Both the position numbers and the translations under genes were made by a program. This document shows, in pieces, positions 1-64,000 of a stretch of DNA of 64,000 nucleotides. The notes under the pieces are model-generated. The model worked only from the letters and a program-made list of their open reading frames with translations. It ran no database searches and was not told where the DNA came from. The number at the start of each line of letters is the position of its first letter. Within the stretch, counting starts at the first letter, position 1. This stretch comes from Naegleria gruberi (taxonomy: Eukaryota): assembly GCA_000004985.1 (NCBI GenBank), contig GG738846.1, one strand, 5' to 3'.

Positions 1-369
1 GCTAAAGCTGAAAGAAAGTTGAAGAATTATGAAGCAAGTATCCAAAGCATTGACAAATCAATTGATTTGAAAAAGAATGATGCCAACTATTTCCATACTC
101 GTGCTGTTGCTTGGAGAAAGATGGGTCAATACCAGAAAGCAGAAGCAGACCACAATATGGCAATTCAACTCAAACCTAACAATACCAAATTCAAATCAAG
201 TTTGGAAAAGACTAAAAAGTTAGCTCGTACTCAACCTCCTCAAACGCAACCAGCTCAAAAAGAGGAAACCACACCTGGTACAAGTGCACCTCCCTCAACA
301 ACAGACAACTTGACAAACCAACAACCACAAACCCCAACTCCAAATCCAACAGAGAATAAAGCTGATTAA
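1..369 (+). CDS. C-terminal fragment of a TPR-repeat protein (5' end outside window)
   Basis: The reading frame is open from base 1 to TAA at 367-369. It contains a TPR-like motif (YEASIQSIDKSIDLKKNDANYFHTRAVAWRKMGQYQKAEADHNMAIQLKPNN) followed by a Pro/Thr/Gln-rich tail. The ORF-track M at 19 is TTG, not ATG. Confidence 0.45.
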   Translation, partial: AKAERKLKNYEASIQSIDKSIDLKKNDANYFHTRAVAWRKMGQYQKAEADHNMAIQLKPNNTKFKSSLEKTKKLARTQPPQTQPAQKEETTPGTSAPPSTTDNLTNQQPQTPTPNPTENKAD

Positions 370-505
370 TCATCAGTTCACTGATTTTTCGCATGCACTA
401 CATCTTGTGATAGGCATCTCTTAAATTTAGGAGGTCGGCAACCATAAAGTAACCTGTCTTCCATCTATGGAAAGTATGAAATTAATTTGAAAAAATCAGC
501 GCCGT

Positions 506-2143
506 ATGCCATTAACATATCAAAGAAAAATGTCAAACAGCACCACCTCAACTCACCCAAATGCCACTCCCATGCAATTAACTGCCGACCACATTGAATC
601 TTCTAATGACAACTCACCAACTCTGATAGAATTAAAAGAAGTTAACAACAAGGAAGAAGAAGAACAAACTCAACAACAAGAAACAAACTTTGAGGATGAC
701 AATGATGTCTGTAGTGATTCAGATAGTGTCTATGTTCAGGTTGCTACCAGAAAAACTCAACGTCTTACCCTCACTTCTATCAAACCACAAATTGACAAGT
801 TTCGAATAGATAGAGCTCAAAATTCATCACCAATTGCTTCCGGAAATGTTGCTGGAAACAATCTAACTACTGTAAAGAAACCAACAACCGAATCAATCTT
901 CACCAAAACAACTGCAAAAACAGGGAAATCTGGCAAGTCCTCTCTCTCTTCTGTCACCTTTCGAATTCCAACATGTTGTGGTATGATTGAATTGAATCTA
1001 GTGAGAGTCTTATCTCTATTGGGAATGTTATTGAATATTGGTGCATTCATTGCCATTGCAGTGATTGTTGGAAATGCTTTCAAATTGGATGCCAAGAAAG
1101 AAACTAATCTCCTCTTGCTCAGAACGGAATTCTTGACCAATTACTATAAAATAGATTGCATTGTCAAGACGGCATGTGTAACTGGTGATATCCAACTCGT
1201 TGCTGAATATAACATGCTGCAACCCAATGCTAGTCAGCAATTACTGGAATTGAAGAAGAATCTTCCGGCCGAATCTTTGAAAAATCTCAAATTGGATTTT
1301 GCCTCACCTCAATACGTTGGTCTGAACAATCTCATTATGGGTTATATTGCACAAGGAGATTTGGATTCTGCCAACTCTGTTCGAAAAAGTTTATCCTATC
1401 TCATTATGGATGGCTATACTAATATCCTTTTAAATATAGTTCGTACGGAAATTGATAAATTAAGTGAAGAGAAACAGGATTATTTGAGATTATTTGGAGC
1501 TGTCAATATGAGTATGGTTTTATTTGGTGTGGCTATTAGTGTGCCAATTGTCTTGTTGATTTTCGCCATTGCATTGTCGACAGATGTGGCCAGTAAGAGA
1601 AAGCTCAATAAGGCAACAGGTATCATGATTATGGAAGCAATTGCAAGTGAAAAGTACAATCCAATATTTAAAACATTTTGTGAGAAGGAATCATGTTTGG
1701 ATTATTTTACATTATTGGATAATTGTCATGATTATCATGAATTATGTGATAGAGCTCATGATTTGAGATATTCTAATCATACATATGGCAATGATCATTC
1801 AGAATTGAATTCTGCCTCATCAATTTCTGAAGACAAAATCCACAAGGAACAATTCGAAACCATTGAACGAAACAAGTATGAGGTGGCATTTAAGATATTT
1901 TCCGAATTCATTGATCCAAATGGTGAAACTCCAATCAAAACAAGTAAGATACTCCAAGACCGAGTAAAGAATGTATTGGATGAATTTAATGTTGGCAGCG
2001 TATTGGACGATGATTTGTTTGATGAATTGGAAAAGCAAGTGTGTGAAATGATTAGTGAGCACTTTATTAAATTTAAACAACAAATCAAACAAAAAAGAAG
2101 ACAAATTAATTCAAAAAACAAGATTGAAAAGGTCAATAAATAA
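506..2143 (+). CDS. membrane protein with tentative C-terminal RGS-like domain
   Basis: ATG at 506 sits in an A-rich context. The uninterrupted ORF is 545 aa and ends with TAA at 2141-2143. Two hydrophobic helices are present (VRVLSLLGMLLNIGAFIAIAVIVGNAF; MSMVLFGVAISVPIVLLIFAIAL). The C-terminal ~130 aa (…VAFKIFSEFIDPNGE…DDDLFDELEKQVCEMISEHFIKF) resembles the second half of an RGS fold, but this is a weak call. Confidence 0.5.
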   Translation: MPLTYQRKMSNSTTSTHPNATPMQLTADHIESSNDNSPTLIELKEVNNKEEEEQTQQQETNFEDDNDVCSDSDSVYVQVATRKTQRLTLTSIKPQIDKFRIDRAQNSSPIASGNVAGNNLTTVKKPTTESIFTKTTAKTGKSGKSSLSSVTFRIPTCCGMIELNLVRVLSLLGMLLNIGAFIAIAVIVGNAFKLDAKKETNLLLLRTEFLTNYYKIDCIVKTACVTGDIQLVAEYNMLQPNASQQLLELKKNLPAESLKNLKLDFASPQYVGLNNLIMGYIAQGDLDSANSVRKSLSYLIMDGYTNILLNIVRTEIDKLSEEKQDYLRLFGAVNMSMVLFGVAISVPIVLLIFAIALSTDVASKRKLNKATGIMIMEAIASEKYNPIFKTFCEKESCLDYFTLLDNCHDYHELCDRAHDLRYSNHTYGNDHSELNSASSISEDKIHKEQFETIERNKYEVAFKIFSEFIDPNGETPIKTSKILQDRVKNVLDEFNVGSVLDDDLFDELEKQVCEMISEHFIKFKQQIKQKRRQINSKNKIEKVNK

Positions 2144-2160
2144 ATAAAATTTAATATTAC

Positions 2161-3090
2161 TTTGTGATTAACTTGAAATGTTATTAACGAACAATCAAAA
2201 AAGTCCAAGAAAACAAAGTCAAAAGTTACCGTAGGTACAATTTTAACAACCAATCCACTATTTTACACTCCTCCACAAAACGTACTAAATAATAACAAAA
2301 AATAATGATTGAGAATATCATAACCTTTGTATAATATAAACTCTAACACTTTTAATAATTGCAAATTTTTTTGAAATTTGCTTGTTGCTACTTGTTTTAT
2401 TGTTAAAAGCTTAACGCTTACTGCGATCTAATATTGGTTTGTTAGAGGTTATCTTTTTCCACTCCTTTGAGAATTTGGATAATAGAAGGTTGTAATGATA
2501 AAGAAGAATTTAATAATTTAATAGACCAACATGGAATTGTTTTACAAAGCATAACAATATTAAGTTTAGTTCAATACAAAATCTAATTCTAATAACTTCG
2601 TTTGAAAAAAAAGGGTAAATACTACAATGTTAACGATTTACTTAACATAGGTTCTGTTGTTGCTATTGAGTTGTTAATTAAAATTAATAATTAATGTTAT
2701 TGTTGTTTCGAATTTAACTAACAAACCTTGAATCCAAACTTTTGAATATTGGTATTCGTTTTTCCAATAAGAAAGCTATTATTATTATCAGAGATAATTG
2801 ATTGTTGCTTTTAAATTTTGGTGGTTTTGTAGTGCTGATAAATTTGTTTGTTGTAAAAGGCTATTTTTATAAGAAAATCCTTTCCATGACTTTGAAATAG
2901 TGGTTTCTTTTTTAAATTGTTTAACCAAGGACTTTGCTAATTCGTTATTTGTGGTAAAATCAAAAATTTGGTCTTCTTGATGATGTAATATATGAAAATA
3001 AATTGACATATTTTTTTAAATAAACTATTTTATCATTACCCAATCATGAAAGGCTAATGGGGAGAGATTATATTTTGGTGTGGATGAATT
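2161..3090. repeat. tandem repeat unit copy 1 (module A 2161-2565 + module B 2700-3090)
   Basis: Module B is >95% identical to 3915-4235. Module A matches 3531-3735 except for two internal deletions in copy 2. It contains the 21-mer AAGCTTAACGCTTACTGCGAT at 2408-2428. Confidence 0.8.
2788..3009 (-). CDS. short ORF of conserved-N-terminus family (MSIYFHILHHQEDQIF…), 73 aa
   Basis: True ATG at 3009..3007 in a ttaaaaaaATG context. It lies inside repeat module B. Divergent paralogs conserve ~50 aa (…ELAKSLVKQFKKETTISKSWKGFS) at the protein level. Confidence 0.3.
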   Translation of the reverse strand: MSIYFHILHHQEDQIFDFTTNNELAKSLVKQFKKETTISKSWKGFSYKNSLLQQTNLSALQNHQNLKATINYL

Positions 3091-3242
3091 ATAATCCAAT
3101 GGCCAAACAATGAATGATTTTATTGATTATTTGTTTGAAAGAGATAGTGAACTAATATTTAGAAATTGCAAGAGAGGTCACAAAATTCAAAAGACCTTAA
3201 TGAAATAATAATGAAGAATTTTCTTTTCCAAAAAGAAATAAT

Positions 3243-3491
3243 TTAATCTTTAAAAGAAAATAACTTCTCAATTTGTTTAACAAAAGCTCCAATAGAAGAG
3301 AAAATCAATATTGGTGGTGATAAATTTGTTTTTTGTTTATCAGAAAATCCATGCCATAATTTTCTAGCGGTTTCTTTTTTAAATTGTTCAACGAAAGACA
3401 TTACTAATTCGCTATCTATAATGCTACTAATAACAAAACCAAAAATTTGATCTTCCTGATGATATAATAAATGAAAAGAATAACTCGACAT
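3243..3491 (-). CDS. short ORF, divergent family member (MSSYSFHLLYHQEDQIFGF…), 82 aa
   Basis: It is ~60% aa identical to the 2788-3009 ORF over the first ~50 aa, while the DNA is clearly diverged. Maintenance of the frame suggests coding. Confidence 0.3.
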   Translation of the reverse strand: MSSYSFHLLYHQEDQIFGFVISSIIDSELVMSFVEQFKKETARKLWHGFSDKQKTNLSPPILIFSSIGAFVKQIEKLFSFKD

Positions 3492-3530
3492 TTTTTTTTA
3501 ACTTTTTAGAGTATATTAATATCCAAGCAC

Positions 3531-4235
3531 TCTGTGATTAACTTGAAATGATATTCACGAACCATCAAAAAAGTCCAAGAAAACAAAGTCAAAAGTAACC
3601 GTAAGTACAATTTTATCACTCCTCCACAAAAATAAACTCTAACAAAATTTGGATAATAGAAGGTTATAACAATAAAGAAGAATTTGATAATTTAATAGAC
3701 CAACATGGAATTGTTTTACAAAGCATAACATATATCTCCTTCTTGTACGTCTCTTTATCCGATTTATAAATACCTTTAAAATTACATTTGCATACTCATA
3801 TTACACATCTATTTATAAACAAGCTCACCAAATCAAAAAATGGTAATCATAGAATCAAACGTCCACACAAGGACTCAGATATTGGAATGAGTTTTATGGG
3901 ATATACTGAAATTACAATTGTTGTTTCGAATTCAACTAACAAACCTTTGAACATTGGTATTCGTTTTTCCAATAATAAATTTGTTTGTTGTAAAAGGCTA
4001 TTTTTATAAGAAAATCCTTTCCATGACTTTGAAATAGTGGTTTCTTTTTTAAATTGTTTAACCAAGGACTTCGCTAATTCGTTATTTGTAGTAAAATCAA
4101 AAAGTTGGTCTTTTTGATGATGTAATATATGAAAATAAATTGACATATTTTTTTAAATAAACTATTTTATCATTACCCAATCATGAAAGGCTAATGGGGG
4201 AGAGATTATATTTTGGTGTGGATAAATTATTATAA
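3531..4235. repeat. tandem repeat unit copy 2 (module A' 3531-3735 + module B' 3915-4235)
   Basis: Direct repeat of 2161-3090, offset ~1.37 kb. The B modules are near-identical, including non-coding flanks. Confidence 0.8.
3847..4146 (-). CDS. short ORF of conserved-N-terminus family, 99 aa (near-identical to 2788-3009 copy, different C-terminus)
   Basis: It lies in repeat module B'. It is identical to copy 1 for 57 aa and then diverges through an indel. Confidence 0.3.
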   Translation of the reverse strand: MSIYFHILHHQKDQLFDFTTNNELAKSLVKQFKKETTISKSWKGFSYKNSLLQQTNLLLEKRIPMFKGLLVEFETTIVISVYPIKLIPISESLCGRLIL

Positions 4236-4790
4236 TCAATACTAATTACAATAAATCAACAATAAATTTGGAATATTTTATTTTTGAAATAATTCATTTT
4301 TTAGTTTATTTTTGGATTTAGATTTTGGCTTTTTGGTTCAATTTGGCTTTTTGCCGATTTTTTATTCACCTATATCCAAAAACTGGTTTGGGATGGATTT
4401 TGGATATTAATATACTCTCTATTATTAATAAAATTAACATAAACAAACCATTGAATACTTCATTATTAATATCAGTGGATCTATTTACTTTTGTTTTCAC
4501 TATTGAAAAATTCTTTAATCAATTAGGAATTAAAAGTTTCTTAATTGTTCCACTTATATATTCGATGAACCCAGTGGTGTCCATTAATTCGAATAGAAGA
4601 ATGTGATCATTTAGATGTTCTTTAACAATATCAATGAATCAACTTTGATAGTATTTATTACTATTTTACAATTATCTGATTCAACAGTGGAATCCATTAA
4701 TAATTATAGTGTTAGAATTAGGAACATGAGGAATCTGATTTCAAGAAGAGGAAATAATTTCTTATTTGTCTATTTTCTAACATGCTTGAT

Positions 4791-5048
4791 TCAATAGAAT
4801 TCAAAGAGAATGAGGTTCAAACTCTCTCCAAGCTGCAAAGAAATTGGTTTGATAGGATGAAGAAACTTTTCTAGATAAGATGTTGACGGTATTGTAGAAA
4901 ATCTATTCCATAACTTTGAAATGGTGGTTTCTTTTTTAAATTGTTCAACCAAAGACATTGCTAATTCGTTATCTATAATGTTACTAATAATAAAACCAAA
5001 AATTTGATCTTTCTGATGATACAATAAATGAAAAGAATAACTCGACAT
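4791..5048 (-). CDS. short ORF, divergent family member (MSSYSFHLLYHQKDQIFGF…), 85 aa
   Basis: ATG at 5048..5046. The track ORF 4791-5159 starts upstream at a non-ATG codon. It conserves the …LVEQFKKETTISKLW… motif. Confidence 0.3.
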   Translation of the reverse strand: MSSYSFHLLYHQKDQIFGFIISNIIDNELAMSLVEQFKKETTISKLWNRFSTIPSTSYLEKFLHPIKPISLQLGESLNLILFEFY

Positions 5049-5073
5049 TTTTTTTTTAATAGTTTCAATATTA

Positions 5074-5811
5074 TTTTTAATTGTTACTTTCGGTAGAAAC
5101 ATTTGGATCATAATTGGTAAATTCAATATTTGCATTCTTTGTTCTGGAAAATTCACCATGCTTCACTTTTAATTTACATGTGGCATTAAAGTGGCATCCT
5201 TGTTGTGCCATTTTACAAACAACTCGAGCAATATTTTTACAATCATCAATACCAGAATGATGTTTGCCAAGGAGAGGTAATTTCAGTGCATTTAACATTG
5301 TCAACATGCCATTCACCTTTTCCATATTGTAAAACTTGGCAAATACATCCTTGACATTGCACCATTGTGTGAAATGAGATCCAATTAAGGAAATTGTTTG
5401 TTTCTCAAAGAAAACTTGATGTGGAATCATTGTTTTTAAGTCCCAATCTTTGAGAATTGTTAAAAACTAATCAAATTGAAAATATTTACCTCCACAAGTG
5501 GCCATCAGGATGTTATCTTTGGTTGGTTTTTCTCCTAAATGAGACATTAACCATTCATTGTGTCTCTTGAGTGCTTCTTCGAATGAAACTCCAGATTCGA
5601 CCATTTCTTGAGTAATTCCAGTCAATTTGGTGCATTCTTCATTAATTTTTGGAATTCTTCTTGTTTTTACATAGTTTTGAATTTCATCCACAACAACCAA
5701 TTGCTTTTCACTTTCAAATTTTAACAAGACTGATGGAAATTCAATAATTTCCATATCATAATTTCTATTAGTTTTACAATCGTCTGCAAAAACAGCTTCA
5801 AAATCCAACAC
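5074..5811 (-). CDS. ERI-1/3'hExo-like DEDDh 3'-5' exonuclease (2 exons seen: 5811..5490, 5447..5074; intron 5448..5489, 42 nt)
   Basis: Exo I motif VLDFEAV. Splicing restores the conserved TCGDWDLK Exo II motif (…MATCG|DWDLKTMIPHQ…). Exo III motif HSGIDDCKNIARV. Donor GTAAAT and acceptor AAG. Stop TAA at 5074-5076. The 5' end is unresolved: there is no in-frame ATG in the exon, and a candidate ATG at 6089..6087 is separated from it by a (TCT)n tract with an apparent frameshift. Confidence 0.6.
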
Positions 5812-6355
5812 ACAAATATACTTGAATGCAGTGGAACTACTACTTCCACTTGATGACTCTGCAACAGGAGCTTTACTAGTAAATGCATTTGATTTTGTTG
5901 ATTCGGAATGAAATCTTCTCTCTGGTTTATCTTTTTGATTGGCATTACTTGTTGTATTTACACTCTTAAATTGTTTACCACCAGAGAAGAAGAAGAAGAT
6001 GAAGATTTAGTGGCAGTGGTCTTTTTACTTGTTGTTTTTGATGAAGAAGAGTTATTTTGATGTTCTGATCTGAAATTGAATTGTGACATTTTTTTGTTGT
6101 TTGGTTTCAGACGTGGTTGTTTGAAAGAAATGTTTTATTTTGAAATTGAAGGTTAAAATTCATGATGTTTCTCAATTTTGAAGTTGAAGCTAGCAAAGAG
6201 GTCTTGGTGGACACAGTTGTAATGAAGTAAGTTTATCGATTCCTTCTCGGCGTGAATCCACATGAATTCAACGTTGAATATTGTACATCATTAGCTTATA
6301 TTGAACTGACTTTTTTATCCTCACAACAATATTGGATTCCTGTTCATGATTTCTT

Positions 6356-6664
6356 TTATTTTCTCCTCAAATAAAGAATACCAGCCACAATCAAACAGAA
6401 TGGCAAGATTAAGATTTTCCAACCAAGAGTAAAGAGCAGAGCAGTTGTTGCCACAATTCCTCCAAAAGCTCCACTAAACATAACAACCACCATATTGGCA
6501 GTTGAATATCGGTCCTGATTATTCTTATAGATGAGGGAGCTTATTCCGAAAGCTACCATACCAGCCATTGCTGCAGAAGCTGCAGTTGCAAGCAGTGGTG
6601 TAATTCCGAATTTTATTAAGGGATTCACTATGGGATGTTCCAAGAAGCTGTAAAGTTGTTCCAT
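6356..6664 (-). CDS. small multi-pass membrane protein (~101 aa; TMEM14-like size/topology, tentative)
   Basis: True ATG at 6664..6662. It has 3-4 hydrophobic Gly/Ala-rich helices and an intact ORF. Confidence 0.4.
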   Translation of the reverse strand: MEQLYSFLEHPIVNPLIKFGITPLLATAASAAMAGMVAFGISSLIYKNNQDRYSTANMVVVMFSGAFGGIVATTALLFTLGWKILILPFCLIVAGILYLRRK

Positions 6665-6835
6665 TTTTTTTTAAAGTTTCTAGTTCAGGAGTGTGATGGA
6701 ATAAAAGAGAACTTGATAATTGAGAAAATTGATTATAAATCAAGAGTGAAATTTGTCTAGTTGAATAAACAATTCAGGTGAGTTGATTTTGTCGAGGTAA
6801 TATATTTTACGAATTATGACAAGTCGTAAATAGGT

Positions 6836-7688
6836 TCAATTACATGTAAGTGAATAGTTGGGATTTTCAATCCAATCAAACAAGTGCTCATGTGGAAAGA
6901 TGGGATTTCCACAATTTGGATTTGAGAGTGTCTCGTTTGTGGTGAGTAACATTAAATCTAGAGATGGTGTATGTTTTGGGCTTCCCATTGCATTAAAGTG
7001 AAGCACCCTAACACAAGATGTGATGCAGTTTTGATGACCAGCATATTGCAAGTGTAGTCCACATTCCATTTCATGAATCCATGCTCTATTCGTTATTCTA
7101 TCGAGAGTATTGAGCACATCCTGATCAGCCAATAGTGTCTCTCCNNNNNNNNNNNNNNNNNNNNNNNNNNNNNNNNNNNNNNNNNNNNNNNNNNTACAGA
7201 TACTCCCAGGCATAGATTAGACCATCAAAACCATGAACCAAGAAGGTATCTGCATCCAAAAACAAGAAATGTGCCAATTTATGTTGAAAGAATTCAATCA
7301 GCTTTAACTTCTTGTTGGCAGAGGCAGCACTATAATGTGTCGATTTGGCGTCAACAGACAACTCGTTCGACTCATAGAATTTCAACGAAACTCTCTCACA
7401 AGAACCAAATCTCTTCACAATACAATCGATGGTATTGGTTGAATTCATGAAAACATGTAGAGTTACATGGTGGGGAGGCGAGGGACATGATGGAAGAGCT
7501 AACAATGGAGAGGCAACCTTTTCTGAGTTTTCATAGATTACCACAACATGCATGAGATGTCCAGCTCCAGCAGCACCAGGTTGTTTTGAAGAATATTTCT
7601 GGTGCGAGTAGAGAAAATGTCTTTCCAGGAGGAATGTTATGAGAGAGAAACAGAGAATTGGCAAAATGACTTTAAATTTATAATTCAT
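6836..7688 (-). CDS. type-II-membrane/secreted protein with DXD motif (possible glycosyltransferase); interrupted by 50-N assembly gap 7145-7194
   Basis: ATG at 7688..7686, followed by an N-terminal hydrophobic anchor (KVILPILCFSLITFLL) and an LFLDADTFLV motif. The same frame continues on both sides of the gap to a stop at 6836-6838. Confidence 0.4.
7145..7194. other. assembly gap (50 N)
   Basis: Run of N. Confidence 1.
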
Positions 7689-7989
7689 TATCGTAGTTTT
7701 GAATGATTTTTTTATATATACAACAACAACAACACACTTTGAAACTTGCCAATTACTATTGGGGTTTCATTTGGAAACAGGTGTTGGTCTAACAATGTTT
7801 GACACGACTAATCTATGGCAAATATGAGTTTTTTTGTTTTGTCATAATGTTGGAAATGGGTGTTTCTTCACGCCCTTATCATTTGTCAGGTGCTGGAAAT
7901 AAACCAAACCAAGCAATTTGATAAACCAAATAAAAACAGTCTCAGTTGACAAGTGATACTTGTTTTTTAATTATTTTCGTAGAGCATTC

Positions 7990-8300
7990 CACACTACTTG
8001 ACTTTAAAGAACCTGGTGTAGTAGCGAGTGCTAAACACAAAGCTGTTGGAAATACATCATTTCGCTGTTGACTTCATACAAACAGCATCCAAAGTGTTAG
8101 TCTAACTTGTTTTTGGTAATTTTAAGGTACAAATCAGGAGATTTTTGAAAGCTTGTTGAACAAAGTGGACTATCATATAAACATCAATAGAAAACCATGG
8201 TGAATGAGTGTTTATTACTCTACTAACTCCATGTTGTGATTTTCTAGCCACATTAGGCCTAGGATTGATGGTGTACCATGATACAAATACTTGAAGTGTT
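7990..8300 (+). pseudogene. degenerate partial inverted duplicate of the 5' coding region of the adjacent receptor-like kinase gene
   Basis: On the + strand, 8030-8066 (GAGTGCTAAACACAAAGCTGTTGGAAATA) and 8160-8300 align to the kinase sense sequence (ESAKHKAVGNN … IETSIENNGDCEYVAVSLLTSWPCCDFLAT, encoded on the minus strand near 11450-11760). Indels and stops disrupt the copy. The track ORFs 8102-8311(-) and 11447-11635(+) share this similarity as antisense reads. Confidence 0.55.
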
Positions 8301-8429
8301 TTTTTCCTCACATTTATTATGATTGGGAGACTTGAGATTCCAATACCGAACTCAAGAGCAAACGACCAATCAGGTTAGTAGAAACCACATATCCTTTGGA
8401 TGTAAACGTAATTGATGGTTATTAGATAT

Positions 8430-11400
8430 TTATATATTGAATTTGGAAAGAATATTTGCTAAACGATCTGCAACCTCATCAAACGAAGGTCTCTCATCTG
8501 GATTTTGATCCCAACAATCTTTCATCAAGTCAATATACTGATCCACAACTGAAACTAAAATGTCAATATCCATATATTTCTTGTCATCTTTCATATACTC
8601 CTTAATCCATACCATACTGATCTCTCTTCAACAGTAGAGAATGGAATTTTAGGTCTGAATCCTTTGGAAACTTTGAGTGGAATACTGAAACTATTCACAT
8701 CTGTTATCTCAGACTTTGAAAATCTATTAATTTTTTCAGAACTTTGATTAATGTATGGATTCTCCTCAAAAAGTAACTCATACATTACAATGCCAAAACT
8801 GTAGACGTCCAACTTGTTAGAAATTGAAATATTACTGTCACCAATCAATTCCTTAATAAATTAATTATGAATAATGTTAGTACAAATACTTACAGGCTTT
8901 AAAGACAAGTTATTATACTATTGTTCAATTAATTAGTATTACTTACAGCCATATAAAGGATACTTCCTAAATTGGTAGTCATATTGGTTGAATTGGTATT
9001 TCCAATCAATTTAGACAATCCAAAATCACAAACCTTGGGTTGCATATTCTCATCTAATAAAATGTTAGCACTTTTTAAATCTCTATGAATAATCATTTTC
9101 GGTTTCAAGTTATGTAAATAACTCAAACCGTTAGAAACTCCAAATAAAATACGAATCTTATCAATTAGTTTGATCATTTTTCTTTTCAATCGAAGTTCAC
9201 TAATTAACTTATCCAATGAACCACCTCCAAGATATTCCATAACCATTAACTTTCTTCGATCTGTGATACAAACACCAAAGAATTGTATAACATTTGGATG
9301 TTTCAAACTGTTGAGTAAAAGAACTTCTCTTTCAAATGTATCTTCCTCCTGTTCTATCTCATCATCTTCATTGTAATCTACACTTTTAATAGCAACACTA
9401 ACTTGCTTCCATCTGGCTTTGTAAACCTGACCGAAACCACCTGAACCTATTTTCTCAACTAATTCTAATTCTTCTATTGGAATCAAATAGGATAATTGCT
9501 TTCCTCTTTCATCCTCTAATTCTAATTCAATATCGAGAAGCTTTTTTTCCATTTCCATTTCTGTCTTTTTTCTCTTATTCCAATACCTGTTTTTGTAAAT
9601 ATAGAGAGCTACACTAACCAGTAAGAAAAATACAAGACATGAAACCAACACTCCAACTGGAACTAGAATTTTGTAAAGCAGATTTTCATCCACATTACAA
9701 AGCTTTCCTGAAAACCCATCATGACAACTACAATTATTAGGACCAATACAATCACCATATCCAGAGCAAGATTCCACACCAATATTTCCAAAACAGATAG
9801 GAGTTTCACATTGCTTGCCAACATACATTGGTAAACTGTTATTGAATTGTTTGCAAACACAATTGTCCTTACTAACACAATTGCCATTTCCTCCACAAAC
9901 CAATTGATCTGTTGATAGGGTAGATATTGAATAACATGTAGGAATGGAGCAATCTGGACCAGCACTTCCTGTTAGACAACTACAAGTATCATAGCCAACA
10001 CAAAATCCAGAACGTTGGCACACTGTGAAATTATTCGAATCAATACCAAAACAACTAGTATGTTCACAATTATCTCCAAAATAGTTCTCTTGACAAACAC
10101 AATGGTCTGTTGAAACACATTTGCCTCTTCCAGAGCAAACTTGATTTGATTTTGATAACACCTCATAGCACATGAAGGAAGAGCAATCATTTCCAAAATA
10201 ACTAGTCTTGCATTTGCAGGTATTATAATCTACACAATTCCCCCAACCACTACAAACAAATGATTGATTGGTTGACGGGATGTTAAAACACGTTGTAATG
10301 TTACAATGAGGTCCAAAATAGCTGTTATCACACTGGCACTTGTCTATTCCAATACATTTACCGTGATTACATCCAGATTCTAATTTACCAAAACAAGTAA
10401 ATTGAGAACAATTTGTATTACCATAACCATAATTGCACACACAATAATCTGAAGATTGACAAATGCCATGTCCAGAGCAAACACTCGTGTCATTATAAGC
10501 AATTCCAAAACAAGATTTGTAATTTTTAGAGCTGTAAGACTGAATCAATAGATTTGAACGAGGAGAACTATATGCATTTCCTGTAAGGTCAATTAACCTT
10601 CCATAATAAACATATGAAACAGCAACGTATGAATTGGTTGCAGATATAAAAACTGAGTTCACATTCGTACCATTCACACGCAAAATCCATTCTGCATCCC
10701 TTAAATTGTTATCCAATGATTGAACTATAATTTCATTGTTTCTACAAGAATCAAACCTTGCTGCAATAAAAACAAGTGACTCGGTACCTGTCACTGAATA
10801 AATTGTAGATTTACAAGAACTCAACTGATTTGAAAGCATTACATTTTTTGTTTCAAGTTTTGGTAAACTCAATTCCACACATTCTAAAATAGTATTTGAA
10901 CCACACAGAATAACAGATGCTGTTCTTCTAACTATATATGTGTTCACTGTTGTAGAAAGATAAGATAGAATAGTACCATTTTGATAAAGTAGCATGACAT
11001 AATTTCCATTTAAACCATTTTTCTCAATTTTGACCAAGTTATTATCTGAATCTCTCCATGTGGTTGATTCACCTTGTGTGAAAAATCCAGTTAACACTAA
11101 CAAATCCATTCCACTAACTGATACTGGGTATATTCCAGTTACTAGTCTTGGATTTTTTCCCATGTCTTCAGTTGCAAAAGTTGTATCAATACTTTGAACA
11201 ACCCATTGTCTACTCCAATCTTTCAACCTTAACATTAAAGCGAAGGTATTGTAAACTTTTCCAGCTGAATCTTCATCACGAAAAACTTCAACTCCAAAAC
11301 TATTCGAATCACCAACATATCCAGTTACAAACAAGGAAGATCTATCGAATGCCAAACTCAAAATATTACCATAATAAACAACCATTTGTTGAGCCCACAG

Positions 11401-11805
11401 TCTTTCACCACTCGTGGCATTGTAAATCATCAATCCTGGACCTCCTGTGGCAAGAAAATCACAACAGGGCCATGAAGTTAGCAGAGAAACAGCCACATAT
11501 TCACAATCACCATTATTTTCAATTGATGTTTCTATGGCAGTCAATGTCGTTCCACAAGCTTCCAAAATCTCTGATTTGTACCATAAAATTTCATTGGTGG
11601 TCAAATCCATCTTTACCAAAAACATGTTACACTGATCATTCTTATACTTTGGATGCTTGATAATAATAGTTGGCGAAATACCAATGGAATTTCTAAAAAC
11701 ACCTCCAAAGAATATATTATTTCCAACCGCTTTGTGTTTAGCACTCTCTATTGCTCCAGTTTCGTTCAAGGTGGTGAAAGGAAAGAGCAAAATGAACCAA
11801 ACCAT
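8430..11805 (-). CDS. receptor-like protein kinase: signal peptide, large extracellular region, ~10 Cys-rich EGF/laminin-type repeats, TM helix, kinase domain (3 exons: 11805..8947, 8851..8599, 8554..8430)
   Basis: ATG at 11805..11803 with a signal-like MVWFILLFPFTTL. Repeated CxxGxGxCxxxDxCxCxxxYxGxxC modules. TM helix LVPVGVLVSCLVFFLLVSVALYIY. Kinase motifs GSGGFGQVYKA, HRDLKSANILLD, DFGLSK and DVYSFGIVMYELL. Intron 1 is 8852..8946 (GTAAGT…TTATTAAG). Intron 2 is 8555..8598 (phase-1 GTATAT donor; acceptor TTTTAG, or CAG six nt later at 8549-8554). Splicing restores the subdomain XI motif …YIDLMKDCWDQNPDERPSF. TAA at 8430-8432. Confidence 0.65.
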
Positions 11806-11842
11806 TATTATGATTCGAAAGAGAGCTATTTCAAGAAAAAAA

Positions 11843-13288
11843 ATGAAACAATTTTTTGTGGTGATTCAAAGGCTTGCACTCACTAAACAACAGCCTGGTT
11901 CCAGTGATGAATTGGAAAATAGAGCAGCTGCAGCCTATCCCTTTCCGAATGCGATTGGAAATTTGTTGAGTCATATTAGTAATTTAAAATATGAATCTGA
12001 TCATAAACAATCACTTTCCGATTTTACAATACCTAATCATGATGAAAATATTATTGATGATGAATCAATTAAATTGCTAGATTTTTTGAATATTGCTCCG
12101 AATGAAATTGTTTGCCTGATGGCACTTTTTCTGGATAATCGAACATTGGCTGCACTTTTGAGATGCTCCTCTCATGTAAATGACATTGTTGATGATGATG
12201 ATCAATTTTGGCAAATGAAGTGTGAGTCAATGATTTTCAATAGGAAAATATTGTCATCCTATAGAAATAGTGTTGCAAGTTATAAGAAACTTTATGAAGA
12301 GTTTATAGCTAAAAAACCTTACTATCATTTGAAAGATTCTCTTGAAAATGTGTTTACTTTTTTAGAGACCAGCGACTGTTCAATACTTTCCTCATTTGAT
12401 TTTGGATTGGTTTATATAGACCCTAGAGAATGTGTAGAATTTGCTGAACTAGAGGACTCTAATTCATTACCAATTGAGGAACAGAGGAGTATTGATATTG
12501 TTAGTAATAATTTTGTAAAAATGTTTACAATGGGAATTAGGGAGGTTGGTGTTCTTGTGGACGTTTCAAATTGTAACGAGTTTAATGAATCAGAATATCA
12601 CTCTAAAATATTCCCATTCATTACAGGGATGGGTAAAAGAGTTGGATTCAAGGCCGTCAACTTGTTCTTTATCAATTACAAGACAAATAAGGGAATTAGT
12701 GAGCTCACTTCAACTATTGAAAAATCTTACAGACCACTTCCTAGTTATGTTCAATCAAAACCTTTGAGAGGCTTTATTCTTGATATTGAAAAACAACAAC
12801 CAAAAGTGGGAGGTACAGATTTGGTTGCTAAAGTTGCAATTCTATCTGGTGGTTTCAACAAAGAAATGATTCCAGAGCCTAGAATTATTGGAGATAATAG
12901 ATATATTACTTTTAATTCCTATTACACAACTCCTCTATATTGTGATGATATTAAGCTCACTGAACCTTTAAAGATTCTACGGGTTCACATTAACTTACCA
13001 AATTCCAAGTTTCCACTCAAGAGAGACGAAAGTCTATATATTGTACAAGAAACAAGCCCACCAAGGAAAACAAAAAGCTTTACATGCCAGGTAATTAGTC
13101 TAGGGTTGGAAATGAAAAAAAGTGACTTTGCACTTTGTGTTGGATACTCTTTCAAGATTCTTGTTAGGATTAAAAGGTTCATTTCGAAAATCCAAATTGT
13201 GGAAGACTCTGTTTCTTTGCAATTGGTGCACATATCAATTTGGACAATTATCAATCTGAATTGTCTGAAGACAAGATTAAAAATGTGA
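11843..13288 (+). CDS. F-box domain protein
   Basis: ATG at 11843 (aaaaaaaATG), only 37 bp from the divergent kinase ATG. F-box-like motif LLDFLNIAPNEIVCLMALFLDNRTLAALLRCSSHV. TGA at 13286-13288. The track ORF start at 11657 overlaps the kinase CDS and is not ATG-supported. Confidence 0.5.
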   Translation: MKQFFVVIQRLALTKQQPGSSDELENRAAAAYPFPNAIGNLLSHISNLKYESDHKQSLSDFTIPNHDENIIDDESIKLLDFLNIAPNEIVCLMALFLDNRTLAALLRCSSHVNDIVDDDDQFWQMKCESMIFNRKILSSYRNSVASYKKLYEEFIAKKPYYHLKDSLENVFTFLETSDCSILSSFDFGLVYIDPRECVEFAELEDSNSLPIEEQRSIDIVSNNFVKMFTMGIREVGVLVDVSNCNEFNESEYHSKIFPFITGMGKRVGFKAVNLFFINYKTNKGISELTSTIEKSYRPLPSYVQSKPLRGFILDIEKQQPKVGGTDLVAKVAILSGGFNKEMIPEPRIIGDNRYITFNSYYTTPLYCDDIKLTEPLKILRVHINLPNSKFPLKRDESLYIVQETSPPRKTKSFTCQVISLGLEMKKSDFALCVGYSFKILVRIKRFISKIQIVEDSVSLQLVHISIWTIINLNCLKTRLKM

Positions 13289-13417
13289 CTGAGTTCCCAC
13301 CTGGTGCAGTGGCTGTTTGTAAAGCAATCAGTTCAGATTGATCATTTTTGAAATTGAATATAACTTGAGTTTTACCTTAATCTTTTAGATTTAGTAAATA
13401 TTATTTATTTTACAAAA

Positions 13418-14107
13418 TTAATGAGCGAATTGATCATATTTAGCTCTAACAGCAACCATTTGATCAGGATACAAGTAGCCCAATAAACCTAAGGCTCCAT
13501 AGTAAGAAGCAGCCAAAACTGCAACAATAGATGCCAAAACTACTGGTTTCTTCAATTTATACCCAAGAGCGACATTCAATCCATAAATTGAGTGATAAAC
13601 TCCACTGGTCAATAAGAGTCCAAAATAACCCATTGCTGCACCTTGACCTATTTCCTTCTCAGCTGCAAAAGCAATGGAAGCAAAAGAACCAGCATATGAA
13701 TGCATAAAACGAGTTCCAAAAATGTGCATTGGAACCAAAGCCCCCAAAGCATATCCAGTGTATGTGTGTAACTTTTTAGCAAGTGATGTATTGGCTGTGG
13801 CTGTTGATTTTTTTCCACTCATAAAGATCAATGAATTGGCAATCATGTGGACTACCAATGGAGCAAATACAACCAAACCTTCCATCATCATATTTGGTCG
13901 ATAGATTCCTCTTGTCTTTTCCAAGACGAGATCATAAGTAGCAGGTGAAACGGAGGCTGAAACTGTAGTAGCTACGTGGAGAGAGGCAAAAACAGAAAAG
14001 GCTACACCAGACCAGTGTTGAAGAGCACGGAGGAAAGATGATGAACCTGTTGTTGTCGATGATGTTTTTGCTTCTGTGACGGATGCTGTCTTGTTGTCTT
14101 GGGTCAT
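13418..14107 (-). CDS. Gly/Ala-rich multi-pass membrane protein, function unknown (229 aa)
   Basis: ATG at 14107..14105 (MTQDNKTASV…). The upstream part of the track ORF is an AT-rich promoter read-through. It has 4-5 hydrophobic helices with GxxxG-like motifs. Codon usage is richer in GC3. Confidence 0.5.
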   Translation of the reverse strand: MTQDNKTASVTEAKTSSTTTGSSSFLRALQHWSGVAFSVFASLHVATTVSASVSPATYDLVLEKTRGIYRPNMMMEGLVVFAPLVVHMIANSLIFMSGKKSTATANTSLAKKLHTYTGYALGALVPMHIFGTRFMHSYAGSFASIAFAAEKEIGQGAAMGYFGLLLTSGVYHSIYGLNVALGYKLKKPVVLASIVAVLAASYYGALGLLGYLYPDQMVAVRAKYDQFAH

Positions 14108-15164
14108 TTTTTTGTGTTTGTTGTAAATTTTGGAGATTTTCCAACCAATAGGGAGTTTTTTATGAGCGGAAAACTCAATGCCTCTAGTTATCGCATTAAA
14201 TACGCAGTTAATAGCGTACGTATAAATATTAAAATAAATTTCACTTTGTAAAAGCGTACGAAGGTCACCGAATGCAGAAAGGTGAAGCAGTTTAATTGTA
14301 AAACGATTGGTTAATGAAATTTCATTATGCAAAGTGCATAGAATACCTCTCAATTAACAAACAATCTTTCAATCTATTACCTAAATAATTCACTTTATTT
14401 CCTCAATTTTCAACTGTATCTATATTACCATTCTTGATATGCGTCATTTCCACACAGTCCCAAATACAGCAAAATAATCATTCATGCACTCACAGGCCTA
14501 CAATTCAATTAGAAAGAGAATCAATTTTAGCACCAATGGGAAGAGACACAAATTAATGTTACAAGTGGGGAGGAGGGGTAATAATCTTACTTTTAATTTA
14601 GGGGTGTTGGCTAGAAAATTACGAAATAATTGGGGGGTAAAAACATTATTTATTTAATTATTTCTTTACTAATTCTTCAAATTGTGATTTCTTTGGTACT
14701 CCACGTTTCTAATTCTATAGTGGTTCTTCTTCTTGTTCCAATTCCTTCTCTTGTTAAACCTATGGAATTATAGTTGCTGGGAAAGTCTTCTTAACTTTTT
14801 CTTTGGTTATTTTTGTCCGTATGTGGTGAAGTACAAACCATTGTATTGTGCTGGTTGTTGTTGATTAATCTTCCTTTCTATTTACAAAAGTGTCTTCTAA
14901 GGTAATGAATCATCAGTTTGTACCAATGGTTATCCTTAATTAATTTCTTGATGGTAATAGCTGTAAGAATTCATGAAGCGAAGGTAAGGCGTGTTATTGT
15001 TGTTGTGGAAACATTTGGAAGTGCGTGCTTTTGTAGAGGGTTAGTTGTATTGAGGTTTTTTTAAAATATTTTTTTACTTTTATTAAGCTAGCTTTTACAA
15101 TAAAGAAAAATCAAGCAAGCTGAAAGCGAAGCTTGGTTTTTCTTAAAATTTTAATAAAATTACA

Positions 15165-15214
15165 TTACACACGAGTGGGGTAGAGAAAATATTATTTTAC
15201 ATACGAGTGGGGTC
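15165..15214. promoter_or_regulatory. duplicated 17-mer TTACAYACGAGTGGGGT in divergent intergenic region
   Basis: Two copies sit at 15165-15181 and 15197-15213, ~210-260 bp upstream of the 15426 ATG. They lie in the shared upstream region of the divergently transcribed genes 13418-14107(-) and 15426(+). Confidence 0.25.
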
Positions 15215-15425
15215 AAAACGAAGGACCGTAATTAATGTCTCTTCCCAATAAGGCCATGCTTGTTATAAAACACTCTCAAACTGTAACCACTTGTCGATGA
15301 TTCAATTTTATCATGTTTCAATTAAGCATGTTTACTGTCGCCTCCATTGCACAACAATTTACCATAAAATTATGTGAGGAAAAAACTTTGGATTTTGAAA
15401 AGATGAAGTTGGTGCCTTAGAAAAA

Positions 15426-17053
15426 ATGAGAAACCTTGATGACGATCTTCACAACAACAACCAACAACAACAAGATTTGTTCGAAGAGGTCTTGCAAATG
15501 TATGGTAGTAGTACGGAGTGTGAGGATTTAGTGTTAGATTTTACATCATCGGATACGAACGGATTGATGAAGAGAGTAGAGTCGTATCTTTCTAGTGGAA
15601 GCAGTTGGTATAAAAAGTTGAAGGTTGATAAGGATATGGAGAGTCTTGATTCGTTTGGAATTAATGAGGTTTCCGACGAATTGGATGATGAGAAGAGTGA
15701 TTGTTCCTTTACCAATAGATATGAAGAATCGTTGAATTGGGAAGTTGATAATTATGAGGACACATTTGATGATTATCAGAATGTAGCTAGAAAGGAAAAA
15801 CCTTGTTGTAAAAAGTTTTCTCCTCTCATCAGAAGAACAAACATTAATTTAGAGTTCCTAGATCCTTCTCAATGTATTGAGGCTTCTTGTATCGGCTGTT
15901 CTTCATTGGAGCGAAAGACTTTGATTGTTTCGACATTGTTCATTGCATGTGAATCATCATCTGATCATTCATCCACATCATCATCTGACTCTCATTTGAA
16001 TTCATCATCATCATTATCATGCAATGTATCTTATTCGGCGATGGACTCATCCAATAGAGTCCTTCTTGTACATTCAAAAGTAGACATCAACAAGGAGACT
16101 GAAAAGCAACGGCTGATAAGGTTGGCCCTATTATCGAGTTCCATTTTGTACATAGTTGTAAACAAGGAAATTGAGGAAGCTATAGCACATCAGATCATGT
16201 AAGTTTATCATTGTTTACTGATGCGATCATTTTTGTTCACAGATCTGAAATTTTGAAAATATCTTCAAGTTTAACAGACGCTTTTAGAGCATCATCTACA
16301 GGTTCTTTATTAAGGATTCCGGATATTAGAGTACTTTTTTGTAGATCTGACTTGGTGTTGGATCAGTAAGTTTTTTATTTATTTCAGCATTGTTAAAAGT
16401 CAAAAAACTATAAATATATGATAACAATTCATCTAAATAGAGGATTGGCAAATAGAGTTGAGTTTTTAAATTTTGGAGAGAACACTGATTGGAATGAATG
16501 GATTGATGAAACATCTCCTATCATTAAGCAAATAATAGAAGGATCATTGAGAGAATTGGATACTGAGCATTCATTAAGGCTGTTCAGCATGGTGTCAAAC
16601 TATGTACACGACTATTTTGGAAATTTTAATAGTATTTATAACTTGATTAGTTCATTTACAAACTTTGACTGTTGTAATACTGATTTTATAATAGCTCAAA
16701 CAGCCATTACAACAGCCAAGATTATGACCAAGGTGAAAGAATTGGCAACTAAAAAGGAAATTGAATACAAGGACACAATCTCCAAGATTGAAACTGAAAG
16801 TAGGACCATCATCAGAAAAAAGAATAAGGAAATTGAAAAGCTTAAAAAACAACTGAACGAATTCAAAAAGAACTTCTACTCTACAGTTGACTTGACCGAG
16901 AAGGCAGAAAAGAAGCAGGAAACCAAGATTATTGATCTTTCATCGCATCTCATAGTTAATTCAAAACATGATTCAATGAATAGAAATGATCAATGTGGAC
17001 CAAAATCCATCCTACTACTTCCACCCTTACGTTTATGTTATCGACAAGTTTAG
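15426..17053 (+). CDS. hypothetical acidic/Ser-rich protein with coiled-coil C-terminal region (3 exons: 15426..16198, 16243..16365, 16441..17053)
   Basis: ATG at 15426. Intron 1 is 16199..16242 (44 nt, GTAAGT…TTTTGTTCACAG). Intron 2 is 16366..16440 (75 nt, GTAAGT…ATCTAAATAG). Both are phase-consistent and join three track ORFs into one frame. The terminal stop at 17051-17053 overlaps the MORN gene start, so the 3' end is uncertain. Confidence 0.45.
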
Positions 17054-17906
17054 AGTTTATGATGAGTTGAGAAAATCAAAGAATTATAGAGTTAAGAGAT
17101 ATAAGGATGGATCCAAATATGAGGGTGAATATGTCAATCATGCCAGAGAGGGACTGGGAACCTTTTTGAATGAGTTTGGAAATATCTATACAGGTTTCTG
17201 GCAGGATAACGAAAGACATGGATATGGAATGCAAGAATATAATGAAGGTAACAAGTATTGTGGACAGTGGAAGAAGGACGCAAAGCACGGCTATGGTACT
17301 TCATGGTATAAGGATGGAGGTGTTTTTACTGGAGAATATCTGGAAGGATTGAGAACTGGAAAAGGAATCTACACGTATCCGAGTGGAAATCAATATGATG
17401 GTGAATGGAAGAATGGTGTAAGAAATGGATTTGGTATCTATCGTTATTGTTCTGGAGAGGAATATTATGGAGATTGGGTTGATGATTTGAGAACTGGATT
17501 CGGAACCTATATTGGAGCTGATGGATCAAAATACGAGGGTGAATGGTCACAAGGATTGAAACATGGTGAAGGTACCTTGGTAAATGGAAATGAAAATTAT
17601 AAGGGATCATTTGTGAGTGGTAAAAAACATGGAAAGGGAAAGATTGTGTTCAATTGTTCCAAAGGTGGAGAAGATCCTCTCTCTTTTGAGGGATCGTTTT
17701 TGGAAGATGAAATGGAAGGAGATGGAAAGTACTTTTTAAAGAGTGGTGATGTTATTCATGTAATTGTATCAAAAGGAGTTGAAAAGATAATAACACGAGA
17801 GGTGTGCAAGTTCAAAACCTTCCTTTTAAATGCATGCGCTAAGAATCAAGATTATAACAAGGGATTTCACTTTGTGGATATCCTTATCAAAAGTAATAAT
17901 TTATAA
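16986..17906 (+). CDS. MORN-repeat protein (≥8 MORN motifs)
   Basis: Repeated Y-x-G-x-W-x-x-G-x-x-H-G-x-G motifs (YEGEYVNHAREGLGTF; YTGFWQDNERHGYGMQ; YCGQWKKDAKHGYGTS …). ATG at 16986 and TAA at 17904-17906. The N-terminus overlaps the previous gene's last exon in another frame. Confidence 0.55.
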   Translation: MINVDQNPSYYFHPYVYVIDKFRVYDELRKSKNYRVKRYKDGSKYEGEYVNHAREGLGTFLNEFGNIYTGFWQDNERHGYGMQEYNEGNKYCGQWKKDAKHGYGTSWYKDGGVFTGEYLEGLRTGKGIYTYPSGNQYDGEWKNGVRNGFGIYRYCSGEEYYGDWVDDLRTGFGTYIGADGSKYEGEWSQGLKHGEGTLVNGNENYKGSFVSGKKHGKGKIVFNCSKGGEDPLSFEGSFLEDEMEGDGKYFLKSGDVIHVIVSKGVEKIITREVCKFKTFLLNACAKNQDYNKGFHFVDILIKSNNL

Positions 17907-17919
17907 TAATAATAATAAT

Positions 17920-20647
17920 TTATTCAGTAACTACTTCTATTTCATTATTTGTTTGCTCGTCATCATCGAAAGGTAAATCAATAGCCAAACTCAAACAATT
18001 TCTTGCTATAATACTCCACAAATATGAAACAAAGAAAGGTTCAGTATCTCCATCTTCAGAGAAGTGTGAAGGCAAAAATTGAATAACTTTCAAGTGTTGC
18101 TCAGCTCTACTAGTCGACCAAAACTGAGATGCTTTATGAATGCACTCTAAGTAGCTCTCTGAACTCCACATTTTGGATTGTTGTGCATTATCCACATATT
18201 CATCAAATACATCATTGGAAATCTCTCTTGATGGTGACATGTGAGATTGTCCAACCTTGTCATTAATCATTTGTTTTCCTTCAATATTAATGATATTGGA
18301 AATTTGCACATCAAAATATTCTACTATTGTCTTTAAATTATGTACATAATCAGGGAATAATGACAATTCCTCAAGTCTCTTGACCACACGTCTCTGATAT
18401 AATAATTCATAAATTAGTCTCAAATTTTTCCTCAATCCACCCTCCTTGTTATTCACCAAAATACAATTTATAGTTTCTAGAGCAAACTTGAGTAAGGAAA
18501 AATGGGTTTCCTTGTCCTCTTCAGTGGATGATGGCAACATTCGTATCTTTTCAAATTTAATGGTCAACAATCTTGTAAGTGTGACCAATCTTTGAGCTGT
18601 ATACGTGTGCATGTTAGAAAAGTATGGACCAGAGTTGGAAATTATTGCAAGGCAAGACCTATTCAAAAACATATCCTTTTTGTGTGAAATATTATAGTGA
18701 ACAACAGAGATGAGTACAGCAACAATCAAACTTCCAAGATGAATTTCATCTAGAATTCTCTCAGTAAACCACGGTACGGAACTGATGACTTGCTTGTGGA
18801 TATTGATCATGAATGATGTGTCTTGAGTGAGAAGTGTGAGTACTACCAGAAGAGTATAAATGTGATTTGGCTTGTCATTCTTTGAATGGTAAATCTTGTG
18901 GAGGAGTGGTAACAAGATTGTCTCTGAGTCTGATTTTGAAAGAACAAACTCTCTGAATGATTTGTTGTCGTGTAACAAACTATAGGTGAGGAGTGTGCAT
19001 TCCTCCTCTTCAAAATCTCTCACAATAGAGTTGAATATCTTTTCAAATGATATTCCATTGTTGCTCTTATCGTCTGACTTGACTTTATATTCTGAATAGT
19101 CGTTAAAGCTCCACGAATTAAATTGAGAAATGATCACATCATCCAAGTTGGTTAGATTTGTAAAGTGTGAAAGGTATGGATTAAGTACTCGGTGATCATT
19201 CTTCCCATAAAATATCAATAACAGAAGATTCATTATACTTCTCCTACCAAGGAGTTCAGGAAGCATTTCACTGAGTTTCTCGCTATATTCAATTTCCTTT
19301 GTTTCCTTATAAAAGATATTTCTATAGGCATTATAGGGCAAGAAGAGGATTGAGGAAGCAGTCTCTCCCAATTTGGAAAAGATTTTTTGGAGTGTAGTTC
19401 TAATTGAAACTTGGAATGGTGATGCCTCCTTCTTTGTAATTCTATATGTTATATGGTTTTGCAAGAGGGCATGTATCAATCTATTTGGATCAAATGATTT
19501 ACAACTTGATTTGAACTGTTTTCTAATTCTCATAATGGAAATTGCCTCCTGCAGGAAGATATTATGCTCTCTGCTTGATTCTTGAATTTTACCAATGGTA
19601 TCATGTACTTCTTCCTCTTCCTGATCCTCATTAATGACGCCTCCATAGAGAGAGGTACTAAATAATATTAAAAGACAGTTCATAACCTCCAAATGCAGTA
19701 AATAATTATGAATTGTCACTCGATTCTCACTCAAAAACAATAAAATAGTCTCTATGAATATTCTCACCACTAGAGGTGAGTGAATTCTATTCTTTCCTTC
19801 CATTTCAAATTCTGGATCTCTTTCCTCATCAATATAACAATAATTTTCAATGAGATTGGCAGACAATTTGAAACCTGGTGGTAAATTATACAAGTGTGTT
19901 TTTAAATACTCTGCATTATTTTCACAATCCATTATAATTCTATGAATGAGATATCTAAAGATTACAAAGGCATTGCAAGTGACAAGAATTGCCTCTCTAT
20001 TCACTGTGGATAAATCCTCTTCAGTGTTTGACTCATCCGACTTTCCCTCTTCCATTCTCAAAATTAACCACTGTGATAATTGTAACATGAAGGCACTCAA
20101 TGATCCTGTCTGTAAATTATTTCCATCTATTCATTTGATTATTATCCACAACAAGTTGTTGTTATCATTATGTAATTAATTAAAATAATATTATATATTG
20201 TCAATATTACAAAGATTTTGAATCAAAATTAATGAATTAACTCTCTGATCAGAGAGAGATGTAATAATTTTAATACCTACGTAAAAGTGATGCATATTTA
20301 AACAAGTGTTTATCCAAAATATCAGGATGAAGTAAAGACAATGGAAAGTAATCTCCGATATTGAGTACAGATGAAGAAGAAACAGCTCGAGCTACAAGCC
20401 CAATTCCACTACTGGTGGATGATTTCTCACCACCATCGGATAATGTACCATTGTTTTGTTGTGGTTGTTGTTGATTGGAAAACGTTGATTGAGAAATAAT
20501 AGTTTGAGAAATGGATAAGAGAGACTGATACGCAAATTTACTCCAAAATTCATCATGATTTCTAATAGGCTCTGCTCCACACAAATCATTTAGAAAATCA
20601 TTTTGGCCAATAGTATTTTCAACCGATGATGAAAAGGTTCCTCCCAT
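17920..20647 (-). CDS. dymeclin (DYM) homolog, 2 exons (20647..20281, 20126..17920)
   Basis: The N-terminus MGGTFSSS…NDFLNDLCGAEPIRNHDEFWSKF parallels the dymeclin N-myristoylated MGxxxS…DPFWNQLL start. The intron is 20127..20280 (154 nt, GTAGGT…GAATAG, phase 1) and joins in frame. The total is ~857 aa, including a Q-rich insertion. TAA at 17920-17922. Confidence 0.55.
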
Positions 20648-20864
20648 ATTATTATTATTATTATTATTATAATTGTAAAAAGTCTATATTAAATGTATTC
20701 TGCTTGATGATGATATTATTGTGTTTTTTAAAAAGCTTTCCGAAAGATCTTGTTGTGTGTGATGAAGAATTTGATTTTTTTTTCTTTTGAAACAAAAAGG
20801 AAGCAAGTTTTTTAATTTTCAATATCAATTAAGAAATTGACCTAGTGCTCAAAAATGGGTAATC

Positions 20865-21938
20865 TCAATGAATTTTATTATAGGCATTCAATAAAAGGAA
20901 TTGGTAGAGATTGGATAGATGATTTTGCCAATTTGGATCTGATTTGGTGATGGATTCAATGTTGAGTTTGGAAAGGATGGATTTGAGGATTTCTTTCTCT
21001 TTAAAACATTGTGGGGAGAGTATGATATTGGAAATTTGCTGTTCAATGAATTGTTTCAGTATTATTTGAGTTTCATTATACTTTTCAATTAAAAGATCAT
21101 TATTGAAATATCCAAATTTGTAAATGAGATAGTTGTAGAATTTTTGTTGAGAGAGTGGTTTTCCTTTGTGTAATTTTTCATACAGTATTTGAATGAATTG
21201 ATCCAAATCCAAGAGGTACATTTCATTTTGTGTTTTAATGTATTTGAATATTTGCATTGGATGAACAGAATGATCGAGAAATAAACTCTGTTCCAATATT
21301 TCAGATGAATCATACTGACCAATACTATTCAAAATTTCCGAATAATTCAATTTACAATGATGAGAGAATTGGTGGGTATTCCGAGTCAAGATGAGTCTAA
21401 TCATTTTAGGCATTGCTTGTTGATACTTGTTAATATTCCTCAAATGTCCAAATGATTGAAAATATTTAACACATTGAGTGAGATAAATTACATAATTATT
21501 TACATAGTCCGTTTTAACGCCCAATCTATTAATTATACTTTGAATGTATGAATTGAGAATGTTAATTTTCAATTGCTTGTACTTTTTAAAATTATTATAA
21601 TTGGTTTTACACTCTCTACAGATAAAGTAATTTAAAACTTTAGATTTGAGCTCAGAATTTTCATAGACGAGATATTTTACATTTTCATATACATTTCCAT
21701 ACTTGATAGATAAGGTTAAATATTTATACAATTGTACATCATTATTTACAATAAAGTATTGATTATATACACATTGACAATGATCCAAAATGATTAATAA
21801 TTGATCAACTCGATTCTTGTGACTAATTTTCGAATAAATTGTCAAATTTTCAATTGAATCCGATTCTAAATCTTCAATTTTAACTTGATAAATATTTCCA
21901 TATAATATATCCACTGTTTTTGAATATTCTTGTATCAT
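20865..21938 (-). CDS. hypothetical Asn/Lys/Tyr/Ile-rich protein (357 aa)
   Basis: True ATG at 21938..21936 and an intact ORF. It is low-complexity with no recognisable domain. ORF 21985-22263(-) might be a 5' exon joined by a weak GTTAAA donor. Confidence 0.35.
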   Translation of the reverse strand: MIQEYSKTVDILYGNIYQVKIEDLESDSIENLTIYSKISHKNRVDQLLIILDHCQCVYNQYFIVNNDVQLYKYLTLSIKYGNVYENVKYLVYENSELKSKVLNYFICRECKTNYNNFKKYKQLKINILNSYIQSIINRLGVKTDYVNNYVIYLTQCVKYFQSFGHLRNINKYQQAMPKMIRLILTRNTHQFSHHCKLNYSEILNSIGQYDSSEILEQSLFLDHSVHPMQIFKYIKTQNEMYLLDLDQFIQILYEKLHKGKPLSQQKFYNYLIYKFGYFNNDLLIEKYNETQIILKQFIEQQISNIILSPQCFKEKEILKSILSKLNIESITKSDPNWQNHLSNLYQFLLLNAYNKIH

Positions 21939-21984
21939 TATTTGTTTTCTTTTTTCAATTTCCGAGAGTATGAAATTTTGATTT

Positions 21985-22263
21985 TTAACCTTGTCTGCCT
22001 CCTCTCTCCTCTTTCAAATAATATTCCAAATAATCCATCAAATTATTCATCAATTCCGAGAGTTTTTCCAAATCACGATTAAAATATGACTTTAGGAATT
22101 TACTTTTTTTCAATTCATCATAGAAAGCAAGAGCTTGCTCTCGTGTTTTTAATTTTCTTTTCTTTATCAATAAATATAATGATGATGATTGTTGACTCGT
22201 AAAGTGATCATGTTTGTTCCGATAAAAATTGGTTTCAAAATTGGTTTTCAACTCTGTTTGCAT
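21985..22263 (-). CDS. small hypothetical ORF (92 aa) or 5' exon of the downstream gene
   Basis: True ATG at 22263..22261. It is basic and helical. A possible in-frame junction to 21938-ORF exists at a non-consensus donor. Confidence 0.25.
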   Translation of the reverse strand: MQTELKTNFETNFYRNKHDHFTSQQSSSLYLLIKKRKLKTREQALAFYDELKKSKFLKSYFNRDLEKLSELMNNLMDYLEYYLKEERGGRQG

Positions 22264-22661
22264 TTTTATTTAAATAAAATTAATATTATCCTTCAAAAAA
22301 CTATTCAAAATGGCAAAGTTCCTGGTGTATTTTCAAGTACCTCACTCAACATTGCAATCTCCTGTTAGAATGGTCATAGAGTTTGTTTGTACTGGATGCA
22401 AAGTTCAAAAGAGAAATCAATGTTAATAACATCCTTGAAGGATCGACCGATGGCTTAGAAAAACTCATAAATCCACATTCCAAAAAAATTCCTATTCCAC
22501 CTTACAAACATTCTTGTACTTGATCCACTCTATCATCAGAATCAGAACTATTTGATTTTTCAGAAACAGGGATACTCTCATTCTCTGTCATGGGTTGTTG
22601 CTTTTCTGCCATCTCCTTCACACTAATAGATGATGAAACCTCCATGGTGATATCACCCCTC

Positions 22662-23948
22662 TCACTTCCTTCCAAATCCACCACATTCACATCTCACACC
22701 ATCACCACCACCACTTTGATTTTTACTGTATTTATGGGTACTACTGGTATTCCTGGCAGATTGAATGTGTTTTGAATTGTTAGATCTGATACTACTGGTG
22801 GTACCATTCTGATCAGATCCTTGATTTTCCTTGAGAAGGTGAATGGGTGTGTAGAGAGCCAAAGCAGTGAATGCAAAAACAAGAATTCCCAAAGTGTTAC
22901 ATATTGAATATCCAAGTGCAAAATGACTGAGTGCTGGATCTTGTTGAGCAACACCACTGCCACCTGCAAAAGCTTCGAATAGAAAACATCCAAATAATCC
23001 ACTTTGTAAAATTAGTACTTTAACAATGGAATTTCTCTTCTTTTTTTGATCTTCAGCTATTTTTGAAATTGTTTTAAGAACTGCATATGCTGCAATCTAA
23101 TTAAAATTGTAAATTGACTCGTAAACATTTTGTAAACATACCACCAACATTGTAATTTGAGTTGTCACCTCCAACACAAATATTATAAAACATAAAATAT
23201 AGCCGTACGTGACCAAATCATCTCCAGCATAGGCCAATCTATTTAAAATAGTGACAATACTCACAAATACAGTAATCAAAACCAATCCAACTGAATTAAT
23301 ACCTGTAAAAATTGTTACAATTTTTGTAAAGTAAAATAATTTTTTGGATCGAAGTGTTCCACTCGAGAGTCTAAATGTTTCAATGAAAACCAACGTTACA
23401 AACCAAACGATAATGACCATCACTTGAACATTCATCAATGCCATACATATTTCAAGGGATTCTGCAATTGCATAAATGACAATTTGTTCGAATGGAATTC
23501 CAACTTCATGGGGTGTTAGTCCGAGTGTATTGTTGAACCAGAGTAGAGTTTGAAAACCCTCAATTATTGTTTCATTATTTCCATACCTATCCGAAAAATA
23601 ATCTTGATATCTGAATCCAAATGAAATGTTAAGACTATCGAAAATAATCCTCGAAATTAACAAGACAATTTCCAAGCAACACATAACCAACACTCCATAA
23701 ATAATTCTTTTTTGATTTTTCATTAAATTTCCCCTTTCCCGCCTCAACTTGAGCAGGAAGTAAATGATAAAGAGGAGTAGACCAATAGTGATGAACAAGT
23801 AGATGATGACTATTGTCATTTCAATGTATGATACGATGAGTGGTTCAAGTCTTAGGAGAGATGTTAGTACAGGTGGGAGAGTATTGTTTGACAATGACAT
23901 TGATAACAGTGATGATTCCAGTTGCGGTAGTGGTGATGAGGTTGTCAT
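22662..23948 (-). CDS. seven-transmembrane (GPCR-like) membrane protein, 2 exons (23948..23142, 23096..22662)
   Basis: ATG at 23948..23946, with seven hydrophobic helices. The in-frame TAG at 23099-23097 lies inside a 45-nt intron (23097..23141, GTATGT…TTTTAATTAG, phase 0) that joins two track ORFs in frame (…TQITMLV|IAAYAVLKTI…). The C-terminal end is uncertain because ORF 22502-22690 continues in a +1 frame. Confidence 0.5.
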
Positions 23949-24202
23949 TTTGTTTTTTTTCTAATGGAATTTTGTAGCTCTTATTAAAAGTTACTATTAG
24001 TGACAGTTTGAAAAAAAACCATCTCTCCCATCTTTAAATGTTTTGACATGGTATGGTGTATTTTTAATCCTTGCAAATAATTAAAGGAAACCTTGATAAA
24101 TAAAAAACAAGATACCATTTCCAAACAAAGTAACTTTTTTGGGTTGTAATATTCTTTCTGATGAATTTAATTTCAAAAAAACAATTAAAAATATCAAAAA
24201 AA

Positions 24203-24478
24203 ATGTCAATTTATTTTCATTTATTATTTCACCAAGAAGACCAAATTTTTGGTTTTTTTATTCAACAACAAATTAATTTAATTCCATTACCTTTGGGTTT
24301 TTTGATAAATTCATTTAATAACAAAACTAATAGAAATGAATTTGAAAAACCCTTCTTCAAGCGCGTTGCGTGTGTTTGTGAAATTGGTTGTGGCCACTTT
24401 TTGATCCTGATTATATTTGGCAAGGGCTATATATATGGAAACGAGTTCAAATTTTTTCTAATGTCGTTTCTATCATAA
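24203..24478 (+). CDS. short ORF of conserved-N-terminus family, subfamily C (MSIYFHLLFHQEDQIFGFFIQQQIN…)
   Basis: ATG at 24203 in an aaaaaaaATG context. 24195-24400 is near-identical to 24716-24910. Confidence 0.3.
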   Translation: MSIYFHLLFHQEDQIFGFFIQQQINLIPLPLGFLINSFNNKTNRNEFEKPFFKRVACVCEIGCGHFLILIIFGKGYIYGNEFKFFLMSFLS

Positions 24479-24728
24479 ATAGGAACCAAAATACAACAAA
24501 CCAACATCGTCTAAGTAGTTGGAAGATGTTAACAAATCTGATCTCAAAAAATTCATAAATACATTCATCATTTGTGTAAAAAAGTGAACATATTTAAATG
24601 TTACATTGTAAATTAATAAAACAAGATTGAGAATTAGTAATAATTATGATGAAGATGACATCTGTTCCAAGCTTAGTGGAATACTTTTAGACAGATGCTA
24701 TTTAATAAATAAAAATATCAAAAAAAAA

Positions 24729-25049
24729 ATGTCAATTTATTTTCATTTATTATTTCACCAAGAAGACCAAATTTTTGGTTTTTTTATTCAACAACAAATT
24801 AATATAATTCCAATACATATGGGTTCTTTTATAAATTCATTTAATAACAAAACTAATAGAAATGAATTTGAAAAACCCTTCTTCAACTACGTTGTGTGTA
24901 TTTGTGAAATTGGTTATAGATGGCAAGTTGTGTCTGTTTTCCACTATTTTGATTGGTATGTTCAAGTTTACAAGATCATCAATATAAGCTCCTTCAAAAC
25001 CTTGTATTTCATAAACCATCAAAAATTCATAAATATCAACAATATCTGA
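24729..25049 (+). CDS. short ORF of conserved-N-terminus family, subfamily C, second copy
   Basis: ATG at 24729. It is identical over the first ~66 aa to the 24203 copy. The inverted 21-mer ATCGCAGTAAGCGTTAAGCTT at 25526-25546 lies ~480 bp downstream, in the same relative arrangement as in the 2.1-3.1 kb unit. Confidence 0.3.
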   Translation: MSIYFHLLFHQEDQIFGFFIQQQINIIPIHMGSFINSFNNKTNRNEFEKPFFNYVVCICEIGYRWQVVSVFHYFDWYVQVYKIINISSFKTLYFINHQKFININNI

Positions 25050-25556
25050 AACATGGTGGAATAGTATGGTGGAGTAGTATGTGTATATATCAACTTTTAG
25101 CACCAGCAGTATAAAAGTGAACATATATACCTTTTAACTTACACATTACTTATAATTTTATATATTAGAAGCATGATAGTTGAATAAGTCATCAGTATCA
25201 ATTATGGAACAAGTATTATTCAAGTTTTTGAAATGGAGAACTTTTAGATAATCAATATAGAACCAAACAGAAACACCTTTGCTTTTTCATCTTGTCCAAC
25301 CACTAAAAAATATTCAGGAATTAATGTTGAATAATATTTTTGGTGCTTAATGTGGGATTCTTATCAAAAGTAGTTTCAATCATCTTTGTATGTTGCTCAG
25401 AAATGCTGTCTTTTAGGTCATTAACTTTATTCAGTAATGATTTTGCTTGATGTGTTTACCATGTTTCTTAATTTTTTTGAGCATAAAAATTATTTATCAA
25501 CTCAATTTTATTGTTTACAAAAAATCGCAGTAAGCGTTAAGCTTACGTAGGTTTAA

Positions 25557-25606
25557 NNNNNNNNNNNNNNNNNNNNNNNNNNNNNNNNNNNNNNNNNNNN
25601 NNNNNN
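25557..25606. other. assembly gap (50 N)
   Basis: Run of N. Confidence 1.
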
Positions 25607-27399
25607 ACCTTATTTTGTTGTTGATAAACCTATAAACAAACAACTTATGATTCAATTAAAATCAAAAACATAAATTTTTACATGAAAAATAATTTCTAAT
25701 TTCATGATAATAATTTTCCAATAAAAATCACTATTACTACTAGTATATAGATGATGTAGAGATGACGAGCTGAAATTATTGTGGTATAAAGATGTGAAAC
25801 CACTCTGTTAATCATCAAAGTAGTCTTCCCTACTACCGAACCGTTTATTTGTTTCAAAGCAATTTAAAATTACTGAAAATTCTTTATTAATGAAGAGTAA
25901 GTATTAATAAGATTCAATGACCTGGATTGTGGAAGGTTGACCAAACAGGCAATGCAGTGAAAATACATAGTTTAACTCGTCAAGAGAAAACCGGCATGAT
26001 TTTGCATAACGTGGAATAGTATTATCATTAGTATTTGTTTGAACAACAATACTGAAATAATAGTTATTATATTTGTGGAAGGCTCAAGAATGAATGGTTA
26101 TTGCCAATGTTGGCATATTTTTTAAATCCTCTGAAAACTTCACTTTCTACTCTTTCTCCATTCATTGGTGAGAAAATCTATTCTTGGTTTCTTAATCATT
26201 ACTACCTTAGCATAATCAATAAATTCGAAACAATAACTGAACAAGTAACTCTAACTAGTGTAGCAATAGATTGAGCACAGTTAGTGTAAGAATATTATTG
26301 ACAAATAATTCAAACCGAATGGAACAGTTGTTTAGAAGACAATTTTGAACAAACACTAATGACCAAACTCCAACAATTAGGAAATCTGAAAAAACTTAAA
26401 GACAATTTCGAAAAACATATTACTAATAAATTGAATACTCTTTTAACAACCAAAAAGTATTTAGAGGAAGAAATGTATTAGAAAATTATCAAGAAACAAC
26501 ATAAAAACAAGGTCTAGCAAAATAAATGACTTAATTTTAACCAAATCGGAAGTTCTTTCAATTTCTCCAAATAAAATACAACTTGATTTATTGGATTTTT
26601 GAGATTTGTGATTTGATGTAATATAATAGGTAACAAAGTTTACCTTTAAAGAACCATTTGAACAAGCGAAAATTGAATAAATAGTGGCTTCATTTAAGAA
26701 GGCTGTAATTTAATAATCAAAAAAAACAAATTAACAATAATTAACAATATGATTCAATTAAATGAATCCAGCAATCAATATCTTCATTGTATTGAATTTC
26801 ATATCGGTGAAATATTTGAAGGCTTTGAAATCTGCATATTTCTTTATGTTTTAATGGTTTTACAAGAAAGTTTGGAACAAGAGAAATCAAATAGTAATAA
26901 CCTTTTTGGGATTCAATTTTATTTGAAAAATCGTTCAAATGTTCATGTGAATAGAATAATCCATGTTATAACATTACAAATCTTCTTCACTTTACCAATA
27001 TGATTCATTTGTTTCAAGTTTAAGGATTTTTTACATGTTAGATCAATACTTTGAAAATAATTCTTTCTTTCTTCCATATTATAAAAATCCTTAATATCAT
27101 TTTGATCAAGTGATTCATTATTACCATCACTATCAATGGACTGTGTTATATACGAAACAATCCCGTATAAAAAATTATTCAGTAATATTCGGTCGCATCA
27201 TTCTTCCATTTGCAAAAAATATCTTTGTACACACCGATTCCCGCTAAATTATTTTGATGATAATTTTAACAATTTTTTCGTCAAATTTTAACGTATCAGA
27301 TTGCAAAATTATGAAATAAAGTTTATTGAAAAATTTTAAAAATTGATGCTTAAAGCATAATAAAATCGTCAACAAGTGTTGGGAGAAAAATTCCAAATT

Positions 27400-27575
27400 A
27401 ACGCGCAATTGACGTCAAGAATTATCGTCAATTCTTAATGATTTATTATCAATTTTTGACGTCAAAAATTGATAATAAATTGATAATGTTTTGTATCAAA
27501 TATTGATGAAAAAACATCAATAATTACGTCAAAAAATTCATAATAATTATTGTCAATTATTGACTAAATTCCAGC
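27400..27575. promoter_or_regulatory. cluster of TGACGTCA (CRE-like) palindromes and TTGATAAT/ATTGAC repeats
   Basis: Perfect TGACGTCA at 27410-27417 and 27467-27474. TTACGTCA at 27524-27531. The inverted GTCAAT…ATTGAC pair at 27552-27566. Interspersed TGATAATAAATTGATAAT repeats. No ORF. Confidence 0.35.
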
Positions 27576-28066
27576 AATTATTTACTCCAAAATCTTGTAA
27601 AATTTCCAAGTTCCAAACTCATCTATTATTAGATCCACTTCCATTCCAAATTTCCAACCGAAAAAAATATCTACACTCCTCATCCTCACTCCAACTGATG
27701 AAATATCACTCACCTCTTCAGTTACATTCAAAATTAATGATAATAAATCAAAATTACTTACATTGTTTTCTGTTCAAAATCTGTTGCTTGCATATAAATC
27801 GTGCTGTTTAGCACAAATTGAATTATAACAAATTACCTAATTTCTTGTGATGAATAATTTTGATGATCCGTAGCAGGTAAAATCATATAATATGAAAATA
27901 ATACAACAAACCAATTTCGAAGAATAAAATCTTTATAAATCCAACTAACAACAATAATTAAAAAATTAAGAAATTAAGAAATTTAAATACAACAAACCAA
28001 TAAACAATAAAACTCCGCCAACAATTATCGTATTAACAAATTAATGATACTATTCAATATTTAATG

Positions 28067-29235
28067 NNNNNNNNNNNNNNNNNNNNNNNNNNNNNNNNNN
28101 NNNNNNNNNNNNNNNNNNNNNNNNNNNNNNNNNNNNNNNNNNNNNNNNNNNNNNNNNNNNNNNNNNNNNNNNNNNNNNNNNNNNNNNNNNNNNNNNNNNN
28201 NNNNNNNNNNNNNNNNNNNNNNNNNNNNNNNNNNNNNNNNNNNNNNNNNNNNNNNNNNNNNNNNNNNNNNNNNNNNNNNNNNNNNNNNNNNNNNNNNNNN
28301 NNNNNNNNNNNNNNNNNNNNNNNNNNNNNNNNNNNNNNNNNNNNNNNNNNNNNNNNNNNNNNNNNNNNNNNNNNNNNNNNNNNNNNNNNNNNNNNNNNNN
28401 NNNNNNNNNNNNNNNNNNNNNNNNNNNNNNNNNNNNNNNNNNNNNNNNNNNNNNNNNNNNNNNNNNNNNNNNNNNNNNNNNNNNNNNNNNNNNNNNNNNN
28501 NNNNNNNNNNNNNNNNNNNNNNNNNNNNNNNNNNNNNNNNNNNNNNNNNNNNNNNNNNNNNNNNNNNNNNNNNNNNNNNNNNNNNNNNNNNNNNNNNNNN
28601 NNNNNNNNNNNNNNNNNNNNNNNNNNNNNNNNNNNNNNNNNNNNNNNNNNNNNNNNNNNNNNNNNNNNNNNNNNNNNNNNNNNNNNNNNNNNNNNNNNNN
28701 NNNNNNNNNNNNNNNNNNNNNNNNNNNNNNNNNNNNNNNNNNNNNNNNNNNNNNNNNNNNNNNNNNNNNNNNNNNNNNNNNNNNNNNNNNNNNNNNNNNN
28801 NNNNNNNNNNNNNNNNNNNNNNNNNNNNNNNNNNNNNNNNNNNNNNNNNNNNNNNNNNNNNNNNNNNNNNNNNNNNNNNNNNNNNNNNNNNNNNNNNNNN
28901 NNNNNNNNNNNNNNNNNNNNNNNNNNNNNNNNNNNNNNNNNNNNNNNNNNNNNNNNNNNNNNNNNNNNNNNNNNNNNNNNNNNNNNNNNNNNNNNNNNNN
29001 NNNNNNNNNNNNNNNNNNNNNNNNNNNNNNNNNNNNNNNNNNNNNNNNNNNNNNNNNNNNNNNNNNNNNNNNNNNNNNNNNNNNNNNNNNNNNNNNNNNN
29101 NNNNNNNNNNNNNNNNNNNNNNNNNNNNNNNNNNNNNNNNNNNNNNNNNNNNNNNNNNNNNNNNNNNNNNNNNNNNNNNNNNNNNNNNNNNNNNNNNNNN
29201 NNNNNNNNNNNNNNNNNNNNNNNNNNNNNNNNNNN
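28067..29235. other. assembly gap (1169 N)
   Basis: Run of N. The six-frame ORFs spanning it are artefacts. Confidence 1.
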
Positions 29236-29236
29236 T

Positions 29237-29728
29237 TATCAGAAAGTGGTTGGAGAAAAGAAAGCAACACCAAACTTTCATATTTGTACTGAGTTAGTCA
29301 ATTCTTGTAGAATGTACGGCCCTCTTGGTGTAAATTCTGCTTTTATTGGAGAAGGACTCAATTTCACACTCTCAAAGACTTACGTTTGTTCAAATTCTGC
29401 TCGATATTCAATCATGTACTTTGATATGTGCCAATTATGTGATTTAATGGATTTAAATGAACCTCTTATTGCCTCTGAATGTATAGTTGGTCACTACGTT
29501 GTAAGAAAGGAATTAGATTGTATCAAGGATATCAAAACGAACGAAGTTTTCAAAGTGGCATCTTTCTCAAAAGATTTTAATGAGATTACCTTAATTTCCA
29601 ACACCACCAATAAGACAAGGGAGATTAGTAGAAGTGAAGCATTTGAAATGCTCCCATGTGTTGTTGTCAAACTCCCTGATGAAGAGAAATATATTCCTGT
29701 GCATTATTATGCATATCAATACTTTTAA
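29237..29728 (+). CDS. 3' part of a hypothetical protein gene truncated by the assembly gap
   Basis: The frame is open from the gap edge to TAA at 29726-29728 (163 codons). An internal ATG at 29311 (MYGPLGV…) could instead be the start of a 139-aa protein. Confidence 0.3.
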   Translation, partial: YQKVVGEKKATPNFHICTELVNSCRMYGPLGVNSAFIGEGLNFTLSKTYVCSNSARYSIMYFDMCQLCDLMDLNEPLIASECIVGHYVVRKELDCIKDIKTNEVFKVASFSKDFNEITLISNTTNKTREISRSEAFEMLPCVVVKLPDEEKYIPVHYYAYQYF

Positions 29729-31090
29729 TAAATTGAAATTTATTGACTTGGAAATTTATTTGTTATTTGAAATTGGAAAAATTTCCAAGTTCCCTCCTGC
29801 TAAGACAACTTTTCGCTTGTTTGACGAAAATAGCTTGACGCAAAATCGTCAAAGTACCAGCACGCTTTGACAGTAAGTGTTTAGCGGGATTGTTAGTTGT
29901 AAAAATCAAAGAACTTGGAAAAATATTTCAAAAATATTGGAAAAACATCAGGTATATCACGACTCTGTTGATTCTTGGAGTGATTTCACATCTATTAACT
30001 CCAAGAATTTCACCACATCATCTCATCATGATTTAAATAATAGTATTAATAGTAATTTTTGGAATTTAATCCTTCATCATGATTTGGAAATAATTTTATT
30101 ATTTGGAAAAATTCAAGTTGGTACATCATCATCGGAACAACTACCAACCATCATCATTGTTATTTATCATCATTTTAATAGTAATATTTGTGGAAATAAA
30201 TCTGATAATAGTAATATTTTAGTGAAATTTAATATTTTCACTAAAATCATCATCACTGCCAGATTTATATGATAATTTGGAAAACTTTCAATCTAGTGTT
30301 CAGCATAGTCAATTCCATCAGGTAAAATCACTTCCGAACATTTTCCTATTGGTTATCATGATGTTAGGTACATGTATATTTTCAACATGTACATGGACCA
30401 TAACTCAACATGTACTTCACCAACTTGGAAAATGTCTTTCATCACTACTATTCATACATAATAAACAATATATTTATTATCAGATTTTCATCATTTTGTG
30501 TTTTTGCCAACTTCGGGTTATTCATGGTCCCAATCATGATTCATGCCAAAAGTACACAGTCAATCTTCTTGAAACATTAATATACTTTTATTAGTACTAT
30601 TGTAGATGTACCATATCAATTATTTCGTCTTGTTTCGTTGAAATCATGAAGATTTTGATTTTTCTGTTTTTAATTAAATTTCACATCACATACACCATAT
30701 TTGTTGATGTAAAAAAGACTAGTTACATGTAAATAATCCATTGTTGATTCTATAATCATGTTTTATTTTGTTTTTGTGTATTTAGGTTTTTGAAATCTTG
30801 CAAATTATTCTGAGGTTGTTCTTCATATAAATATGATTTCTCACTTCATGATATGAGGAGGGATTGATATCATGATTGTTTGGAAGTGTTGTACAAATTT
30901 TGGACACTCCCTGAATTGAAATCAGGAAGAAAGAGTCTAATCTTTAGCACCATATAAAATATGACATTTGACTATGGTTTTGGTCTTATTGGTTGTTTCC
31001 TCAAATATTGGAAAAGGAGAATGATAAACACTTTTTCTCAACATATTCTTTATTTATGGAAGTTATGACCATAAAAATGAATTTCGCATT

Positions 31091-31139
31091 ACCAAACCAT
31101 GCGAATTTATTTAGTTGAAATTTATTCGCATGGTTTGGT
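31091..31139. repeat. perfect 16-17-bp inverted repeat hairpin (ACCAAACCATGCGAATT … AATTCGCATGGTTTGGT) with 16-nt loop
   Basis: Seen directly in sequence. It is intergenic. Confidence 0.7.
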
Positions 31140-33119
31140 AGAAGTAATTTCATTAGAATAATCCCCTTTAATATAGGTAAAGGTCCTGTTGTTATACTTG
31201 TAGGTTGTATCAGTATATTAAATTTAGTAATCATGATGGCTTGATATTGATGCCTAGGCCAAAATACTTAATAATAGGTTCATAGATTTGTTGGAACACT
31301 ATGGGAACCAATTGAATTATTTCACTTAATCATTGGTTCTAAAAGATTTTCTAGACAATGGATGAAAGTACAACGTTTCTTTTTCAAGAATGATGATAAG
31401 GACACTAGAAATTATGATCAAGTTAAGAAGAAGGTAATGAGGTTAGAAAAAGACACCAAGCTTCAATTGCAAAACTTAACATTGGCATAAACTGGACTGC
31501 AATTGAAAATTACTGAATCCTACCCTATTAACGAAGAGTACATTAGTATTTATAATAAGGTTTCAATAACCGAAGAAGAGTTTCAAAAAACAATACTACT
31601 AAGATTAATAAATATATTTAAATATATCAACAACTCCAAAAAACAACACCAAGAAGAGCAACAACACAAACAAGAAGACCACGGAAACTGAACAAGAAGA
31701 AGAATTTGAAAATTTAGTTCTTAGAAAATATTGGCGAATATTCCAATGCAAGAATTAAGGTTGGAGTGGTACAACAACAATAGATAGAAACTCTCTGATA
31801 ATTCAAAAAAAGTAGAGATACTTTCTCAACCGCATCTTCTTATGTGTTTATCATTTGTTTGAGTGGTGAAGGATAGTAAATTATCAAATCTAAAGTGCAG
31901 GTAAATGAAAAAAAAGTAGAGATACTTTCTCGATCAAATCGTGTCATCCTTGTCCAGGGACCATGCTAATCTTCTCTGTATCGTTTATCCAATTTTCTAG
32001 CGTCCCTCGAGGGGACTTATCAATATAGGATTTGGTCGATGACTAAAAGTTGAACAAGAAAATATAGTAGTTTTTATTGTGGTTTTGAAAAATGACCTTT
32101 AATTTAATTAGTAAAAATATATTGGAAAGAGAGTGGCTACTTTCTTCTGGTACTATTAAATCACTAATAAACACAATATTTATTATCAGTTTTTCATTAT
32201 TTTGTGTTTTGGCTTGGAGCCAAACCTTGATTGATTCACTCCTTCAAGATTGATCAAACTCATTGCGAACAAGATATTAAAATATTAAATTCTTATTGTT
32301 TCTTTTAATTTCTTTCACCTTAAATCTAACAATTAACCTCATTTCCATAAACATCACTATGATCAAATTAAATTTCAAAGATAACCAACTTGTTCAACAT
32401 CTACACATTCTAGTGATCACACTCATATCAATTAATCCATTTTTCATTTTCAAATTTTTTACTTTCCAAAGTTTCCCAACAAAAATGTCAAAACGTAATA
32501 GGAGTAGTTTATAAGCTGAACCTAAGGTGCCAACTCAAAAGACTTACAATAAAACAAATAATCATAAAGGCCAATATAATAGCAACAGGCGGCAGTCACA
32601 TTAAGGATAAAGCAGGATACAGCATTGTGACAGACAGGGAAAACCTTCAAATCAGGCATCATATGCCCAAAATGCTGAACTACAAGCTTATCCATAAAGC
32701 TAATAAAGAAACTGGCTTCAAACTATGAATGGAGCAAAGATCTTAACAAATATGTAAGCATTTTGTAACAGCCATTTTTTCAATCAAGTGAAGATACTCT
32801 ATTGTCTTTTAGTTTTACAACGTGATATTTCTTTAGATGCACAAGTAGCTCATGCTCTCACAAACGAGATGAAAATCTCTCTTCCCTTCTACAACTCTCA
32901 ACTTTGAGATGTTTGATTTAATCAGCGAAAAACAACGAGTTCCAATCTTATTAGTGTGTGAGTGAAGATTATAATATTGGTGAATGAAAGTGAAATTTCC
33001 AAATATTCAACTTGACACTTCACTTGGCCCAACTATACTATTAAACAGCGTCTATCTTTTTGTGGCGTTCAATTTTAAAAACAATAACAACTTTATTTTT
33101 CATATTATAAAATTATAAT

Positions 33120-34094
33120 ATGGGTAATAGTTCTCTAGTGAGGTCCTCTATTGATATTGGAATTAAGGGAAAAATTAACAATACTCCCTCTTTTAAAAGT
33201 AGTAGTGGCACTACATTGATTGAAAGTAATCATAACAGCAGCAATGCAAATATTGGAGGAGGGTCATCCGATCTAAAATTATATCAAAAATTGAATGATG
33301 AGGAATTTGAAAAGGTGGCTCAAGTATTGAGGAAATCACTAATGGATGGAATTGTTACTCTGCCAGGCGATTTAACAAGGTCAGACTATAGACCAATGGA
33401 AGCTTCTTCCTCACCACCAAATCATTTCATCACCACCTCTTCAACTTCATCCATTGATCAATCCAAAACTAGAAATAATAGTTTGAATGTACATTCATTT
33501 CGTTCCTCTACGAGAAATACTCGTTTGAAGGATATTAAGGGAACCTTTTTTTCAGAATCCATACTCATCAAGAGTTCTAACAATTCACAGTTTAATAATA
33601 GCAGCAGCAGTCATTCAAAGATAGTGTCATTGCAGCATGATCAGCATGATGATGAGATGGATGCAATGAAACGATTTAAATTACCACCAATCTCTCCAGC
33701 ACACCCTTTTTCTGAGAGGGATAATAATAATAATAATAACCAAACAGCAATCACTTCATTTGAATCATTGATTGATGAAACTCATCATGGAGGGGGAGGA
33801 AACTCACAACCTTCTCAATTTGAATTTGACAATAATATTAATCATACAATTTCAACTCCTGTGGGATCATCAACATCTTCAGAAAGCAGCTTGGACCAAC
33901 ACCATCATGTCAATACTTCTATTGAATTACAACAAGACAAGACAAATTTATCAACACCAAATCAAGATAGTGCAATTAAATCTCAATCAGAGTCCACAAC
34001 CAACAATTCAACTCTAACCCATCAATCATCCAATGAAGAGCTCGAAGTTTTCATTTGTCCATCTCATGATGCACATCATCTCCACAATCAATAG
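33120..34094 (+). CDS. Ser/Asn/Thr-rich low-complexity protein (324 aa), N-terminal MG
   Basis: ATG at 33120 (ataATGG) and TAG at 34092-34094. It has poly-N (NNNNNNQ) and poly-S tracts and no recognisable domain. Confidence 0.4.
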   Translation: MGNSSLVRSSIDIGIKGKINNTPSFKSSSGTTLIESNHNSSNANIGGGSSDLKLYQKLNDEEFEKVAQVLRKSLMDGIVTLPGDLTRSDYRPMEASSSPPNHFITTSSTSSIDQSKTRNNSLNVHSFRSSTRNTRLKDIKGTFFSESILIKSSNNSQFNNSSSSHSKIVSLQHDQHDDEMDAMKRFKLPPISPAHPFSERDNNNNNNQTAITSFESLIDETHHGGGGNSQPSQFEFDNNINHTISTPVGSSTSSESSLDQHHHVNTSIELQQDKTNLSTPNQDSAIKSQSESTTNNSTLTHQSSNEELEVFICPSHDAHHLHNQ

Positions 34095-34483
34095 CACATC
34101 AAGTTCCCTCTCTCAGTGCGTGTTAACAATTTGCTCTCAATATTGCTCTCGTAAAAAGGGCGATAAAAAACCAAAAAGGTCTCTGTACAATCAAATATAA
34201 AAATTGACCCTTAATTGACCTTATTTGGAGAATGAAAAACACAAGTGTTCGAAAACCAAACCGTAACATCATAAAAAAACTGCTCAACAAGGACATTCAC
34301 ATAGTCACTTCTCACCAGAAAGAACCACTCGTCGTCATCATTTTGATAAAAATATCTCTCTTTTAAAAACAACAACAAACTACTACACCGCAAATTTATT
34401 AAGGTGTAAGACCACTTATTCTTGTTGAAACTTAATAGTAATACTATCAATTATTTGACTCTCTTTTTCAAAATAGATCAAAG

Positions 34484-35026
34484 ATGGGGAGTAATACAGC
34501 TCTCACTCATGCCAAAGCATCAGTTAAACAATCACTCACTGAGGAACAATTAGAAAAACTTCATAACATGATGAAACAAAGCCTCATTGAAGGTAAAAAA
34601 CAAAAGAAGGTTAAAAAGACTTCCAAACTCACTAGTAAGGATTTTATAAATTCACCTCGTGATCCACTCAATGATAGTCTCAAACAAGACTCGAAGCAAT
34701 TTTCAAACTATCATCCCCATCAAAATATTCTCTACTCTCAATTGTATAATGATGGTGATCCATTTGCTGATAACAAGATTTGCTTTCCAATGCTATTGAA
34801 GAATAATCATGATGCTGCAAGACAAAAGTCAATATCACCTCTTCCCTACATTCCTGGTTATTTAGCATCCGATTACATGCCCTCTCCAAAGGCTTTACCT
34901 CAATTAAAGTCGTGTGGACGTTTGGTTGGTGTTCATTCTTCACGCACTGAAATTAGTACAGTGCAGAGAAGTAAGACATGTCCACCAACGGCAGCTGCTG
35001 TGAATAACAAGTCCTATATTGAATGA
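34484..35026 (+). CDS. hypothetical protein (180 aa), N-terminal MGSNTAL (myristoylation-like)
   Basis: ATG at 34484 (aaagATGG) and TGA at 35024-35026. No recognisable domain. Confidence 0.35.
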   Translation: MGSNTALTHAKASVKQSLTEEQLEKLHNMMKQSLIEGKKQKKVKKTSKLTSKDFINSPRDPLNDSLKQDSKQFSNYHPHQNILYSQLYNDGDPFADNKICFPMLLKNNHDAARQKSISPLPYIPGYLASDYMPSPKALPQLKSCGRLVGVHSSRTEISTVQRSKTCPPTAAAVNNKSYIE

Positions 35027-35311
35027 CTAGTTGTGTGAGGTGAATTTGGTGTGATATTACATCTATGGAATGGTGAGTATTCTCAGTGGATATCACCACC
35101 TACAGAATACTGTGTAAATAGAGTACTCAAGATTTTGATGATTCTATGAAAGAAATGATCAAACTTGATTCATGAAAAGAATGATACAATTATCATTCCT
35201 AAATAATAAATTTAAATTGTCAAATCATTCTTTGAAATGTGGAATTAATCAGAAAATACACATTAAGGATAATAATTTTATTTTTTATAAAATCCAATTA
35301 AGAAGTTGAAA

Positions 35312-36796
35312 TTAAACAAGTAAATTCAAAACCAAAACCACCAACACAACCACTAATTGACTCAAAACTACCATATTAGAATTGTTACTGGCTTTTGATT
35401 TGGCAGGTGAAATACTGCTACTGCTAACCACTGGAGTTGGACCTGATGGATATTCATATTCCAAACTTGTACTATTAAATTTGGCCCCACCTGGCATGAT
35501 AACCATCGGTGGTCGACTCATGACCATTGATGAAATATCAAGACCTGGCAATGATGGTTCGCCCAAGAATACTTGAGCACTCTTAGAGGTGAGCTTCAAG
35601 CACGAGTAGGCAGCTTCATATTGAGTTTTACATTTTAAAAAGGCAGATGATTTCAGGTCCACAATTTGATACTTGCCATTTCCTGGAAGCATGTGCGCTG
35701 CATTCGAATAACCATTATTCCACAAACAAATTGACACATCCTGAACAAAACCAGTACAAGTTCCAAAACAAACACCATTGCCATTACCTGAAGAGCTAGT
35801 TCCATTACAACTGCATTGGAAAGAACCTGGACAATTGAGACCATTTCCATTACAAGTCAAAGTATTGGCAAGACCCAATTTGAAACACATTCCATTCTTT
35901 GAACCACAAGTTCCACTATAACAATGAGAATCTGATGAGCACATCTTTTCATGAGTATTGAAATTGACACGAGAGCATTCTCCATTGTAACAAGTTGCAA
36001 GTCCAGAGGATCCAATCTTGCTACTCTCACATCCAAGAGCATCTCCTTCACAGAATTCGCCCCATTTGGCATATTTGGAACATACATATTGGTCAATCAT
36101 GGCAGCTTTAACAATTCTACAAACTAATCCACTTGGACAAATGCTTGTCACACTCATTGGATCACAAACCTCACCTTCCTTTAAGGTTGTTACTTGATTA
36201 CAAATTCCATTCAAACAAGTCAATCCCTCTCCACACAGTGTATGAGTATGAGTTTGCATATCATGAGTATTACATGTTTCATTGACACTTCTCATTAAAC
36301 AATTGACACACATTCCAGAGTGACACATTCTATTATCGGCACAAATTGAATAAGTATTCTCAGTTGCACTGTAAACTCCACACATTTCTCCAAGTCCTAC
36401 TTTGAGATTATCAAATTTCAAGCAATATCCACCCAGACAATTCAATCCATCTGCACAATTATTAATGGAATTGCATGAATCTCCCTGATATCTCGTCTTT
36501 CTATAATCACAAATGGAATTGAAACAGCCAAGTGAAGCCAGATAGCAATTAGCATCACTGGTGCATGATTTTCCTAAAACTGAATTCAAGAAGGTTGCAT
36601 ATGGTGCACATGTTCTATTGCCAGAATCGAGTTGCATCATATTGACGAAACCAATTGGACATGTTGTTGATTCAAGTGTTGGAGCAATGTCATAATTGGA
36701 TGTACATGTTTGAGCATGGACATTGTGCACAATAGTCACCACCAATAAAATTAATGCGTTGACCAACAGTAATAAGTTAAAAGAAGATTTGAACAT
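35312..36796 (-). CDS. secreted Cys-rich repeat protein with Ser-rich stalk and C-terminal hydrophobic (GPI-signal-like) tail
   Basis: ATG at 36796..36794, followed by the signal peptide MFKSSFNLLLLVNALILLVVTIV. About 7 tandem 6-Cys modules (C…C…G..C….C…C). An S-rich region. C-terminal SNNSNMVVLSQLVVVLVVLVLNLLV. Confidence 0.55.
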   Translation of the reverse strand: MFKSSFNLLLLVNALILLVVTIVHNVHAQTCTSNYDIAPTLESTTCPIGFVNMMQLDSGNRTCAPYATFLNSVLGKSCTSDANCYLASLGCFNSICDYRKTRYQGDSCNSINNCADGLNCLGGYCLKFDNLKVGLGEMCGVYSATENTYSICADNRMCHSGMCVNCLMRSVNETCNTHDMQTHTHTLCGEGLTCLNGICNQVTTLKEGEVCDPMSVTSICPSGLVCRIVKAAMIDQYVCSKYAKWGEFCEGDALGCESSKIGSSGLATCYNGECSRVNFNTHEKMCSSDSHCYSGTCGSKNGMCFKLGLANTLTCNGNGLNCPGSFQCSCNGTSSSGNGNGVCFGTCTGFVQDVSICLWNNGYSNAAHMLPGNGKYQIVDLKSSAFLKCKTQYEAAYSCLKLTSKSAQVFLGEPSLPGLDISSMVMSRPPMVIMPGGAKFNSTSLEYEYPSGPTPVVSSSSISPAKSKASNNSNMVVLSQLVVVLVVLVLNLLV

Positions 36797-37317
36797 TTTA
36801 AGGTGATTTTTTTTTCAACATTCTTCAAATTTCACGATAAAGTATCATAATTTATTCTTCCCTCACTGTTGTGACAATATGAATGGTTTCCTTCTTAGAA
36901 GTCATCTATTACTGTATCCAAAGGGCTTCCACAAACAGTCAGGTCTGTGCTGGTTGGTGAAAACCAATCATTTAAGAGAAAATCTTGTGTTAAAATTCCC
37001 AAATAAGGTTCCTTTGTGGGTTATATTGATTGATTTTGATTGTGGTGAGGCGGGTAATTATAAAGCATTTTCTTCAACTAAATGCTGGATGGACAGGTCT
37101 GTGGTTAGATTATTCTCAAAAGTTTTCAAAAAGACATTTTCACAAGCCAATCGTTCTATCTTAGTCACATGCTTATGAATTCACATTGAAATTGCTGTAA
37201 ATTCAATTGTTAGTTTCCATTTAATTTCTCTTTAAGGTTGGAATAATCTTTTCAAATGTGTTTAGCTCCGTTGTGAGTTAGAGAACAGTTTATGATGATT
37301 TTTATGATTTTTATGTT

Positions 37318-40300
37318 TTACAAAATTGTACATGCTTCTGCATTGGCCTGGTACTTATTTACAATATTATATCTGTTGAGGATTACATTCTCTCCATCAC
37401 CAACCCAGGTTTCTTGCTTGGTAGTTTCATTCTTTTGCTCACTCTTTTCATCTTGTTCTCCAATGTGGAATCTACCGAGAATGTATTCATTAGTTCCCTT
37501 TTCAAAGTAGGTGAAATAGGATTCATCGAAAAAGATTTCCTTCTGAGTATGTCTGGTATTACTAGTTGAAAGAGTTGGGAGGGCAAGAACTCTAACAAGT
37601 GCACCAGCATCAGCTCCACAAATACTCCAAATTCTAATAACTGATTCATTAACACAACAAGTAGCAACCATAGTACCAGCAGCAATAACCTTGGCACAAG
37701 AGACAGCACTTGGATGTTCCAAGGTCATTAAACATTGACCTGTGTGCAAGCTCCAAATTTTGACAGTCTTATCGGATGAAGAAGAGGCCAACACATTACT
37801 CAAATCAATCAATTCAGTATTGAGAGACATTGAAGTAACAATGGAATCATGACCTTCAAGAGTATAAATTAATCTCCAACTTGCCATGCTAGTTGAGTTG
37901 CTGATATCATATACATAAATCTTCTTATCAACAGTGCAAGCAATTACTTGTTGAGTAAGTTCCCAAGAGGTAACTTCTTTTGAATCTGTTGGAAGTTCCT
38001 TCAATTCAAAGCTTTTAGAGAGACGTTTCATAGAAATGTCATAAATGTGAACACAATATTGAGTTGGAACACGAGCTAATTTTACAATGGCCATACAGGT
38101 CTTGTTACTAAGTAATTTAACAGCAACAATATAATCCTTAGAATAGGTAACTTCCAAAAATACTTCATCCTTCAACAATTCTGTACCTCCAATAACAACC
38201 AAAGTAGAATTGATATGGTAGTAGCTAGATTCAGTATAAACAAAGCACAAGACACCAAATTGATAATCGAATGGTGAATGTGAAAGATAAGAGTATGGAA
38301 AGTGCAAAACTTCCTTATTAAGACTGATAGTATCCTTCTTGGTTTGCAATTGTTGGCTTGCGAGTACCCTCAATCTGTCCTTGAAATGCAAATACCCTCT
38401 CACAAGAATACCATCAATTTCAGTCCACCCTGTTGGAGACTTTCTCAAATCCAAATCAATTCTAATCTTTTTAGTTGGGTAATCCTTTTTGAGAATTGTT
38501 GGTGCAAAAACTCTAGATCTTTCCATCATTCTACAATTGGTATCGTATGGTTTTCCTAGCCAAACAGTATCCCATGAGTTGGTAGACTTGTCAAATATCG
38601 AAATTTTAAAGACACCACCAGGGCAGAATGTTTCAAAGACACGAACTTCTTCAATGAACATTTCTTCTTCAATTTCAAATTCCAAGAATTCCAATGATCC
38701 AAAACCTAAAGTTCTATTGGATGGTGACCATGCAGTTCCAAAGGATCCATATTTTGGATAGGTATTGACAACTCCAATCAAATTGAGAGCAGAAAATGGT
38801 GGATAATCAGCTCTAGAGTGGGCTGTGGATAAGTCATCATCAGCAGTTGTAGAGGCAGCGCCTCCCTCAGATCTATTTCTTGAAATGTACTCACTGCTGC
38901 AATTCATTACCTTTGAGACCCATTGTTCATATAAAAACTCATCAGTTTCACTTAAAAGGCTCTCGTGAAGCTCTTTCATGGCAGATATTGGCAAATCATC
39001 TTCGAACATATTATCCAAAATTTGTTTTCTTCTACCTGTTAATCTATTGGCAACGTGAGAGTCTTTAGCACTGAACAAACTATAGGTTAAAAGATCATAG
39101 GAAAAGTGATGTTTAAAAGGTTTGGTTGTGTGACGGAAATTCTTTCTAGTATTTAAAATAACACGACCATCCAACAATCTTACATCCTTCAAGTGAAATC
39201 CATTACTCTTCCAATCATCGGTATTGGTTGAACAATAATTCATAATACCACTAAATTCGTCAACAAGACGATCTCTTTCCTTGTCCAATTTTTCCTTTTC
39301 CTTTCTAACTTCCTCTTCATCACTAACATATTCTCTTCTTTTAATGGATGGTTCAACAGAGGTGTTCAAGATTGAAATTTTAGAATCACTTGGTGTGGAT
39401 GGATTGGAAGGTACTTTTGTATTGTTGGTATTTTCAATATCAATCCATCCTTTTCCCTTCACGGCCTCTTTCAAACTGGAAGAGGAGAGTGTGAGAATTT
39501 TCAAATCAGGTTGTGTATAAACTTTCATTAAATTCACTTGACCAAAACGATAACATGTTTGCATTTGCTCTCTATATTTGACAGCATTTCTCCAATTGCA
39601 ACGTGGTCTCTTGTAGTACTCTCTTTCCTCTCGTTGAATTGATTCTTGTGGTTGTTGTTGTTGTTGATTATTTGATGACGATGGTTGGCCTTTTTCAAAA
39701 ACAGATGATAATGTAGAGAAGGAAGCAAAGGATGGTGTTGAAACCAACTGTGGAGGAATTCTAGAGTTTTGAGATTGTGCCGAATTAACGCTTCCTCTTG
39801 GAGAAAGTGGTGTTGATGTTATGATTGGTGAAGAGGGAGCAAGGGGAGATTCAACATTAGCCTTCACAGCAATAGGGAAGGTAGGAGAGGAAATTCCACC
39901 TGTTGTTGTTGTTGTTGTTGTTGTTGCTGTTGTTGGTGTTGGAGGTGGTTGTGCTGAAGCTCCACCTGAAATTAAAAACGATTGACGATTATAGTCGTGA
40001 TAGAAGGTAGTATATGGTTCGTATCTGGCAATAAAGTATTCCAAGAATTTGCTCTCATCATTTCCAACATTTTGAAAGATATGACTTGCCTTGCAACAAC
40101 TTTCAATATCGGCACCATTCATGAAGGAAAATATGTGGAAAATAATACTTTCATTCAATGGTAATTTTCTCTTATTTCTTGTACGGATTTGTACCAATCT
40201 TGCTTTTTGTTTTTTAGAGTAGATTGGATTGATCAGGTGGGTGTGATTTGATGTGGCCGACGACATGCTGCCGGCAGCAGTTAATGATGAAGCTGCTTGG

Positions 40301-40320
40301 GTTGATGTGTCGATGGACAT
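37318..40320 (-). CDS. F-box / WD40-repeat protein (1000 aa)
   Basis: ATG at 40320..40318. F-box-like LPLNESIIFHIFSFMNGADIESCCKASHIFQNV. A poly-T/poly-Q low-complexity linker. C-terminal WD40 repeats (GHDSIVTSMSLN…DKTVKIWSL…). It is a single 3-kb exon. Confidence 0.55.
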   Translation of the reverse strand: MSIDTSTQAASSLTAAGSMSSATSNHTHLINPIYSKKQKARLVQIRTRNKRKLPLNESIIFHIFSFMNGADIESCCKASHIFQNVGNDESKFLEYFIARYEPYTTFYHDYNRQSFLISGGASAQPPPTPTTATTTTTTTTGGISSPTFPIAVKANVESPLAPSSPIITSTPLSPRGSVNSAQSQNSRIPPQLVSTPSFASFSTLSSVFEKGQPSSSNNQQQQQPQESIQREEREYYKRPRCNWRNAVKYREQMQTCYRFGQVNLMKVYTQPDLKILTLSSSSLKEAVKGKGWIDIENTNNTKVPSNPSTPSDSKISILNTSVEPSIKRREYVSDEEEVRKEKEKLDKERDRLVDEFSGIMNYCSTNTDDWKSNGFHLKDVRLLDGRVILNTRKNFRHTTKPFKHHFSYDLLTYSLFSAKDSHVANRLTGRRKQILDNMFEDDLPISAMKELHESLLSETDEFLYEQWVSKVMNCSSEYISRNRSEGGAASTTADDDLSTAHSRADYPPFSALNLIGVVNTYPKYGSFGTAWSPSNRTLGFGSLEFLEFEIEEEMFIEEVRVFETFCPGGVFKISIFDKSTNSWDTVWLGKPYDTNCRMMERSRVFAPTILKKDYPTKKIRIDLDLRKSPTGWTEIDGILVRGYLHFKDRLRVLASQQLQTKKDTISLNKEVLHFPYSYLSHSPFDYQFGVLCFVYTESSYYHINSTLVVIGGTELLKDEVFLEVTYSKDYIVAVKLLSNKTCMAIVKLARVPTQYCVHIYDISMKRLSKSFELKELPTDSKEVTSWELTQQVIACTVDKKIYVYDISNSTSMASWRLIYTLEGHDSIVTSMSLNTELIDLSNVLASSSSDKTVKIWSLHTGQCLMTLEHPSAVSCAKVIAAGTMVATCCVNESVIRIWSICGADAGALVRVLALPTLSTSNTRHTQKEIFFDESYFTYFEKGTNEYILGRFHIGEQDEKSEQKNETTKQETWVGDGENVILNRYNIVNKYQANAEACTIL

Positions 40321-40631
40321 TTTTTGAATTAGATAATAAAAATTATTATTTGATTTTTAAATTTCTAAGAAAAACAGATCTTGCATGGAGAAAATGCCAG
40401 ATTTAATATAATAGAGTTACTTCGTTCTCCTCGTTTAAAACCAAGACAACAATCTATTAAATCAAATTGGAAAACAAATAAAACCACACAGGTTTAAGAA
40501 AGGTCACAAAAATCTACTTAGAAAGGTTTTATTTGTACTTCAAAGTAAGTAATTAATTTACAATTTCCAGTATAATCAAAACTTCTAATGCACACTCGCA
40601 CTCAATAAATAAAACAACAATAAAAAAAAAC

Positions 40632-42152
40632 ATGAAAATTTCCACAATCAAACAATTAGTACGGGAAGCTAGTGCAAAAAATCGACAACAATCACAAATT
40701 TCAAATCACCGCGACGATGATTCTGATGCAATGACCGTAAGCAATGATGAAGAAATGAAGGAATTCAATTCTTCTGATCAATTAATTTCCAATTCTTCTT
40801 CTTCTTCAACTGCTCCGAAACAAAGAAAGAACAGAAAGAATTATATTACATCAAATTCGTTTTTTTCTAAAACACATTCAATTAAGATGTATGCTGATTT
40901 GTGGTTTTATATTTCGAAATTTATGGATGAACCTTTAAATTACTTTCTTACACAGTTTCGTTTAATTTGTAAACAGGCCTTGGAGGCTGCAAGCAGATAC
41001 ACCAAATTGGAAATGAATGGGATTTATGGAAATAGATTATTTTTAATGATTTGTAATCACATGACCGAACTTAAAGTATTGTCATTAGAGAAACGATTAC
41101 AAAATCGAAAGAAAGTAGGAATTACAGATATAGGTCCATTGAAAAGGGGAAATTTAGAAAAGTTAGAATATTTAAACTTGCAAAATAATTCCATTTCCAA
41201 TGTTACAGCTTTTGGTGTTGCAAAGAATTTGAAAAATTTGAAATATTTGAATTTAAAAGGTAACAAGATTACTACTTGGCAATATTTGGCTAATAAGAAA
41301 TTGAGGAATATCGAATATTTAAATTTGAATAGTAACATGATTACCAGTGTGTACACGTATCTTTATATAGATACCAAATTACCTGAATCCAATTTGAAAA
41401 CTCTCAAATTGGGAAATAACAAGTTGGATGCAATTTTTTTCGTTAACATTAATATGAACTATTTCTCCAATTTAACAAACTTGGATTTGAAATATAATAG
41501 AGAAATTGGTACGATATGGTATAATGGTGAATCGAAATTGGATAAATTGGAGCAATTGAATATTAGTGGAACAAGTATTATCGATCTGACACATGTTCTA
41601 ACTAGCTTTCCAAAATTGAAAATTCTCAAATATGGCAGTGTTGACTATGAAAGCATGACAACAATGAGCAATCTATTGCAAGAATTATCTCCATCCATAG
41701 TCGAAGATACACCACTAAAAAATCAAATTGAGACGCTCTATTTGAATAACATGAAACTAACGTGTGGAAATATTGTAGAGCTCTGCAATCTGAAACTATA
41801 TCAACAATTAACCAAACTAGTCTTGAGTGAGAACAAAATTTGCAACCAATCTATTCAAGTGCTTTCCCAAGTACCAAATCAATTGACTAGCTTGACTGTT
41901 CGTAATTGTTTTCTTAATGATGGTTGTGCCACACATCTATGCTCCTTTCCAAAATTGAAATACTTGGATGTTGCCTGGAATTTCCTCACCAATTCAGGTT
42001 GTAATGTGTTGGTGAGCTCGAATTTGGACCATCTCGATATCACTCACAATACTTACATTGATGCCAAGCTCATTTCAAGTCGGCCAACCAGTATCAAGAA
42101 GATTATTTATGGTTGGGGAAGAACCAACATTCATGAAAGAATTACTCAATAG
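40632..42152 (+). CDS. leucine-rich repeat (LRR) protein (506 aa)
   Basis: ATG at 40632 (aaaaaaaaacATG). About 12 LxxLxLxxNxI repeats (LEYLNLQNNSISNV; LKYLNLKGNKIT; IEYLNLNSNMITSV …). TAG at 42150-42152. Confidence 0.55.
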   Translation: MKISTIKQLVREASAKNRQQSQISNHRDDDSDAMTVSNDEEMKEFNSSDQLISNSSSSSTAPKQRKNRKNYITSNSFFSKTHSIKMYADLWFYISKFMDEPLNYFLTQFRLICKQALEAASRYTKLEMNGIYGNRLFLMICNHMTELKVLSLEKRLQNRKKVGITDIGPLKRGNLEKLEYLNLQNNSISNVTAFGVAKNLKNLKYLNLKGNKITTWQYLANKKLRNIEYLNLNSNMITSVYTYLYIDTKLPESNLKTLKLGNNKLDAIFFVNINMNYFSNLTNLDLKYNREIGTIWYNGESKLDKLEQLNISGTSIIDLTHVLTSFPKLKILKYGSVDYESMTTMSNLLQELSPSIVEDTPLKNQIETLYLNNMKLTCGNIVELCNLKLYQQLTKLVLSENKICNQSIQVLSQVPNQLTSLTVRNCFLNDGCATHLCSFPKLKYLDVAWNFLTNSGCNVLVSSNLDHLDITHNTYIDAKLISSRPTSIKKIIYGWGRTNIHERITQ

Positions 42153-42230
42153 TAAATTTATTCAAATTCACAATTATATGTAATAACAAATAGATGAACA
42201 TTTAAAAGTAAAATTAAAACTTTAAAAAAA

Positions 42231-43529
42231 ATGTTTAACAAGTAGGTAGGAAATATTTTCTCTCTCTTTTTATTGAATTCTAAATAATGGAATTGTTATT
42301 GTGATGCCTATCGGAATTAATTGATATAATCCTGGACTAAATATTTATATATATTTTGATTGAATTTACTATTAATATTATCATCATCATATGATATTAG
42401 AATTTTGGGAGGATTAAGTAAAACAAGTATATTTTCAAAAATTGGATCAATTCTAGGAGGTGGAGCAACATCAAGGAAGATATTTAATGAGGAGGATTTT
42501 AAATTGTTGGAAAAGGCTCTTCTCTCGAGTGATGTCGGAAATAATACTACACAATTACTTCTAACAAGGATGAAGACACAAGTATCTGAAATTGAAAAGC
42601 AAATTGAAAATAATCCCACTGCAGAGGAAAATGTCAAACCCATGAAGAATATTCTACGTGAGGAAATGCTGAAATTATTCCAATATCCAATGCAACAACA
42701 AATTGTAAAGAGATTGCAACAAAATCAAGGAACACCTGAGGGTGGAGTTTCCATTCCTTTGATTCCATTAAATCCAAAATCAAGACCAACTGTTGTACAA
42801 ATTTGTGGAGTGAATGGATCTGGAAAGACAACAACTATTGGAAAATTATTACACAAGTATAGAGAATCAGGAACTGTTAGAAATATTGTTGTTGCAGCTG
42901 CAGATACAGTCCGAGCAGCAGCTCCAGATCAATTGAGAACTTGGGTTGAACGTACAAGTGGATGTACTCTCGTCGATTTGACAGAATCTGAAAAATTGAA
43001 AAAACAACACACTACAACTCCTCAACAAGTCAAAGTTAAGAATATTAGACAAGTGAGTTATAAGGTTCCTGCTGAAAGTGTAGTTTATGAAGCCATTCAA
43101 CAAGCTTTGAGAAAGGAAGATGTTGACCTTGTTTTTGTTGACACTGCAGGAAGATTGCAAAATCAAGAAGCTTCAATGAAAGAATTGAGTTTAATTACTG
43201 AAATGTGTTCCAAGTCGAGAAAGGGAGCACCTGATCATACATGGCTCATTCTCGATGGTACAATAGGTCAAAATTCTATACAACAAGCCAAACTATTCCA
43301 AAAGTATGTGAGAATTTCAGGAATTATTGTCACTAAATTGGATGGAAGTGCCAAAGGAGGTGTCATTCTTGCAATTGCCAATGAATTGAAAATCCCAGTT
43401 CTCTACATTGGTTTGGGAGAAAGTGTCAGTGATTTGAAACCTTTTTATCCTGAACAATTTGTTGATTCCATCTTGTCAGTAGCCTCAGCAGAGGAAAAAC
43501 AAACAAAATCAGAAGAGGATGATGAATAA
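42231..43529 (+). CDS. ftsY: bacterial-type FtsY (SRP receptor NG domain) homolog, probable organellar (mitochondrial) relic; 2 exons (42231..42241, 42401..43529)
   Basis: The NG-domain GTPase motifs are FtsY-like, not SR-alpha-like: GVNGSGKTTTIGKL, DTAGRLQN, and IIVTKLDGSAKGGVILAIANELKIPVLYIGLGESVSDLKPF. The track ORF has no in-frame ATG until codon 72. An 11-nt first exon ATGTTTAACAA plus a 159-nt intron (GTAGGT…ATATTAG, 42242..42400) gives MFNKILGGLSKTSIF…, which matches the start of the bacterial FtsY N-domain. TAA at 43527-43529. Confidence 0.6.
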
Positions 43530-43600
43530 ATCAATTTAAAATAATAACTATTCGAAATGCATGGCGAATTTAAATGTTTTTTTATGTTTTTTGAAAAAAA

Positions 43601-46229
43601 ATGAAAGAACATGATATTGAACAATTTATTGAATGGTCCCACAACATTGGAGCCTTCAAACATGAAAATATTGACTTGAAATTCATCTCCTCCGAGTGTG
43701 GTATCGGAGGTATTCTAACATCAGACATTCAAGCCTCTGAAGATGATCAAGTGGATTTATTATCTGTTCCTTTGGAAAATTGTTTAAATGTTAGGAATAT
43801 GAATAGGGAATTTAGAGATTTAATATCGGAATTGAAATTAATTGCTGATGGAAATAATGATAAGAATGAAGAACTTGCTTCTCAGTGGAAGGGAACAAAC
43901 ATGTTTGAAAATGGATTAATTGTTTTCTACATGTTTTTAATTTATGAGTTACATGTTGAGAAGGAGAAGAGTACACACTTTCCATATTTGAATTTATTAC
44001 CAAGGGAATTTACTACAGCTCTTTATTTTGATGAAGATGAAATGGCTGCATTGAGATCTACCAATTTGTACAAATCTGTGCAGAGTATTAGACAAAATTT
44101 GAAGCAAATTTACGAAACGAAAGTGGAATATTTAATGAACAAGTATCCACAAAAGTTTGATAGACAAGTGTTTAGTTATGAGAATTTCATGTGGGCTTTT
44201 TCTGCTGTTTGGTCAAGAGTTTTTCCAATTGAATATCCTGCAGAGAATGGAGAAGGTGTGGAAATTGTTCCAACATTATTGCCAACAGTTGACATTTTGA
44301 ATCACAAATTTAATGCCAAGATTACATATTTCACAGGATCTGACAGAAGATTCTACTTGAAAACAAGAGAATCTCTCAAAAGCGGAGACTATGTCTGCAA
44401 CAATTATGGAGCAAAGAGTAATGATTCATTCTTATTGAGTTATGGATTTGTCATTCCAAATAATTCTGAAGACACTCTCTATGTTCAATTTGGTATTTCT
44501 GATGATGGCAATGAAGAATTGGTTCAATTCAAGAAAAAGTATTTGGAAGACAATTCTCTCAAGTAAGTTTTATAACATCTTTATCTTGATAATATTCCAA
44601 TAGTCTTGGATTTTATCTCAAAAAACAACAACTGCCAGAAGACATGCTAGATTCCATTCGTATCTGTATGATGACCGAAGATGATTTTTATCTTGCCAAA
44701 CAATCAACAATCTCTCAACACAGAGAACAATCTAAGGATTCTGTCTACAGATTCAGTGTAAAGAATGAATTCAAAATGCTTCACACACTGAGGTCATTGT
44801 TCATATCAAAGAGACGTCTCTTCCCAACCACTATTGAAGAAGATGAAGAAGAGTTGAGTGAAGAAACCAACTTTAACATGCAAAATATTCTCATTTACAT
44901 AATTGGACAAAAGAAGATTATTGAAAATGCCTTGAAATGCATTGATGAAAAACTCTCTACTTTGCTTGGAACCTATACCAAACTTGTGGACAATAATAAT
45001 CATCAGGAAAATATTCTCCAAACCATGAAGAATATCTTTATTGAAAATAGTGGAAAATTATCTGTGGAAATGAGACCAGAATTGAATTCTTTCCATGCCA
45101 TTTCCAAAGAATCCATCTCAAAAGGTGAAATAGTAATGATTGTCAAATCAGAGGAATTAATAGATGTGGATAATGCTCTTGATTCCCCGTTTGGAGAATT
45201 CTACACTGAGGCAAGAGAGGAGGATCTCAGTGCCAATCTCGATGATGAAATGGCTGTCATGTTTTACATTATGTTTGAAATGTTCTCCTCTCCAAATTCA
45301 CCTCTCAAGTCCAATAATCACAAAAAGTTTTTCAATCTCCTTCTCAAGCATTACAATTTCCAAGAAACTCCATTCCTCTCCGAAAAACTTCAAGATGAGC
45401 TGAGTGGAACCAATACCCTTGATTTGATTCAGAGAACAAGAGATGGACTTTCTGAAGTTTTCGAGGAGATTAAGAGTGCCCTCATACAGTCTGGTGTAAG
45501 TTTTCATTCTCTAATTTTTTACTGAAATTTATATTTTCACAGTTGCAAGATGAGGAAAATGTAATGACCTTTGAAAACTTTCTAGTTGCCTATTCAGTAT
45601 TTGATTTGTTCGCTGTTGGATCAGAGACTGTATTACCAATACCAGCAATTTCACAATTAGGCAGCTTTTTGGTTGAGTTTGATGATGGAAATCTTGTGGT
45701 TAAAAGTTTGATTGACATTCCTAAAGATAAGATTATTACCTTCTCTGCCCTTTCACTCACAAAACCAATCGAAGACTTACTCATGTACAACATTTATCCA
45801 ATTGATTATGAATTGGCCTTGCCTAATGTAAAACATGCCATTGGTATTGATTTGGAATCTTTAGAATCTCTCATTACACAACAAAAGCTTGACATTTTGA
45901 ATTTTTTGAACAATTTATCCTTCACTCACTATTTGACAAGAGGTAGAAAGTGTAGCCTTCTTCCAATCCAATTAGGAGTTTTATTTACTACAGATGAGAT
46001 TGCACTTTCAAACCTTCTCAATCAAAAAAAGATTGAAATTAACATGTTTGATTCGTCAGTCATGGAGAATGTGAATCACGTCATTAGTGCAATGGTTGAA
46101 AACTTTGCAAGTGCCTTCTCAGAGAATGAGGAAGCAGTAGAAGAAATCAGAACACTGTCAAGTATAGAACAGAATGCAAAACTCTTCTTTCCTCACTTCT
46201 TTCAGAATAAAAACCTTCAATTTTATTAA
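43601..46229 (+). CDS. SET-domain protein-lysine methyltransferase (SETD3/Rubisco-LSMT-like), 3 exons (43601..44562, 44604..45495, 45543..46229)
   Basis: ATG at 43601. SET motifs …LPTVDILNHKFNAKITYF… and GDYVCNNYGAKSNDSFLLSYGFV. Intron 1 is 44563..44603 (41 nt, GTAAGT…CCAATAG, phase 2). Intron 2 is 45496..45542 (47 nt, GTAAGT…TTTTCACAG, phase 0). Both join three track ORFs in frame. TAA at 46227-46229. Confidence 0.6.
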
Positions 46230-48708
46230 ATTCTAATAAGGACAATCCATTCTTTTCATTATTATTGGAAGTGCTTAAATTTTGTAAAACGCACTTGACA
46301 TGCTTCATGGTTGGTCTTTCAGCCCAGTCCTTTTTCAATAAATTCAAAACCAAATCAATAGCAATTGGATTGACTTCCTTCTCCACAAGCTCAGCCCTAA
46401 TGTTATTATAGGCCAATTCATAATTTTTCAAAATTGCATCAGACATGAAATAGGAAGTACTTTCCAATCGAACCTTTGTACGGAATGTCAATAGATTGTA
46501 CAATAAAACTCCAAAAGAAAAACTATCTGTAGCCCTCAAATTCTCTCTAGACATTTCGGCTTTTGATTTCAATTCAGGAGAAATTGTTGGTAATGAACCC
46601 AAATAGAGAGCATGTCTTCTCATTTGAAAGTCTGGACTGTCTCTTGTAATCTTGATTACATCTTGTCTTGTCGATTGCAAGTAACCAAAATCTGCAATCT
46701 TGACACATTTAGAAATGCAAGACGGATCTAAGAGAACATTTTCCACCTTAATATCTCTGTGAACCAAATCTAACTGGTGCAAGTAATTAATTGCATCTGC
46801 AATTTGATAGGCAATCTTGAAAGTATCTGGGAGTGATTCATCACCCTCAACTTCTTCATGATAAAAGATCAAACTAGTCAGTGTATCATAAAAAGGCATA
46901 ACTATATGACAATAGGTTTCTTTGTCTGTCTCACTATTACAAAAACCATCAAGGTATGGAGTGAGATGTTTGTGGGAGAGCGATTTGATTTGGGAAGTGT
47001 GTTGGAAGAACTCGTCAAGCTCTGCATTGGTAATTTTCATGTGTTTGATTGCTACAGTTCGATTATCAGTTTTGGATATGTACTTGTGCAGAATACCTTC
47101 TGCTCCACGCCCAATCTCCTCTACGAGTGTGAAATGTTCTAGAATTTTTTGATTAGTCTCGATATAGGTTTCCTCAATAATTGGAGTTGTATTGGTTGTA
47201 GGTTTCTTCTTTTTTCCAATTTTAATGGTGTTAAATTTGAGTTTACCACCATCTTCCAACTCTATATTATTAATACTATTTACAGTACCAACTCGGTGTA
47301 GAATGGTATAATCTTTACAAGTAAAGATATTTCTAATTGAAGTGTTGCTGAGCTTGAGTGATTCCACAATGTGTGGAGAAATTGGTTGTGGAAAGTTTGT
47401 AGAGATATTACTTCGCCACAGCTGATGGTTATTATTACTGCCCCAAGAATAGATCAATCCACTGATTGTCCTAACCACAGTATGACTATCCCCTGTATCT
47501 ATGGAATGAATCTTCTCCTCTCCAAATAGCTTTTTTTGAAGCTGTACAGGTTCGAATAATTGCTTGTTAATGGAAGGGCTGAAACCTAATTGACCCATGT
47601 GATTTCCTCCAAAAGCATAGAGTTCATTATTGAGGGTAAGAACTATAGAGAAATTGGAGCCTGCGGAAATCTTGCTAATTTGTGATTGAATTCCTTTCAC
47701 TCTATTCAATTGTAAAATGAATTCCTCATGTTTTCCAACTCCTGTTTGGCCAAATGAGTTATGGCCAAACGAATACAATAGTCCTTCAGTAGAGACTGCC
47801 AAAAAATGACCATATCCAACACTAACAGATCTAATAGTAACACTTCCATAATCTCTCTCTGCCTTTTTAATATCTAAACTACCTTCCAAAATTTGAGTTT
47901 CAAAATTTTCAGTGAATGTGTAATAAATCTGACCATCAATAGTCAACCACACTGCTAAACCTCCTTTGTATTGGAAATCTGCTACATTTTCTTTCAATAT
48001 ACTAGCCACATTAGAATTAATTAAATCTTGAATATCTATGGCCTTTCCATCGTTCCACACGTAGAATTCTCCCAATAATTTATCTACAATAAACAATATT
48101 CTTAATTGTGAATTTGTTTCTCTATTTACATTTGAAATGACTTGTTCATTTTCCTCGAATCTATTTGCACGATATGGTGCAGATCGTACAATGTATCTAT
48201 TTAATGAAGTGGAATCTGTCGAAATATCCTCCTCTTCGTCCAATTCTAAAAGTTTTAGCTTTTTCTTCAATTCTGTCCTAATACTTTCTTCCTCATTCAT
48301 GGTCCAAACCATAAAGTCTTCATAAATTTCAAAATCTGAATTCTTTAACAATAGTAATTGATTTGTCTTGCTTCTGACCATTAACAAGTCATCATCGGAT
48401 TGACCTTGAAAACATGATATTTCAAGGTCTTGTGTAAGAAAACTATCTGGTAATGTATTGTCCTCCAATACGAGGATTGAATTGTTTCCACGCCCTGTTA
48501 TCATCAAGGAAGGCCTTTTTACATTATCGTCATCATTAGTACTAGTTGAGAAAGAATGCTGATGAACATTTGATTTGGCCATCGAATAGAAAACCTCTTC
48601 ATGTTGATTACCATGTATCACTAGTACAAATAATTTGAATATCAGCAATATGAGGAGGCAAGCCTTCAATAATATTATCAATGTTGGTGATGAGGTGAAT
48701 GCTTTCAT
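46147..48708 (-). CDS. transmembrane RCC1-repeat protein kinase
   Basis: The first ATG is at 48708..48706; the track start is TTG. Signal/TM MKAFTSSPTLIILLKACLLILLIFKLFVLVI. RCC1-like repeats (GYGHFLAVSTEGLLYSFGHNSFGQTG…; YAFGGNHMGQLG…; YSWGSNNNHQLW). Kinase motifs IGRGAEGILHKY, VAIKHM, HRDIKVENVLLD, IADFG. The 3' end overlaps the convergent SET gene by 83 nt. Confidence 0.55.
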   Translation of the reverse strand: MKAFTSSPTLIILLKACLLILLIFKLFVLVIHGNQHEEVFYSMAKSNVHQHSFSTSTNDDDNVKRPSLMITGRGNNSILVLEDNTLPDSFLTQDLEISCFQGQSDDDLLMVRSKTNQLLLLKNSDFEIYEDFMVWTMNEEESIRTELKKKLKLLELDEEEDISTDSTSLNRYIVRSAPYRANRFEENEQVISNVNRETNSQLRILFIVDKLLGEFYVWNDGKAIDIQDLINSNVASILKENVADFQYKGGLAVWLTIDGQIYYTFTENFETQILEGSLDIKKAERDYGSVTIRSVSVGYGHFLAVSTEGLLYSFGHNSFGQTGVGKHEEFILQLNRVKGIQSQISKISAGSNFSIVLTLNNELYAFGGNHMGQLGFSPSINKQLFEPVQLQKKLFGEEKIHSIDTGDSHTVVRTISGLIYSWGSNNNHQLWRSNISTNFPQPISPHIVESLKLSNTSIRNIFTCKDYTILHRVGTVNSINNIELEDGGKLKFNTIKIGKKKKPTTNTTPIIEETYIETNQKILEHFTLVEEIGRGAEGILHKYISKTDNRTVAIKHMKITNAELDEFFQHTSQIKSLSHKHLTPYLDGFCNSETDKETYCHIVMPFYDTLTSLIFYHEEVEGDESLPDTFKIAYQIADAINYLHQLDLVHRDIKVENVLLDPSCISKCVKIADFGYLQSTRQDVIKITRDSPDFQMRRHALYLGSLPTISPELKSKAEMSRENLRATDSFSFGVLLYNLLTFRTKVRLESTSYFMSDAILKNYELAYNNIRAELVEKEVNPIAIDLVLNLLKKDWAERPTMKHVKCVLQNLSTSNNNEKNGLSLLEFNKIEGFYSERSEERRVLHSVLYLTVF

Positions 48709-49436
48709 TCTCCAATTAATCAAAATATTTTCTTTCAAAAAACTTATTAAAAACTTTTCCGTAAGACTTTAAACACACGTAAATCGTTGGTGTTAATATT
48801 ATATTATTGTGTATACTCTTGTGAATTTGTTGCTGATGATGATGATGGTGATGGTGGGTACTACTCTCCTAAATTCAATCACAACTTATTCTTGTTGTGA
48901 ATTAATCATACTTGGTATTTTTTTCTGTTATTTTTTTAATGCATTCTTTTGGTGGTGAATTTGATATTTAATTTTGGAGGGAGATTTGTGAGTGTTTTGG
49001 GTGATTTGAATGATCTTGATCCCCAAAAGTTGAAATGCATTTGGTAAGGTGTCGAGGAATGTGTATGAAAAAGTAGGACGGATGACAATTGAATGAAATA
49101 TTTGAATGTTGTTTCTTTAAGCATTTTCTTGTTTTGATTTGTGACAGTAGTAAACTCAAAATTAATTGATTGATGGTATATTTCCAATTAAAGAGTATTT
49201 TCATTTATTGTATATTAGATAATACCAGTAATCCTAATTGGTTTTTCCTTTCTTAAGGCTGCCACAAGGAAGAAGAAACTTGCAAATAACAAGTGGAATC
49301 CAGCAACTGCTGTTTGAACACAAAAGAATGAATAAACACAACCACTTTGTTAAATCATTCCATAATCATATTTGTAAGTATTTTGCATAAATAGTTTAAT
49401 AATTTCTCTATTAATTGAAATGGATGAATTAACAAC

Positions 49437-49925
49437 TTACAAGAAACAAAAAACGCATTGAGTTTCATTTCTATACAAGATACTCAAGAATGTACAAACA
49501 TGTTCTGGCCATTGTTTTGGATTCAAGATATCCTCAACAGTGACCTTATCTTGCTTATTAAATTCACTGAAAAAACACCAAACATAAAGAATAAAAGATA
49601 ATAATATACAATAACCACCAGGAATATAGGAGGCCCAAATTGGATCCGATGGTGTCATGACTACAGAAGTAAATCCACAAATAAATAATGTATAGATGGA
49701 TCCGATTTGTAAATTTCTAGCCAGAGGAGCAAACTCTAATTTTGATGTTACTGGATTTTCCTTCTTCGGTGCCTTATATTTTGTTTTAACGAGTGTATCG
49801 TTTTGAGTCTCCCTTACTACTTCATCAGGAACAGACTCGATCAAGGTTTGATTTAATTTTTCTGAAAATCCCTTATAGGATTCCTTTTGTGCTTCATCTT
49901 CAGTGTAATAGATTGGTTGGGACAT
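49437..49925 (-). CDS. small membrane protein (2 TM), function unknown
   Basis: ATG at 49925..49923 (MSQPIYYTEDE…). There is a GTAAGT directly at the annotated stop (…TTCTT|GTAAGT), so a further 3' exon is possible. Confidence 0.35.
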   Translation of the reverse strand: MSQPIYYTEDEAQKESYKGFSEKLNQTLIESVPDEVVRETQNDTLVKTKYKAPKKENPVTSKLEFAPLARNLQIGSIYTLFICGFTSVVMTPSDPIWASYIPGGYCILLSFILYVWCFFSEFNKQDKVTVEDILNPKQWPEHVCTFLSILYRNETQCVFCFL

Positions 49926-50776
49926 TGGGTTTTTTTTATTGTTGTGGAAGATTGTACAATGAATGGACCAACAGTTTTTCATCATATTATCAACGAAATG
50001 CTCCTTCTCTCAAAAACAGCGCCCCAATATCGATAAGCATGCCTTGCTTATTAAGAGGACTCATGTTTCGATTTGGAAAATTAATATTTTCCGAGAGGTG
50101 ATCTTTGGAGAAATATAAAAGTGAGACTATTATTGATTTGACTCCAAATAATATTTGATTAGAAACATTTTATAACTGGAATGATACCCTTAAATCCAAT
50201 TCAAATTGCAGGTTTAAATATCAGTAAAACTTCTAATTAAAATTTACATATATTAATCATCGAAACTCTTCAATTTTGATTTAATTCCAATGTTGCAATC
50301 AAAAGAATAAAGTGAATCAGCTAGAGTCTTTCTCAAAGGCATTAACACGGTTTTAAAATCAATTAATCAGAATGGATCTCTAACTTTTGTAGATCATATC
50401 AAACAATTGAAAATTCTTATCATTTCAATGGTCCATCTTGACAATGAGTTTTCAGAAATAAAACTGCTTGAAACATAACAAGGTGTTTACTATAGATATA
50501 CCATTTCTTACAAGTAATGAATTGACTAAAATCTGACAAACGTATAATCAAACTCATATAAAAGAGAGATTATTCTGCCCTAGATGGAAATCAAGAAATG
50601 GTACTTGGAAATGTTTATTTGGATTGAAATAACCCAAAGTATGACACGATATAATAATCATCATTATTACTAAACATTGGAATTTAAGGTTATTAATAAA
50701 TGAAGAAAATTAAGCCTTAAATTTGTAATATTTTGGCGGGAAAGTTTTTACAGAAATTTATTTTTAATTTAAAAAA

Positions 50777-50989
50777 ATGTCACAAATCTATCACATGTTA
50801 ATTCATCAAGAACACCAAATTAATTCTTTAAAATGTGATTTAATCTTCAAAATCCTCCCAGTCTTCAAAATTGATCGGCGATTTAATAAGGCTTGCAAAC
50901 TTGTCAATAATTTCAAAATAAGCCTTTTTCAAGTCAAAGTCAGAAGAATTAACATTTCTTTCTTTTCACAAAAGACACACAATTCATAA
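50777..50989 (+). CDS. short ORF of conserved-N-terminus family, subfamily D (MSQIYHMLIHQEHQINSLKCDL…)
   Basis: ATG at 50777. The 5' ~60 nt is homologous to the 24203/3009/60237 copies. The ORF runs into the left TIR of the adjacent element. Confidence 0.25.
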   Translation: MSQIYHMLIHQEHQINSLKCDLIFKILPVFKIDRRFNKACKLVNNFKISLFQVKVRRINISFFSQKTHNS

Positions 50990-52539
50990 TTATCGCTTAG
51001 ACAAACAAAGGTGTTACATGAATCACACTTGCATCAGTTGGATTCATTATTGACTTTGGTATCAAGCCTCTTATACCAAGCCATTCTCGTAACACCAGAT
51101 AACCCTGTTGCTTTTTGAATAACCTTGCATAACTTAATGGTGTAATCTAAGGTTCTTTCTTTGGCGGTTCTGAAAAGCAATTTCAAATCAAAATTTTCAT
51201 CCTTAGGATCTAGAATTTGATTTGAATTAATTATTTCTAATAATTCCTTGGTGGAATAGAGTTTCATTTTTTTAAAAGTACTTTACTATTGAAACGTTCC
51301 ATTATTATTCATATTCTTCTCAATTATTTAATATTAATCTAACAGTTTATTATTATTATTATTAATAAATTGTTAAATGTCTACTAATGATATTGAATTG
51401 GAATGGTTTGATTCATCCTTAGATGAAAATCTAAAATTCAACCAACAAATAAACCAGAAAATGTTTAATGGAAAAAGGTATTGCTTAGTAATGATAATTG
51501 GATCATTTCAACAAGATTTAAGAACTACCAATTGAATCAAATTGAAAAATCACATTATTATCGGAATTTCTCAATCCAGTTAAAAGACAGAGAATTGGTC
51601 TCCTATCAGAACAAGTATCTGCTTGTATCCTTGTTTATTTGTACCATGAAAGAAACGTAGTATTTATTATTGCTGAGAGTTCTGGTTCTGTCTCTCTTTG
51701 TCTTACAATTATGGATGAACTCTATTCTGTTGTGAGTAATAATAATAACAAGGATTAAAGAATATTAGTAAAATGAGGAAATGTATCAACAAGGATTTAT
51801 GGAGAAACTTCTCCATAGCCTTTTTTTAATCCCCTTTAAAATGGCTGGATGTAGAATTAGCCTCACCGATTATCTTTCCCAGTTCAGAAATGATTTCAGT
51901 TCATATTCTTGTCCTTCCAAATACCAAAACACTTACCATTGACAGAAATTCCTCAAGGATAATCAATTGACAATCCGATTTGTATTCACCCATGTAGGAA
52001 TTGTTTGGTTGAGAGAGGAATTTTGGTTTTCCACCTCTCTCCTTAGTAGTTGATAGATTTTGAATGGTATGATTCGAATTGAGTTGCTGGAGAGATGTTG
52101 TTGGCAAAAGTATAATAAGGTGCTACCACTGTGACACAAAACACACTTTTACAAAATAGAAAATTTTATTAGAATGCAAGTTGGTGGAATTTATGAAACT
52201 ATTTTTATTTCTATACGAAAGACTTATTTAGAAAGTCTGATTTCGAATATTTTTCTTAAAGAGAGGATTCACATTGTTCAATGGAATAGAAGAACGATTG
52301 GATAGTGAATTGAGGGAATTATCTCATAAGAAAACTGGGAAATTTAGGCTCATTTTGTCCATAAATCCATATCCCAGATACAATTCCTCATCATTTTACT
52401 ATTAATAATAAATTATAGTCTCTTATATCATAACGACCTTAGAGACTAGCTCAACAATGAATCCAACCGATGCAAGTGTGATTCGTGTAACACCTTTGTT
52501 TGTCTAAGCGAAAATTATGAATGGTGTGTCTTTTGTGAA
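50965..52539. mobile_element. TIR-flanked DNA-transposon-like element (~1.58 kb), probably non-autonomous/degenerate
   Basis: The 89-bp terminal inverted repeats at 50965-51053 and 52451-52539 are ~93% identical (TTCACAAAAGACACACAATTCATAATTATCGCTTAGACAAACAAAGGTGTTACATGAATCACACTTGCATCAGTTGGATTCATTATTGA). The interior holds only short ORFs (51034-51267(-), 77 aa, with a helix-turn-helix-like GLSGVTRMAWYKRL; 51901-52107(-)). No clean target-site duplication is visible. Confidence 0.55.
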
Positions 52540-52572
52540 TTAATTAAGTGTGCTTCAGAACCACTTCCAAAT

Positions 52573-53280
52573 ATGGTCATGTGGCAACCAAAAAAGGGAG
52601 ATTGTGTTGTTGGATTTTTAGAGAACGATGAGTTGACCTCACCATTACAATTATCTAACATTCCATTATTTAATCCCAATTCCATCAAGAAAAAGAAGGA
52701 CATTGTTGAATTTGAAAGAAACGACAATTCAAACCTTTTATTAAGAATTAGAAATTTATTTTTAGAAGAGAGTACAGAAAGGGTAAATAATTTATATGAA
52801 AAAAAGAGCAAGAAATTAACAAACGAAAGTGTTAAAAGAAAGAAGTATTCTAATTCTTCTGATCTGGACTTGGAGAAGGATTTTGAAATTATTGACAAGT
52901 TTGAAAGTCTTTTTAAATCGCCAATCAATTTTGAAGAGTGGAAGGAGAAGAATGTGATTGAGAATTTTTATCCTTCATCTTTGCAAGAGGAAAAGCAAGT
53001 TGATAATTTAGCAAGAAACAACAAATATATAGACAGTCTTCCGACCAATAATCATTGTAATTTGTTTTACCCAACCACGACCACTGCAAAACAAGAAAAG
53101 TTCCAATTGGTTGCTGAATATTTTGAAAAGGAGTATGGCTTGAAGGTTTTATCTGATTTTCCAAAGAGCTTTTCATGCATTTATGGTTTTCTTTATATTT
53201 TCAGAAAGGATAATGGTAGAATTGAATCAAAAATTCAAATTGGGGAAAGACAGAACAAAGACTTGCCATCAAAGCCCTAA
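52573..53280 (+). CDS. hypothetical protein (235 aa)
   Basis: ATG at 52573 and TAA at 53278-53280. No recognisable domain. It may belong to the same gene as the following ORFs. Confidence 0.3.
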   Translation: MVMWQPKKGDCVVGFLENDELTSPLQLSNIPLFNPNSIKKKKDIVEFERNDNSNLLLRIRNLFLEESTERVNNLYEKKSKKLTNESVKRKKYSNSSDLDLEKDFEIIDKFESLFKSPINFEEWKEKNVIENFYPSSLQEEKQVDNLARNNKYIDSLPTNNHCNLFYPTTTTAKQEKFQLVAEYFEKEYGLKVLSDFPKSFSCIYGFLYIFRKDNGRIESKIQIGERQNKDLPSKP

Positions 53281-53291
53281 GAAGATGTGAA

Positions 53292-54133
53292 ATGGCTTTT
53301 ATATTTCCACTAGAACAGGTGGAAAACAAAAAGGAAGGCCTTGTCAAGGAAAGCAAAGCGATTTGCAGATTGTTAGATTTGGGTTTCGGTCCGTTGAATG
53401 AATTACTCTCCAGTGACAGTGTTACAGATTGTAGATTGGATAGATTGTTCAATGGGGATCGATTCTTCTCAAATTCCAGCAGAGATTTGCAAATCAATTA
53501 CAAAACAAGTCGTATTCACACTCTTGATAAGGGTGACTCTTATTCTTGTTTTATAGATGATGGAAACAACTTTGTAATTCAATCAGATGAGAGAATAATT
53601 GAAAGATCTCCATTTGTGATTAGATTGGATCAAGAAACTTTGGAATCATTCTTTCCAAATCTTCCAACTGAGGTAAAGGATATGTATAATCTTTTAAAGA
53701 GAGTCATTGGATATTCTAAAAAGTATAGCTTGTTAAGATTTGCTTCCTTATTTCAATGCAACCCAAAACCAGCAACTGGATTATCAGTTAAGAAAATTGT
53801 TTTATTAAGAATTTTAATCAAGTTAATAATTTGAAAATTATATTTCCAATTGACGTAGGTGAATTTCAAAGAGTTGATTTTGCCAATTCCCAATTCGTTT
53901 TTAAGAATGCCAATATTCCACTCACACATTTAAAGATGAACTCTAGATTGTTCAATACATTAGCTGTTCAAATCAAATTGAGTAATTCAATTTTCAGAGA
54001 TTCATTCAAAATTACATTAGATGATGATGATGGAGATGATGATGAAGATGATGGAGAAGATGATGAAGAAGATGAAAATGATGATGGAGAAGATGAAGAG
54101 AGAGGAACATCAAAAAAAACAAAATTCGATTAA
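53292..54133 (+). CDS. hypothetical ORFs 53292-53834 and 53831-54133; the latter ends in a long acidic tail
   Basis: The two frames are adjacent, with a C-terminal DDDDGDDDEDDGEDDEEDENDDGEDEE tract. The exon structure is unresolved. Confidence 0.25.
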
Positions 54134-54282
54134 TCAGAATAATTAAATTCTTCTTCTTATCAACAAGAAGAAATGTACAATAAACAAATCTGTTACAATA
54201 TACTAAGGTTTAAGAAGAGAGTAATCATTTCTCCAAAAAAATAAATTTGATAAACTAATGGGTTTCTGGAAAAATTGAAAAT

Positions 54283-54748
54283 TTATTCTTGAGAAGCATT
54301 CTTCATGTATTCAATCAAATCGGCTCTTTCGGCTGGCTTCTTCAAACCTGTTAAAATTAAGTTAAAATTAAAATTAAATTAAAATTAAATAAAAAAATAA
54401 AATTAAATAAAAAAATAAATGTTAAATAATTAATAATAATAAAATCATTAAATAATAATGCAAATAAATGATGAGCGTACCTGCAAAAACCATTTTAGTT
54501 CCAGGTATATACTTCTTAGGATCCAACAAATAATCAAAGAGGGATTGTTCATTCCAAGTAACACCCTTTTCCTTATTGGCAGCAGAGTAGGCATAACCTT
54601 CAGCCAAACCAGACTTTCTACCCCACATACCGTAGAGATTTGGACCAACCTTGTGAGCACCTCCCTTGTTGATGGTGTGACATTGGGCACATCTGGCCTT
54701 GAAGATCTTTTCACCCTTAGTTGCGTTACCTTGTGGAATTTCTATCAA
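54283..54748 (-). CDS. cyc: cytochrome c, 2 exons (54748..54481, 54347..54283)
   Basis: The heme-binding CAQCH motif and classic cytochrome c sequence ([84 protein letters not shown]|[20 protein letters not shown]). The intron is 54348..54480 (133 nt, GTACGC…TTTTAACAG, phase 1). TAA at 54283-54285. Total 110 aa. Confidence 0.85.
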
Positions 54749-55596
54749 ATGATGATGATGATGATCATTATATTGTAGGAAAAAGTTATTTCACGTCAAT
54801 TTGTAAAGATGACAATGATGATTTAAAATATGGAACAATATATTAGTAACAGATATATAATGATATATGTAGTGTAGCAAGAAGTAGTAGCAGCAACAAG
54901 TGGTACAAGTCCGTGTGAACAAGTTGTTTCATCATGATGGAAAATAATGTTGATGAATTATTGAAGAAAATATAAATTTCATTATTATTATTGAAGGTAC
55001 GTACCAGACATTTTTTTTATTGTTCAGTGTTGGCCAATTCTACAACACGCGTTCAGCTTAAATTCAACCACGCGCGTCGTTGAGCAACTCTTGGTCAACC
55101 ATTCGTAAAACCAATCAAAATGCCTTAAGGAGAATAATGAATTAATCTAGACAAAAACCGGCCAATTTGTTCTGTTTAGGCGGCGTTTTGAATGTGTGTT
55201 GGTGCAAAGATGATGTGTTGTGAGAAGCATCTCTCTTTCAAATCCCATTTATTGTAAAAAAATGCACAGGAGTTTTTTCCTCGAATCATTTAAATGATGG
55301 GCCGACTGTAAATTTTGGCTATCAAAGAATGGAAGAGAGGATGAAATTAATTGACTGGATGATAATAATATTGGAAAGTGGATGACAACAATAATATATT
55401 ATCTATTCTAGTGGATTGTATTATCCATGCATTTTATTTTGATTGGGTTGATATTGTAGTGCCACATGTGGAATGAAGGAATGAAGAAATTGGAGATTTG
55501 TATAATTTTGGATTTTGGATGTCCCTCTTGTCAATATAATCTTTCCACACCAATTAATTACATTAATTTATATTTAACATTTTAATCTATTAATTT

Positions 55597-56697
55597 TCAA
55601 ATTTTGATAGTATTTTGTTGTAAAAGGACACTCATTATATCTTTAGAGTCAGAGTAGTTATCGAGCATGATAATATTCACCTGTCTTCGTGCAAGTGCTT
55701 GCGTGGATAACCAATTTACAATTTCCGAATTGTAAAAGTGACCCAATTCTAGAGCACTAGATGGCCTGCCAATGATACCATTTGCAATCATTAAATTGTC
55801 TGGTGTAATTTTACATTGAATTGCAAAAAATGATTGATCCTGAACCTTTCTGGAGGAAATTTCTTTCGAGACTCTCATGAACAAATCATGACTATTCCTA
55901 ACAATGGGTCTAAAGTATCGAATATTTGGCAAATCATTATTATTATGGATGGAAAGAGAAGGGGACCAGAACAGTCCATTTGAGTGTTTTACAATATTTT
56001 CATTGTGGTAAATTACGATTATTCTTTGCTTGTTGGTTTGCCTCCAAATTTCATTCAGTGATGAGCTAGCTTGAATAGTTTTAGAGTTGGCCAATAATTT
56101 TCCAAACTTTTTTTTCAAAACACTACTCAAATAATTATGGTCATACTCACTCATTTCAAAAAAGTGAGCAAAATCCAAAATGACAACCTCATTAGGAGAT
56201 TCTTTCATGAATTGAACAATTTCATTAAGAGAATCTTCAATTGGTCTATCAAACATTGTATTACATGATTTGAGCATGGTAACTTTCTTAAATGTTGACC
56301 TGTCTCTACAAGTTCTAATATCAAAATAACGAATACCATCTCGCAATTGTAATAATGCAGATCTACTTTGAGTTTTTGACCATTTCTATTGAATTGAAAT
56401 AATATATATTTTAATTATTTTATAATTGTTATTATATATTTTAATTATTATTAATTTAATTAATTAAATTACAATTATTTGTTTTAAAAAAAAATATATA
56501 TATAAAACTTACCGATTGAACTCTATTTAAAACATCTTTTGGATAATATTTAAGAGTTTTAAATATGAAATGTTCATTTCTCTTTCCATCTGGAGAAATT
56601 CTAGAATATTCATTCAAATGATTTGAAAATGAGGAACGTGTACCAGGAATGACCAATCTATTCAATGGATAATCACCAATGATTCCCCTCAAATCAT
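55597..56697 (-). CDS. PI-PLC X-domain-containing (PLCXD-like) protein, 2 exons (≥56697..56513, 56385..55597)
   Basis: X-box motifs WMYDL…LNRLVIPGTRSSFS and GIRYFDIR. The intron is 56386..56512 (127 nt, GTAAGT…ATTCAATAG, phase 0). TAA at 55597-55599. The first in-frame ATG is at 56697, and no ATG-initiated upstream exon was found. Confidence 0.55.
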
Positions 56698-56899
56698 ACA
56701 TCCAACTGGATGGATTTCCCTTATATGGATTTCCCTTAATTTTAGCAACGGGTGGTCCCAAAAAGAATTTTTTCAATAAGGGTTAGACCGAAGGAGGTGA
56801 GCTAAAAAATGTTACATCACGGTAATTTCGCGCCAACCAAAAACCGCTGAAAGTTGTCTGTTCTGACCGTTAAATATTCAACAAAAAAAAACAACAAAC

Positions 56900-57230
56900 A
56901 ACAATTACTCATCATGAATTCATCATCACCCTGCTAAATAGGTATATTGGTTGGTATTCCCACCTTCAGCATGCTACCTTGAGAAGCCACCATGAGGAGA
57001 GTTCTCCCTTTGCTTCCTTCCTCACCAGCCATTACTACATTCACCTCGCCAAAACATCATCTAGATAAGTGCCTGCCCATTTACTTGAAATTGTTGGTAC
57101 ATTAAAGCGAAGGTTCATGTACAAGAACCCAGAAGTACTTGTTTCTAGAAGAACAAGTGGTAATTGATACTTTGAACACACTGTCTCACTCTTGGTCCAA
57201 TAAACCTTCGGCTCGACTTTAACAAATTTT
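56900..57230. other. GC-enriched ORF-free island ending in T-run (candidate structured ncRNA or UTR)
   Basis: Local GC is ~45% against a ~33% background. No ORF of ≥60 aa on either strand. It ends …CCTTCGGCTCGACTTTAACAAATTTTTGTTTTTT (57194-57237). Confidence 0.2.
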
Positions 57231-57281
57231 TGTTTTTTGAGTGACTTCTAAATTTTTTATAAAAATATTTGTCAATCCTTC

Positions 57282-57770
57282 TCACCTCCCACGGTCTAAT
57301 AAGGGTGTATTGATTTTCTTTTTCAACTTGTCATACACTGATTGAATGAATAGAGTACTTGTTGCCAATTCATTACTTATTTCCAATGTTTTTGAACTAT
57401 TTTCAGTGCAGGTTTGATCTAATTGTTTAAAAATCAAACGAAACAAATTTCTTTTCGATTTTGGATATTTTATAAAGAGGGTTTGCTTACTGTGTCTCAA
57501 TCTGGCAGAGGGTTTCCAAACACCATTTCCTTGTTCGAATTGATTACATAAGAAACCAAACGAAACCTCTCCCAATAATGATAAAAATAATATCACCAAC
57601 AATGATACAACCATTGTCATTAATTGATGACTACAATTCTTCATCTCTTCAATTTTTTTTTCTCTCTCAATACTGTTATTGAAATCATTCAATGATGGAG
57701 AATGATGGAATACAACAAATTTACAATAAATTTTTTTTTCATCTAAGGTATATTCCAAGACCTCATCCAC
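57282..57770 (-). CDS. hypothetical ORF (track start is GTG; first ATG gives signal-like MKNCSHQLMTMVVSLLVILFLSLL…)
   Basis: The frame is open, but no supporting domain was found. Coding status is uncertain. Confidence 0.2.
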   Translation of the reverse strand: MDEVLEYTLDEKKIYCKFVVFHHSPSLNDFNNSIEREKKIEEMKNCSHQLMTMVVSLLVILFLSLLGEVSFGFLCNQFEQGNGVWKPSARLRHSKQTLFIKYPKSKRNLFRLIFKQLDQTCTENSSKTLEISNELATSTLFIQSVYDKLKKKINTPLLDRGR

Positions 57771-57915
57771 ACAATTAATATCATATAATAAAAATCAAAC
57801 AATCATCAAGTTGAGTTGAATCAGATAAGTTATTATTGTATCCACGTGGATATTACTCGATGAAAGAAGATATTCCTTCTAATTTGTTTCAAAAAAATAT
57901 TTTAAAAATAAAAAA

Positions 57916-59007
57916 ATGAACAACAATAACGATCAAACTCTGTTGCCTTTCGAAGGAGGAGGAGGTTCTACAAGTAATGGTGGTTTGGAGTTTCAAGGTT
58001 AGTTGGATTCGTGTTGGAAAAAATTTATATAAATTTATTATTATATCGGATCATCAATTCTAGAATTTGGAACTCATCAACAATTAACCTTTCCTTCTGA
58101 TCCGATGGGATCAATGACTCTTGATGAAAATCCAATGATGAGTAATATTCCATCAAGTGGTGCCACTGCTGGTACTAGTACTGGTAGTAATCAACAACAA
58201 CAAAATACAATAGTATTGAGTGGAGATGATTCTGATGATGAAATGACCAATGTGGATTATTCACAATATAGTTTTTGGAACCTTGAATATTATATTCCAT
58301 TCTTTAATGTGAATACTAATGAAGTACTCAGGAGAATAACCAAACCATATCTCTTTTTTTTGAACACTGACGAATCTTTTGTATCATACACAAAGAGAGG
58401 AAAGAGACAATCTGATCTGTGGGGACCATTTTGGATTATCACAACACTTATTGTTGTAATTGTCATGACTAGTAATATTGGACACTTTTTTAATTTAAAT
58501 GCTATCGGAAAAGAGTTGGAGGGAGATTTTCAACAATCTGGATCCAATAATAATACATCAGGAAATGAAGCTTTCCGTCGACCAACAAGTGATTTATTAG
58601 AATGGACAACTGACTTTTCACTCATTTCTGTAGGAGCAACAGTGTTTTATGCATTTTCTATGGTAGTTCCTGCTCTTTTATGGGTTGCTATGAAATATAA
58701 GGGTGTAACTGTTAGTCTTGTTGAAACCATATGTGTCTATGGATATTCTTTCGCAGTAGTTATACCACCACTTGTTTTATGCATGTTCAATATTACTTGG
58801 TTGAGATGGATTTTGATTATGGGAGGATTTTTATATGCCAGTGTTTTTATAGTATTTGGTTTATTCAAAGAATGGAAGAAGGTTGTCACTGGTCCACAAG
58901 ATAATATTTTCCTTCTTGTTTTTGCAGCTTTTATTGTACTTTCTCACCTCATTTTGGCTGTCTTTGTCAAGTTTTACTTTTACACATTTTCAGTTGATTT
59001 GAAATAA
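57916..59007 (+). CDS. Yip1-domain (YIPF) family membrane protein, 2 exons (57916..57997, 58064..59007)
   Basis: ATG at 57916 (aaaaaaATG). The intron is 57998..58063 (66 nt, GTTAGT…CAATTCTAG, phase 1) and joins in frame. The conserved Yip1 motifs are DLWGPFW and VYGYSF, with 5 TM helices. TAA at 59005-59007. Confidence 0.55.
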
Positions 59008-59436
59008 ATTTTGTAATATTTAATTGAAATATGGTTTATCATTGAAATTGTAATATATTTATTATAACTAAACTGAATAGGAATAGTAGTGTTTTTTCAA
59101 TAATGAAATTTTTATTCTACAAGTGCATCATTATACTTTGTTGGGAATTAGTTGTTGATTGCTAAAGGAAGAAGCAATGGTTTATCCTTTGGAATAAAGT
59201 GAGGAATAGTTGACGTTTTGTTCAAGTCAATGTTGATTTTAAAAAAATACAAACACCTTACAACAATTCCACAACACCACTACCCAAATAAGAAAGTATT
59301 ATAAAAATAAAACCTGAACTTCAATGACGAAATCAGAATTGGATAATTGAAATAAACTAAATCACAAAAAAGAGAAAACCAATAAACAAAATAAGCCACA
59401 TATAAAACCACCATTGAAACAAAGTTTTGCTTGTTG

Positions 59437-59660
59437 ATGGTAAAATATTTGTTGTGGTGGTTTTAATAATTAATAACGAGGGGATGGAAAATCCGTCATC
59501 CAAATCCCACACAACTCCTCCACTAAAATCCAGAATCCACAATATCTGGGATTTGGATTAAGGTTATTCCATCCCCTCTTAACAACAAATCACATTTAAA
59601 AGAATTAATTTGATTTTCTTGATGAGATAAAATGTGGTTGATTTGATGTGTCATTTTTGA
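59437..59660. repeat. repeat copy carrying a MITE-like insertion (paralog of 60126-60240)
   Basis: GGTAAAATATTTGTTGTGGT…TTTTAATAATTAA[insertion]CAACAAATCACATT…GATGAGATAAAATGTGGTTGATTTGAT is shared with 60126-60240. Confidence 0.7.
59478..59578. mobile_element. 101-bp palindromic MITE-like insertion with 12-bp perfect TIRs (GAGGGGATGGAA / TTCCATCCCCTC) and nested inverted repeat (TCCAAATCCCA / TGGGATTTGGA)
   Basis: It is present in the 59437-59660 copy and absent from the otherwise colinear paralog at 60126-60240 (AATAATTAACAACAAAT). It is flanked by a TTAA/TAAC direct-repeat context. The exact target-site duplication is ambiguous because of local TAA repeats. Confidence 0.6.
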
Positions 59661-59958
59661 AATTTTCTTTAATATTGGTAAAATCTTAATCCAAACTTTA
59701 CAGTAAAGTCAGACTTGGAAATTATAGTCAAAGTTTAATTGTGGTAGTATAATAGTGTTTCTTCTATTACAAGAACAATAATAAAAGGTAGAGAAATTTA
59801 AATTTTAAAAATAAAATATAGAAAGAAATATGATTATTCTGAGTTAATGGATATCTATTTGCAAGAAATTATCTTAACCATCAATCATTACAAAGATCTT
59901 ACCATTAATGCAATCACAAACCATCATCAAGATCCAGATTATGATCATATTGATTTCA

Positions 59959-60237
59959 TTAAGCAAAATATTGTAAAAGAATTGAAGTTTTAATGGATCT
60001 GCAATTAAAATTGGTGCTGGAAGTGTATATTGTAAAAGGTTGAGATATTTGTGTTAAATATTGCAACCTTCTTACAACCACCAAAAAGCAAGACAAAAGA
60101 AAGCGAATTCTTTTTCTTTTTGTTGTTGAGGGTAAAATATTTGTTGTGGTAGTTTTAATAATTAACAACAAATCACATTGAAAAGAATTAATTTGATTTT
60201 CTTGATGAGATAAAATGTGGTTGATTTGATAAATCAT
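59959..60237 (-). CDS. short ORF of conserved-N-terminus family, subfamily D (MIYQINHILSHQENQINSFQCDL…)
   Basis: ATG at 60237..60235. The 5' ~60 nt is homologous to the 50777 copy. The ORF extends into the repeat at 60126-60240. Confidence 0.25.
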   Translation of the reverse strand: MIYQINHILSHQENQINSFQCDLLLIIKTTTTNILPSTTKRKRIRFLLSCFLVVVRRLQYLTQISQPFTIYTSSTNFNCRSIKTSILLQYFA

Positions 60238-60240
60238 TTT
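60126..60240. repeat. repeat copy without insertion (empty-site paralog of 59437-59660)
   Basis: See the paired feature 59437-59660. Confidence 0.7.
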
Positions 60241-60394
60241 CTTTGATTTCAGTTGATAAAGCTTGTTTTTGGTATTACCGTTTTTGTGAATAATATATAT
60301 TTATTTTGAAAATTACAATTCTTTTCCTCTAAAGTTGTTGATTGAGAATAATTGTTTGATCTGAAAGTTAGTTATGATGCACTATCTTGATTTT

Positions 60395-63300
60395 TTATTC
60401 TTCATTTGGTTGATCATCTAATAATTTACCATTATTTTTTTCTGATAAAGCTTCATCATCCTCATTTTCAGAATAATAGGCCTCACTTCCACCATCATTA
60501 ACATCCAAGTAATTGATTGCCAATTGCTTGTTTTCAGCTTCTTCCAAATCAATTGATAGGAATTTTGAAGTATCAATTCTGGCAGCTTGAGGATTTGGAT
60601 TTTGATGATGTTTATCCTTGAGTAAATATGTTTCCATTTTCCCCTTTCCTTTAACATCTACCTCTCTAGTTTCGAATTCAAATAAATCATAAACTCTTTC
60701 ATAAGTTGCTCTTGAAATTTGAATCCTTCCTGGTTCACCTGTAGATTCCATTCTTGAGGCAGTATTGACAGCATCTCCCCACAAATCATAGGCAAACTTT
60801 GAACTTCCTAATACACCTGCTGTTACTGATCCTGTGTGAACACCAACACGAATGTTTAAATTTGTATTATGTTTGACATTGTAATTGTATAAAATTGTAA
60901 ATTGACCCATTCCAAAATTAATAACCTTTTCAGGGTGATCTGATTGCTTTTGATGCAAACCACCAGCAAGGAAATAGGCATCTAAATTAAATGATTAATT
61001 ACTATACATGCCAAATATTATCAACAAAACTTACCACCAATGGTTTTAATCTTTTCAAGAGAATAGGTTTCACACAACAAGTCAAACTGGTTGACAATAA
61101 TATTCAACATTTCTACAACTTGGTGTGGTTCCAAATGACTACTCAAACTAGTGAAACCAACAATATCACTAAATAGACAGGTAACATCTTTAAAGTTTTC
61201 ATAAATATTAGTTTCACCTGCTCTTAATCTATTGGCAACAGGTAATGGTAAAATGTTAAGTAAAAGTGCTTCTGATTTGGTTTTTTCTTGTGCCATTAAA
61301 ATGGAATGTTTCAATTCGGAGGTAATATCCTTAATAAAACATGAAATAATAATTGTTCTCTTCTTATCATTAGGATCTCCCAATACTGAAACACATAAAT
61401 TAACTCTTGCTGGGAATGCCTTTCCGTTCTTTCTTTTGGCTTTTAACTTTTCAAATGTTTCTCCAAAGTTGCTAGTAGCATTCTTCATTCTCTCCAGAAC
61501 TGAATTTAGAGTGTCAACAACCTTCTTTTTAGAAAATAGAACAGCCAATCCAGTTCCAATAATTTCTGTAATTCTATAACCAAACATATCTTGTGCAGCT
61601 TGATTGAAAAATCTAATAGAACCATCTACATTACAAATGATAGATCCTTCTACAGTTGAATCAAGGACAGCCTTAACCTGGGAGAATGCTTGTTCATCTT
61701 CCTTATCATTATTTGAATCTTGGAACATTTGTAATATTCTATTCATGCCCTTCAATTTTCGATTCTTTCCATTGTTGCTTGATGCTGTCGAATTGTATTG
61801 ATAGTGAAGAGCATAATCTCTTAATTGATCATTTGAATCGATAAATTCCCATGATACATAATTGAACATAATTCTCATCTGATGGATTTGAGCCCAATAT
61901 CTATTGAACATATTATTACCTAAATAGAATAAAAATAGGCAAGCAATAAATCCAATAGAGGAGAACACTCCTGACAAATATCTGGAAGGATGCTGGTGCA
62001 AATCAACATAGGTATCAATGAAAGCATACAACTTGTAGGCCATAATTTTAGAAGCACTGTAAAATTGCATAAACTTGATATATATATCACGTGGGCCAAT
62101 AGTATGATGATAAGCTTGATTATTCAATTGATCTGCTTGTGAGGCTAACATATCCAATAATTGATCCAATCCATAACAATTATAATCTGTAGAGTTACAT
62201 TGATGACTTTGTACAACTGGAATATTTTCTGAGAGAATGGATTTTCTATTGTTGTACTCTGCTCCGTATATTAAATTGTTCCAAGACTTGACTGTTAGAG
62301 CTAGATAATTTTGGTTAAGTACAAAGTTGGCATCATTTTCATTTGGTTTTAGTGGTGAATCAAACACAATTTCGTCCAATCCAAAGTTTACAACTTGACT
62401 GTTCATTAAAACTCTACCTGCTTCTGCAACATTTAACATGGCCACATACGAATCATCTAAATTCAAGAAGAATTCTGTAATGATCAAGGCACCAGATACA
62501 AATGCAAATACAATAATGAGTAAACTGATTATTAATACAGATCTCTTTGGAGATAGATAGTCTGTTTGAGATTTGTTAACTTCTTCTCTAGTGTCCTTAT
62601 CTAAACGATGGAAAATCTTACCAACTTCATCTTTACCTATTCTCTTGAATAATCTTACAAGATTATTAATTTTACGTAAATGGAAATATAAAACTAGTAA
62701 ATAGCTCAAAGACATTAACAATACAATGGCATTTACACAAACTGCAATAATTATATAAATAACTCTAAGTTCTTGTGCCACCACTTGATTTCTATCAATA
62801 AAATTCACACAAAATGATTCATATGAACGCATGAGAGGTAATCTATTGAGCCACCAAAACATGAAAACATAGGATTCATATGTTTTGTTGTATTGGAAGA
62901 TTGTTGATTCTAACAATGAATCAATATTTGAAATCACTAGTTTAGTAGTTTCAGAGAGAGAGGTATTTCTAATTTCATAAACAATCTGGCCTGGAGTAAC
63001 AATTGGCAAGTACAAAGTAACATCATCATGGGTGAAATCATTTACCATGTCAGTTGTGAATACACCGACTGTTTTAGAGAGTGTTTGTACGGTTCTAGCC
63101 TTATCTTGAAGTGTTTTCAGTCTGTCCTTGTGGGCTGAGAATGATTGCAACAGAGCTGTATCATTAATACCATTAAACTTGATTGTAGATTGAAGTGAAC
63201 GAATACCACTGGCTATCAAATGCGAAACGCTATTCATGGTACAAGCTTGTTTGACAAGGAATACTTTTGAGGAAATTTCATTAGAGAAGGAAATATTTAC

Positions 63301-63957
63301 AGCCAAGGTGATTGTAATTAGTGCCAAGCCAAACAATAGGAATACTATGAAAAATCCATAGACAAACTTGTGTTCTTCTGGTACTAGTAATGATGTTCTG
63401 TAGAGCATTTCTTTTTTCTGAGTTGGTGTCACCATATCAGATCCATTTAAACTTTCCTCATCAATTTCCTCATCGAATAAATCAACTGCAGATCTTGGTT
63501 CTTCAGGTGATGTTGGTACTATTGGAACAACCTTGTTGTGTTTGGATGAAATCTTGATTTGGTTTACAGGCTCCCTCTTTCTAACTCTCTTAGATTCTTC
63601 ATCTTCAATTATTTGTGCTTCAAAATACAAGTCAGAAGCCAATTCTTTTTGGAATAGGTAATTTTCTAAAAATCTGGCATAGGTTCTTAGTGCAGTCTTA
63701 TCTCCAGAAAAGTTAGTCATCAAATTTCCAAATAAAACTTCCAGTTCAGCAGTAATCTTTTCAATTTGTTGATTCACTCCAATGATTTTTGAATCGGAAA
63801 CTACTTCATTTTGCAATTCCTTCCAGAATTGTCTGTGGAAGTAGGCCAATTGTTGTTCTTTGGCGTCAATTTTTTGTAATAACATCTTCATTTCCAAATT
63901 ACTTGTGGCATGTCTATTGGATGAAGATGAAATGATTTCCAATTCTTTCAATCTCAT
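60395..63957 (-). CDS. membrane adenylate cyclase: 4 TM helices bracketing two extracytoplasmic loops, PAS domain, class III cyclase catalytic domain (2 exons seen: 63957..61034, 60980..60395)
   Basis: ATG at 63957..63955. TM helices FVYGFFIVFLLFGLALITITLAV, IYIIIAVCVNAIVLLMSLSYLLVLYF, VLIISLLIIVFAFVSGALIITEFF and FSSIGFIACLFLFYLGNNMF. PAS-like QVKAVLDSTVEGSIICNVDGSIRFFNQAAQDMFGY. The catalytic domain is split by a 53-nt intron (60981..61033, GTAAGT…TTTAG, phase 1), giving …EKIKTIG|DAYFLAGG… Substrate-defining residues are Lys (IKTIGD) and Asp (YDLWGD), which is the adenylate-cyclase type. TAG at 60395-60397. Further 5' exons beyond the window cannot be excluded. Confidence 0.6.
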
Positions 63958-64000
63958 TTGAATGAAATATCTGTTCAGAATATTTGGATGTTGTCTGAGT

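What the first reader, a model, noticed from the sequence alone, without database searches (positions are those of the whole stretch)
60395..63957. Adenylate cyclase with double extracytoplasmic sensor loops and a PAS domain
The topology TM1-loop(~170 aa)-TM2 … TM3-loop(~230 aa)-TM4-PAS-cyclase resembles bacterial double-sensor signalling proteins fused to a class III cyclase. It does not resemble the canonical 12-TM eukaryotic AC. The Lys/Asp specificity residues predict ATP as substrate. The catalytic domain is split by a 53-nt intron, confirming that it is a eukaryotic gene. Large families of such cyclases are characteristic of a few protist lineages and may help identify the organism.
Basis: partly seen in the sequence, partly recalled or inferred. 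Interest (0 to 1): 0.5.

Follow-up and report, generated by a model that had tools for sequence, protein, structure and literature searches.

The report
Naegleria membrane PAS adenylate cyclase gene
This is the last 72% of an already deposited but unstudied Naegleria gruberi gene for a membrane-bound, cAMP-making enzyme whose two outward-facing loops are predicted to fold like bacterial chemoreceptor sensor bundles; it is a fairly ordinary member of a large protist cyclase family.

Summary
On the minus strand there is a two-exon gene: exon 2 at 60395-60981, a 53-nt GT..AG intron at 60982-61034, and exon 1 from 61035 onwards. It encodes four hydrophobic helices, two large loops (about 175 and 162 aa), a PAS domain and one class III cyclase domain. 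All six catalytic residues are present, including the Lys/Asp pair that predicts ATP as substrate.

Three points need correcting:
- The ATG at 63957 is not the start. The frame is open to the window edge. The product is 100% identical to residues 469-1651 of a 1651-aa Naegleria gruberi "predicted protein", which has more membrane helices upstream.
- Loop 2 is about 165 aa, not about 230.
- The loops are not Cache or CHASE. No Pfam model hits them. A high-confidence AlphaFold model shows all-helical four-helix-bundle ectodomains continuous with the membrane helices, and each has a conserved cysteine pair.

The N-terminal cytosolic repeat matches Pfam TPR_TmcB. Sequence searches detect the loop module in Heterolobosea. 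The same helix spacing is seen in jakobid, archamoebal and chytrid proteins.

The most likely function is a homodimeric receptor-type class IIIa adenylate cyclase. What it senses is unknown. It is a new, uncharacterised member of a known kind, of modest interest.

The parts
61035..63999 (-). Exon 1 as far as the window reaches. The frame is open to the window edge and the true start lies beyond 64000. It encodes residues 469-1457 of the 1651-aa N. gruberi protein.
   Evidence: No stop codon up to 63999. tblastn of P0001 residues 469-1459 matches 63999-61027. P0001 is 100% identical with 100% query coverage.
60982..61034 (-). 53-nt intron, GTAAGT...TTTAG. It splits the codon (G|AT) of the second metal-binding Asp in the KTIGD motif.
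   Evidence: The spliced sequence equals the deposited protein.
60395..60981 (-). Exon 2: the second half of the cyclase domain plus an acidic C-terminal tail. The stop codon TAA is at 60395-60397.
63589..63927 (-). Cytosolic helical repeat matching Pfam TPR_TmcB (PF25474), window-protein residues 25-137. The repeat begins upstream of the window.
   Evidence: 45.4 bits against a cut-off of 27; profile positions 12-124 of 125. Model 2 is helical there. 28 of 31 family members match.
63295..63363 (-). TM1 of the in-window membrane block (residues 213-235).
   Evidence: Hydropathy 2.84. In the model it is continuous with a long helix.
62770..63294 (-). Loop 1 (residues 236-410, about 175 aa): a predicted four-helix-bundle ectodomain with a beta-hairpin. 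It has a conserved Cys pair (C253 at 63241-63243, C397 at 62809-62811) and a conserved N-x-S sequon.
62695..62769 (-). TM2 (residues 411-435).
   Evidence: Hydropathy 2.79.
62542..62694 (-). Short cytosolic linker rich in Lys and Arg, carrying the family motif K-D-x-x-G-K-I-(F/Y)-H-x-L (residues 436-486).
   Evidence: 13 K/R in 57 aa. The motif is conserved in at least 60% of 69 sequences.
62470..62541 (-). TM3 (residues 487-510).
   Evidence: Hydropathy 3.04.
61984..62469 (-). Loop 2 (residues 511-672, about 162 aa): a second predicted helical-bundle ectodomain with a conserved Cys pair (C601 at 62197-62199, C608 at 62176-62178) in the motif N-C-x...C-x-G-L.
   Evidence: Cys pair in 53 of 61 members.
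61912..61983 (-). TM4 (residues 673-696).
   Evidence: Hydropathy 2.07.
61810..61911 (-). Conserved cytosolic juxtamembrane helices (family motif R-x-M-L-N-Y), followed at 61681-61809 by a poorly conserved Asn/Ser-rich linker.
61321..61680 (-). PAS domain (residues 774-893) ending in the D-I-T motif.
   Evidence: Pfam PAS_9 51 bits and PAS 36 bits. The nearest solved relatives are the FixL and DosP PAS domains, but the heme-ligand His is absent.
61201..61320 (-). Helical linker plus cyclase-transducer-type segment (SEALLLNILPLPVANRLRAGE; residues 894-933).
   Evidence: It aligns with the helical segment before AC9 C2 and mycobacterial Cya. It is conserved across the family.
60617..61200 (-). 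Class III (IIIa-like) nucleotidyl cyclase catalytic domain, residues 934-1110, interrupted by the intron. Catalytic residues: metal Asp D945 (61165-61167) and D989 (61035 + 60980-60981); adenine Lys K985 (61045-61047) and Asp D1054 (60785-60787); transition-state Asn N1061 (60764-60766) and Arg R1065 (60752-60754).

Best explanation
The region is the 3' three-quarters of a Naegleria gruberi gene for a multi-pass membrane, receptor-type adenylate cyclase.

Shown here:
- One polypeptide carries the following in order: a membrane block outside the window; a cytosolic TPR_TmcB helical repeat; four membrane helices bracketing two loops of about 170 aa; a conserved juxtamembrane segment; a PAS domain ending in a DIT motif; a helical transducer segment; and a single class IIIa-like cyclase domain.
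- The cyclase domain has both metal-binding Asp, the ATP-specifying Lys/Asp pair and the transition-state Asn/Arg.

Inferred:
- All six catalytic residues sit in one domain, so the enzyme must work as a head-to-tail homodimer with two symmetric active sites that make cAMP.
- The two loops face outside the cytoplasm and are disulfide-stabilised and glycosylated. Each folds as a four-helix bundle that extends its flanking membrane helices, as in bacterial Tar, PcaY or TorS-type sensor domains.
- An extracellular or luminal cue, or a membrane cue, would shift these helices. The change would pass through the conserved juxtamembrane segment and the PAS domain into the coiled-coil/transducer helix, which sets the register of the catalytic dimer.
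- The PAS domain may add a second, cytosolic input.

The ligand or ligands are unknown.
For: - Organism and gene: 100% identity and 100% query coverage to N. gruberi predicted protein P0001, 1651 aa. The neighbouring genes are eukaryotic.
- Domains: Pfam Guanylate_cyc 196 bits, PAS_9 51 bits, TPR_TmcB 45 bits.
- Catalytic residues: aligned residue by residue with AC9 C1 and C2 and mapped to window coordinates.
- Class IIIa affinity: 100-135 bits per domain to animal membrane AC, mycobacterial Cya/Rv1625c, rhodopsin guanylate cyclase and the natriuretic peptide receptor, against 26 bits to trypanosome GRESAG4.
- Transducer helix: it aligns with the helical segments of AC9 and Cya. The element is described by Ziegler et al. 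2017, as cited in PMC10622942.
- Topology: four hydropathy peaks and a K/R-rich TM2-TM3 linker. The conserved Cys pairs are lost together rather than singly (54 of 56 members have both, 2 of 56 have neither). Most members have exactly two Cys per loop, and sequons are conserved.
- Family: 178 representative proteins at E<=1e-3 and 65 at E<=1e-30. Of 31 full-length members, 26 carry the cyclase domain and 28 carry PAS.
Against: - No ligand, activity or localisation data exist for this protein or any relative found here.
- Between TM4 and PAS there is a poorly conserved Asn/Ser-rich linker of about 45 aa. This argues against rigid helix-to-helix transmission of the Tar-HAMP kind.
- The models are of a monomer. 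The packing of the two bundles and the dimer could not be inspected because no coordinates were available.
Confidence: 0.55

Rival explanations
1. The PAS domain is the real sensor, responding to a cytosolic small molecule, redox state or gas. The membrane part, including the two loops, only anchors, dimerises or targets the enzyme, for example to a particular membrane compartment.
For: - PAS is present in 28 of 31 family members and is directly coupled to the cyclase through a conserved DIT motif and transducer helix.
- The nearest solved relatives of this PAS domain are the heme-PAS oxygen sensors FixL (E 4e-6) and DosP.
- The TM4-PAS linker is poorly conserved and probably flexible.
Against: - The FixL proximal His aligns to Leu here, and no His is conserved at that helix across the family. 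No cofactor can therefore be assigned.
- The loops are as well conserved as the rest of the protein, with invariant Cys pairs and motifs from Heterolobosea to Archamoebae. That degree of conservation is not expected of a mere anchor.
Confidence: 0.3
2. The roughly ten membrane helices form a transporter or channel that is functionally coupled to the cyclase, as in ciliate K+-channel cyclases or alveolate P4-ATPase guanylate cyclases.
For: - The full protein has an extra N-terminal block of about 4-6 helices in addition to the four in the window.
- Fusions of cyclases to transport proteins are known in protists (PMC13466520, listed).
Against: - No Pfam transporter or channel family hits any member.
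- The Foldseek hits to glutamate and MATE transporters have E>0.02 and TM-scores of about 0.1.
Confidence: 0.08
3. It is a guanylate cyclase, as one paralogue is named in GenBank, or a catalytically dead pseudo-cyclase.
For: NCBI names paralogue P0013 'PAS domain-containing guanylate cyclase'. The Pfam model covers both adenylate and guanylate cyclases.
Against: - The substrate-specifying positions are Lys (EKIK*TIG) and Asp (AYD*LWG), aligned with the same residues in AC9 C2. Guanylate cyclases carry Glu and Cys there (established knowledge of class III cyclases).
- Both metal-binding Asp and the Asn/Arg pair are intact.
Confidence: 0.04
4. It is a recently acquired bacterial 'double-sensor' signalling gene.
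For: The fold of each loop resembles bacterial periplasmic sensor domains. Three weak hits to the TPR part come from unnamed metagenome contigs.
Against: - Every named relative is eukaryotic: Naegleria species, Acrasis, Pharyngomonas, Andalucia, Mastigamoeba, Mastigella, Blattamonas and a chytrid.
- The gene has an intron.
- No Pfam bacterial sensor model matches.
- The catalytic domain is closest to animal membrane AC and other class IIIa enzymes.
Confidence: 0.03

Closest known systems
Class IIIa nucleotidyl cyclases: animal membrane adenylate cyclases AC1-9, and Mycobacterium Rv1625c / M. intracellulare Cya
   Same: - The catalytic fold and all six catalytic residues are shared, and the specificity pair is the ATP type Lys/Asp.
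- A helical transducer segment sits directly upstream of the catalytic domain.
- The enzyme is membrane-anchored.
- These give the best sequence scores, 100-135 bits per domain.
   Different: - There is one catalytic domain per chain, as in Rv1625c and unlike the C1+C2 of animal enzymes.
- The membrane part is not 6 or 2x6 compact helices. It is an N-terminal block followed by four helices with two ectodomains of about 170 aa.
- A TPR repeat and a PAS domain are inserted.
Dictyostelium TmcB/TmcC family (Pfam PF25474 TPR_TmcB). TmcB is a regulator of the cAMP pathway in macrocyst formation (Muramoto et al. 2005, cited in PMC12750705).
   Same: The cytosolic helical repeat matches the Pfam model above its threshold (45 bits against 27). 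Both proteins are linked to cAMP signalling.
   Different: TmcB itself could not be retrieved here. Whether it shares the loop module or a cyclase domain was therefore not tested. The link rests on the Pfam repeat alone.
Bacterial four-helix-bundle sensor domains (Tar/Tsr, PcaY_PP, PilJ/McpN, TorS, NarQ) and the NIT domain of NasR
   Different: - There is no sequence or Pfam similarity.
- Two bundles sit in one chain with four membrane helices, rather than one bundle per subunit.
- The features are eukaryotic: disulfides and N-glycosylation sequons.
- The output is PAS-cyclase without a HAMP domain.
- The fold is generic, so homology is not shown.
PAS- or LOV-regulated and other sensor-linked class III cyclases (for example cyanobacterial LOV-AC, phytochrome-cyclase fusions, rhodopsin guanylate cyclases)
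   Same: The sensor domain is joined to the cyclase by a coiled-coil/transducer helix. The DIT motif lies at the PAS C-terminus.
   Different: There is no LOV flavin motif and no FixL-type heme His. The PAS domain here sits downstream of a large membrane module.
Trypanosomatid receptor-type adenylate cyclases (GRESAG4/ESAG4)
   Same: They are protist enzymes from large gene families with an extracellular domain, a membrane anchor and a single catalytic domain that dimerises.
   Different: The catalytic domains are only distantly related (26 bits, E 6e-5). The trypanosome enzymes have one membrane helix and, by established knowledge, an ectodomain like a periplasmic binding protein.

Membership tests
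Class III nucleotidyl cyclase (Pfam PF00211) | Catalytic domain matching the family model above its threshold | tested here: met
   196 bits against a cut-off of 21.9, covering profile positions 4-182 of 183.
Class III nucleotidyl cyclase (Pfam PF00211) | Two metal-binding Asp plus transition-state Asn and Arg | tested here: met
   D945, D989, N1061 and R1065 align with the corresponding residues of AC9 C1/C2.
Adenylate (as opposed to guanylate) cyclase | Lys and Asp at the two base-recognition positions (Glu and Cys in guanylate cyclases) | tested here: met
   K985 in EKIKTIG and D1054 in AYDLWG align with the Lys and Asp of AC9 C2. Both are invariant in the three-paralogue alignment and are the majority residue in the family consensus.
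Adenylate (as opposed to guanylate) cyclase | Measured conversion of ATP to cAMP | not testable with these tools
   This needs an enzyme assay.
Class IIIa subclass | Closest similarity to membrane AC, Rv1625c and guanylate cyclases, plus a cyclase-transducer/helical segment upstream of the catalytic domain | tested here: met
   Ranking. SEALLLNILPLPVANRL aligns with the helical segments of AC9 and Cya.
Canonical eukaryotic 12-TM adenylate cyclase | Two 6-helix membrane domains alternating with two catalytic domains (C1 and C2) in one chain | tested here: not met
   There is only one Guanylate_cyc domain in the full 1651-aa protein. The membrane helices are arranged as an N-terminal block plus 4 helices with large loops.
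PAS domain | Match to PAS models above their thresholds | tested here: met
   PAS_9 51.2 bits against 27; PAS 35.8 bits against 22.6.
Heme-PAS oxygen sensors (FixL/DosP type) | Proximal His on the F-alpha helix | tested here: not met
   The FixL His aligns to Leu, and there is no conserved His in 31 family members.
TmcB/TmcC family | TPR_TmcB repeat (PF25474) | tested here: met
   45.4 bits against a cut-off of 27. 28 of 31 relatives match.
TmcB/TmcC family | Shared membrane architecture with Dictyostelium TmcB | not tested
   The TmcB sequence was not obtainable: the profile search returned only one Naegleria-like fragment.
Cache / CHASE extracellular sensors | Alpha/beta PAS-like fold and a Pfam match in the loop | tested here: not met
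   There are no Pfam hits in the loops at E<=10 or in 31 relatives. The model is all-helical apart from one hairpin.
Four-helix-bundle sensor domains (4HB_MCP/TarH, PilJ, NIT, TorS) | Sequence-profile membership | tested here: not met
   There is no Pfam hit and no sequence relative in the PDB.
Four-helix-bundle sensor domains (4HB_MCP/TarH, PilJ, NIT, TorS) | Up-down four-helix bundle continuous with the flanking membrane helices | tested here: inconclusive

The most novel reading that the evidence does not exclude
The TM-bundle-TM-TM-bundle-TM module may be an ancient eukaryotic extracellular ligand-binding receptor unit that has not been described. In it, two disulfide-locked four-helix bundles in one chain would act like the two subunits of a bacterial chemoreceptor sensor dimer and gate a class IIIa cyclase through PAS. 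If so, it would be a natural example of the proposal that the membrane domains of adenylate cyclases are receptors (PMC4821796, PMC11606603). The module would be present across Discoba, Archamoebae and possibly chytrids.
Probability: 0.3. Interest if true: 0.55.

Novelty: new member of a known kind. Interest (0 to 1): 0.3.

Why it matters
Naegleria is known to encode on the order of 80-100 cyclases (PMC9928731, which cites the genome paper), but the signals they sense are unknown. This gene shows that one sizeable subfamily combines a TmcB-type repeat, a predicted double helical-bundle ectodomain and a PAS domain on a fully competent ATP-specific catalytic domain.

The ectodomain is not covered by any Pfam model, and it gave a very confident structure prediction. 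That makes it a concrete target for ligand screening. It also makes it a test case for the question of whether membrane domains of class III cyclases act as receptors. For the genome scan itself the result is ordinary: a correctly spotted eukaryotic signalling gene that is already deposited and is cut off by the window edge.

Tried and rejected
- **Cache/CHASE in the loops.** Rejected. Pfam found nothing on the whole protein at E<=1, on each loop alone at E<=10 or on 31 relatives at E<=0.01.
- **LOV- or FixL-type cofactor in PAS.** Rejected. The FixL His aligns to Leu, no His is conserved, and no NCRFLQ-like motif is visible in the sequence.
- **Word-indexed homologue searches.**
  - The full protein gave one identical hit plus unrelated cyclases.
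  - The part without PAS and cyclase gave only two paralogues.
  - A profile of distant members (A7) gave a single fragment, so Dictyostelium TmcB could not be recovered.
  - The exhaustive HMMER search was what revealed the family.
- **Recovering the 5' part of the gene.** The look-up of encoding contigs has no record for P0001, so the start and any upstream introns were not verified at DNA level.
- **AlphaFold-database fold search.** The library was not available.
- **Foldseek against the PDB.** No significant match. Prominin/TTYH-like topology was considered, but TTYH2/3 appear only at E about 1 with TM-scores of about 0.13.
- **Internal duplication of the two TM-loop-TM halves.** hhalign gave probability 32% and E 4.7e-4, colinear over 162 columns. 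This is suggestive only.
- **Tandem paralogues in the window.** None found. tblastn hits of the paralogues fall only on this gene.
- **TmcB literature search.** Mostly irrelevant hits, with one useful citation.
Full report
**1. What is in the sequence**

The feature lies on the minus strand.
- Reading 60395-64000 in reverse complement gives a long open frame. It ends in ...KTIGGKFC* if read straight through.
- A second frame begins DAYFLAGG... and runs to a TAA at 60395-60397.
- Removing 60982-61034 joins the two frames in phase. This stretch is exactly 53 nt, GTAAGT...TTTAG.
- Splicing restores the canonical cyclase motif EKIKTIGDAYF.
- The intron splits the codon (G|AT) of that Asp.

The proposed start is not correct. 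There is no stop codon between the ATG at 63957 and the last in-frame codon at 63999.

**2. Identity of the gene**

The spliced 1183-aa product is 100% identical, over 100% of its length, to residues 469-1651 of a 1651-aa "predicted protein" of Naegleria gruberi (P0001).
- The organism is therefore N. gruberi.
- The window cuts the gene, and 468 residues lie upstream of the window.
- In the deposited protein these 468 residues comprise a Ser/Thr-rich N-terminus, at least four strongly hydrophobic helices (about six helices in the structure model) and the beginning of a cytosolic helical repeat.
- Other large ORFs in the window encode typical eukaryotic proteins: an EGF-repeat kinase, dymeclin, WD40, LRR, an SRP54-type GTPase, an RCC1-kinase, Yip1 and RGS.

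**3. Domain anatomy**

Window-protein numbering is used here; add 468 for P0001 numbering.
- Pfam finds TPR_TmcB at 25-137 (45 bits), PAS_9/PAS at 774-893 (51 and 36 bits) and Guanylate_cyc at 934-1110 (196 bits, E 5e-58). It finds nothing else, even at E<=1.
- Hydropathy gives four clear membrane helices at about 213-235, 411-435, 487-510 and 673-696.
- These helices bracket loops of about 175 and about 162 aa (one search gives 178 and 167).
- The 51-57 aa segment between TM2 and TM3 is rich in Lys and Arg (13 K/R). It carries a family-wide motif, KD..GKI(F/Y)H.L, which fits a cytosolic position.

**4. Catalytic domain**

- Residue-by-residue alignment with the two catalytic domains of AC9 places the six key residues. 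The metal ligands are D945 (FSD*IVGF) and D989 (TIGD*AY). The adenine-recognising pair is K985 (EKIK*TIG) and D1054 (AYD*LWG). The transition-state pair is N1061 and R1065 (AVN*TASR*).
- By established knowledge of class III cyclases, all six residues in one domain means a homodimer with two complete active sites. Lys/Asp, rather than Glu/Cys, means ATP is the substrate.
The GenBank name "guanylate cyclase" given to one paralogue is generic.
- The domain scores 100-135 bits against class IIIa enzymes: animal AC C1, mycobacterial Cya/Rv1625c, rhodopsin guanylate cyclase and the natriuretic peptide receptor. It scores only 26 bits against trypanosome GRESAG4 and 22-30 bits against photoactivated cyclases.
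- The segment SEALLLNILPLPVANRLRAGE just upstream aligns with the helical segments that precede the catalytic domains of AC9 and Cya. This corresponds to the cyclase-transducer element (Ziegler et al. 2017, cited in PMC10622942).
- The PAS domain ends in the D-I-T motif, which is conserved across the family.

**5. The PAS domain**

- Its nearest solved relatives are heme-PAS oxygen sensors: FixL at E 4e-6, and DosP.
- The proximal His of FixL aligns to Leu here, and no His is conserved in that helix among 31 relatives.
- No cofactor can be assigned.

**6. The family**

- Word-indexed searches found only two N. gruberi paralogues with the same layout.
- An exhaustive HMMER search used a profile of the TPR-to-TM4 region. 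It found 178 cluster representatives at E<=1e-3, of which 65 were at E<=1e-30. Many are 1400-1800 aa with the match at about residues 500-1300.
- Every named protein that matches across the loops is heterolobosean: N. gruberi, N. fowleri, N. lovaniensis, Acrasis kona and Pharyngomonas kirbyi.
- Weaker matches, to the TPR part only, come from Andalucia godoyi, Mastigamoeba, Mastigella, Blattamonas and a chytrid. Several of these are annotated as adenylate cyclases.
- Most of these more distant proteins show the same spacing of helices after the repeat: TM, about 200 aa, TM, about 80 aa, TM, about 200 aa, TM, then the cyclase. The chytrid sequence ends early and shows only three of the helices, and Blattamonas fits less clearly.
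- Several of the distant proteins also show recognisable versions of the loop-2 Cys motif and of the post-TM4 motif.
- Of 31 full-length members, 28 have TPR_TmcB, 28 have PAS and 26 have the cyclase domain. None has a Pfam sensor domain in the loops.
- A published survey reports that Cache occurs in just one Naegleria protein, a bacterial-type cyclase (PMC4822843). That protein is not this one.

**7. The loops**

- Pfam on each loop alone at E<=10 finds nothing meaningful. A profile search against PDB sequences also finds nothing.
- An AlphaFold2 model of residues 188-736, built with a 69-sequence alignment, is very confident: mean pLDDT 94.6 and pTM 0.88.
- In the model each membrane helix continues into a long helix. 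Loop 1 forms a helical bundle with one beta-hairpin, and loop 2 forms a second helical bundle.
- A longer model that includes the N-terminal membrane block and the repeat reproduces this (pLDDT 86).
- I therefore treat the match as "the loops have a sensor-compatible four-helix-bundle fold", not as evidence of homology.
- Two features argue independently that both loops face an oxidising, extracytoplasmic space.
  - Cysteine pairs: the loop-1 pair (C253/C397) is present in 54 of 56 aligned relatives and jointly absent in the other two. The loop-2 pair (C601/C608) is present in 53 of 61. Most relatives have exactly two Cys per loop.
  - Glycosylation sequons: an N-x-S/T sequon in loop 1 is kept in 46 of 60 relatives.
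- A profile-profile comparison of the two TM-loop-TM halves is colinear but weak (probability 32%, E 4.7e-4). An internal duplication is possible but not shown.

**8. How it most likely works**

The steps shown here are the domain order, the catalytic competence, the ATP-type specificity residues and the conserved PAS-DIT-transducer-cyclase junction. The rest is inferred:
- The enzyme is a homodimer.
- The two disulfide-locked bundles are exposed outside the cytoplasm and sense a cue that displaces the membrane helices.
- The change passes through the conserved juxtamembrane segment (family motif R.MLNY) and the PAS domain to the transducer helix and the catalytic dimer.

The main weakness is a poorly conserved Asn/Ser-rich linker of about 45 aa between the juxtamembrane segment and PAS. 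This makes rigid transmission less obvious. For that reason the main rival, at about 0.3, is that PAS is the actual sensor and the membrane part only anchors or targets the enzyme. The other rivals have little support:
- Transporter or channel coupling: no fold or family support.
- Guanylate cyclase or dead enzyme: contradicted by the catalytic residues.
- Recent bacterial origin: all named relatives are eukaryotic.

**9. Comparison with what is known, and novelty**

- It works like a class IIIa cyclase of the single-domain, homodimeric Rv1625c type, regulated through an upstream sensor and a transducer helix.
- It is a member of class III/IIIa and of the PAS family by the tests made here. It carries the TmcB-type repeat.
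- It is not a canonical 12-TM adenylate cyclase, not a Cache/CHASE receptor, and not demonstrably a member of the 4HB_MCP or NIT families.
- Dictyostelium TmcB is a genetically defined regulator of cAMP signalling in sexual development (Muramoto et al. 2005, cited in PMC12750705). It is the only studied protein linked to this family, and the link is through the Pfam repeat alone. I could not retrieve TmcB to compare the membrane part.
- The gene is already deposited and domain-annotated. Large cyclase repertoires in Naegleria are known (PMC9928731).
- I therefore rate the finding as a new, uncharacterised member of a known kind, with modest interest. The one less ordinary aspect is the confidently predicted double-bundle ectodomain, which no Pfam family describes.

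**10. Limits**

- No coordinates were available, so I could not inspect bundle packing or Cys-Cys distances.
- Only monomer models were made.
- The AlphaFold-database fold library was unavailable.
- The 5' end of the gene was not seen at DNA level.
- No functional data exist for any family member found here.

Noticed in passing
window 28067-29235 (also 7145-7194 and 25557-25606): These are runs of N, that is, assembly gaps. The 1169-nt run explains the apparent GC content of 13.5% at 28-30 kb and the spurious overlapping 400-550 aa 'ORFs' on both strands there.
   Followed up: yes
window 60980-61035: The 53-nt intron sits inside the codon (G|AT) of the second metal-binding Asp of the cyclase, in the most conserved motif, KTIGD. 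Whether paralogues share this intron position was not checked.
   Followed up: partly
window 63957-63999: The ORF lister reports the long ORF as starting at the ATG at 63957. However, the frame stays open to the window edge, and the 14 codons upstream (LRQHPNILNRYFIQ) match the deposited protein. This is how the false start arose.
   Followed up: yes
P0015 (N. gruberi, 1563 aa), outside the window: This paralogue of the same subfamily is recorded on a scaffold of the same length (1,001,995 bp) as the scaffold carrying this gene, so the two may be on one scaffold. It is not encoded in this window.
   Followed up: partly
P0013 (N. gruberi paralogue), PAS domain: This paralogue has a His in 'FTREHQTLV', in the stretch that corresponds to the FixL segment containing the heme-ligand His ('YRHEHDGYL'). 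The protein in the window has no His there. Some paralogues might therefore bind heme.
   Followed up: no
window 506-2143(+), 8929-11805(-), 46147-48738(-): The window also holds other signalling genes: an RGS-domain protein, an EGF-repeat receptor-like protein kinase and an RCC1-repeat protein kinase. This fits the signalling-rich Naegleria genome. No link to the cyclase is implied.
   Followed up: partly
window 27408-27506: A 47-bp tandem repeat of 2.1 copies at 75% identity lies just before the large assembly gap.
   Followed up: no
window 60398-60616 (minus strand): The cyclase is followed by a 73-aa acidic, low-complexity C-terminal tail (…NEDDEALSEKNNGKLLDDQPNEE). The two aligned N. gruberi paralogues lack it. 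Its function is unknown.
   Followed up: no
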